This document shows, in pieces, positions 1-32,000 of a stretch of 32,000 bases of DNA. A model generated the notes under the pieces. That model was not told the DNA's origin and did no database searches. It saw only the letters and a list, made by a program, of their open reading frames with translations. This stretch comes from Haloquadratum walsbyi C23 (GTDB lineage: Archaea; Halobacteriota; Halobacteria; Halobacteriales; Haloferacaceae). The DNA lies in contig NC_017459.1 in assembly GCF_000237865.1 (NCBI RefSeq), positions 660,001 to 692,000 of the forward strand. Direction: 5' to 3'. Position numbers and translations under genes: made by a program. Position 1 is the first letter of the stretch. Each line of letters opens with the position of its first letter.

Positions 1-219
1 TCGACCAAGTGGATTCATTTTCATCTCAGTTACAAGCTCAATAATGAGTTTCCAATCATCCGCGCAGAAATGCACTGATACAGTTCCAACAATATCGCGC
101 CAAGCGACGGACCCGGCATTTTGCATCAACATAATTGAACGTGGTGGAATATCGACTCGCACGGCTGTATTGGGGTTATCACATAAACAACATGGCTGTG
201 TTGTCCGACCGGTGTACAT
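1..219 (-). CDS. Partial CDS (first 73 codons; continues past window start); product not recognised
   Basis: The reverse frame is open from ATG 219..217 to base 1 (MYTGRTTQPCCLCDNPNTAVRVDIPPRSIMLMQNAGSVAWRDIVGTVSVHFCADDWKLIIELVTEMKMNPLGR...). It is missing from the ORF track because no stop lies in the window. It is divergent from the gene at 308, and internal Met starts (..IMLMQ..) are possible. Confidence 0.35.
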   Translation of the reverse strand, partial: MYTGRTTQPCCLCDNPNTAVRVDIPPRSIMLMQNAGSVAWRDIVGTVSVHFCADDWKLIIELVTEMKMNPLGR

Positions 220-307
220 AGGTTATATACACAATTGAACGATATCTGTTTCTCGTTATATAATTATTATCGGGATATTTAACCTCGCGTCTCTCCGCCC
301 TGTTGAT

Positions 308-1282
308 ATGAAAGCAACTGCACGTGCCCACCCAATACAGGGACTGATTAAATATCATGGAATGCGAGACAGTGACAAACGCTATCCCTACCATGACAGT
401 ATTAGTGTTTGTACAGCACCAAGTGCAACAACAACGACTGTTGAATTCCAATCTGATGCTTCTGGGGACGTGTATATAATAGATAACGAACGTGTTGAGG
501 GGCGAGCAGCAGAACGGATTGATGCTGTTGTAGAGCATGTCCGTGAGCGAACTGGAATTCGGGACCCCGTCCGATTGGTCTCAACAAATTCATTTCCCTC
601 AAATATTGGGTTTGGGTCCTCTTCATCCGGATTTGCCGCGGCAGCAATGGCACTTGTGACCGCTGCTGGAGAAGAACTTACGCATCCAGAAATTTCAACA
701 ATCGCTCGGCGAGGATCATCGTCTGCTGCCCGTGCCGTGACCGGCGCATTTTCACAATTATACTCTGGAATGAACGATACCGATTGTCATGCTGAACGGA
801 TTGAGACCGATCTTGATGCGACCGTTCGAACGGTTGCAGCGCACGTTCCTGCATATAAAGAAACGGAGGAGGCACATCGTGAGGCCGCACAGAGTCATAT
901 GTTTGATGCGCGTTTAGCACACGTCCATCATCAAATTGATGCGATGCGTGATGCACTGTATGATGCTGATTTCGATCGGATATTCGAATTGGCTGAGCAT
1001 GACTCGCTATCATTGACAGCAGCAACGATGACTGGTCCTGCTGGCTGGGTCTATTGGCAGCCACAAACGATTGCAGTGTTCAATACTGTCCGCGAACTCC
1101 GTGAGCGTGAGTCAATCCCGGTTTATTTCTCAACTGACACCGGTGCGAGTGTCTATGTGAATACAACCGCCGCACACGTAGATACTGTTGAATCTGCAAT
1201 TTCCGATATTGGTATTGATACCGATATCTGGACTGTCGGTGGACCAGCAACGGTGCTCTCTGCAAGTGATTCGTTATTTTAA
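308..1282 (+). CDS. mvaD: GHMP-kinase-fold mevalonate-pathway decarboxylase (diphosphomevalonate decarboxylase family; in haloarchaea this family acts as phosphomevalonate decarboxylase)
   Basis: 324-aa ORF. The N-terminus (ARAHPIQGLIKYHGMRD) and the GFGSSSSGFAA phosphate-binding loop are typical of MVD/PMD. Composition is acidic. Confidence 0.85.
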   Translation: MKATARAHPIQGLIKYHGMRDSDKRYPYHDSISVCTAPSATTTTVEFQSDASGDVYIIDNERVEGRAAERIDAVVEHVRERTGIRDPVRLVSTNSFPSNIGFGSSSSGFAAAAMALVTAAGEELTHPEISTIARRGSSSAARAVTGAFSQLYSGMNDTDCHAERIETDLDATVRTVAAHVPAYKETEEAHREAAQSHMFDARLAHVHHQIDAMRDALYDADFDRIFELAEHDSLSLTAATMTGPAGWVYWQPQTIAVFNTVRELRERESIPVYFSTDTGASVYVNTTAAHVDTVESAISDIGIDTDIWTVGGPATVLSASDSLF

Positions 1283-1319
1283 TCCGTCGGGCTATGCCGC
1301 TTGAGGACATCGCATCAAT

Positions 1320-2567
1320 ATGAACGTCACCGTTTTCGGCGCCGGATATGCCGGTGTGACACTTGCTCAGCAGCTTGAATCATCACTTTGTTCAGATATC
1401 GAATTGACCGTTATCGATGATTCTGACACGCATCTGCTCAAACATGAGGTTCATCGTGTTATCCGCCGCCCTCGTGTTGCAGATATTATCGAGGTTCCAC
1501 TTACTACTCTTTTTGACCGCGCGACTGTCCAAACGGCTCACATTCAGGACATTGATATTGAAACACAAACAGCACAGCTCAACACTGGGACGACACACGA
1601 GTATGATTACGGCGCGATTTGCCTTGGCTCTGTTACTGCCGATTATGACATTCCAGGTGTTGCAGAACATGGACTTCCATTGAATACAACTGCAGATGCA
1701 TTAGCAATCCGCACTGCCTTATTTGAAGCCGCAGGTGTCATGTCTACTGCTGATTCCTCCGCAGAGATATCGAATCCTCGCCAGCAGTCACCCTCTGATA
1801 TCAACATTAACCCACAACAATATGATGCAGTACCCACGAACGATACGAGCCCTGTCGACATCGTTGTTGGTGGGGCAGGGTTATCAGGTATACAGACTGC
1901 TGGTGAGCTTGCAGCATTAGCCAACGAAGCCGGTATTCAAACGAATATCACGCTTATTGAGCAGCAGCCGACTGTCGCCCCAAACTTTCCTGAGAACTTC
2001 CAGAGTGCTGTTAGTGATGCACTCAGTGATAACGGTGTGAGAACATCAACAGCAACGATAGTTGAGCGTGCATGCGAGAATATCGTCAAGACCGACACTG
2101 GTGAATTTGACGCTGACATATTTGTCTGGACCGGTGGTATTCGCGGCACTGATGCGATGGATAAGAATCGACCAACGGTCCAGAGTGACCTTCGCGCTGG
2201 GACACGGACATTCATCGTTGGCGATGCTGGTCGCGGAATTGATGCTGACGGTGAGTCGATACCAGCCTCAGCGGCGGCGGCTCTTCGGGAGGCTCGCACT
2301 GTTGCAGACAATCTCTCTCAACTCGTTGAATATGATATCAACGGTGGCGGTGGATTTGAACCGCGTCTAGATCCGTATCGATTTGAAGTTCCAGGATGGA
2401 TTGTCACCATCGGTGATGATACAGTTGCACAATTGGGTCCTGAGGTACTCACTGGATCTGCGGCAAAAGCAATGAAGGCGTCTGTCGGCGCTGGTCATCT
2501 TAGCTCAGTTGGTGCTCTCACTCAGGCTGCAGAGCTTGTTGATGCTGAAATTCGATCTTCAGAATAA
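1320..2567 (+). CDS. FAD-dependent pyridine nucleotide-disulfide oxidoreductase, type II NADH dehydrogenase-like
   Basis: 415-aa ORF with two Rossmann GxGxxG motifs (VFGAGYAG at the N-terminus, VVGGAGLSG near aa 183) and a C-terminal IVGDAG motif. This is an NDH-2-like architecture. Confidence 0.8.
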   Translation: MNVTVFGAGYAGVTLAQQLESSLCSDIELTVIDDSDTHLLKHEVHRVIRRPRVADIIEVPLTTLFDRATVQTAHIQDIDIETQTAQLNTGTTHEYDYGAICLGSVTADYDIPGVAEHGLPLNTTADALAIRTALFEAAGVMSTADSSAEISNPRQQSPSDININPQQYDAVPTNDTSPVDIVVGGAGLSGIQTAGELAALANEAGIQTNITLIEQQPTVAPNFPENFQSAVSDALSDNGVRTSTATIVERACENIVKTDTGEFDADIFVWTGGIRGTDAMDKNRPTVQSDLRAGTRTFIVGDAGRGIDADGESIPASAAAALREARTVADNLSQLVEYDINGGGGFEPRLDPYRFEVPGWIVTIGDDTVAQLGPEVLTGSAAKAMKASVGAGHLSSVGALTQAAELVDAEIRSSE

Positions 2568-2693
2568 AAGACTCTGATCTTATTGTACTCGCATATCTGT
2601 CAGCTGATGAACTATCGACCTCGTTTGTTTCACTAATTTAAATGATTGTTTCGAAGCGTTAATATTCTTACTCCCGCATAAAACAATGTCAGT

Positions 2694-3137
2694 ATGCGCC
2701 TTGCACTAATCGCTCATGATGAGAAGAAGCCCGATATGATTGAATTCGCTCGTAATCGCCAAGATGATCTTAAGAGGTTTGAGTTGATGGCAACCGGAAC
2801 AACTGGCAAACGACTCAAAGAGGCTACAGGACTTCCGATTGAGCGCAAACAGTCAGGTCCGATTGGCGGTGATATGCAGATCGGCTCTGAGATTGCAAGT
2901 GGCACCTGTAGTGGCGTTATCTTCCTTAGAGATCCACTGACTGCACAACCGCACGAGCCAGATATCACTGCACTCCTTCGGCTATGCGATGTTCATGATG
3001 TCCCACTTGCAACAAATCTTGCGAGCGCAGACGCTGTTCTTGATGAGCTCTGTGCTGTCCTCACCGGCGAGAGTGAACTTGAACAGGCAGATGAGGCTGG
3101 TTTTGAGATTGAATCTGAGACGACTGACAGCGTTTGA
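2694..3137 (+). CDS. mgsA: Methylglyoxal synthase
   Basis: 147-aa ORF. It carries the family signatures LIAHDxKK, ATGTTG and PHxPD..[16 protein letters not shown], plus an acidic C-terminal tail. Confidence 0.9.
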
Positions 3138-3210
3138 TATCAACACCCAAACGATCCGCAAAATATGCAATCATAGTATATGATTACGACTGCAGATCAA
3201 GTGAGTTCGA

Positions 3211-3240
3211 CATCCTCCGGCGGCTGAAAACGCGGGTATT
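3211..3240 (+). repeat. Degenerate solo IS1341-type right-end hairpin relic
   Basis: The sequence catCCTCCGgcggctgaaaaCGCGGGtatt resembles the (g)aatc-hairpin-terminus pattern seen at 3262-3297, 8461-8491, 9803-9840 and 10441-10475. Confidence 0.3.
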
Positions 3241-3261
3241 ATTCTTGCATTCTATAATATA

Positions 3262-3698
3262 ATTGATATTCTCCTCCGCGTAAACGTGGAGGAATCCTGA
3301 GCGTAAGCATTGGAGATTTCAGGTTTGCAGTTCCACCGAACGGCACGGTGAGAATCCGTGTGGGGTTCACGGACTGTGGCGAGTCGAGTGGGACTGCTGG
3401 GAGTGACACATCTCAGCCCCCGGTACTCCTGTCCTCCATCGTGTTCGGACTCCCGGAGTTGGTTGTGCCTCGGGGAGTGCGGCAGATTTCGACGGACTCG
3501 GAGTTACTTTCTGCGGTGTTTGCAAGCAGTCGGGCACTGCAACTGCATCTGCATCGGTTCAGTATATTATATGAACCGACCGTTCACCTGACTGGTTCCG
3601 ATTACTGTCTGAGTGCTTGGGGCGGACAGGCCGCCATCGTCGGAGTGAGCGGAATCGCCCTATTTTGATCTGATTCCTATCTATAGATAGGCTTGCCT
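3262..3698 (-). mobile_element. Non-autonomous IS200/IS605 (IS1341-type) derivative, PATE/MITE-like, ~437 bp: left end + tnpB 3' remnant (omega-RNA scaffold region) + right end
   Basis: Read on the minus strand, the element ends ...GGATTCCTCCACGTTTACGCGGAGGAGAATATCAAT (hairpin 3272-3293, TCAA(T) terminus at 3262). The left end has a perfect 16-nt palindrome CCTATCTATAGATAGG (3676-3691) preceded by TTGAATTGAT (3708->3699). Inside are tnpB C-terminal relic frames (..ACPP.., DADAVAV.., SNSESVE..GSPNTMEDRSTGG*). It is a paralogue of 9803-10240 and much more GC-rich than its flanks. Confidence 0.6.
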
Positions 3699-3764
3699 AT
3701 CAATTCAATCTCCGGAGTCCCAAATCTCAGCGTGGCTATTGCAGGGTAGATTTCCTCTGGGGTG

Positions 3765-3800
3765 TCGGATTCATCCTGTGGCTGAACCCGCAGGTGTTCT
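3765..3800 (+). repeat. Solo IS1341-type right-end hairpin relic
   Basis: cGGATTCatCCTGTGGctgaacCCGCAGGtg forms a 7-bp stem (3775-3781 with 3788-3794, one G-U pair). It has the same GGATTC-hairpin layout as the other right ends. Confidence 0.35.
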
Positions 3801-4000
3801 GCTTGACCCTGTATACTAAACTACCCTTATTGACTTTGATAGGAAAAGCGCCCAGTTGGGGGTTACACACTCAAAACCGTATTACACAATCACGAGTTGA
3901 TGCCCTCTCAGCGTCCCATATGAAAGTGTGCTTTTGAGAATAAAGGAAGCACATGATGTAGAGGCTCATCATCTCATCTCAGTCCTATCGTTGGAAGAGA

Positions 4001-4489
4001 TCAATCTGCTTGGATTGTGACTGATAATTCTAGTGTGAGCTTAGCACCTGTTGTTAACGCATCAATCATGTCCCGATCAATATCTGCAGCAGCGGTATCA
4101 CCGTCAACAAGCACTGTTCGGTCGTCGGTATATGTGCTTGTGCGGGCAACATGGCTCCGATTATTATCAAAACTCAACTGTGGGCTCCCAGATCCGGTTA
4201 TTTTTTCAGTATGTGTTCCGACTGCCTCAGATTCAACCGTAATCGTTGCTGTTATGATTGCATTTGGGCTTTGACAAGCCTGAATAAATTCAGTGTCAAA
4301 ATCGGAGGGGACTCGATCTGCGTCAATACCAAGAATGCAATCACCAGCGGGTGTGAGCCAATCATCACTTGTCACTTCAAGCGTGCTTGCGTGCCTCGCA
4401 GAAACATTGGTATGACCCTGTGCGTGAATGACCTCTGAGAACTCTTTTGTCTCAGTTGAGTGATTCTTATTCTCCGATTCGGTAGACAT
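4001..4489 (-). CDS. DUF371 domain protein (archaeal conserved hypothetical)
   Basis: 162-aa ORF. From memory, the motif H.NV.ARH.STLEVT.DDWLTPAGDCILGI matches the DUF371/COG2090 family. Acidic. Confidence 0.7.
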   Translation of the reverse strand: MSTESENKNHSTETKEFSEVIHAQGHTNVSARHASTLEVTSDDWLTPAGDCILGIDADRVPSDFDTEFIQACQSPNAIITATITVESEAVGTHTEKITGSGSPQLSFDNNRSHVARTSTYTDDRTVLVDGDTAAADIDRDMIDALTTGAKLTLELSVTIQAD

Positions 4490-4661
4490 TGAATGAATTG
4501 TGTGACCCAGTATATTTAGCAGTTTTTAGACGCTGAGACCCAATCCTCAAGCAACAACGCAACAAAGCGAAGCGCAGGATAGCGGGGATACAGCGTCCTC
4601 ATCATCTCAAATACTATCCTGTTGCAATCCCACAGCCCCACGAACAATACGGTTAGTCTAA

Positions 4662-5290
4662 TACAATGTCTCTGATGTAGCGACAGATAGACACGAAAAC
4701 GAAGCCCACGAAGGCACCGAAGATGAGATTAAAGCCACTGGTACCGGTGTTCACGTTCACGCCCCGAAGAACTGGTGCAGTGCGGACATGAATATTGTCC
4801 AATCGTGTCCTGCGTGTGGGTTCAGGATGGATATAGGTGCAAACGCGCCAATCAACATTTTTCTCGTGGTTTCGAAAAGCGAGGACTGCGAGAGTCCGAA
4901 GCTACGACGCCTGTGGAGACTGCGCTGCCTCTGTTCACAATCACTGGCGCATCAACGTCTGTGGATGGAACATACATTGTGAAGTACCTCGGGGTCAAGC
5001 CCCGAGGCACTCTGCCTGTTAATCTGTAGAAACAGGAATTCACACCCTACTCAACTGCTGATTCGGCTTCCGTGAGAATAGGGTAATTCACCTCATATGA
5101 CCGATTTTGATGCCACCTTTGTTTATATACATATCATAATTCTCCGTGTGAGTCAGTACCACGTACTTGACGCCTTGAGACGGACATATTCGCGACCCTA
5201 CGCTACCAAAGCAATTAAATATCGATGGAATATATGATACAATACCAGAACGCCTCCGGCGTTCAGGCGGAACAGCACGCAGGATGATCG
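4662..5290 (+). mobile_element. Truncated IS1341-type (IS200/IS605) element: tnpB 3' remnant plus right-end region
   Basis: It contains the pseudogene listed next, a perfect 8-bp hairpin at 4987-5007 (CCTCGGGGtcaagCCCCGAGG), and a right-end-like hairpin at 5255-5271 (TCCGGCgttcaGGCGGA) followed by caggatgatcgg. The left boundary is uncertain. Confidence 0.5.
4700..5029 (+). pseudogene. tnpB: tnpB (IS1341-type RNA-guided nuclease) C-terminal fragment, frameshifted
   Basis: One frame reads ..KATGTGVHVHAPKNWCSADMNIVQSCPACGFRMDIGANAPINIF. This matches the TnpB layout G..V..V.P..TS..C, then a CxxCG zinc ribbon, then the D.D.NAA.NI RuvC-III motif. A second frame continues ..SEATTPVETALP..KYLGVKPRG. 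No N-terminal part is present. Confidence 0.55.
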
Positions 5291-5453
5291 GAAATTCTTA
5301 CAGCAGTGTTCGCAGACCTACAGAGGTGCGATCTTCTTTTATTACTCAATCAGGGCTGCATAGTTCATTGAATACAGTATCAACACTGACAATTGTATTC
5401 AATACGCGACCGCCACGGTCCGGAGCGGTGATGGTATCGAGGTTTAATTACGC

Positions 5454-6377
5454 ATGGTAACGAAAAATAGTGTTGTTGAAACACACGATGTAGAGTCACT
5501 CAAAGAATCAGATAATATCAGTCTCACCGATAGTAAACTGGATAATGGGTCAAAGGGACAGCTAATCAAAGTCGCCGGTCAACTCCGTGATCGGCGAAAC
5601 GATCTTAATCAAATGGCCTCAGAACGGGCTTCACTACGCGATGAACTAAATGCGAAAACGCGTGAGAAGGTTGATGAAGCTCAGAAACATCGTGAAAAGC
5701 GCGATGAACTGAATGAACAGGTTCAAGAGCACAAGGACAAGCGAAATGAACTCAATGCAGAAGCCAATGAGTTGTTCGACCAAGTCGAGGAAATGAAAGC
5801 TGAACTTGAACTTGATGAGGGAAAAAATATTGAGGAGCTTGAAGATGAGATTGAGCAACTTGAGTTCCGCCAACAGACTGAGGTCCTTTCTTCGGAAGAT
5901 GAGCGTGAACTTATCGAAAAGATCGAAGACAAACGCGAGCAACTTCAGCAGAAAAAACAGAAAGTCGAAGATAGTGGTGAACTTGACTCACTGAAAGAAC
6001 AAGCGGAGGAAGTCCGCTCAGAAGCTTCTCAGCATCACCAGAAAGTCACCGAGCTCGCTGATAACGCACAAGAACATCATAATCAAATGATTGAGGCGTA
6101 TCGCGAGGCTGATGATATTCGCGATGAAGCTGATGCTATGCACGAGCTTTTTGTTGAGGCACAAGAGACAGCTGATGAACATCATGAGGACTTTGTTCGC
6201 GTGCAAAAGCGCCTTCGTGAACTCGATAAACAAGAAGAGCAAGAACGAGAGGATGAACGCACCGAGGAGCGCGAGGCTGCAAAAGAAGAAGCTGAAGAAA
6301 TCTATCAGAAGTTCAAAGAAGGCGAAACCCTCGATACCGAAGACCTGATGAAACTCCAAAAAACAGGTCTACTCTAA
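5454..6377 (+). CDS. Archaeal coiled-coil protein (COG1340-like), function unknown
   Basis: 307-aa ORF, extremely rich in E/K/D/Q/L with heptad-like repeats throughout. No catalytic motifs were seen. Confidence 0.75.
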   Translation: MVTKNSVVETHDVESLKESDNISLTDSKLDNGSKGQLIKVAGQLRDRRNDLNQMASERASLRDELNAKTREKVDEAQKHREKRDELNEQVQEHKDKRNELNAEANELFDQVEEMKAELELDEGKNIEELEDEIEQLEFRQQTEVLSSEDERELIEKIEDKREQLQQKKQKVEDSGELDSLKEQAEEVRSEASQHHQKVTELADNAQEHHNQMIEAYREADDIRDEADAMHELFVEAQETADEHHEDFVRVQKRLRELDKQEEQEREDERTEEREAAKEEAEEIYQKFKEGETLDTEDLMKLQKTGLL

Positions 6378-6725
6378 AGAACACAGCGAGAGTTCCGCGG
6401 GTCACCCAACCCGTAGTGCGTTATAAATGACGAACTCAAAAGAAATACCCTATCTGTCGGTGCTTCTGAAGTAGACCGATCGCATGGTATATACTGACCA
6501 ACCCCGACCAGAAGAGTTGGGCTCTTCTCCCTGCTCCGCCTATAGAGGTTGATTTTGGATTTATCACTAACCAGGCGACAAGACACTCTTCTTCAGGGAG
6601 CCGCCACGGGCAGCGAGTAAACAGGGTAGTTCACGAGTCTTTATTTTCCTACTATTCATATATAATTCAGATTACGGTCATATTTTGAGGAAAGATAGAT
6701 ACGATGGTACAATAATAACGTACAC

Positions 6726-7835
6726 GTGAGCACGTTAGTCCTCTGTGTCGACCGATCAGATGATGTCGGTCGTGTTTCAGATTTTGAGACTCCTATCGTC
6801 GGATGGGAGGCTGTTCAATCATTAGTGACAGAACTCGGACTCGTTGATCCAGAGGATTCAAGTGTTAATTGTATTCTTGAGGCACTCCGCGTCACTCGGA
6901 AACTCCAAGATGATGATGCCGACCCAACAGTCGCAGTCGTCTCTGGAGGGAGTGGCTCACTTGTCGGTGCTGATCGATCGCTTGCAGCAGAATTAGATAC
7001 GCTCGCTGAGAGATATGATGCAGAGTCAGCGATTGTCGTCATTGACTCTGCGAATGATGAACAGGTTATACCTGTCATTGAAAGTCGAATTCGTGTTGAT
7101 TCGGTTAATCGTGTCGTAGTCAGACAAGCCCACGATATCCAATCAACGTATTACCTTCTTAAACAATTCCTCGCGGATGAGGAACTTCGCACAACAGTGC
7201 TCGTTCCGCTTGGTACGACACTGCTATTTCTCCCTATTCTTCTGATACAATTTCCACCGACTATTGCACTTGCTGGATTGACTGCGCTTCTTGGTGCCGT
7301 ATTATTATACAAGGGACTTGCAATTGATCAGTATCTTGAAGAAGCACCAGAACAGGTTCAGACAGCACTCTATTCCGGTCGTGTCTCAGTTGTGACGTAT
7401 GCGGTTGGTGCTGGACTTGCACTTGTTGGCGTCTTTCTCGGTGCACTTGCAATCCCAACGACGGTCGGTGCTGACTCTGTTATTGTCCAATCAGTGCAAT
7501 TCGTTTATAGTGCTATTCCGTGGCTTGCACTTGCGGCGCTCACTGTTAGCGCTGGTCGCCTGCTTGATGAATTTATTGAGAGCGAGCGTATCACAACACC
7601 ATACTTGAATCTCCCATTTGGGGTTGTTGCGCTCGGATTTGTCGTTCGTGGCTTTGCCGGATGGTTTCTTCAGCGCGAGACTATCCTTACTACTCCAGAA
7701 GTTTTCAATTATGTGATAACACCACAGCAACGACTCGCGACATTCATTATCGTTGGTATTATTATCAGCATTATTGGTGTACGTGTTGCAGCGAGTGTTA
7801 ATAATCAGACAGATGATGACCTTACACAGCATTAA
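6726..7835 (+). CDS. DUF373 family integral membrane protein
   Basis: 369-aa ORF with a GTG start. A soluble N-terminal domain (LVLCVDRSDDVGR...DPEDSSVNCILEALRV, the DUF373 signature from memory) is followed by about 6 hydrophobic helices. Confidence 0.75.
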   Translation: MSTLVLCVDRSDDVGRVSDFETPIVGWEAVQSLVTELGLVDPEDSSVNCILEALRVTRKLQDDDADPTVAVVSGGSGSLVGADRSLAAELDTLAERYDAESAIVVIDSANDEQVIPVIESRIRVDSVNRVVVRQAHDIQSTYYLLKQFLADEELRTTVLVPLGTTLLFLPILLIQFPPTIALAGLTALLGAVLLYKGLAIDQYLEEAPEQVQTALYSGRVSVVTYAVGAGLALVGVFLGALAIPTTVGADSVIVQSVQFVYSAIPWLALAALTVSAGRLLDEFIESERITTPYLNLPFGVVALGFVVRGFAGWFLQRETILTTPEVFNYVITPQQRLATFIIVGIIISIIGVRVAASVNNQTDDDLTQH

Positions 7836-8008
7836 TCATCATATTGCCACTCACTCGAGTGTGAAAATCAGACTCATAGATGGTACAGGCGCAATACCAC
7901 ACCGTGTAGTAGTTAATAAAAGAACTGTGTGCTTAATTAGACATGCATCGGTCAGGGTAGTTCTCTCGCATCGAATTAGTGAATCAGTTCACCCAGAAGT
8001 TTGTTGAA

Positions 8009-8491
8009 TCATTAAACGGCGTGGATACACGCCGTCATACTGTGGTTTCCAACCGGTTTTGCTGGACAACGGCGCATTGGCTCTGACACCGATGTAGCCG
8101 AGTGCCCGAAAGGTTGCGGTTCGAGTGTGAGTGTCCGCCCACGCTGGAAACAGGGTGTGCCCAACGCGGGAATCAAACAACCATCGGGCTATCGTCACCA
8201 ATACAAGTAACTCCGAGTCCAGTGAACCCGAATGCCGACCACTGACCACCGCTCCTGTGGCACAACCAACACAGGGACTTCGCCTCGGGTGAGGATAGCG
8301 GGGGCTTGGCACTCCCCGGAGATTGCCCAGTGACCGGTCACACATCGATTCCAACGGTGTGCTGGCTTGGTATTGGGAGTCTGCAAAGCAAAACCAAAAC
8401 CAAAACCCAAACCTGGACCTGACACTCCCGACCAAGCGAAGCGGTACGGTGCCGTGATCCCTCCCGCCTTCAGGTGGAGGGGAATATTAAT
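8009..8491 (+). mobile_element. Non-autonomous IS1341-type derivative (PATE/MITE-like), ~483 bp, related to but distinct from the 3262/9803 family
   Basis: TTGAA (8004-8008) immediately precedes a left end carrying a perfect 8-bp hairpin ACGGCGTGgataCACGCCGT (8016-8035). Inside are tnpB relic frames (..DVAECPKGCGSS...VPNAGIKQ.., ..SNSESSEP..). The right-end hairpin CCTCCCGCCttcaGGTGGAGG is followed by GGAATATTAAT ending at 8491. Shared blocks with the other family include AGTAACTCCGAGTCC, GGCACAACCAAC and AAACCTG.A...ACTCCC. The element is GC-rich. Confidence 0.55.
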
Positions 8492-8529
8492 TATCCGCAA
8501 TATCTCATCTAAATGAAAAACAGCGTGAG

Positions 8530-8960
8530 TTCCGTCTCTTCGATATCCTCGTTAATCACTTCCTCCGACACCGCACCTGTCGTTCCCACGGAGTATCCAA
8601 TCTTCTAGAATCCGCCACCACAGAAACAGGACTCTCGAATCTTGGGATCCTATTCCAGTAGGTGCTTGCCGGAGGCCGACCTGAACTGCCGATCAATATC
8701 CGCTGGACTGTGCTTCGAGCCAGTTTGCATAAACAAGTGCACGTGGTCGTCTTGGTCTGTCGTCTCCAACGCCAGAATTTTCTGTCCAAAGTGGTCGGCA
8801 GTCTCACTAAACGACTCCCTCACATTCATATTTCCTTCCAGTACGTCAAGAACCGGATGTCGATACTTAGGACATCATATTAAACTCGATAGTAGCGAAT
8901 CGAATTACCAGACTCACAAAACCCAGCCACATTCGGTTGGTGCGTCTGTCTGGGTCGGGG
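8530..8960 (-). pseudogene. tnpA: IS200-type tnpA (Y1/HUH transposase), multiply frameshifted
   Basis: On the minus strand, ..VIRFATIEFNMMS* shifts frame to CPKYRHPVLDVLEGNMNVRESFSETADHFGQKILALETTDQDDHVHLFMQTGSKHSPADIDRQFRSASGKHLLE*, then to further shifted pieces ..LWWRIL.. and ..IGYSVGTTGAVSEEVINEDIEE. These match the TnpA pattern Y.L.YH...PKYR....DHVHL....LKG.S...LWS.SY....G.VS.E.V..YIE.Q. The pseudogene has at least 3 frame breaks. Confidence 0.6.
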
Positions 8961-9335
8961 CACGTAAGCCGCCCACCCTCATCCGACTCGCTTGCCAAGC
9001 AAGGACTGCTAGTGCACGGCTGAGAGAACCAACAAAAGTCTCGGGTCACCGCGCCCGAGGTTGTTTACCTGCTCAAAATCGGGATTCCTGCAGAATACAT
9101 ATACATAACATCAAAAGAAAAGCTATGCCTGTCAGCATACTGGGCACAGATCGTATATTTTGATATTCAAGATACGTTCAAGCGCACGGACGAGTGATAC
9201 CTGCATCTATACCGATATCGAAGTTGGAGCTATGGTGTCAAGCGGGTCCAAACGCGCCCTGCGAGCGCAATTTATATTTCATCTGCGATAGAATCCTTGC
9301 TGTTTGCCGAGCACGACATATGGCGGATGAAGATA

Positions 9336-9557
9336 TCACCTTGCTGTTGTCCGATACTCGCCGTGCTTAACACCGATTACCAAACAAAGAAGTCCAAACA
9401 CAAGCATCGATGGAGTTACCATCATTAATACAATCTGTGCGGGCATCATCTCGGTCAGAATCAATCCTGCTGTCCCAAGCGCGACGATTCCCACCAGGGC
9501 ACCACCTGTTATTCCACGATTAAATTCCATGTTCCAGCGTTGCATCTCCGACGACAA
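9336..9557 (-). CDS. Small two-TM membrane protein, hypothetical
   Basis: 73-aa ORF with two clear hydrophobic helices (GGALVGIVALGTAGLIL, MLVFGLLCLVIGV). The start is ambiguous: MSSEMQRWNMEF has three candidate Met codons. Confidence 0.45.
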   Translation of the reverse strand: MSSEMQRWNMEFNRGITGGALVGIVALGTAGLILTEMMPAQIVLMMVTPSMLVFGLLCLVIGVKHGEYRTTAR

Positions 9558-9587
9558 ATCGGTTTCTGATTATGAAAGACGAAAGAG

Positions 9588-9620
9588 TAGAATCCCGCTT
9601 TTCAGGGCGGGGACATATCC
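9588..9620 (+). repeat. Solo IS1341-type right-end hairpin relic
   Basis: taGAATCCCGCttttcagGGCGGGgacatatcc has a stem pairing 9594-9598 with 9607-9611. It shows the same GAATC-hairpin-terminus layout as the complete elements. Confidence 0.35.
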
Positions 9621-9802
9621 GACAGTCGATAACATAATCCACCGACAATAACCCACCAAATTTGGAATCCTCAATCTTATTCGGGGATCGATCATACGAT
9701 ATAATAATGGGCTTCCCTACGCACGGTACGACTGTTTCACAGTCCACTGTTCTTCGACCAGCGACGATGATGGGAAGACCCAGTTGTGTGCACGTCCTCG
9801 GT

Positions 9803-10240
9803 ATTGACATCCTCCTCCGGGTTCACGCGGAGGAATCCCGAGCGTTGGGAGTTTCAGGTTCAACACTCCCACCGAACAACCAGCCAGTGCGAATCTGAAG
9901 GGTTGTTCGCGGTCTGAGACGGGTGCGGGGGCGGGTGGGACTGCTGGCGGTGCCAAGCCGCCGGTACTCCTATTCTCGACCATGTACGGCGTCCAAGCGC
10001 AAGCGTTGTTTTTGCCGCAGGGACGCCGGCAGGCGTTAGCAAACTCGGAGTTACTTTCTGTGGTGTTTTCAAGCAGTCGGGCACTGCAACTGCATCTGCA
10101 TCGGTTCAGTATCGGAACCGACCGTTCACCAGACTGGTTCCGATGATTGTCTGATTGCTTGGGGCGGACAGGCCGCCATCGTAGGATTGGCGGGAATCGC
10201 TCTGTTTCCAACCGATTCCTGTTTTATGGTGTGATTGCCT
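9803..10240 (-). mobile_element. Non-autonomous IS1341-type derivative (PATE/MITE-like), ~438 bp; paralogue of 3262-3698
   Basis: The minus strand ends ...GGGATTCCTCCGCGTGAACCCGGAGGAGGATGTCAAT, with the terminus at 9803. A 70-nt block (10043-10112) matches 3496-3565 at 68/70 positions. The blocks GTGGGACTGCTGG and CCGGTACTCCT are conserved. The tnpB relic frame is the same as in the paralogue (..SNSE..ENRSTGG.., ..LKLPTLGIPPREPGGGCQ). GC-rich. Confidence 0.65.
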
Positions 10241-10272
10241 CTCAGTTAAATATGTGTATTTTGAAGTTTGAA

Positions 10273-10475
10273 TCGAGCGACGATAGTAGGATTTTGGAGG
10301 GCGTGACGGCGCGTATCCACGGTCTGAAGGCCGTGGTATTGCGCCTGCTCAGCATATAATTAGACGACTCACATTAAAAATCGCGCGCGAAAGCGTCGTT
10401 AAACCTCGAGGAAACATGGAACCTCAAACTCCCCTTCGGGGAATCCTCTCGCTTTCGCGCCGGGAGAGTGTCAAT
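10273..10475 (+). mobile_element. Minimal IS1341-type derivative (~203 bp): left-end hairpin + right-end hairpin only
   Basis: TTGAAgtTTGAA (10261-10272) precedes the left end. A long imperfect hairpin spans 10308-10345 (GGCGCGTATCCACGGtctgaaggCCGTGGTATTGCGCC). The right end GGAACCTCAAACTCCCCTTCGGGGAATCCTCTCGCTTTCGCGCCGGGAGAGTGTCAAT ends at 10475. It parallels the 9803 end (GAACCTGAAACTCCC....GGATGTCAAT). Confidence 0.5.
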
Positions 10476-10594
10476 ATATCAGTAAGATATACTAAGCTAT
10501 GGAGAGTTGAGTATGCTTGATTGATTATGCGTCGGACCACATAAGAAGGCACAAGATTTATTCAGATTGTAATAACAATCCTATATACGCTTCA

Positions 10595-11428
10595 TTACCA
10601 TGGTGCAAAGCGTGGGTCAACACACCGGTTAGTTCGCTCAATTGAATCAATCTGCTCAATCTCTGCTGGTGTAAGTTCCAGATCAAGTGATGTCCAATTA
10701 TCATGAATATGATCGTGTCCAACGGCTTTTGGAATCGCTGTAATTCCCTTTTGTCGAAGCCATGCTAATGCAATCTGTGCTTCACTCACATCATGATTAT
10801 TAGCGACTGCGGTAATCTCCGGAACATCGAATACCGCACCGCGAGCTAGTGGGGAGTATGCAACAAGCTCAATATCATGTTTGCTACAGTGATCTCGCAG
10901 TTCCTGCTGTGGCAGGAGAGGGTGAATTTCAATTTGATTTGCAAATATCGGCACATTTGCTTTCTCAATCGCAGTATCAACCTGGTTTGGTTCAAAATTG
11001 CTAATCCCAATACGGTCGGCTTTTCCATCCGAGACAAGCTTATCAAGCGCCCGAAACGTCTCCACCGGATTATACGTATCAACCGGCCAATGTACATACA
11101 ACAGATCAACAGTATCGATTCCAAGCTTCTCAAGACTTCTTTGCGTCGATGTCAGGACATCCTCGTATCCAAGCTTATCAATCCATACCTTTGTTGCAAT
11201 GAACATCTCCTCTCGAGGAACGTCAGCAGCAGCAATGCCTTGACCAACAGCTCCCTCATTACCGTACACCTGTGCAGTATCTATGTGCCGATACCCCATC
11301 TCAAGTGCTATCTTAATTGTATTCGCGCATTCTGATGGATTATCATTTTCCCATGTTCCAAGCCCGAGAAGTGGCATTCCATCGGCTGTCGGAGCAACTG
11401 AACTCGTTGGTGATTGCTGTGCCATCAT
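10595..11428 (-). CDS. Aldo/keto reductase (2,5-diketo-D-gluconate reductase-like)
   Basis: 277-aa ORF with AKR signatures: LGLGTW, GYRHIDTAQVYGNE, ATKVW, DLLYVHWP and YSPLARG. Confidence 0.9.
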   Translation of the reverse strand: MMAQQSPTSSVAPTADGMPLLGLGTWENDNPSECANTIKIALEMGYRHIDTAQVYGNEGAVGQGIAAADVPREEMFIATKVWIDKLGYEDVLTSTQRSLEKLGIDTVDLLYVHWPVDTYNPVETFRALDKLVSDGKADRIGISNFEPNQVDTAIEKANVPIFANQIEIHPLLPQQELRDHCSKHDIELVAYSPLARGAVFDVPEITAVANNHDVSEAQIALAWLRQKGITAIPKAVGHDHIHDNWTSLDLELTPAEIEQIDSIERTNRCVDPRFAPW

Positions 11429-11501
11429 ATCAAGTTAATAGAAGGTGCATGCAAAAGCCATTGGATGTCTGAATCACCCGCCTCACTGAGAGATGACTGT
11501 T

Positions 11502-11800
11502 ATTGACCTCCTCCCACGGCTCAAACCCTGTCTTTTACCCATAAGCCATGCCGACGAGATGGACGGGGAGAAGCAGTAAAAATTGCTTTTATCGTCGGGA
11601 GTTGGGAGTCTTATCCCGAGCAACCGGGTATGCCGACGACGGGTTGACCCGGTTTGAGCAGCCTCTGTGACTTGATCGGCGTCTCAGTCCGTCAGGATTT
11701 CTCTCAGGTCCTCCTCTACAGCGGCTAAAACGACATGGTGGGATGCTGTGAATTTATGCGTAAAAGACAAAGACGTGAGCCTTCGCCTCGCTACCAGTGT
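11502..11800. repeat. Degenerate IS1341-type relics: two right-end fragments in inverted orientation
   Basis: The left edge reads ATTGACCTCCTCC..., the reverse complement of ..GGAGGAGGTCAAT. An inverted repeat is present: the reverse complement of 11515-11546 (TTATGGGTAAAAGACAGGGTTTGAGCC) against 11752-11780 (TTATGCGTAAAAGACAAAGACGTGAGCC). The internal sequence AAGACTCCCAACTCCCGACG (minus strand) resembles the ..AAACTCCCAACGCTCGGG block. Confidence 0.4.
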
Positions 11801-11942
11801 AAGTGTTATACATCGCCAGCGCAGTCTCCCATTTCAGAAAAACACACTGTATGATGAGTGAGTCCACGCATGCTTGGCATGAGTCAATTCCTGCGTGCGT
11901 GAGAGTTCTGGTATCAATGACTGCTCTTCCATCCTCAGTAGC

Positions 11943-13310
11943 TCAATATTTCCGCGTTGCGCCAGTAAGATCATAGAATTCGTCCATTAGTTCATCACGA
12001 TTCGCCTGCCAATCTTTGAACGCTGACGGTGAGTCTGGATACGCATCATAAACCTGAGTAATTTCCGTTGCACGGCGGCTCACTTTGTATAGTTCATACA
12101 GTGCATCCCAATGACCGAAAGTATCGATAAGCGTCTTTAATTTTAATTTGAGACTCATACTTGATGTTCCCTTACTAAGTGCATCAGCAAGTTGTTGACC
12201 GGGAACAGCAGAGACAATCTCAACAAGTTCATCGACATTATGCGCAGTTCCCCAGAGATTATACAGATCGATCGCCGCGAAACGCTTTCCAAAGCTTGTC
12301 ATTACATCAGTATTGTATTCCCACAGCCGCGATTCGGAGACGTCTCCCTCGCTAATTGCATCGACAGCGTGCAATGCTGCCCAATGTGCAGATTTCGCGG
12401 CACCTGGAATCCCACCGCCAGTTGTTGGGTTCACATGTCCGGCAGCATCACCGACTGCGAGAAACCCGTCAGCGACCGCAGAGTCATATGGGCGTCGTGT
12501 CGGAAGCGAGGCACCGAGTTTATCTTTGACAGTTGCATTTTTCAATTCTGGTCGTGTCATAATATCCTGTTTAAGTGTCTCAACAAGTTGCATCGGATCT
12601 TCTGTCATCTGAAACCCTAATCCAACATTAATCTCTGTTGCTGTTCGGGGAAAGTACCAGAGATACCCTAACTCGTCTGTTGGTTTGAACACAATCGCAT
12701 CATCATATTCAACCGGATCCGGAACCTCAAGCACTTCTCTATATGCTGAGCAGAACTGTGAGTATGAAACATTCGTATCAAAATATGTCTCAGTAAAATC
12801 GGTTTTATCTTGGAGAATTGAGAGTGCGCCAGCAGCGTCAATAGTAATCTCTGCGTTATATGTATGTACTGTTCCATTCCGCGTTGCACGGACTCCAGTG
12901 ACAGTTCCATCATCATCCTGACAGACATCCTGCACAACAGTATCATATTGAATTTCCGCACCACTCCGTTCAGCCTCTTCAATTAGTATCTCTCCATATC
13001 GTTTTCGATCAAGAACAGCTCCGTGATCAGCGAAGTCAATATCAACGCTTCCTCCACGAGGGTTCTCAAATACAGCCCGCTGGATTCGTTGGTTGGTGAA
13101 TGATTCTGATTTGAGGTATTTTCGATCAATGACATCTGGGAATGTGCTCGTTCCTTTAATCGCATCACCGCACGCGATATGACCTGCTTCATCCGCAGAT
13201 TTTCGCTCAAGTATAATAGCGTCAAGCCCTTCCGACGCTGCCGTCGCCGCAGCGAATGTCCCTGCGGTCCCCCCGCCAACGACGACAATATCGTAGGCTT
13301 CAGTTGACAT
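11943..13310 (-). CDS. Geranylgeranyl reductase family flavoprotein (digeranylgeranylglycerophospholipid reductase-like)
   Basis: 455-aa ORF. It has an N-terminal FAD fold (YDIVVVGGGTAGTFAA..LERK), then HIACGDAI, then VGDAAGHVNPTTGGGI, which is typical of archaeal GGR. Confidence 0.85.
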   Translation of the reverse strand: MSTEAYDIVVVGGGTAGTFAAATAASEGLDAIILERKSADEAGHIACGDAIKGTSTFPDVIDRKYLKSESFTNQRIQRAVFENPRGGSVDIDFADHGAVLDRKRYGEILIEEAERSGAEIQYDTVVQDVCQDDDGTVTGVRATRNGTVHTYNAEITIDAAGALSILQDKTDFTETYFDTNVSYSQFCSAYREVLEVPDPVEYDDAIVFKPTDELGYLWYFPRTATEINVGLGFQMTEDPMQLVETLKQDIMTRPELKNATVKDKLGASLPTRRPYDSAVADGFLAVGDAAGHVNPTTGGGIPGAAKSAHWAALHAVDAISEGDVSESRLWEYNTDVMTSFGKRFAAIDLYNLWGTAHNVDELVEIVSAVPGQQLADALSKGTSSMSLKLKLKTLIDTFGHWDALYELYKVSRRATEITQVYDAYPDSPSAFKDWQANRDELMDEFYDLTGATRKY

Positions 13311-13559
13311 AGAATTAATTGTGCTTTCTGGATGTTAAAACCAATCGGAAACAGAAGTTTCAATTATCCGAATATATTCACTGAAAAATCCAGTGAAGTT
13401 TGATATACTACAGGAGACAGTTCGATTCAACCGATGCATATCGACAACGCACTATTCTATTATACTTGATGATATTACGATCTCAAGTGATTCATCATCT
13501 ACCCACTGATTATAATATACCCCGTCAGTCATAACGAATCGATTGGTGATTACTGAATA

Positions 13560-14423
13560 TTAATAGAATTCACGGACAAGATCCATTGCGTCATCAGGTG
13601 CGCCTGAATCAACCGCTGACATATCTTGGGTTATACTATGTTTTTGATCGTATGCAACTGCAGACTCATTCTGCCAAAGTACACCCTGATATTCTTTTTC
13701 AGCATCAAGGATTTTGCCTTTTGCAGCATCATAGTCAGTCGGGTCATGTCCTGATTCCGCAACGTCAACAAGACTGTCACGGAAGTAATCATACGTATCG
13801 ACATCATTGAACGTAACGCACGGACTAAATACATTAACGAATCCGAATCCGTCATGCTCGATTGCTTTTTGAACAATCTCTGCATGTCGTTGTGCATCTG
13901 TTGAGAATGATTGTGCAATGAATGTTCCTCCCGAAGCAAGCGCAAGTGCAAGTGGATTCACCGGCGGTTGCTGTGGACCCTCTGGTGTTGTTGATGTTTC
14001 AAAATCCTCACGCGATGTCGGCGATGCTTGACCCTTCGTTAGTCCGTAAATCCGATTATCCATGACAATATAGGACATATCGACATTTCGACGAACTGCA
14101 TGAACGAAATGACCAGCACCAATCGAGTATCCATCGCCATCACCACCAGCAACCATCACTTCCAATTCGGGATTTGCGAGTTTCACACCTGTCCCAACAG
14201 GAAGTGCCCGACCGTGAACACCATGGAGAGCGTATGAATGCATATACGTTCCAATTTTCCCTGAACATCCGATTCCAGCAACAATAAACGTGTTATCTGG
14301 ATTGTTGCCAGTATTCGCTAACGCTTTCATCATACCATTCATCGTCCCGAAATCACCACAGCCGGGACACCATGTCGGTTGTTTATCCGATTTAAAATCA
14401 GTGAAACGAACGTCTGAGCTCAT
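13560..14423 (-). CDS. korB: 2-oxoacid:ferredoxin oxidoreductase, beta (TPP-binding) subunit; sizes suggest the 2-oxoglutarate enzyme rather than the pyruvate enzyme
   Basis: 287-aa ORF with TWCPGCGDFG and the GGDGDGYSIG TPP motif. Its start overlaps the alpha-subunit stop (ATGA, 14420-14423). Confidence 0.8.
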   Translation of the reverse strand: MSSDVRFTDFKSDKQPTWCPGCGDFGTMNGMMKALANTGNNPDNTFIVAGIGCSGKIGTYMHSYALHGVHGRALPVGTGVKLANPELEVMVAGGDGDGYSIGAGHFVHAVRRNVDMSYIVMDNRIYGLTKGQASPTSREDFETSTTPEGPQQPPVNPLALALASGGTFIAQSFSTDAQRHAEIVQKAIEHDGFGFVNVFSPCVTFNDVDTYDYFRDSLVDVAESGHDPTDYDAAKGKILDAEKEYQGVLWQNESAVAYDQKHSITQDMSAVDSGAPDDAMDLVREFY

Positions 14424-16216
14424 TGAGTTATCTCCGTTGTTTCTGTTTCTTCATTTGTTCCCGCACTACTCGCAGTATCGATTGTCTGTTCAATCTTGCT
14501 TGCAAGCTCGTCTGCTTTAAATCGTACGCCATCGTATTTATTCACACGATTAACACGTGAAAGTGCATCGTGCTCAATCACGTTAGCAAACTGTCCGGTT
14601 GCATTACACTCCACAGCGATCACCGTCTCAGCTTCATCAATCGCTTCTGTGAGATTATACCGTGGGAATAGATACGGAACTGAAAGGAAGTGGACGTCAA
14701 TACCCCGCTCATCAAGAATACTCATCGCTTCAACCATTGCTCCCTCATTTGATCCCCATGAGATCACGAGATTCGGGGCATCTTCACTCCCAAACGATCG
14801 AGGTGTCAGGTCCTCTTCACGACGTGCTGTTTCGACTTTCCGTGTCCGCTTATCCACCTGTTCAACTCGCATATCTGTGTCTTCAGTCCGCCGACCGAGT
14901 TCATCATGCTCAAGCCCTGTTGACATATGTGCGCCGCCAGTTGTTCCAGGAAACGCCCGTGGCGAGATTCCATCATCAGTGAGTGCGTGTGGTTGGAATT
15001 GTGACTTCTCATTCTGCCACTGGTCGATTGTTGATTCATCAACAACCTTTCCACGCTCAATCTCAACGTCGTCCATATCGAATGTTTCCGGTGAGAATGT
15101 CCGTTCTGTCACCGCCATTGCAAGGTCAGCCGCGAGGTATACCGGTGTTTGATATTTTTCAGCAAGATTGAACGCTTCGACTGTCTTCCAAAAGCACTCG
15201 GCGATTGTTGTCGGCGCAACAACAAACCGAGGAATCTCGCCATGCCCACCGTACAGCAGCATATTCAGATCTCCCTGCTCTTGTTTAGTTGGCATTCCAG
15301 TTGAAGGGCCCGACCGCATCACGTCGGCGATGACAAGTGGCGTTTCAGAGGTTCCAATAAGACCAAACGTTTCTGTCATCAAATCAATTCCCGGACCTGA
15401 TGTCGCTGTCATTGCTCGTGCACCGGCGCGTGCGGCACCCAATGCAATATTGATAGCCGAAAGTTCATCTTCCGCTTGGAGAACGTGTCCCCCAAACTGT
15501 TCAATTCGACCTGTTAGATACTCCATTACATTTGTTGCTGGCGTAATTGGGTACCCGGCATAGAACTTACATCCTGCAGCAATGGCTCCCATTCCAATTG
15601 CTTCGTCACCATTTAATAACACGTAGTCAGCATCTGTCGTCTCAAGACTATAGTCAAATTCGTTGTGATACTCTGAACCGACATAATCGCGCCCACTTCG
15701 TGCAGCCTCCTTATTATTCTCGACGAGTGACTGACCCTTCGATCCAAAGCGCTTCTCAAGCGCGCTATCAAGATTTTCAATCGGAAAGTCTGCGACCGCA
15801 CATGCGGCACCCAACGCAACGACGTTACGCATAATCGCACCACCGGCTTCTTCAGCTAATCGTTTTAATGGGACGTCAAGACCGACCATTCCATCTGGAA
15901 TCTCAACGTTTTCCATTGTTGTCCGCTCACCATCATAGATGATGACAGACCCTTCGTGAAGTTCATCATGATTTTCCTTGATAGTGCGTGGCGTCAATGC
16001 AATCAGCACATCTAGTCTGTCCACGACGCTCTGCACTGGATCGACGGCTGTCCGTACCTTATAGGCCGTATAGCCCCCACGGATACGGGAGGCGAAGTCC
16101 TTCGAGGTGAACACGTGCCGTCCCGCACGTGAGAGTGCCTGAGCGAAGATCTTCCCCGTCGAGTCGATGCCATCGCCGGCTTCGCCGCCGATGGCCCAAT
16201 TAAAGTCCGCGGGCAT
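14420..16216 (-). CDS. korA: 2-oxoacid:ferredoxin oxidoreductase, alpha subunit
   Basis: 598-aa ORF with an N-terminal gamma-like domain (GGEAGDGIDSTGKIFA) followed by an alpha domain (GYPITPAT..). It is translationally coupled to the beta subunit. Confidence 0.8.
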   Translation of the reverse strand: MPADFNWAIGGEAGDGIDSTGKIFAQALSRAGRHVFTSKDFASRIRGGYTAYKVRTAVDPVQSVVDRLDVLIALTPRTIKENHDELHEGSVIIYDGERTTMENVEIPDGMVGLDVPLKRLAEEAGGAIMRNVVALGAACAVADFPIENLDSALEKRFGSKGQSLVENNKEAARSGRDYVGSEYHNEFDYSLETTDADYVLLNGDEAIGMGAIAAGCKFYAGYPITPATNVMEYLTGRIEQFGGHVLQAEDELSAINIALGAARAGARAMTATSGPGIDLMTETFGLIGTSETPLVIADVMRSGPSTGMPTKQEQGDLNMLLYGGHGEIPRFVVAPTTIAECFWKTVEAFNLAEKYQTPVYLAADLAMAVTERTFSPETFDMDDVEIERGKVVDESTIDQWQNEKSQFQPHALTDDGISPRAFPGTTGGAHMSTGLEHDELGRRTEDTDMRVEQVDKRTRKVETARREEDLTPRSFGSEDAPNLVISWGSNEGAMVEAMSILDERGIDVHFLSVPYLFPRYNLTEAIDEAETVIAVECNATGQFANVIEHDALSRVNRVNKYDGVRFKADELASKIEQTIDTASSAGTNEETETTEITQ

Positions 16217-16470
16217 ATTGATAAAATCTAAGTCAGACCGAGAGAAAAACCTTCTGAAAACCCACCACCTTACTCAATAAATACTGATAATCGAATCAAA
16301 TAAATTAGGATTACTTCGGAGTCCAATAAAAAATTATACTATCAAGTAAATTTATTTTTGATAAAATATTATAATATCACCAAGATCGTGTACTGGGAGA
16401 TGCGCGACCAAGCACTAGTAATGTTAATTGAGAAGGTAAGACCCTTTTTATCAGGGATAGACAATCTAGT
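16217..16470. promoter_or_regulatory. AT-rich divergent promoter region between korA and the FNR-like gene
   Basis: This 254-bp spacer is visibly the most AT-rich stretch of the window, with several TATA-like runs (e.g. ttatttttgataaaatattataatatc). No transcription start site can be assigned from sequence alone. Confidence 0.4.
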
Positions 16471-17148
16471 ATGGACGCAACAGTCACTGTCAAAGAAGCT
16501 CAATCCGTTGGTCCGCAGACAGTCACGATTACTATGCAGTCACCCCCAGCGTTCACTGCAAAACCAGGACAATTCCTTCGGGTTACAGCGACCATCGACG
16601 ATGAAGAATATGCGCGGTTTTATACAATTTCATCACCAGATGTCGAGGAAACTATCGAAATCACCGTTGGCATCGACCCATCAGATGCAGGACCGTTCAG
16701 TCAGTATCTCGCTGATATCGAATCTGGGTCAAAACTCTCGATCGCTGGACCATTTGGACAGCACTATTATGAGGATTCAGACCGCGCTGTTGTGCTTGCT
16801 GGCGGACCTGGAATCGGTCCTGCGGTTGGCATTGGCGATGCAGCGGATGCTGCTGGAAATGAGGTTGCAATTGTTTATGTCTCTGAGACGGCGACTCCAG
16901 CGCATCGACCACGATTGAATGCGCTTGCAGACGCGGGAAATAATGTTACAATCTTCACCACTGCATCTGATAGTCAATCAGGAATCGTCCCCCCGGAATT
17001 TGATGATGCGGTTGCTGATATCATTACTGGGGTATCGACAGAACAAACATTTGTGTATGGATTTGAAGGATTCATTGAGGCAGCAACTGATGCGCTTGAA
17101 TCTGCCTCGATAAATCCTGACGAAGCGAAAATTGAAAATTTTGGATAA
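16471..17148 (+). CDS. Ferredoxin-NAD(P)+ reductase-like oxidoreductase (FAD-binding + NAD(P)-binding domains)
   Basis: 225-aa ORF. It has the FNR-family motifs R.YS (ARFYTISS) and GGxGxxP (AGGPGIGP), and a PGQFLRV beta-barrel strand. Confidence 0.7.
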   Translation: MDATVTVKEAQSVGPQTVTITMQSPPAFTAKPGQFLRVTATIDDEEYARFYTISSPDVEETIEITVGIDPSDAGPFSQYLADIESGSKLSIAGPFGQHYYEDSDRAVVLAGGPGIGPAVGIGDAADAAGNEVAIVYVSETATPAHRPRLNALADAGNNVTIFTTASDSQSGIVPPEFDDAVADIITGVSTEQTFVYGFEGFIEAATDALESASINPDEAKIENFG

Positions 17149-17284
17149 AATAACTGTTGAGACTAAACCAATACTTGATAGCTAGTCAAACGATTAGTAT
17201 CCACAATATATCAGTGCAGTGGGGCGCAACTTCTCACGATATTAGAATTTGCTTATAGGTATTTTTATTAAGAATCAAAACGGG

Positions 17285-17310
17285 TACTTTGGGGCTTGAC
17301 CCTGAGGTAG
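17285..17310 (-). repeat. tnpB 3'-end hairpin relic
   Basis: The reverse complement, TACCTCAGGGTCAAGCCCCAAAG, matches TACCTCGGGGTCAAGCCCCGAGG at 4985-5007 at 20/23 positions. Confidence 0.45.
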
Positions 17311-17330
17311 CTGACTAGCTGACTAGCTGA
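17308..17330. repeat. Tandem 8-nt repeat (TAGCTGAC x ~3)
   Basis: Read directly as TAGCTGACTAGCTGACTAGCTGA. It puts stop codons in all three plus-strand frames and lies 92 nt upstream of the acs start codon. Confidence 0.85.
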
Positions 17331-17421
17331 GTTATTTATTGGCTACATACGACACTATGTCAGATATGCAGAATGATTCCTTCAGATTTATACCTGATGC
17401 ATAAAATAGTTAGAATAGATT

Positions 17422-19401
17422 ATGACAGATGACGATGTCGAACTCGAGGCACGCCTTGCTGAGCAGGAAAGCTTTGATCCGCCGGCGTCGTTTGTCGATC
17501 AGGCAAACGTCACAGACGAGGCCATTTATGATGAGTTCTCTGAAAATTGGCCTGAGTGTTGGACTCGCGCGGCTGATCTGCTTTCTTGGGACAGTGAATA
17601 CTCGACTGTTCTTGATGACTCAGATGAGCCGTTCTACGAATGGTTCGCTGATGGTAATCTGAACGCCGCATATAATTGCGTTGACCGGCATGTCGAAGAC
17701 GGCAATAAAAACCGGGTTGCAATCAAGTGGGAAGGTGAACACGGTAACACTCGCACGTATACATATCAAGATCTGTATCGTGAAGTAAATGAATTTGCTG
17801 CCACACTGCAGGAACTTGGGGTGAAAGAAAACGATGTTGTCACGATGTATATGCCAATGATTCCTGAGCTTCCGATTGCAATGCTTGCATGTGCACGCAT
17901 CGGTGCCCCACACTCAGTTGTGTTTGCTGGATTCTCCGCAGATGCGCTTGCAACGCGGATGAATTCTGCCGACTCTGAATATCTCATCACCGCCGATGGG
18001 TATTATCGACGCGGTGATGCACTTGATCACTTCCAGAAAGCACAAGAAGGACTTGATAATGTCGAGCACGATGTCGCCGCAAGCGTTGTTGTGGACCGTC
18101 TTGGCGATGACGGATTCGGTCATGAACTGAGTGAAACGCAGTATGACTGGGACTCACTCATGGATGCACACCGCGGTGACCGAGTTGCACCCGTTGAGCG
18201 AAACGCTGAGGATATGCTGTTTTTGATGTACACTTCTGGTACAACTGGCGAACCAAAAGGTGTTAAACACACAACTGGCGGTTATCTTGCTTACACCGCC
18301 TGGACAGCACAATCAGTGTTAGATCTTGAACCTGGTGACACCTACTGGTGCTCAGCTGACATTGGCTGGATTACCGGACATTCATATATTGTTTACGGTC
18401 CACTCGCATTGGGCACGACAACGGTCATGTATGAGGGAACACCGGATTACCCCGAGCGGGATCGACTCTGGGATATTATTGAAAAATACGCCGTTGATGT
18501 GTTCTATACGGCTCCAACAGCAATCCGAGCCTTCATGAAGTGGGGTACGGAATATCCTGACTCTCATGATTTATCGAGTCTTCGGCTGCTTGGAACTGTT
18601 GGCGAACCGATTAATCCACGCGCATGGAAGTGGTATTATACCCACATCGGTGATGAGTCTTGCCCGATTGTCGATACATGGTGGCAGACAGAAACAGGCG
18701 GAATGATGGTTACGACTCTCCCGGGCATTGGGACAATGAAACCAGGTTCTGCCGGTCCACCCTCGCCAGGAATCGATGCGACAATTGTTGATACCGCCGG
18801 TGAGGACGTCGATGCAGGTCGGGCAGGATATCTTACGGTGAATAAACCATGGCCGGGGATGCTTCGAACGCTGTATCAGAATGATGAACGGTTCATTGAT
18901 GAATACTGGGAGGAGTATTCCGACCCAGATACCGATGAATGGGTATATTTCCCGGAAGATGGCGCCAAGATCGACGATGACGGCTATATAACAATATTGG
19001 GGCGGGTTGATGATGTACTCAATGTATCAGGACATCGGCTCGGAACCATGGAGATTGAGTCAGCAATCGTCGGTGTGAATGGTGTTGCAGAAGCAGCAGT
19101 CGTTGGCGGTGATCATGATCTGAAAGGTGAGGCTGTATATGCATATGTCATCACTGAAGACGGATATGCTGAAGATGAGGACCTAAGAGAATCAATCATC
19201 AAAGGCGTTGAAGATGGAATCGGTCCGATTGCACGACCAGAACAAGTTATATTTACCGAGGAGCTGCCAAAGACGCGATCAGGCAAAATTATGCGACGCC
19301 TTCTTGAGGAGATTGCAAACGGTGAAGAATTGGGAGACACAACAACACTCAGAAACCCAGAAATTGTTGACGAAATCGAGGCAAAAGTCAGTGGCGATTG
19401 A
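17422..19401 (+). CDS. acs: Acetyl-CoA synthetase (AMP-forming acetate--CoA ligase)
   Basis: 659-aa ORF with the AMP-binding signature YTSGTTGEPKG, WWQTETGG, and the C-terminal PKTRSGKIMRR motif. The full-length layout is typical of Acs. Confidence 0.95.
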   Translation: MTDDDVELEARLAEQESFDPPASFVDQANVTDEAIYDEFSENWPECWTRAADLLSWDSEYSTVLDDSDEPFYEWFADGNLNAAYNCVDRHVEDGNKNRVAIKWEGEHGNTRTYTYQDLYREVNEFAATLQELGVKENDVVTMYMPMIPELPIAMLACARIGAPHSVVFAGFSADALATRMNSADSEYLITADGYYRRGDALDHFQKAQEGLDNVEHDVAASVVVDRLGDDGFGHELSETQYDWDSLMDAHRGDRVAPVERNAEDMLFLMYTSGTTGEPKGVKHTTGGYLAYTAWTAQSVLDLEPGDTYWCSADIGWITGHSYIVYGPLALGTTTVMYEGTPDYPERDRLWDIIEKYAVDVFYTAPTAIRAFMKWGTEYPDSHDLSSLRLLGTVGEPINPRAWKWYYTHIGDESCPIVDTWWQTETGGMMVTTLPGIGTMKPGSAGPPSPGIDATIVDTAGEDVDAGRAGYLTVNKPWPGMLRTLYQNDERFIDEYWEEYSDPDTDEWVYFPEDGAKIDDDGYITILGRVDDVLNVSGHRLGTMEIESAIVGVNGVAEAAVVGGDHDLKGEAVYAYVITEDGYAEDEDLRESIIKGVEDGIGPIARPEQVIFTEELPKTRSGKIMRRLLEEIANGEELGDTTTLRNPEIVDEIEAKVSGD

Positions 19402-19530
19402 TAACCGCGGTCTCACACGTTAGAAATACCAACTTTCTTATCAATCTCCCAGGATTGCACTTACGCTTGCGGTTGTGCCGGATACATGCGTGGTGTCCAA
19501 TAAATCTCAATTTTCAGTTATAAAAACAAC

Positions 19531-19568
19531 GGAGAATACTCGTATTCTCAGATGCTGGAGGATGTCAA
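19531..19568 (+). repeat. IS1341-type right-end relic (hairpin + GGAGGATGTCAA terminus)
   Basis: A perfect 8-bp hairpin GAGAATACtcGTATTCTC (19532-19549) is followed by GGAGGATGTCAA (19557-19568). That 12-mer is identical to the terminus of the 9803 element. Confidence 0.4.
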
Positions 19569-19598
19569 GATGAATATACGCATTTATTATATGTGTGA

Positions 19599-21998
19599 TT
19601 AATCGCTTGTTGTTGGATCATTTGTTGATGGCGTATCAGTGTCTGTGTGCTGGTTGATATCCGTGTCAATTGGATTTGATTCTGGCGGTGACCCAAGGAT
19701 GGGAGCCACAGTTAACACCGCAGGAAGCACCGTAAACGCAGTCAAAAGGGCAAACGAAATCGCAAGAACGGTTGTTCGTCCAAAGTTTGCGAGGACTGGG
19801 AACCGTGAGATCATCAATACACCGAAGCCAAATATTGTTGTAAAGCTGGACCCGATAATTGGACGCGATAGCTTCGCAACAGCAGTTGCAGCAGCTCCAC
19901 GCTGTGTTTGACCCTGTGTTTCGACCTCATACTCAAATCGCTCGAAGAGATGGATCCCATAATCAACACCAATCCCGAGAGTCAGTGATGACATCGTTAT
20001 CGTCAATGGATTCCATGGAATCCCGAACACATACATCGCTCCTGTTACGAGCACAGCAGCGCTTGCAGCGACACTTAGAACAAGCGCAGCAGCAATTCGT
20101 ATCGAGAGGAACGCAAACGCAAGGAATGACAACCCAAGCCCAAAGGAAAGAAGTGTCATCGGTGTGAGACCAGCGGTTACGTTCTCAATGACATTTCGAT
20201 TTAACACTGGCTTACCTGTAATCCGAACATCCTCAGCAGTCGTTAATGATAATGCTGCATTAGTTTCAAAGGCAGTGATGAGTGAACGGACACTTTCGCC
20301 CTCAATATCGTCGACATAAAATGAGAGCACGATCGTCGATGGTGTCTCATCCGGATCTCGCACATCGGTCATCCCATCGGTGTTGTGCAGACGCTCAATC
20401 GTCTGGGTCAGCCCTGTCTGCGTTTGCGGGATTGATCCATCTGTTGCCATTTGAACACTTGTCACGGGTGATTGGACTGCATTCACCTGCTCATTCGCAA
20501 TCATAAGTCGTTGATATGTGGCAATATCACGGAACGTTTCTGGGGTATATGCCTGATCTGTATCGATCATGACATACACTACCTTCGGACTTTCAACTGT
20601 TTCAGAGAGTTCCTCCATATCATTCTTCTCAGCGAGGTCCTGCGGCCAGAAGTCCATCATCTCCTGTTTTGGCTCGACTTGCGGATATGCATAGACACCA
20701 CCAGAAACGAGCAAGATCGCAATTCCAAGCGTAATAAGTGGATGCCCACCAGTAACGCTCGACGTAAATCGATGGAGAACTGCTTGAAGCCAATCGTCAC
20801 TCGACTTACTGGTCGTTTCGGTCGCCACATGTCCATCACGGTCAAACCGGACAAGCAGTGCTGGAAGCATTGTGACCGCGAGAATCATTGCTGCAAGCAC
20901 AGCAACAGCACTCGTTACACCAAATTGCCGGACTGGTGGGACCGCTGAGACAAGAAGTGATCCTAATCCAACTACAGTTGTCCCCATTGCAATCAGTAAC
21001 GCTCGACCGGTCGTTCGTGTTGCGATCCCGATTGCATCAAGCGAGTTGTTACCTGCTCGCCTTTCCTCAACATATCGTGAGTGAATCTGGAGACTATAGT
21101 CAATCCCTAATCCAAGTGCAATTGGCATCACACCGAGCATGATTGCATTGAAATCATATCCCAAGATGCCCATTGCCCCCATCATATACAGTAATGCAGT
21201 CATTGCTGTTCCAAGTGGGAGTATGACATGCCACCCTTTCTCGACAGTCTCACGCATCACAAGATATACCACAATGAAGATGAGCGAAAATGCGCCTCCA
21301 AAGAGCGCAATCATCTCTGGAAGCATCAGTCCAAACGCTGCGTTTTCGAAGACAGGTTGCCCCGTAATTGTCGTTGACATCCCTGGCGGCATCGCTGCAA
21401 ACGCCGTCTCTGATTTGACTGATGAATATACGACATCAGCACCACGCTCAGGTAAAAATGCCCCGCGGTCGTATCGATCGACATCGCCGTAACTTGCGAG
21501 GATGATTGTCGTCCCTGCCTCCGGTGTAAGTCGATTAACCATCTCGTCAGCTACTGGTCCACGCTGTTCAACTCGTGCAATGGCACTCCGAACGCCCGCT
21601 TTTGTTTCAGGTATTTCACCATCAGCGCCTCGCCTGACAATATCTGCGAGTGAAGTAACGCTCTCTATTGAGTCGACATTCGATCCATACTGCTGGTCAA
21701 GTCTATCAATTGCCCGAATTGTCTCAGGATCATACAACTGATCTGATTCGACAATAACGAAAATATTGTTTCCTGTATTGTATGTATCCTTTAGTGACTC
21801 CCAATTATTGGCTGTTTGAGAGTCATCATTGATGTACAGGGTCATCCCCATACTCATTTGTACAGCACTGAATCCAACACCAAGTGATATGATTGCAGTA
21901 ACAGCAACAACAGCGAATACCTGCCGCTGATTACTAGCAGCATACCGTCCTGTCGCTTCAAGTCCATCACGGACCCGTTCACCAAATCGTGTTGTCAT
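19599..21998 (-). CDS. RND-superfamily transporter, HAE3/MMPL-like (12 TM, two large extracytoplasmic loops)
   Basis: 799-aa ORF. Its two homologous halves each have TM1, a ~170-aa loop and then 5 TM helices. It carries GLGIDYSLQIHSRYVEE and GIGVDYGIHLFERFEYE motifs. The start lies 5 nt after the upstream gene's stop. Confidence 0.85.
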   Translation of the reverse strand: MTTRFGERVRDGLEATGRYAASNQRQVFAVVAVTAIISLGVGFSAVQMSMGMTLYINDDSQTANNWESLKDTYNTGNNIFVIVESDQLYDPETIRAIDRLDQQYGSNVDSIESVTSLADIVRRGADGEIPETKAGVRSAIARVEQRGPVADEMVNRLTPEAGTTIILASYGDVDRYDRGAFLPERGADVVYSSVKSETAFAAMPPGMSTTITGQPVFENAAFGLMLPEMIALFGGAFSLIFIVVYLVMRETVEKGWHVILPLGTAMTALLYMMGAMGILGYDFNAIMLGVMPIALGLGIDYSLQIHSRYVEERRAGNNSLDAIGIATRTTGRALLIAMGTTVVGLGSLLVSAVPPVRQFGVTSAVAVLAAMILAVTMLPALLVRFDRDGHVATETTSKSSDDWLQAVLHRFTSSVTGGHPLITLGIAILLVSGGVYAYPQVEPKQEMMDFWPQDLAEKNDMEELSETVESPKVVYVMIDTDQAYTPETFRDIATYQRLMIANEQVNAVQSPVTSVQMATDGSIPQTQTGLTQTIERLHNTDGMTDVRDPDETPSTIVLSFYVDDIEGESVRSLITAFETNAALSLTTAEDVRITGKPVLNRNVIENVTAGLTPMTLLSFGLGLSFLAFAFLSIRIAAALVLSVAASAAVLVTGAMYVFGIPWNPLTITMSSLTLGIGVDYGIHLFERFEYEVETQGQTQRGAAATAVAKLSRPIIGSSFTTIFGFGVLMISRFPVLANFGRTTVLAISFALLTAFTVLPAVLTVAPILGSPPESNPIDTDINQHTDTDTPSTNDPTTSD

Positions 21999-22003
21999 TG
22001 CGG

Positions 22004-23659
22004 TTATCGAAGGCGTGAGAACGGTTTCGTTTGATATACAACACCGGCAACAAGTGCAATCGGAATAACGACGCCCGCAATGACGATACCTGGAACTGGT
22101 AGCCCTCCGTCACTAGCGGTAATCGTGATTGGTGCCGACTGAATGTCACTCACGACTGTTTCGCCGAATGCATTGTCATATTTGATACTTGTATCAAGTG
22201 AATATGTCTTTGCTGCGGCAGACCCATCAGCACTGACTGTATAACTCACGGTTGTTGTTTCACCAGGCTTGAGCATCCCAATATACGTTGTGTCATCATC
22301 AGTTTCAAATGGTGAATTGGCATTGACACGGACAACGGCATCTCGGAATTCCCCTTCACCAGTGTTTTTAATCGTGAATCGGAGTGTTTCCGTTTGTCCG
22401 GCTGTTACTGCTGCGGTGTTTGTGACCGCGAAAGATTTCTCAGGACCAACAGGCACATCAACCGATAGTGGATCACTCGTTACATCATTTCCATATGTGT
22501 CATCATGAATGATACGAACTGTCAGTGGATACTCTTGTGGAATCGCACGATCTGACACCTCAAGTTTAAATCTCGCAGTCGCTGATTCACCGGGATTGAG
22601 TGTTCCAAGACTCGCGCTTGTTGATACAAGGGCAAACGGTTCAATTGGACTCAATTTCGCTCGTGCATTCGGTGCTGTTCGTTCACCTGTATTTGTCACT
22701 GTCACAGCCACAGAACCAATCGAATCGACATACATCGCCCTTGCTTCAGTCGAGAGTTTATACTGTGGTCCATTTGAGACCGCTACACTGCCAGTTCGGG
22801 TGAGCGACTGCTCTGGATTTCCATTTTCATCTTCATATCGTAACTGAAAATTCACACCATACGCCCCGGCAGCATCAACATTTTCTACACCAACTTGGAA
22901 TTCTGCCGTCGCCGTCTCATCAGGCTTTAATTCACCAACCGAGACGGCGTTACTCTTTGGATTAAAGTACTCTGATTGCACAATCGAGAGTTCGGCATTT
23001 TGGGCGATCTCACTTCCTGTATTCTGTACTCTCACAGTCATTGTCCCGTCAGCGTCTTTGTACAGGTCCGCCCCCGTGACATCACGCACGCCAAGTCGGA
23101 CAGATTTCTCAACACGGACAGTAATGTGCTCTTTCACCGTCTGTGTATTCCGATTAATGAAATAGTCATTTTTGTCAACATTAATACTATTTATATAGCC
23201 ATATGTAATCTTGACTGGGAGTTGATACACTCCAGGTTGTGCATGTTGGTCCACCTCGATTGTTAGTCCCATCTTTCGGGCATCACCAGCAGCGATCGTT
23301 CCCAGACTTTGTTGTGCTGTTCGAATGTCAAGCGGTGTGTCACCAGCATCAACACTGGCTGTGACCGCTGTTGCAGATCCGACTTGGATCCGATGCGTTT
23401 GAACAACTTGTGCAATATCACCGATTTGACGATCCATACTGGTGATGCCAGTATGCCGGTTCTGTATCAACAGATCGAAGCTCTTCATTTCACCCGCTGC
23501 GACGACATTCTGTTGCTGAATTGTCGGTGTAAGCTCCGGTTCGGAAAAGTCATTATATTGCTCGGCTGCGACACCACCCGACCCGGCGGCGAACGCAGCT
23601 ACAACCATGATTGTGATCAATAAAATTGCCCGCCATTTTTTCCCTAGATAATATTGCAT
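22004..23659 (-). CDS. Membrane-anchored cell-surface protein with tandem beta-sandwich (COG1361/CARDB/DUF11-like) repeats
   Basis: I prefer the start at Met24 of the 574-aa ORF (MQYYLGKKWRAILLITIMVVAAFAAG, a signal/anchor sequence); the ORF-track start is 23728. There are three to four ~100-aa repeats with recurring ..V.NTG.. and ..Y.L...I.Y.. strands. A C-terminal TM helix is followed by a basic tail (VIAGVVIPIALVAGVVYQTKPFSRLR). Confidence 0.7.
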   Translation of the reverse strand: MQYYLGKKWRAILLITIMVVAAFAAGSGGVAAEQYNDFSEPELTPTIQQQNVVAAGEMKSFDLLIQNRHTGITSMDRQIGDIAQVVQTHRIQVGSATAVTASVDAGDTPLDIRTAQQSLGTIAAGDARKMGLTIEVDQHAQPGVYQLPVKITYGYINSINVDKNDYFINRNTQTVKEHITVRVEKSVRLGVRDVTGADLYKDADGTMTVRVQNTGSEIAQNAELSIVQSEYFNPKSNAVSVGELKPDETATAEFQVGVENVDAAGAYGVNFQLRYEDENGNPEQSLTRTGSVAVSNGPQYKLSTEARAMYVDSIGSVAVTVTNTGERTAPNARAKLSPIEPFALVSTSASLGTLNPGESATARFKLEVSDRAIPQEYPLTVRIIHDDTYGNDVTSDPLSVDVPVGPEKSFAVTNTAAVTAGQTETLRFTIKNTGEGEFRDAVVRVNANSPFETDDDTTYIGMLKPGETTTVSYTVSADGSAAAKTYSLDTSIKYDNAFGETVVSDIQSAPITITASDGGLPVPGIVIAGVVIPIALVAGVVYQTKPFSRLR

Positions 23660-23776
23660 TGTATACACATTATTACACACGTCAAGGTTAATAGCTATCG
23701 CTGTTGTTCGCGGGTAATGCACAGACACGAGAATAAAATAAGCTGGCTGCCCTCGCGTTTCGCCCGATATTGCTTC

Positions 23777-24040
23777 TTAAATCGCGAGCGTATACAATCG
23801 CTTTCGTGCGTCTGTAAATGAGATCCGCGCTTCAATAACGTCTGCATCCTCAAGTCGCGATAATGCGTAACGAACTGTTCGCGGTGGTAATAGCGTCTCT
23901 TCAGCCAGCTGACTTTGTGTCAGCTGCTCGTTATAGTCAAGCACCTTTGCAACCAACTTCGCACTCGGGGGCATCTCACGAACGGGATCCCAACGGTCAC
24001 TTGATGTTTCCTCACCCGCGAGTGCCTCTGTTGTACTCAT
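23777..24040 (-). CDS. Small winged-helix (MarR/ArsR-like) DNA-binding protein
   Basis: 87-aa ORF. The motif ..SAKLVAKVLDYNEQLTQSQLAEETLLPPRTVRYALSRLEDADVIEAR....DARKRLYTL is the common haloarchaeal single-domain wHTH pattern. Confidence 0.75.
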   Translation of the reverse strand: MSTTEALAGEETSSDRWDPVREMPPSAKLVAKVLDYNEQLTQSQLAEETLLPPRTVRYALSRLEDADVIEARISFTDARKRLYTLAI

Positions 24041-24120
24041 CGTATGCTTGATTAAACATGTAGAGTGATAATATTTACTGTATCAATATATTACTAGGAA
24101 AAATTATTTCACCGATAATA

Positions 24121-26586
24121 TTATTTATCAATCCACAATTGCCGACGGATATCAGTCCATCCAATTAGTGCAGCAGGAAGCACAAATATCGATGCAATAA
24201 ACGAATAGAGCACGCTGAGGGCAATCAATAACCCGAACTGACCGAGGATTGGGGTTATTGCAAGTATAAGCACACCAGTTCCAGAGGTTGTTGTCAGCAT
24301 GCTTCCGGCGAGCGCACCACCGGTTCCTCTCACACTTACGCTCAGTGCTTCAAATCGATCAACTTCCCCACGATACTCCTCTGTGAATCGATGAACAAGG
24401 TGAGCAGAGTAATCAATTCCCAGCCCAATTCCGACCGAGAGTGTCGTCCCAGTCAGAACATTGAACGGGATATCAAGATATCGCATTGTACTCGCCAGCC
24501 CTGCAATCGTCAATAGAACCGGTAATATGTTTGCAATCCCCAATCCTGGTCGGTTTTCAAGCAGCCAATAGATTGCCACAAGAAATACTGCGGCTGTGAG
24601 TACAGCAATGACAAGGCTCGTATATGCGGATTCTGCAATTACATCTGAAACTGCTTTCCGTACGACAACACTCCCTGTTGCGGTTGACTCCATCCGTATT
24701 TCGGTAGCGAGTTGACGCGTATCGGCTGTAATTGCAGCCTGTGACTTCTCAGCTTTTACTGAATAGATAAGACGGGTAGCGGTATAATCATCAGTAAGAT
24801 ATAATCGTGCTTGATCACCATAGGATGACGCAAATAACTGATCATAGACGATACCAAGATCGTGGTCTGGAATCCCATTCCCATTCTGATCCTTGGCGGA
24901 GATAAGACGGCGAAATGACGCTGACTCTCGTTCATATTGATCAATAACGGTGAGAATGCTCTGCGGTTGCGATTCCCGTTCTGCTGTTACAAACGAGTCA
25001 GGTGGATCCTGATTTGTTTTATGAAGGATCTCAAGTGTTGACCCTTGTCGCATCGATCCCTCAACATACACTGTCACTGTATCATCCTCACTGCTTTCGA
25101 ACGTATTCTCAAGATAATTTGTCGTTTTAGTCACAGTGTACTCACCAGGCGCAAACGGCTCTGGTAGTTCTTCAAGATATCCCGGCGTTTCCTCTGGTGG
25201 AAGAAAGTCGTCTGTCGTAAATCGTGTTTCAACCCCTGTGCCATATCCGCCGAGTGCTGCTGTTAATATCAGTATTGCTAAAAGAAAAATATACGGACTC
25301 CGTCTTGCAATAACGACGCCAACCCCAAGCACCCGACCACCAACTGATCCTGCTCTTCCGATTGGTGTTGTTCCGAATGATGGAATGGAATATTCTACTC
25401 GTTTTCGGTCGAGGAGATGTTTGAATGCTGGAAGGAATATTCCGAAAATAAGAAGCGTGAAGATAATTCCAACAGCAGCAACCAGACCAAACTCGCGAAC
25501 GGGAGCAAGATCACTTACACCATTCGCTGCAAATCCAAGTACTGTTGTCCCAGTGACGATACTAAACGCAGGAAGTAACTGATCCGTCGTTGTCCGCATT
25601 GATGATGAGATGTCTTCACCAGTCACTCGTTCTTCGCGATATCGATTTACCGCATGGATTCCAAAATCAATCCCAACAGCCAGCAGAAGTGGTGGAATTG
25701 CAATAAGTATCTGTGTGAACTCAATTCGTGCCCAACCCATGAACCCAAATGTCCATGCTATCGTCATTGCAAGAGACACTAATCCAATGATCAAATCAAT
25801 CGGGTCACGATACGCGATAATCAAGAATATAAAGATAAGAATGACTGCCGCTGGAACGACGATTATCAATGAGTCAGTTATTACGCCCCCTAACTCCCCA
25901 GAAATGATTCCACTTCCAAAGACGGTAATATCACCACCAGTTGACCCAACAATGAATGTTGCCTCACGTTGCAGTGATGTCAACGGTGACCCACTCTGCG
26001 TCCCAGCGTCATCACTTGTTCCTGCAACCTGATGCGTGATGGTTGCGATTGTCGCTGATGCAGATGGGTCGCGCTCGTTTAGATCGTCACTGAGACGTGA
26101 CCTAACGCTTGGTTGTGTCCGCACAATCGTCCGTGTAACGGTTCGGACGCCTGACTGTGGTGTTCGCTCAACTGCATCAATCTGTGCTGAAAGTGTTGTT
26201 GCTGTTGGGTCAATTTCTGTTGCGATCGTCTGTGCGACACTATTTGTACTGACGACGTTCTGTGAGGTATCACGCTGTATCCGATGCTGCGCCCGTAACA
26301 TCGCAAGTACTGCTGATTTTGTGAGAACATTTCGATCTCGCTGAATCAACGTTGTTGTGCCTGTTCCGGTTCCAAACGGCTCACGCTCGAAGTTATCATT
26401 GACATCCTCAAATGCCTCTTGTGCTGGAACACCCTCACTAAACTGTGAGGTGCCTGAGTCCGTTGCTGTCATTCCAAATCCAACAGCAAGCACGGCAGTA
26501 ATAAGAATAAAAATGAGAATGACTGTTTTATCTCGATTAATAATCCACTCATCAACCTGGTCAATAAGTGACTGATAATCAATCAT
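24121..26586 (-). CDS. RND-superfamily transporter, HAE3/MMPL-like (paralogue of 19599-21998)
   Basis: 821-aa ORF with the same two-halves topology. Its motifs are GIDFGIHAVNRYREE and GLGIDYSAHLVHRFTEE. Confidence 0.85.
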   Translation of the reverse strand: MIDYQSLIDQVDEWIINRDKTVILIFILITAVLAVGFGMTATDSGTSQFSEGVPAQEAFEDVNDNFEREPFGTGTGTTTLIQRDRNVLTKSAVLAMLRAQHRIQRDTSQNVVSTNSVAQTIATEIDPTATTLSAQIDAVERTPQSGVRTVTRTIVRTQPSVRSRLSDDLNERDPSASATIATITHQVAGTSDDAGTQSGSPLTSLQREATFIVGSTGGDITVFGSGIISGELGGVITDSLIIVVPAAVILIFIFLIIAYRDPIDLIIGLVSLAMTIAWTFGFMGWARIEFTQILIAIPPLLLAVGIDFGIHAVNRYREERVTGEDISSSMRTTTDQLLPAFSIVTGTTVLGFAANGVSDLAPVREFGLVAAVGIIFTLLIFGIFLPAFKHLLDRKRVEYSIPSFGTTPIGRAGSVGGRVLGVGVVIARRSPYIFLLAILILTAALGGYGTGVETRFTTDDFLPPEETPGYLEELPEPFAPGEYTVTKTTNYLENTFESSEDDTVTVYVEGSMRQGSTLEILHKTNQDPPDSFVTAERESQPQSILTVIDQYERESASFRRLISAKDQNGNGIPDHDLGIVYDQLFASSYGDQARLYLTDDYTATRLIYSVKAEKSQAAITADTRQLATEIRMESTATGSVVVRKAVSDVIAESAYTSLVIAVLTAAVFLVAIYWLLENRPGLGIANILPVLLTIAGLASTMRYLDIPFNVLTGTTLSVGIGLGIDYSAHLVHRFTEEYRGEVDRFEALSVSVRGTGGALAGSMLTTTSGTGVLILAITPILGQFGLLIALSVLYSFIASIFVLPAALIGWTDIRRQLWIDK

Positions 26587-26711
26587 TCAACTGATTCCAT
26601 CGATCCTGCATTCGGACTCGATTTGTGTATACACTTTTTCGATCGTTGTATCCGTCCCTATTTCTCCGCTCGCTTTGCAGTGATGAGTGAAAGAGACGAT
26701 ACACTACTGAA

Positions 26712-28358
26712 TCACCCTCGACGATACCACACAGCACTGCCAATGATGATAATCAAAATACTCCCACCAATAATCGGCGCTGACAATGGCAATGATAATC
26801 CACCCTGATCTGCTGGCTGTTGAATATTGACTGGTACCTTGTATGTTTTCGAAATCTTTGTTTCTCCGCTTGGGAGATCATACTGAAAATCAACCGCAAA
26901 TGGATATGTCTTCGATTCAAGAGCACCACTATCAGCACTCAATGGCATCACAATTGTCGTTGTTTCACCTGAGTCAAGTGCAGCAATAAATGCCTCATCA
27001 TTACTGCTTGCCAATGGTGCATCTAAGAACGCTTTCGCTTCAATACTCTCAAGCGGTTGCTCACCATTATTAGTCACTTGTAATTTAAATTCTGTCTGTC
27101 CCCCGGCAGTGACCGTTTCCTCGGTCGCTTGAATAATAAACCGATCACGCTGTTCACGCACCGCTGCTGTTGCTTGTAGCATATCACTTGTTCGACGACT
27201 CCCACGTTCTGTATTATACTGGACAGTCAGTGAAAATTGCTGAGGGGTTGCTGTTGCTGCCTCACTTATATCAATATCATACTGCACTTGCGCTGTTTCA
27301 CCTGGGCGGAGTGTCGAAAGCGCATATTCGCTGGTCGTAATATCAATATTCTGATTATTGACTGAGATAATTGACACTGGATTAAATACTGGCTGTGGAC
27401 CGGTGTTTTCAATTATCGCTGTCAATGTTCCTTCAGTTCCAACCCGGAGTGCTGTATCAACTGAATTAACCGCGAACGTTTGCTCTGGTATTGTGGCAAC
27501 ACCAGCACTGAGCGCTGTTGATGTCTGCTCAATCCCGTTTCGATCGGTATATCCAACATCAAGATCAAGCGTGTAATTTCGTAGTGCGGCGGTGTCAGCA
27601 ATGTGCGCTCGATAGGTTATTGTTCGTCGTTCGCCCGGCTCCCATTCCTGTCCAGCGTATGCAGTTGATGATTCAGAATCGCTTCCAAAGGTAAGTTCGT
27701 CACTTTTCGATGTTGCTGTGACACTTGCATCGAAAGCTGTGCGACTCCCGGTGTTCATTAAAGTAAGCCTAATTGTTCGGTCATCACCAATTTGCCCGAC
27801 TGCGTTTTGCCCGGTCACTTTGAATTGCGCCTCTTCACGAACGGTGATCTCAACACTTGTTGACGCTCGCTCAGTAAAATCATTATATTCGACATTCTCT
27901 GTGTTGTATGAAGCTATCCGTGTGTATGCGTACTCATACTCAAGCGGTATCTCGTAGTCCCCTGGAGGAATCCCCTCTGGAATTGTCACTGTAATTGGCG
28001 GTGTCTGAGTCGTTCCTGTCTCCACATTCCCAACAGAAATTGTTCCAGTATCAATTTCAATCGGCGTTTTTTCATCTGCAAATTCAACTGTAAGTGCTCG
28101 CGCGGTAGTCACACGCGTCTCATATTCATCCGGTCCCCCTTTGTCAATCCGTCCGCGATTAGTCAGTGTAAATTGCACCTCCGCCTCCGTTCCAGCACTC
28201 ACCGTCTGCTGAACAGAACTTACCGAAATACTTGGACGACCAAGGACCTGTCCTGTCGGGTCAATTTGTGCAAGGGCAATTGCCGGTCCAACTGCTGAGA
28301 TGAGTATAAGACCAACAAGAAGCCCCACAATGAATGACCGATTCATACATCTAATCAT
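26712..28358 (-). CDS. Membrane-anchored cell-surface protein with four beta-sandwich (COG1361/CARDB/DUF11-like) repeats (paralogue of 22004-23659)
   Basis: 548-aa ORF with an N-terminal signal/anchor (FIVGLLVGLILISAVGPAIALAQ). It has four repeats (..FTLTNRG.., ..LTLMNTGS.., ..AIIENTGP.., ..LQVTNNGE..). A C-terminal TM helix is followed by WYRRG. Confidence 0.7.
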   Translation of the reverse strand: MIRCMNRSFIVGLLVGLILISAVGPAIALAQIDPTGQVLGRPSISVSSVQQTVSAGTEAEVQFTLTNRGRIDKGGPDEYETRVTTARALTVEFADEKTPIEIDTGTISVGNVETGTTQTPPITVTIPEGIPPGDYEIPLEYEYAYTRIASYNTENVEYNDFTERASTSVEITVREEAQFKVTGQNAVGQIGDDRTIRLTLMNTGSRTAFDASVTATSKSDELTFGSDSESSTAYAGQEWEPGERRTITYRAHIADTAALRNYTLDLDVGYTDRNGIEQTSTALSAGVATIPEQTFAVNSVDTALRVGTEGTLTAIIENTGPQPVFNPVSIISVNNQNIDITTSEYALSTLRPGETAQVQYDIDISEAATATPQQFSLTVQYNTERGSRRTSDMLQATAAVREQRDRFIIQATEETVTAGGQTEFKLQVTNNGEQPLESIEAKAFLDAPLASSNDEAFIAALDSGETTTIVMPLSADSGALESKTYPFAVDFQYDLPSGETKISKTYKVPVNIQQPADQGGLSLPLSAPIIGGSILIIIIGSAVWYRRG

Positions 28359-28701
28359 AATCGGCTGAATACACCAATAGCTATAGATAGGATCTGTCGA
28401 TACCGATCACGAATGTTTCCGTCAAAACACAATTGCCAGCATTCTGAATTATTCATAAATGAGAGCCATTCCTGCCACTCACAGTGGTGGGATCTCTTCG
28501 AAGTAAAGTGAGAAGTGATTGATTGCATATATCAATCGCCGGTCACGCCGATGAATATACTTTATGACCACGTTCAGAAGATAACACCTATTCACTGATC
28601 GTCAGTAATGGCTTTGAGACGCCCGAAAACACGGAGTATAGATATCGACTATACTCGCACCGACCCGAAGTCTCTTATGAGGTCCCACCATACGTTATGT
28701 A

Positions 28702-29919
28702 ATGAGTGATACTGTGAACGACGTCGACCTCCCGTATGATGAGGAGACGGCGTCGCAGCAGGAAAAGATTCAGGCGCTTCGTGAGCGTCTCGACATCCTC
28801 GAGTCACAAAATGAGGAGATGCGAGATAAACTGCTGGACGCGAATGCAGAGAATAATAAATATCAACAGAAACTCGAACGGTTGACACATGAAAATAAGA
28901 AACTCAAGCAATCGCCGTTATTTGTTGCAACGGTACAAGAAATAACGAATAACGGCATTGTAATCAAACAACACGGCAATAATCAGGAGGCTCTTACCGA
29001 GGTCACTGACGAGATGCGAACGGAATTAGAGCCAGATACACGTGTTGCGGTCAACAATTCGCTTTCTGTCGTGAAACGGCTTGATGATGAGACTGATGTC
29101 CGTGCACGAGTGATGCAGGTCGAACATAGTCCGTCTATCAGATATGATGATATCGGTGGACTGGAAACACAAATGCAAGAAGTACGCGAAACCGTCGAGA
29201 TGCCACTAAAATCGCCAGAAATGTTCGAGACGGTTGGTATTCAGCCACCATCTGGTGTTCTTTTGTATGGACCACCAGGAACTGGGAAAACCATGCTCGC
29301 GAAAGCTGTTGCCAACCAGACGGATGCCAGTTTCATCAAAATGGCTGGTTCAGAGTTAGTTCATAAATTCATTGGTGAGGGAGCAAAACTTGTTCGTGAT
29401 CTCTTTGAGGTCGCCCGTGAGAATGAACCAGCAGTTATTTTTATTGATGAGATTGATGCGATTGCCTCAAAGCGAACAGATTCAAAGACATCTGGAGATG
29501 CCGAGGTTCAGCGAACAATGATGCAGTTACTTTCAGAAATGGATGGGTTTGATGAACGGGGCGATGTTCGTATTATTGCAGCGACGAACAGATTTGATAT
29601 GCTCGATGAAGCGATTCTCCGCCCAGGTCGATTTGACCGATTGATTGAGGTTCCAAAGCCTGGAATTGAGGGTCGGAAGATCATCTTCCAGATTCATACC
29701 CGTGAGATGAATGTTTCCGATAACGTTGAGTTTGAGCAGTTGGCGGAGATGGCTGATGATGCTTCTGGAGCGGATATCAAGGCAATCTGCACGGAAGCCG
29801 GAATGTTCGCTATTCGTGAGGATCGAACGGAGATTGGAATGGGTGACTTCATTGAAGCATGGGAGAAAATCCAATCCGAATCGAATGCTGATGGCGATAC
29901 GGCACGTGCGTTCGCATAG
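28702..29919 (+). CDS. pan: Proteasome-activating nucleotidase (AAA+ ATPase)
   Basis: 405-aa ORF with an N-terminal coiled coil, an OB domain, Walker A (GPPGTGKT), Walker B (IIFIDEID), a second region of homology, and a C-terminal hydrophobic-Tyr-X-like tail (..RAFA). It closely resembles haloarchaeal PanA as I remember it. Confidence 0.95.
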   Translation: MSDTVNDVDLPYDEETASQQEKIQALRERLDILESQNEEMRDKLLDANAENNKYQQKLERLTHENKKLKQSPLFVATVQEITNNGIVIKQHGNNQEALTEVTDEMRTELEPDTRVAVNNSLSVVKRLDDETDVRARVMQVEHSPSIRYDDIGGLETQMQEVRETVEMPLKSPEMFETVGIQPPSGVLLYGPPGTGKTMLAKAVANQTDASFIKMAGSELVHKFIGEGAKLVRDLFEVARENEPAVIFIDEIDAIASKRTDSKTSGDAEVQRTMMQLLSEMDGFDERGDVRIIAATNRFDMLDEAILRPGRFDRLIEVPKPGIEGRKIIFQIHTREMNVSDNVEFEQLAEMADDASGADIKAICTEAGMFAIREDRTEIGMGDFIEAWEKIQSESNADGDTARAFA

Positions 29920-29984
29920 AGTCAGAAAATAACGAGGATTACGTTGGAGCACCGGATGAATAAACAACCAATAATTAGTAATTA

Positions 29985-30671
29985 ATGGGAAAACCGCGTA
30001 CTGATCGTACACAGCAAGTGGATACCGTTCTACGTCGGCTTGCAGAGAGATATCCAGATTCAACAATCTCACTTCAGTTTTCAAATCGACTCGAACTTCT
30101 GATTGCTGTTGTTCTTTCAGCACAGTGTACTGACGAACGAGTTAACAGCATTACCGCTGATCTGTTTGAAAAGTACGAAACAGCAACTGATTATGCCGCT
30201 GCCGACACTGATGAGCTTGCTGAAGACATCTATGGAATTACGTTTCACAATAACAAAGCAGGTTATCTCAAATCAATTGGTGAGACACTTGCTTCGGATT
30301 ATGATGGTGACGTGCCTGATACAATGGATGAACTCACTGCCCTCTCAGGTGTTGGACGGAAAACGGCAAATGTGGTCTTACAGCATGGACATGATGTTGT
30401 TGAGGGCATCGTTGTTGATACACACGTGCAGCGGATAACCCGCCGACTTGGACTCACAGACGAACAAACACCGAAACAGATTGAGACCGACCTTATGGAA
30501 TCTGTCCCGGAGTCCGAATGGCAGCAATTCACACATCTATTTATTAGTCATGGACGAGAAACTTGTACAGCACAAAACCCTGACTGTACAGACTGTATTC
30601 TTGAAAGTGTCTGTCCATCCTCAAAATGTGATCATGATATTGATCTTGCCTCAAATACACCATGGAAATAA
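29985..30671 (+). CDS. nth: Endonuclease III (DNA glycosylase/AP lyase)
   Basis: 228-aa ORF with the HhH-GPD motif (LSGVGRKTANVVL), a catalytic Lys/Asp context, and the C-terminal 4Fe-4S ligand pattern C-x6-C-x2-C-x5-C (CTAQNPDCTDCILESVC). Confidence 0.95.
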   Translation: MGKPRTDRTQQVDTVLRRLAERYPDSTISLQFSNRLELLIAVVLSAQCTDERVNSITADLFEKYETATDYAAADTDELAEDIYGITFHNNKAGYLKSIGETLASDYDGDVPDTMDELTALSGVGRKTANVVLQHGHDVVEGIVVDTHVQRITRRLGLTDEQTPKQIETDLMESVPESEWQQFTHLFISHGRETCTAQNPDCTDCILESVCPSSKCDHDIDLASNTPWK

Positions 30672-30763
30672 TATCTCCTGTCCTCTTTTTCAATAGATGA
30701 TCGACGTGAACTGTCAGGATGCGGGATAATATTTCAACTCGAAAATGACTCTATCGTATTGAA

Positions 30764-31243
30764 TTAGAGCACATATTTTGTCATATATAAATAAAGTCCA
30801 AGTGACCATGCGAGAAACCACAATCCAACATAGCCGAAGACACCGACCCGAAGCCGTCCACGCCAAGCACTCATGTTCGGGTGGAGATCATTTAGCTCGG
30901 TTTGTTGATCGGGATCATCATAGAATCCAGCGTTTCGCTTGACTTGGAGAATACGGACAATTCCGGTGAGTGCAAAGGCTAATAGCGCATATGCTTGAAG
31001 ACCTAATACTGCATGAAGTGCCACAGCACCACCTAACTGCTGGAGTAGACGCGGAATCATCCACGTTACAACAGGAATTGTATTAAGTATAAGACCTGGA
31101 ATAATAAACTTCAGATGATATGTGAGGACACCCCAGGTGACGGTCTCGGCATCTATCATAATCCATGCACCATATAAATAAAATGGAAGGCTTGCAGTGA
31201 CCATCGATGCAGCGATAAGTGCGATGGTCGACTCTGATAGCAT
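30764..31243 (-). CDS. Hypothetical integral membrane protein (about 4 TM helices)
   Basis: 159-aa ORF with four hydrophobic segments and conserved-looking His residues within helices (YHLKFIIPG, LHAVLG). No family was recognised. Confidence 0.55.
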   Translation of the reverse strand: MLSESTIALIAASMVTASLPFYLYGAWIMIDAETVTWGVLTYHLKFIIPGLILNTIPVVTWMIPRLLQQLGGAVALHAVLGLQAYALLAFALTGIVRILQVKRNAGFYDDPDQQTELNDLHPNMSAWRGRLRVGVFGYVGLWFLAWSLGLYLYMTKYVL

Positions 31244-31369
31244 TGTATATGCTATCTCATGAGCGCAGAGCGCCTAAAATAATCGACTTCGGCTTTTTAT
31301 GTCAACAAATAATAGTGAATCACGGCTGAATCGTCACGCTAACTACGGGGCCGTTCTATAGGTCGTATA

Positions 31370-32000
31370 ATGACGGAGTCCTCGAATGATGAGACAGCAA
31401 TCAGTGACGATACTGATGCAGTAGCGGCCGAGGACGCTGACGATAGCTCTCCTGATCAGATAGATACTGCACAGCAACGAACACATGAGGATGGTGACAG
31501 TTCACAAGGCAGGGATGGAAGTGCGAATGAGCACCCCAATGAAGACGAGCAAGCGATTGCAGAACTTCGCGCGGAAGTCGAGGAAACGTATGATTTTGGG
31601 GACTTTGGTCCAGAGGATATGGCTGAGATGACACTCGAAGAGTGGGAAGCAGCATTTGATCCAGATACGTGGATTGTGGGCGAGGAGCTCCTGGATCGGG
31701 TTGAGACCGAACTTAAGGCACGTGTCGCAATCCGCGAGGTGTTTGGAATCGTTGAACGGACTGAAGAGGGTGGGCAAGACCGTGTTGTTGCATACTCCGA
31801 TAACGGATATGCAACGGTGTTTGCTGATGGGTCTGTTGAGGGGGAGGGAACAATCCGCCGTGATGTTGAGCCAACAGTCGCACTCTGTTCAATGGATAGT
31901 TATGAAACAATGAACCCGCCAGCAGATGCATCACTACCGGAACCGCGGGATGTTGTCAAAGGAAGCGGTGAATTCGGTAATTTGATGTTGCAAATTGTCG
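31370..32000 (+). CDS. Partial CDS (N-terminal 210 codons; runs off window end), acidic conserved hypothetical
   Basis: ATG at 31370, open to the window edge (MTESSNDETAISDD...EAWEAAFDPDTWIVGEELLDRVETELKARVAIREVFGIVERTEEGGQDRVVAYSDNGYATVFADGSVEGEG...). It is missing from the ORF track because no stop lies in the window. The N-terminus is strongly acidic and disordered, followed by a folded-looking domain. Confidence 0.55.
   Translation, partial: MTESSNDETAISDDTDAVAAEDADDSSPDQIDTAQQRTHEDGDSSQGRDGSANEHPNEDEQAIAELRAEVEETYDFGDFGPEDMAEMTLEEWEAAFDPDTWIVGEELLDRVETELKARVAIREVFGIVERTEEGGQDRVVAYSDNGYATVFADGSVEGEGTIRRDVEPTVALCSMDSYETMNPPADASLPEPRDVVKGSGEFGNLMLQIV

Follow-up and report, generated by a model that had tools for sequence, protein, structure and literature searches.

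PATEs (palindrome-associated transposable elements) descend from insertion sequences of the IS200/IS605 type (IS1341 group) and are non-autonomous. One of them, HqIRS56 of Haloquadratum walsbyi, is 532-574 bp long (Dyall-Smith et al. 2011, PMC3119063, Table S9), with a published 5' terminus TGCTGAGCAGGCGCAATACCACG... that immediately follows TTATA and a published 3' terminus ...CGGGATTCCTCCGCGTGAACCCGGAGGAGGATGTCAA (PMC3119063). Each H. walsbyi genome contains about 75 copies of the HqIRS56 type, each strain has 7 HqIRS56 insertions that are specific to it, and the 3' end of HqIRS56 resembles that of ISHwa21, which is of the IS1341 type and encodes an undisrupted transposase (PMC3119063); intact ISHwa21/26 are listed for both H. 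walsbyi strains (PMC3119063 tables). In the sections of Meers et al. (2023, PMC10055086) that deal with such elements, PATEs often encode omega RNAs on which TnpB acts in trans, and the PATE-like elements of Geobacillus stearothermophilus are proposed to rely on both TnpA and TnpB in trans. The initial annotation of the DNA analyzed here had invoked haloarchaeal sotRNAs and PATEs, and both are indeed described, in PMC4615843 and PMC3119063, respectively.

The two elements considered here, copies A and B, reside in a window that comprises a whole stretch of 32,000 nucleotides of H. walsbyi C23 DNA. By their sequences, A and B are two subfamily members of the already catalogued HqIRS56-type PATE family, and we consider it probable that they are PATEs of this type in which the scaffold RNA is used in trans by the TnpB of ISHwa21-type elements and the folds are maintained by selection. 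The family has defined boundaries and a target motif, is mobile, multi-copy and represented in multiple genera, lacks tnpB, shares its ends and its scaffold with TnpB-encoding elements, and retains its helices through compensatory changes. Each copy consists of four parts, namely, a left end, a structured domain of ~230 nt, a scaffold of ~250 nt that is homologous to omega RNA, and a right-end hairpin ending in TCAA (Table 1).

Table 1. Coordinates of copies A and B and of their parts within the window
Feature	Position (strand)	Basis or remark
Copy A, whole element	3263..3811 (-)	549 nt
Copy A, 5' flanking target motif (TAM position)	3812..3816 (-)	GTATA versus family consensus TTATA
Copy A, left end, type-1 subterminal hairpin (CCTGCGG..CCACAGG)	3760..3811 (-)	type found in full-length TnpB elements too; 89% identity, over 53 nt, with Halorubrum TnpB element L068 (left end)
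Copy A, PATE-specific internal domain	3511..3759 (-)	invariant core ACGATGGCGGCCTGTCCGCCCCAAGCA; long covarying hairpin ~3527-3597
Copy A, omega-RNA-like scaffold (AAGUAACUCCGAG ... GGAGGAGAAUAUCAA)	3263..3510 (-)	alignment with TnpB-linked scaffolds, covariation
Copy A, scaffold hairpins	3337-3369, 3399-3421, 3447-3479	family consensus structure
Copy A, right-end hairpin (CCTCCACG TTTA CGCGGAGG) and terminal AGAATATCAA cleavage motif	3263..3296 (-)	helix 11
Copy A, predicted guide segment UUAUAUUAUAGAAUGCAAGA (flank read through from the scaffold)	3243..3262 (-)	predicted by analogy with TnpB omega RNA, as treated in sections of Meers 2023
Copy B, whole element	9804..10354 (-)	551 nt
Copy B, 5' flanking target motif TTATA	10355..10359 (-)	flank logo, published boundary
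Copy B, left end, type-2 subterminal hairpin (GGCGCAATACCACGGCC TTCAG ACCGTGGATACGCGCC)	10295..10354 (-)	published HqIRS56 5' terminus; 82% identity with Natrinema TnpB element L070 (left end)
Copy B, PATE-specific internal domain	10057..10294 (-)	long hairpin ~10074-10141
Copy B, omega-RNA-like scaffold	9804..10056 (-)	Rfam sot0042 match, covariation
Copy B, scaffold hairpins	9873-9909, 9946-9962, 9988-10026	
Copy B, right-end hairpin	9810-9834	
Copy B, predicted guide segment UACCGAGGACGUGCACACAA	9784..9803 (-)	predicted by the same reasoning as for copy A

The original description of A and B as two minus-oriented, GC-rich paralogous elements holds: their mutual alignment is far beyond chance, both match the family profile (nhmmer E 5e-77 and 3e-71, respectively), and their GC content is 54-56% versus 47% window-wide. 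The length of ~437 bp and the left boundary assigned to them, however, have to be revised, given that family homology, as detected by megablast against related loci, runs to 3811 in A and to 10354 in B, ~115 nt past that boundary; the likeness between A and B ends near 3698/10240 because their left-end types differ. At the opposite end, which had been given as a hairpin followed by G(A/G)AT(A/G)TCAAT, the hairpin and the ...TCAA are retained, and the final T belongs to the flank. The block of 68 matches in 70 positions and the mosaic conservation noted at the outset are reproduced in the segment-wise A-B identities of 47%, 49%, 63%, 91%, 69% and 76%. The mosaic look results from a central segment that is ~90% conserved family-wide, in combination with ends and scaffold stems that track subfamily lines: copy A is nearest to Halorubrum copies, and copy B to those of Haloquadratum J07HQW1 and Natronomonas aquatica (77-96% by segment). 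The window is crowded with IS605-type remnants, which, like its GC content of 47%, is in keeping with Haloquadratum; a ~113-nt insertion is present in a third element, and no tRNA genes were found in the window.

Copy B equals the published HqIRS56 at both the 5' and the 3' terminus, and is therefore a copy of HqIRS56, with a length inside the published range. Copy A carries the HqIRS56 3' terminus with substitutions, together with the alternative, type-1 left end, and by these sequence features is best described as a 'heterogeneous' HqIRS56-type member that belongs to a subfamily other than that of B. Because its target is GTATA, its terminal motif has two substitutions and its right-end hairpin contains an A.C mismatch, copy A may be inactive.

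The family was collected with the pattern GTGGGACTGCTGG, a gap of 5-35 nt and CCGGTACTCCT, scanning one genome per species; the exact 24-nt pattern renders the two blocks invariant by ascertainment and biases the sample to close relatives. This search yielded 67 loci with the scaffold, nearly all of them from Halobacteria, in at least 11 named haloarchaeal genera (Halorubrum, Natronomonas, Natrinema, Haloquadratum, Natronoglomus, Halolamina, Natrialba, Salinarchaeum, Salinadaptatus, Halapricum and Natronoarchaeum) and several MAGs. Several genomes are multi-copy, with six copies on one chromosome of Natrinema gelatinilyticum. Alignment of 41 complete copies reveals sharp edges and unrelated flanks: TTATA is located 5' of 33 of the 37 non-redundant copies, the flank logo is random at positions -6 to -10 and in the 3' flank, and homology drops abruptly after the TCAA (61 copies) of the sense-strand family end ...GGATTCCTCCGCGTTyACGCGGAGGAGGATGTCAA. 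A and B have near-terminal palindromes at both ends and no inverted terminal repeats, and both hairpins covary family-wide. A tnpB-length ORF of their own was found in none of the ~60 usable copies; Pfam detected no protein domains in A and B (E<=10, three sense frames), and no ORF is conserved across the family.

In intact TnpB elements of the IS1341 type, the omega-RNA/right-end region is homologous to the last ~250 nt of A and B. The scaffold profile matches four TnpB loci, L051, L068, L070 and L071, at nhmmer E-values of 1e-25 to 5e-19, in agreement with the initial annotation, in which the region was read as a guide-RNA scaffold. In L051, the left end of which lies outside the retrieved locus, the match overlaps the 3' end of the TnpB ORF, and the right end and the scaffold core are as in PATEs. 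The other three loci are complete elements with a TnpB of 437-438 aa and a TTATA or TTATG target, arranged in the order left end, tnpB, scaffold from AAGTAACTCCGAG, right-end hairpin and GGATGTCAA terminus; their left ends are of type 1 or type 2 and share 82-100% identity with those of PATEs across ~50 nt. The cognate TnpB that had been postulated is represented in relatives by a clade of 1120 proteins retrieved at E<=1e-30 with the L051 TnpB fragment. Among the best 120 of these 1120, many haloarchaeal genera are represented, and the proteins are mostly 437-442 aa long (range 376-453), with 79-91% identity to the query. The 32-kb window itself contains no intact tnpB; by the tables of PMC3119063, the representatives of this clade in H. 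walsbyi are ISHwa21/26. A further candidate for a cognate full-length element, L066, was rejected: its TnpB ORF of 454 aa, located between PATE halves, is part of another IS, one nested within the long PATE hairpin's loop, with TCTAC as its target, CCTCGGGGCTTGACCCCGAGG as its hairpin and ..TTCAC as its terminus, and tblastn with this TnpB found nothing in A and B.

The match to the known omega-RNA model spans its full length but falls below threshold. Copy B matches the full Rfam model RF02656 (sot0042) at 9813-10056 with 38.6 bits and E 2e-7, and copy A has no Rfam match at E<=10. Full-model scores are 34-52 bits for PATE scaffolds and 49-86 bits for TnpB-linked scaffolds, with significant E-values, and the gathering score of 88 bits is reached neither by the PATE scaffolds nor by their bona fide TnpB-linked relatives. 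With respect to coding relics, the proposed tnpB remnant extending from the zinc ribbon to the stop codon is reduced to its C-terminal tail. In the parent elements, the 5' two-thirds of the scaffold doubles as coding sequence for the C-terminal tail of TnpB (..NQSNSES..EDRSTGWLAQPGV..); the corresponding region is non-coding in PATEs, which lack tnpB. The sole coding relic identified there by tblastn with cognate TnpBs is a faint frame over the last ~40 codons (..SNSES..EDRSTGGLA.P.V..), and Pfam detects no zinc ribbon or RuvC relic in A and B, with a control relic at ~4800 giving a weak PF07282 match.

The right-end hairpin, the GGATGTCAA terminus, the helix order, the left end and TTATA are common to PATEs and the ISHwa21-like elements with their sotRNA, and the PATE and TnpB-linked scaffolds share the blocks AAGUAACUCCGAG, GAUAGGAGUACCGG, the UUGGCAC loop, CACGGAUUCUCACCG and GGUGGACUGCAAACC. 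They differ in that the first hairpin of the scaffold is ~50 nt larger in PATEs, an enlargement that could impair or alter TnpB binding, and that PATE scaffolds contain an extension of ~12 nt, missing from the TnpB-linked scaffolds, before the hairpin with the CACGGAUUCUCACCG loop, which is the first hairpin named in the initial annotation.

The fold of the scaffold was predicted with RNAalifold from 54 sequences, and that of the 5' half of the element from 37. In the scaffold, 50 pairs are predicted, with 97.4% of the cells paired and double compensatory changes in 16 of the 50. Double-change cells number 131 against 31 expected, and none of 500 shuffles, which keep the phylogenetic signal, scored as high; when the 3' partners are slid by 1-3 columns, only 3-9 such pairs and 35-52% pairing are obtained. 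The three hairpins originally located in the diverged part correspond to helices 8+9, 6+7 and 4+5 of the family consensus, and their retention through compensatory changes is borne out not only by the family but also by the comparison of A and B alone, in which, out of 44 consensus pairs, 27 are identical, 7 are double-changed and 6 single-changed with pairing retained, 2 are disrupted, and gaps account for the other 2. In the 5' half, there are 196 double-change cells against 65 expected. The left-end hairpin (helices 2-3; the right-end hairpin is helix 11) and the long hairpin covary strongly, and helices 13-15 of the internal domain show double changes in 11 of 18 pairs.

Two structural proposals of the initial annotation fare worse. 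The conserved blocks GTGGGACTGCTGG and CCGGTACTCCT, taken to be single-stranded, are predicted to be paired, AGGAGU with ACUCC, and GCAGUCCCACC with one of two partners, GGUGGAACUGC (the pairing of the Rfam model) or the upstream GACUGC; because these blocks are fixed by the search pattern, covariation cannot be judged there for either partner of GCAGUC. The GACUGC:GCAGUC helix, which RNAalifold produced from a truncated alignment, is probably an artefact caused by omission of the upstream partner CCAGUC, and the Rfam-type AGUCCCACC:GGUGGAACU pairing is equally compatible. Two mutually exclusive hairpins had also been proposed for the GGTTC/GAACC/GGTTCC triplet. In the long hairpin upstream of the scaffold, CGGUUC/GAACCG is replaced by CGAUUC/GAAUCG, CACCCC/GGGGUG or GUACUC/GAGUAC, that is, the two arms covary together, whereas the GGAACC upstream of this hairpin is invariant in the family; the alternative pairing is therefore ruled out.

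Conceivably, all these conserved helices could act in single-stranded DNA only, aiding excision and integration by TnpA, with no RNA guide function. Top-strand hairpins do serve IS200/IS605 transposition, the two end hairpins covary as TnpA recognition predicts, and top-strand G.T pairs are equally compatible with DNA and RNA. Nevertheless, for TnpA, the subterminal hairpins with a few neighboring bases suffice, whereas 12 of the 16 double-change pairs of the scaffold fall in internal helices that are positionally homologous to the sot0042 model and to the TnpB-linked omega-RNA regions. Furthermore, the loops CACGGAUUCUCACCG and UUGGCAC are invariant across PATE and TnpB-linked scaffolds and thus fit protein-RNA contacts. 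A role confined to DNA accordingly appears unlikely to us. Under the preferred explanation, use of the scaffold RNA by TnpB in trans, the compensatory changes point to selection that acts, within the scaffold, on the RNA fold and, at the ends, on hairpins of RNA or ssDNA.

Upstream of the scaffold, the left ~300 nt of the copies are not derived from tnpB. At element positions ~54-286, the sole similarity to the parents is a short segment at the presumed tnpB promoter; a conserved TT(T/G/A)AAG at element position ~107, which may serve as a promoter, corresponds in position to the TTTACAA box that precedes tnpB in the parents. BLAST of the segment from the left end to AAGTAAC against full-length elements found no similarity. 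This internal domain, in which the family reaches its highest sequence conservation (ACGATGGCGGCCTGTCCGCCCCAAGCA), has no Rfam match at E<=10 and no conserved ORF; a short ORF (MAACPPQA..) within the invariant core was dismissed inasmuch as the start codon is missing in several members. The TnpB-encoding parents have neither the ~230-nt domain nor the enlarged hairpin; in the PATE family, sequence conservation and covariation of both extend over at least 11 genera. A speculative extension of the preferred reading, which we deem possible but doubtful, is that the HqIRS56-type PATE is a specialized 'guide-RNA parasite' of ISHwa21-type TnpB elements, with the domain and the enlarged hairpin as its adaptations. 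If so, these adaptations could give the PATE its own promoter, aid the stability or processing of its RNA, or make it a better competitor for TnpB, and would allow it to exceed its parents in number by about 20 to 1 and to pass from genus to genus.

The same conserved domain and the ratio of PATE copies to intact parents, roughly 20 to 1, would also be compatible with an element RNA that has a role of its own, either as a regulatory or growth-affecting sRNA, comparable to the PATE-derived VNG_R0052 of Halobacterium, or as a decoy for TnpB or TnpA that damps the parent elements, and H. salinarum grew better when a PATE-derived RNA or sot0042 was overexpressed (PMC4615843). Still, the flanks, and hence the guides, are unrelated between copies and the insertion sites are not conserved, so that the logic of a selfish element is favored over that of a host gene; we regard such a role as more improbable still than one in DNA only.

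On the reading that we favor, guide supply by the PATE scaffolds in trans, which follows the model published for elements of this kind (Meers et al. 2023, PMC10055086), the element would be transcribed on the minus strand, with read-through across the right end into ~16-20 nt of flank, and the scaffold would be bound in trans by the TnpB of an ISHwa21-type element. By analogy with TnpB systems, A and B may thereby supply guides: after excision, the TnpB complex would cut the TTATA-adjacent empty site, and recombination would restore the copy. Movement itself would need TnpA in trans, acting on the end hairpins. The H. walsbyi transcriptome includes abundant intergenic reads and HgcC-type RNAs; no locus-specific expression of A or B was found in two published H. 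walsbyi transcriptome studies.

That A and B are merely decayed, inert tnpB copies, with the apparent compensation a relic of shared ancestry, is highly improbable and already largely refuted: the lack of an ORF, the degenerate target and terminal motifs of copy A and the known propensity of H. walsbyi to delete and disrupt IS605-type elements are in line with decay, but the ends are intact and sharply bounded across at least 11 genera at 75-95% identity, the internal domain never was tnpB, double compensatory changes are far above the shuffled and slid controls, strain-specific insertions are published (PMC3119063), and A and B belong to a mobile, multi-genus, already named non-autonomous family.

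The loci are best labeled in annotation as PATEs with an omega-RNA-like scaffold rather than as tnpB pseudogenes. They present a well-sampled case of a guide-RNA scaffold that is under selection after loss of the nuclease gene and support the view that, in archaea, TnpA, TnpB and omega RNA are modular and act in trans. Evidently, the scaffold tolerates the 50-nt hairpin expansion and freely covarying stems but not changes in the invariant loops and junctions, a tolerance map that should be useful for engineering haloarchaeal TnpB guides. The conserved internal domain is directly testable in Haloquadratum, Halorubrum or Natrinema.

The kind of element described here is known, and the use of PATE omega RNAs in trans is already proposed in the relevant sections of Meers et al. 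(2023, PMC10055086); what is new beyond this is modest and consists in the explicit covariation of the scaffold, the cognate TnpB clade, and the PATE-specific domain with the enlarged hairpin. VNG_R0052 of Halobacterium salinarum (Gomes-Filho et al. 2015, PMC4615843) is likewise a haloarchaeal, tnpB-less fusion of IS200/IS605 ends, and has been shown to be transcribed; unlike A and B, it comprises, at 99 nt, little beyond the fused ends, without the full scaffold or the internal domain. The PATE-like elements of G. stearothermophilus are also protein-less IS200/IS605 derivatives that have kept the left end, the right end and the omega RNA, but they are bacterial and unrelated in sequence, and the sections of PMC10055086 devoted to them mention no large family-specific internal domain. 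Finally, copy B does not differ in any essential respect from HqIRS56, being similarly devoid of inverted terminal repeats, target duplication and an ORF; the description of HqIRS56 in 2011, however, predates omega RNAs, so that its interior was not read as a guide-RNA scaffold, nor was its covariation analyzed.

Copies A and B, the two tnpB-less HqIRS56-type PATEs of the window, share extra TGCAGA/TGCAGT hexamer repeats in the 3' arm of the internal domain's long hairpin (~3537-3556 in A and ~10084-10103 in B), which, among the loci examined, are otherwise present only in the Haloquadratum J07HQW1 copy L008. Elsewhere in their sequences the two copies fall into different subfamilies despite these common hexamers, and the distribution of the hexamers suggests exchange between subfamilies inside Haloquadratum. 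When copy B (9804-10354) is compared with a related locus from Natronomonas aquatica (L061, 1370-1893), the identity is 91-95% both in the left end and across the stretch that runs from about element position 176 to the right end; between these two parts it is 77-82%. Such identity is high for different genera and points to recent transfer of this element between the two. The 3'-most ~280 nt of scaffold plus right end are also found without the PATE 5' half at 1203-1491 of L062, on a contig labelled as an uncultured Bacteroidetes MAG; either the contig was misbinned or the sequence has been transferred into a halophilic bacterium.

The window contains further IS200/IS605-derived remnants (see the table below). 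The third element, broadly similar to A and B in kind and likewise lacking tnpB, is more diverged and has a type 2 left-end hairpin and the terminus ..GGAATATTAA. The Rfam match is the omega-RNA region of a further IS1341-type element which, because the reading frames upstream of it are broken, is also a remnant without an intact tnpB. A TnpB C-terminus relic matches Pfam PF07282 only weakly (E 0.1); with this relic included, the window has five IS200/IS605-derived remnants in a 7-kb span.

Features of the window and of related loci from other genomes
Feature	Locus	Position	Strand	Details
Third tnpB-less element	window	7879-8490	+	
TCATA flank of third element	window	7874-7878		
Scaffold of third element	window	8194-8489		nhmmer E 6e-16
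Rfam sot2652 (RF02657) match	window	8904-9086	+	full-length; 127 bits, above gathering
TnpB C-terminus relic	window	~4790-5030	+	frameshifted; one frame has CPACGF..ANAPINI, a different one ..TPVETALP..
Nested IS	L066	510-2487	reverse	sense coordinates
Insertion	L036, L038			right-end hairpin loop
Insertion	L071			right-end hairpin
Insertion	L035, L045			just before right end
Insertion	L041, L045			internal domain
Insertion	L007, L036			left-end hairpin loop

In L066, from a Salinarchaeum MAG, a different IS, with the target TCTAC and the end ..CAGTTCAC, is nested precisely within the long-hairpin loop of a PATE. Ahead of its tnpB, and overlapping the start of that gene at ATGA, is a 44-codon ORF that looks like a ribbon-helix-helix protein gene; there may also be a divergent gene upstream. 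In family members of other genera, insertions of ~45-60 nt recur in or beside the terminal hairpins, and some of these are common to more than one genus. They look like small palindrome-targeting elements, as described for H. walsbyi. In the third element of the window, an insertion of ~113 nt (about 7905-8017) interrupts the left-end hairpin, which matches the published behavior of the H. walsbyi small mobile repeats (~110 bp), for which near-terminal palindromes are the reported targets.

Follow-up and report, generated by a model that had tools for sequence, protein, structure and literature searches.

Five genes follow one another on the minus strand of the Haloquadratum walsbyi C23 chromosome, in the order Surf-A, RND-A, an 87-aa wHTH gene, Surf-B and RND-B (Table 1), and the question they raise is whether they make up a single regulated export system, and if not, what the parts would do. 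They lie in a 32,000-nucleotide stretch (contig NC_017459.1, positions 660,001 to 692,000), which we call the window. The answer we lean towards with reasonable confidence is that the region consists of two anciently diverged two-gene export modules, A and B, likely MmpS/MmpL-like two-component exporters of an amphiphile, the function being predicted. All five ORFs of a preliminary description of this DNA are present, and the gaps given there, 5 nt from the Surf-B stop to the RND-B start and 125 nt between Surf-A and RND-A, were borne out. NCBI starts Surf-A four codons later (28346), which gives 544 aa, and lists it under COG1361 S-layer family proteins, and the Surf-B ORF stays open upstream to a GTG at 23728. 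The neighbours of the modules in the window are acetyl-CoA synthetase, a PAN-like ATPase and endonuclease III.

Table 1. Features of the two modules and of the gene between them, in window coordinates.
Feature	Position	Strand	Description
Surf-A	26712..28358	(-)	548-aa ORF; partner of module A; HVO_A0466 subfamily
RND-A	24121..26586	(-)	821 aa; MMPL/HAE3-like RND permease; HVO_A0467 subfamily
RND-A TM4 motif AVGIDF	25663..25680	(-)	residues 303-308; putative proton-relay Asp307; motif scan
RND-A TM10 motif GLGIDY	24409..24426	(-)	residues 721-726; putative proton-relay Asp725/Tyr726; motif scan
wHTH	23777..24040	(-)	87 aa; NP_1176A family; MarR_2/HTH_24 by Pfam; between modules
Surf-B	22004..23659	(-)	551 aa from ATG; partner of module B
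Surf-B D3-D4	22118..22762	(-)	membrane-proximal Ig-like pair; best-conserved partner section (30 orthologues)
RND-B	19599..21998	(-)	799 aa; MMPL/HAE3-like RND permease
RND-B TM4 motif GLGIDY	21096..21113	(-)	residues 296-301; Asp300/Tyr301
RND-B TM10 motif GIGVDY	19959..19976	(-)	residues 675-680; Asp679/Tyr680

The two large membrane proteins had been taken for RND transporters of the HAE3 type, and the profile searches agree, both proteins being MMPL members and HAE3-like. RND-B matches Pfam MMPL with 152 bits and RND-A with 117.5 bits (cut-off 20.5), and the best NCBIfam match of both is TIGR00921 (HAE3), where RND-B scores 331 bits (E = 1.2e-98, model positions 4-732 of 733) and RND-A 190 bits, both under the curated cut-off of 351.9 bits; JGI labels members of the cluster HAE3. 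The expected 12 TM helices with two large extracytoplasmic loops were seen in a hydropathy scan and in the AF2 model of RND-B (pLDDT 79). In each half a first helix (TM1 or TM7) precedes the loop (about 180 and about 175 aa, respectively), and five further helices (TM2-6 or TM8-12) come after it. A motif scan found G(I/V)D(Y/F)..H...R..EE, earlier written as G.D(Y/F)..H...R..EE, in TM4 and TM10 of both transporters. D300 in TM4 of RND-B does not vary among 41 sequences, nor do H683, R687 and E691 in TM10, and conservation reaches at least 90% for Y301 in TM4 and for D679 and Y680 in TM10. The TM4 motif of RND-B aligns with 'GTDY' in TM4 of MmpL4 and with 'GVDF' in HpnN, the TM10 motif with 'GSDY' in TM10 of MmpL4, and by analogy with this alignment we infer that the TM4 motif of RND-A is homologous to the MmpL4/HpnN D-Y/F dyad. 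The closest folds to the RND-B model are MmpL4 and MmpL5 (PDB 9syj, 8zkp, 9mvz; TM-score 0.69-0.79), which are also the top PDB sequence matches, followed by MmpL3, NCR1/NPC1 and HpnN.

Surf-A and Surf-B are type-I membrane proteins of one common plan: a signal peptide is followed by four Ig-like beta-sandwich domains in a row, and these by a C-terminal TM helix with an aromatic-basic tail. This agrees with what was described earlier, with the difference that the number of repeats, then given as three to four, is four in the AF2 model of Surf-B. This model (pLDDT 84.4) has a signal-peptide helix (5-24), the domains D1 (33-184), D2 (189-295), D3 (300-405) and D4 (410-514), a TM helix (524-543) and the tail YQTKPFSRLR; in Surf-A a Sec-type signal peptide is followed by NEW3/CARDB repeats, and the tail behind the C-terminal TM helix is WYRRG. 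The Pfam matches (NEW3, CARDB and DUF11 in Surf-A, three NEW3 and three CARDB in Surf-B) agree with the proposed NEW3/CARDB 'COG1361' identity. Orthologues of Surf-B across Haloferacaceae and Haloarculaceae are 37-84% identical to it. The two partners are 27% identical (residues 89-523) and the two transporters 24%, in keeping with the earlier view that the paralogues are highly diverged and not the outcome of a recent duplication.

The pairing of partner and RND is strongly conserved among halophilic archaea. The partner is directly upstream in 34/34 RND-B orthologue loci (one of these partly masked); in 33 of them the two genes are -4 to +6 nt apart, in the remaining one 32 nt, and starting from the partner, an RND is directly downstream in 22/22 metagenome loci with enough downstream DNA. 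The conserved unit is thus the partner+RND pair, as had been supposed, and its spacing is compatible with translational coupling. Within A-type pairs the gap is 27 nt in Har. marismortui, 4 nt in Hbt. salinarum and -1 nt in Hfx. volcanii. The partner is also adjacent in 12 of the 13 loci of a sister RND clade (gaps 58-84 nt) but at none of the 18 loci of a separate RND clade, so that it appears to be an accessory of some pumps only, like MmpS, which in mycobacteria accompanies only some of the MmpL pumps.

Conserved adjacency does not by itself tell how the two proteins are related in function. The distances of partner and RND are correlated (r = 0.80 overall, Mantel p = 0.001; r = 0.71-0.97 within types), but adjacency and correlated divergence are expected of any stably co-inherited operon pair and do not prove contact. 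In addition, the RNDs of the sister clade are 48% identical to RND-B but their partners share 31% with Surf-A and only 26% with Surf-B, and this deep disagreement of the two trees suggests partner exchange or a loose interaction. One can therefore picture the partner as an independent surface protein (an adhesin, S-layer accessory or receptor) or as cargo, linked to the RND by co-regulation or by an RND-supplied lipid or modification and forming no stable complex with it. The NCBI label 'S-layer family' and the incongruent trees fit this picture, and so does the fold, since Foldseek with the Surf-B model returned generic Ig arrays only, common to many surface proteins. Distant CARDB/NEW3 homologues exist without an RND neighbour. 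Moreover, as one would expect of exposed surface proteins, the distal domains differ widely and so does the number of domains, with lengths from 494 to 1541 aa in the best 147 family representatives. The strict gene order, near-zero spacing in 33 of the 34 B-type loci and reciprocal adjacency point the other way, such tight coupling being unusual for mere co-regulation. Moreover, conservation peaks in the membrane-proximal domains and not at the exposed tip: among 30 orthologues of Surf-B identity is 58-59% in D3/D4, 43-48% in D1/D2 and 22% in the TM helix, the last value arguing against a specific intramembrane interface. As to cargo, a folded protein of 55 kDa is beyond what an RND pump can translocate, and the partner carries its own Sec signal peptide. 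On balance we regard an independent partner as unlikely.

The nature of the substrate is best approached through module A, which by sequence is a member of the HVO_A0466/HVO_A0467 subfamily. RND-A is 43.8% identical over its full length to HVO_A0467 of Hfx. volcanii, and Surf-A 37.7% to HVO_A0466. Full-length identities of RND-A are higher to the homologues on Har. marismortui pNG700 (66.6%) and Hbt. salinarum pHS3 (57.7%), Surf-A is 45% identical to its pHS3 homologue, and in all three species a COG1361 gene is directly upstream of the RND-A homologue. The preliminary description was aware of no characterised archaeal member or COG1361-type partner and was out of date in this respect, for the pairing is not new: it was published in 2024, H. 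walsbyi included (PMC11349517). The pHV4 pair was described there as an 'RND-T-associated protein' and an RND superfamily permease in one operon, a functional interaction of the two was proposed, and in a survey of 21 haloarchaeal genomes 3/3 partners and 3/3 RNDs of H. walsbyi were adjacent. HVO_A0466 was found to be glycosylated and was modelled with four Ig folds and a C-terminal TM (PMC11349517). The function assigned in the same paper, siderophore export by HVO_A0467, is tentative. Deletion of HVO_A0467 gave no clear phenotype (PMC11349517), an observation that also counts against the two-component exporter reading.

Following that assignment, both modules, or module A alone, would be exporters of a hydroxamate siderophore (schizokinen, for instance), with the stalk aiding release past the S-layer. 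The similarity of module A to the Hfx. volcanii pair gives this some appeal, no protein being induced more strongly by iron starvation than HVO_A0467 (44-fold), although docking was the sole basis of the assignment and the deletion mutant grows without a defect under iron limitation (PMC11349517). The nearest solved relatives in sequence and fold, MmpL4 and MmpL5, are siderophore exporters that need MmpS, but siderophore-biosynthesis genes were seen neither near the two modules in the window nor near the pHV4, pNG700 and pHS3 pairs. The existence of homologues of RND-A closer than HVO_A0467 makes strict orthology uncertain, and module B has no link to iron. Taken together, siderophore export seems to us rather improbable.

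The wHTH gene had been proposed as a local regulator, and this proposal fails. It shares 75-89% identity with its orthologues in Halobellus, Halopelagius, Halogeometricum and Halorubrum, more than RND-B (65-74%) and Surf-B (47-57%) do in the same genera, and it was not found within 10 kb of any RND-B orthologue outside Haloquadratum. Elsewhere it adjoins a PAN-like ATPase gene and a Mre11/Rad50-like operon; in Halobellus and Halorubrum the order is PAN-like AAA ATPase, wHTH, DUF7966, Metallophos and a gene of ~897 aa, with no RND near. Just past module A the window also carries genes of this context, namely the PAN-like gene, endonuclease III and DUF7321, which means that the modules sit inside a pre-existing synteny block. 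The wHTH is thus an unrelated conserved syntenic neighbour and not part of the modules, and the arrangement of two modules around it is a Haloquadratum-specific juxtaposition. A candidate operator motif, GTGTATAC, was checked for conservation and is not conserved. In other genera TetR/AcrR regulators, typical of efflux pumps, flank A-type pairs in three independent contexts. MarR/TetR-type regulators are found near mycobacterial mmpS/mmpL genes, and mmpS-mmpL operons are controlled by MarR-type regulators. This parallel, the co-directional position of the wHTH 117 nt upstream of Surf-B, and H. walsbyi J07HQW2, where it still adjoins Surf-B/RND-B and module A is absent from that position, weigh little against its conservation, its contexts and the older synteny block, and we consider it highly improbable that the five genes are one regulon with the wHTH as dedicated regulator of two substrate-specific modules.

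We therefore return to the two-component exporter of an amphiphile. Each module would yield its two proteins at a constant ratio from a single transcript, with translational coupling in module B; in module A, with its 125-nt gap, co-transcription is less certain. Partner and RND may form a complex in which D3-D4, the most conserved section of the partner and the candidate contact, lie against the two periplasmic porter domains of the RND, and D1-D2 would reach into the gap beneath the S-layer. The RND is predicted to take up a substrate of amphiphilic or lipidic nature, either from the membrane or from the cytoplasmic face, and to drive it outward, the TM4/TM10 dyads presumably coupling transport to the proton-motive force. 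We speculate that the stalk is an accessory subunit, either stabilising the pump or handing the substrate on, i.e. a functional analogue of MmpS with MmpL4/5. The substrates of modules A and B probably differ.

It is useful to set these modules beside the known systems. The HVO_A0466/HVO_A0467 pair has the same general features: the partner is directly upstream of a 12-TM RND of the MMPL type, and HVO_A0466 shares the signal peptide, the four Ig folds and the C-terminal TM helix, its tail being YWRRK-type. The differences are in the surroundings. Firstly, the H. walsbyi copies are chromosomal, two in tandem around the unrelated wHTH. Secondly, where module A has its gap, the Hfx. volcanii pair has a 1-nt overlap. 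Thirdly, a TetR gene, HVO_A0465, is divergent from the Hfx. volcanii pair and none is adjacent in H. walsbyi. Finally, module B represents another subfamily, about 24-27% identical. The HAE3 family itself (TCDB 2.A.6.7, TIGR00921) is the top NCBIfam match of both transporters and is covered end to end by RND-B, with RND-A as a clear outlier; it is a sequence family without a defined function or partner.

HpnN, a hopanoid transporter, and MmpL3, the trehalose monomycolate exporter, are lipid-export pumps powered by the proton-motive force, and resemble the archaeal proteins as minimal RNDs with 12 TM helices and two porter domains and by significant sequence and fold matches. However, identity in structural alignments is only 14-17%, and the equivalog HMMs score 128 against a cut-off of 752 (TIGR03480) and 22 against 1400 (NF052608). 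Neither pump has a dedicated Ig-stalk partner, and MmpL3 carries a C-terminal cytoplasmic domain that the archaeal RNDs lack.

The mycobacterial MmpS4/MmpL4 and MmpS5/MmpL5 systems, exporters of siderophores and drugs, differ as well. MmpS is a protein of ~140 aa with one domain and an N-terminal anchor, whereas the haloarchaeal partner has about 550 aa, four domains, a C-terminal anchor and a cleavable signal peptide, and no Pfam MmpS match of the partners was obtained at E <= 0.01. The periplasmic coiled-coil insertion of MmpL4/5 is missing from the archaeal RNDs, whose two loops are only about 175-180 aa, and the mycobacterial envelope has an outer mycomembrane where H. walsbyi has an S-layer. 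Because the partner does not resemble MmpS in sequence, has its anchor at the other end and is four times as long, the analogy is functional only. As such it covers several features: MmpS4 and MmpS5 are membrane-anchored accessories with a beta-sandwich ectodomain, encoded directly upstream in the same operon; the accessory is present for only some of the paralogous pumps; MmpL4 and MmpL5 are the closest relatives in fold and in PDB sequence; and the Asp-Tyr dyads of their TM4 and TM10 are conserved in the archaeal RNDs.

Within halophilic archaea the stalk partner (a signal peptide, Ig-like beta-sandwich domains and a C-terminal TM helix) and the MMPL/HAE3-like RND permease are a conserved unit, and the window carries it twice, as module A (Surf-A and RND-A) and module B (Surf-B and RND-B), with a wHTH gene between the modules. 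With the RND as anchor, a genome scan found 73 loci, which fall into three clades. Among the RND-B orthologues (at least 56% identical) a Surf-B-like gene is found directly upstream in 34 of 34 loci, at gaps of -4 to +6 nt except for one of 32 nt; locus L030 is partly masked by Ns, and the membrane-proximal domains D3-D4 are still encoded there. A sister clade, approximately 48% identical to RND-B, has the partner in 12 of 13 loci with gaps of 58-84 nt, and a third clade (41-45% identical, including Nanohaloarchaea) has it in 0 of 18 assessable loci. When metagenomes were scanned with the partner as the anchor, an RND-B-type gene came next in all 22 loci with enough downstream DNA. The same order, partner then RND, is found in A-type pairs (the HVO_A0466/HVO_A0467 subfamily of Haloferax volcanii), with gaps of 27 nt in Har. 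marismortui pNG700, 4 nt in Hbt. salinarum pHS3 and -1 nt in Hfx. volcanii pHV4. The gene linkage is thus strict and tight, and the partner is restricted to certain pump clades.

As regards distribution, the RND-anchored scan returned solely Halobacteria, Nanohaloarchaea and one contig, L054 (CAYNQG010000002.1), that is binned as 'Candidatus Saccharibacteria'. Its RND is 42% identical to haloarchaeal RND-B and its neighbours are low-GC and K-rich; it is probably a misbinned contig of a nanohaloarchaeon or another halophile, not a bacterial homologue. A metagenome scan with the low-GC partner homologue P0455 found nothing, and a second metagenome scan gave solely Surf-B/RND-B-type pairs, 57-99% identical to RND-B.

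The five minus-strand reading frames claimed in the preliminary description are all present in the window, a piece of the Haloquadratum walsbyi C23 chromosome, and exact look-up assigns them the accessions CCC39581-CCC39585; the orthologues in strain HBSQ001 are CAJ51667, CAJ51668 (source name HQ_1540A), CAJ51670 and CAJ51671. From Surf-A to RND-B the intergenic gaps are 125, 80, 117 and 5 nt, and the operon boundaries are suggested by this spacing. The 125-nt spacer of module A (26587-26711), kept as 124 nt in J07HQW1, is unusually long as compared to the -1 to 27 nt of A-type pairs in Haloferax, Halobacterium, Haloarcula and Halorientalis; its predicted RNA fold is not significant (z = -1.0). 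The Surf-B frame stays open to a GTG at 23728, and a typical Sec signal peptide follows the ATG. About 30 nt 5' of this ATG lies 'GCTATTAA', conserved in three H. walsbyi strains, which may be a TATA-like promoter element. Elsewhere in the window, the Rfam model of the haloarchaeal sRNA sot2652, a sense overlapping transcript, matches inside a short reading frame.

Coordinates of the features in the window and at other retrieved loci
Feature	Sequence	Coordinates	Strand	Remarks
Diphosphomevalonate-decarboxylase-like gene	window	308-1282	+	isoprenoid-lipid
ORF around sot2652 match	window	8642-9163		173 aa, TTG start; no Pfam match
sot2652 match	window	8904-9086	+	127 bits vs gathering 61
Geranylgeranyl-reductase-like flavoprotein gene	window	11943-13310	-	isoprenoid-lipid
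RND-B	window	19599-21998	-	ORF call
Surf-B	window	22004-23659	-	ORF call, ATG at 23659
wHTH, 87 aa	window	23777-24040	-	ORF call
RND-A	window	24121-26586	-	ORF call
Surf-A	window	26712-28358	-	ORF call; NCBI start 4 codons later = 544 aa
PAN-like gene	window	28702-29919		just beyond Surf-A
Endonuclease III	window	29985-30671		just beyond Surf-A
DUF7321	window	30764-31243		just beyond Surf-A
TetR/AcrR gene by A-type pair	locus L083	7066-7698		HVO_A0465
TetR/AcrR gene by A-type pair	locus L081	5943-6542
TetR/AcrR gene by A-type pair	locus L081	11639-12235
TetR/AcrR gene by A-type pair	locus L079	614-1219
ArsR/TrmB-type wHTH, partner-less clade	locus L048	9381-9710	same as RND
ArsR/TrmB-type wHTH, partner-less clade	locus L053	9219-9611	same as RND
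ArsR/TrmB-type wHTH, partner-less clade	locus L064	5915-6304	same as RND

The pair has been described before. According to PMC11349517 (Front Microbiol 2024), no protein is induced more strongly by iron starvation than HVO_A0467 (44-fold), and deletion of its gene gave no clear phenotype. The gene shares an operon with that of HVO_A0466, which is secreted and glycosylated and which AlphaFold models as a four-Ig-fold fibre with a C-terminal TM anchor. Homologues of both genes were adjacent 'with very few exceptions' in 21 genomes of 18 genera, H. walsbyi being scored 3/3 and 3/3, and the phylogenies of the two proteins were found to correspond; the authors named the partner 'RND-T-associated protein' and suggested a pseudo-periplasmic interaction (PMC11349517). 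RND-A is 43.8% identical to HVO_A0467 and Surf-A 37.7% identical to HVO_A0466, so both belong to that subfamily. The core idea of the preliminary description, a recurrent pairing of a beta-sandwich surface protein of shared plan with an MMPL/HAE3-type RND, is therefore correct, and the profile searches and both types of locus scan bear it out; its claim to novelty does not stand, since the pairing, the Ig-stalk model and a first functional study were already published in 2024 (PMC11349517). Apart from that paper, no functional work turned up in literature searches on HAE3 in archaea, COG1361, COG1033 and the HQ locus tags.

In both partners Pfam finds NEW3/CARDB repeats. The AF2 model of Surf-B (pLDDT 84) consists of a signal-peptide helix, four beta-sandwich domains (D1-D4, residues 33-184, 189-295, 300-405 and 410-514), a short linker, a TM helix at 524-543 and a basic tail, i.e. 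a four-Ig-fold fibre with a C-terminal TM anchor. Surf-A aligns with it over all four domains at 27% identity, and from this alignment and the hydropathy profile the same plan is predicted for Surf-A. Both are homologous to HVO_A0466 (Surf-A 37.7% over 438 aa, E = 5e-92; Surf-B 27.3% over 432 aa, E = 7e-36) and both lie just upstream of an RND gene, as members of the 'RND-T-associated protein' family do (PMC11349517). Conservation among Surf-B orthologues is highest in the membrane-proximal D3-D4 (58-59%), lower in D1-D2 (43-48%) and lowest in the TM helix (22%).

The partner family has 938 representatives at E <= 1e-30. The best 147 of these (P0403-P0549) are all acidic (pI 4.05-5.48) and 133 of the 147 carry an anchor at the C-terminus, after which a W/Y-W-R-R tail is typical; the last elements of most are a hydrophobic helix and then an aromatic-basic stretch such as WWWRRR. 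The shortest of the same 147 has 494 aa and the longest 1541 aa, and the profile search matched up to 8 stretches in a protein, which means that the number of Ig repeats varies. A similar fold is not sufficient for membership, as the distant CARDB/NEW3 matches P0148 and P0161 have no adjoining RND gene. Foldseek against the PDB gave only generic Ig arrays (HYDIN, integrin alpha, alpha-2-macroglobulin), with no S-layer protein or MmpS among the 50 matches listed, and a PDB sequence search gave no match. No partner matched MmpS (Pfam PF05423) at E <= 0.01, and the topology, a signal peptide plus a C-terminal anchor, is the opposite of that of MmpS, which has a TM helix at the N-terminus and a single beta-sandwich at the C-terminus. 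The partner resembles MmpS in role only. PGF-CTERM and other -CTERM sorting models of NCBIfam/TIGRFAM were likewise not matched at E <= 0.01, and the partner C-termini (...LPVPGIVIAGVV... and ...LSAPIIGGSIL...) have no PGF motif, i.e. they do not look like substrates of the archaeosortase ArtA. The sole match with such a name, of Surf-B residues 116-376 to NF033506, a whole-protein PACE-CTERM S-layer model, has 39 bits against a cut-off of 110 and does not cover the C-terminus.

The two RND proteins, 24% identical to each other, are members of the MMPL family (Pfam PF03176: RND-B 152.3 bits, RND-A 117.5 bits, cut-off 20.5), each with two matched stretches, in keeping with the two MMPL halves of the family, each of which has a sterol-sensing-like 5-TM bundle; there are Patched/SSD matches as well. 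The top NCBIfam model is TIGR00921 (HAE3), matched over its full length by RND-B, and both scores (331.0 for RND-B, 190.3 for RND-A) stay below the curated cut-off of 351.9 bits for HAE3 membership (TCDB 2.A.6.7), hence 'HAE3-like' is the accurate label. Hydropathy and the AF2 model of RND-B (pLDDT 79) give the layout TM1, loop, TM2-6, TM7, loop, TM8-12 with loops of approximately 175-180 aa. The fold comparison, which covers RND-B, gave TM-scores of 0.65-0.79 and E-values of 1e-19 to 1e-25 with 9syj, 9dp6, 9b46, 6ajf and 5khn; MmpL4 and MmpL5 superpose best (0.69-0.79), then MmpL3, NCR1/NPC1 and HpnN, and the 12 TM helices with two extracytoplasmic porter domains are arranged as in MmpL3, MmpL4, MmpL5 and HpnN. 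The Asp-Tyr/Asp-Phe proton-relay dyads of the family are present in TM4 and TM10: D300/Y301 (GLGIDY) and D679/Y680 (GIGVDY) in RND-B, and, by motif scan, D307/F308 (GIDF) and D725/Y726 (GIDY) at the matching places of RND-A. Across 41 homologous sequences the dyad residues are either invariant or conserved to at least 90%, and the RND-B motifs align with the dyads of MmpL4 (Asp-Tyr) and HpnN (Asp-Phe). Proton coupling through the two dyads is thus predicted.

Pairwise divergence of partners and RNDs is correlated (r = 0.80, Mantel p = 0.001), as is expected for any co-inherited neighbours, and the partners evolve faster than the pumps (mean identity 47% vs 66% in the B clade). At depth the two trees disagree: the sister-clade RNDs (L031-L070) are 48% identical to RND-B and 20% to RND-A, whereas their partners share more with Surf-A (31%) than with Surf-B (26%). 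The sequences suggest that pump lineages have exchanged partners, or else that rates of change were very uneven.

Given an MmpL-type fold with conserved proton-relay residues and a Sec-exported, C-terminally anchored four-Ig stalk, we consider it fairly probable that the partner is an accessory subunit of the RND. The two would form a complex, with D3-D4 touching the porter domains; the proton-motive force would drive the pump to extract an amphiphile or lipid, and the stalk would stabilise the assembly or relay the substrate towards the S-layer. One could go further and speculate, although we hold it to be rather unlikely, that the stalk is an obligate structural subunit which, together with the MmpL-like pump, makes an export conduit across the archaeal pseudo-periplasm. 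On this view its length, which in the family goes from 4 to at least 8 Ig repeats, would be tuned to the width of the envelope; pump clades could swap partners as modules, as the disagreement of the trees at depth suggests; and a lipid or amphiphile (for example an S-layer lipid anchor, a glycolipid, a carotenoid or a siderophore) would be delivered to or through the S-layer. That the partner is instead an independent surface protein or the cargo itself is quite unlikely: its structural matches are generic, but its gene is almost invariably next to that of the pump. That module A serves specifically to export a siderophore is improbable; the iron response of HVO_A0467 is in its favour, but the deletion has no clear phenotype and export of schizokinen was suggested from docking only (PMC11349517).

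Control of both modules by the intervening wHTH, proposed by the preliminary description as a local regulator, is most implausible and is rejected, because the protein is conserved across genera in a synteny away from RND genes. Its orthologues (the NP_1176A family, to which HVO_0772 and HVO_0422 of Hfx. volcanii belong) in the Haloferacales genera Halobellus, Halopelagius, Halogeometricum and Halorubrum are 75-89% identical, i.e. better conserved than RND-B or Surf-B in those genera. In Halobellus and Halorubrum the gene has close to it, on the opposite strand, one for a PAN-like AAA ATPase of 405 aa (directly adjoining and divergent in Halorubrum, two genes away in Halobellus), with DUF7966, a Metallophos protein and a protein of approximately 897 aa downstream, the last two being presumably Mre11 and Rad50; endonuclease III and DUF7321 are also near it in Halobellus, and no RND gene was found in the loci examined in these two genera. 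Conversely, RND-B orthologues outside Haloquadratum have no homologue of the wHTH at a distance of up to 10 kb, so the co-occurrence expected of a dedicated MarR-type regulator is absent. H. walsbyi J07HQW2 has the wHTH, Surf-B and RND-B and lacks module A; together these points make the tandem arrangement lineage-specific. The wHTH is a mere neighbour of the modules. Most simply, both modules have their place within a synteny block older than their arrival, module A separating the PAN-like gene from the wHTH and module B coming next after the wHTH.

In H. walsbyi Surf-B/RND-B take the place of the DUF7966/Metallophos/~897-aa operon after the wHTH, and the linkage of the wHTH to this set and to the PAN-like ATPase hints at a housekeeping or DNA-repair-related role. 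A candidate operator, GTGTATAC with the palindrome GTGTATACAC (23661-23668 and 26625-26634), was dropped as probable chance: it has 3 matches against 0.66 expected, a number reached in 2 of 100 shuffles, and the copy in the module A gap is not conserved in J07HQW1, the Surf-B copy being partly conserved in other Haloquadratum. The two isoprenoid-lipid genes of the window are 6-18 kb from the modules; since a homologous 453-aa FAD_binding_3 gene belongs to the conserved wHTH neighbourhood of Halobellus, their proximity is probably a matter of synteny rather than of a shared function with the pumps.

Other regulators accompany the pumps elsewhere. In the partner-less clade (L044-L071) a small ArsR/TrmB-type wHTH of 109-130 aa is often found 280-560 nt upstream on the same strand, and it may be a dedicated regulator of these RNDs. 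TetR/AcrR genes flank the A-type pairs of Hfx. volcanii pHV4, Har. marismortui pNG700 (on both sides) and one metagenome contig, and where a regulator adjoins an A-type pair it is of this type; the accessible part of PMC11349517 makes no mention of a TetR beside the pair. We point to these regulators as their ligand could reveal the substrate of the pump.

The feature is a real and biologically interesting, already described system, and the preliminary description is confirmed as to observation and partly supported as to interpretation. What the window adds are details: firstly, that of the three modules in H. walsbyi two lie side by side about a wHTH that is highly conserved and unrelated to them, secondly, that the membrane-proximal domains are the most conserved part of the partner, and thirdly, that one whole RND clade has no partners and the phylogenies of partner and pump disagree at depth. 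We know of no archaeal HAE3/MMPL-type RND transporter with a proven substrate. The conserved pump-plus-stalk pair, open to genetics in Haloferax volcanii, is a reasonable entry point into how archaea transfer lipids, siderophores and other amphiphiles from the membrane to the S-layer.

It is useful to compare the pair with MmpS4/5 and MmpL4/5 of mycobacteria, the nearest functional analogy. In mycobacteria some MmpL pumps, but not all, have the gene of a membrane-anchored beta-sandwich accessory protein just upstream, with MarR/TetR-type regulators nearby. The haloarchaeal pair shares the accessory gene just upstream of the pump and its restriction to some pumps only, but its partner does not belong to MmpS, so this is analogy and not homology. 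To our knowledge, no envelope-spanning export machine of such a kind has been demonstrated in Archaea; if the stalk and the pump did form a conduit, it would be the archaeal counterpart of tripartite or MmpS-MmpL assemblies.
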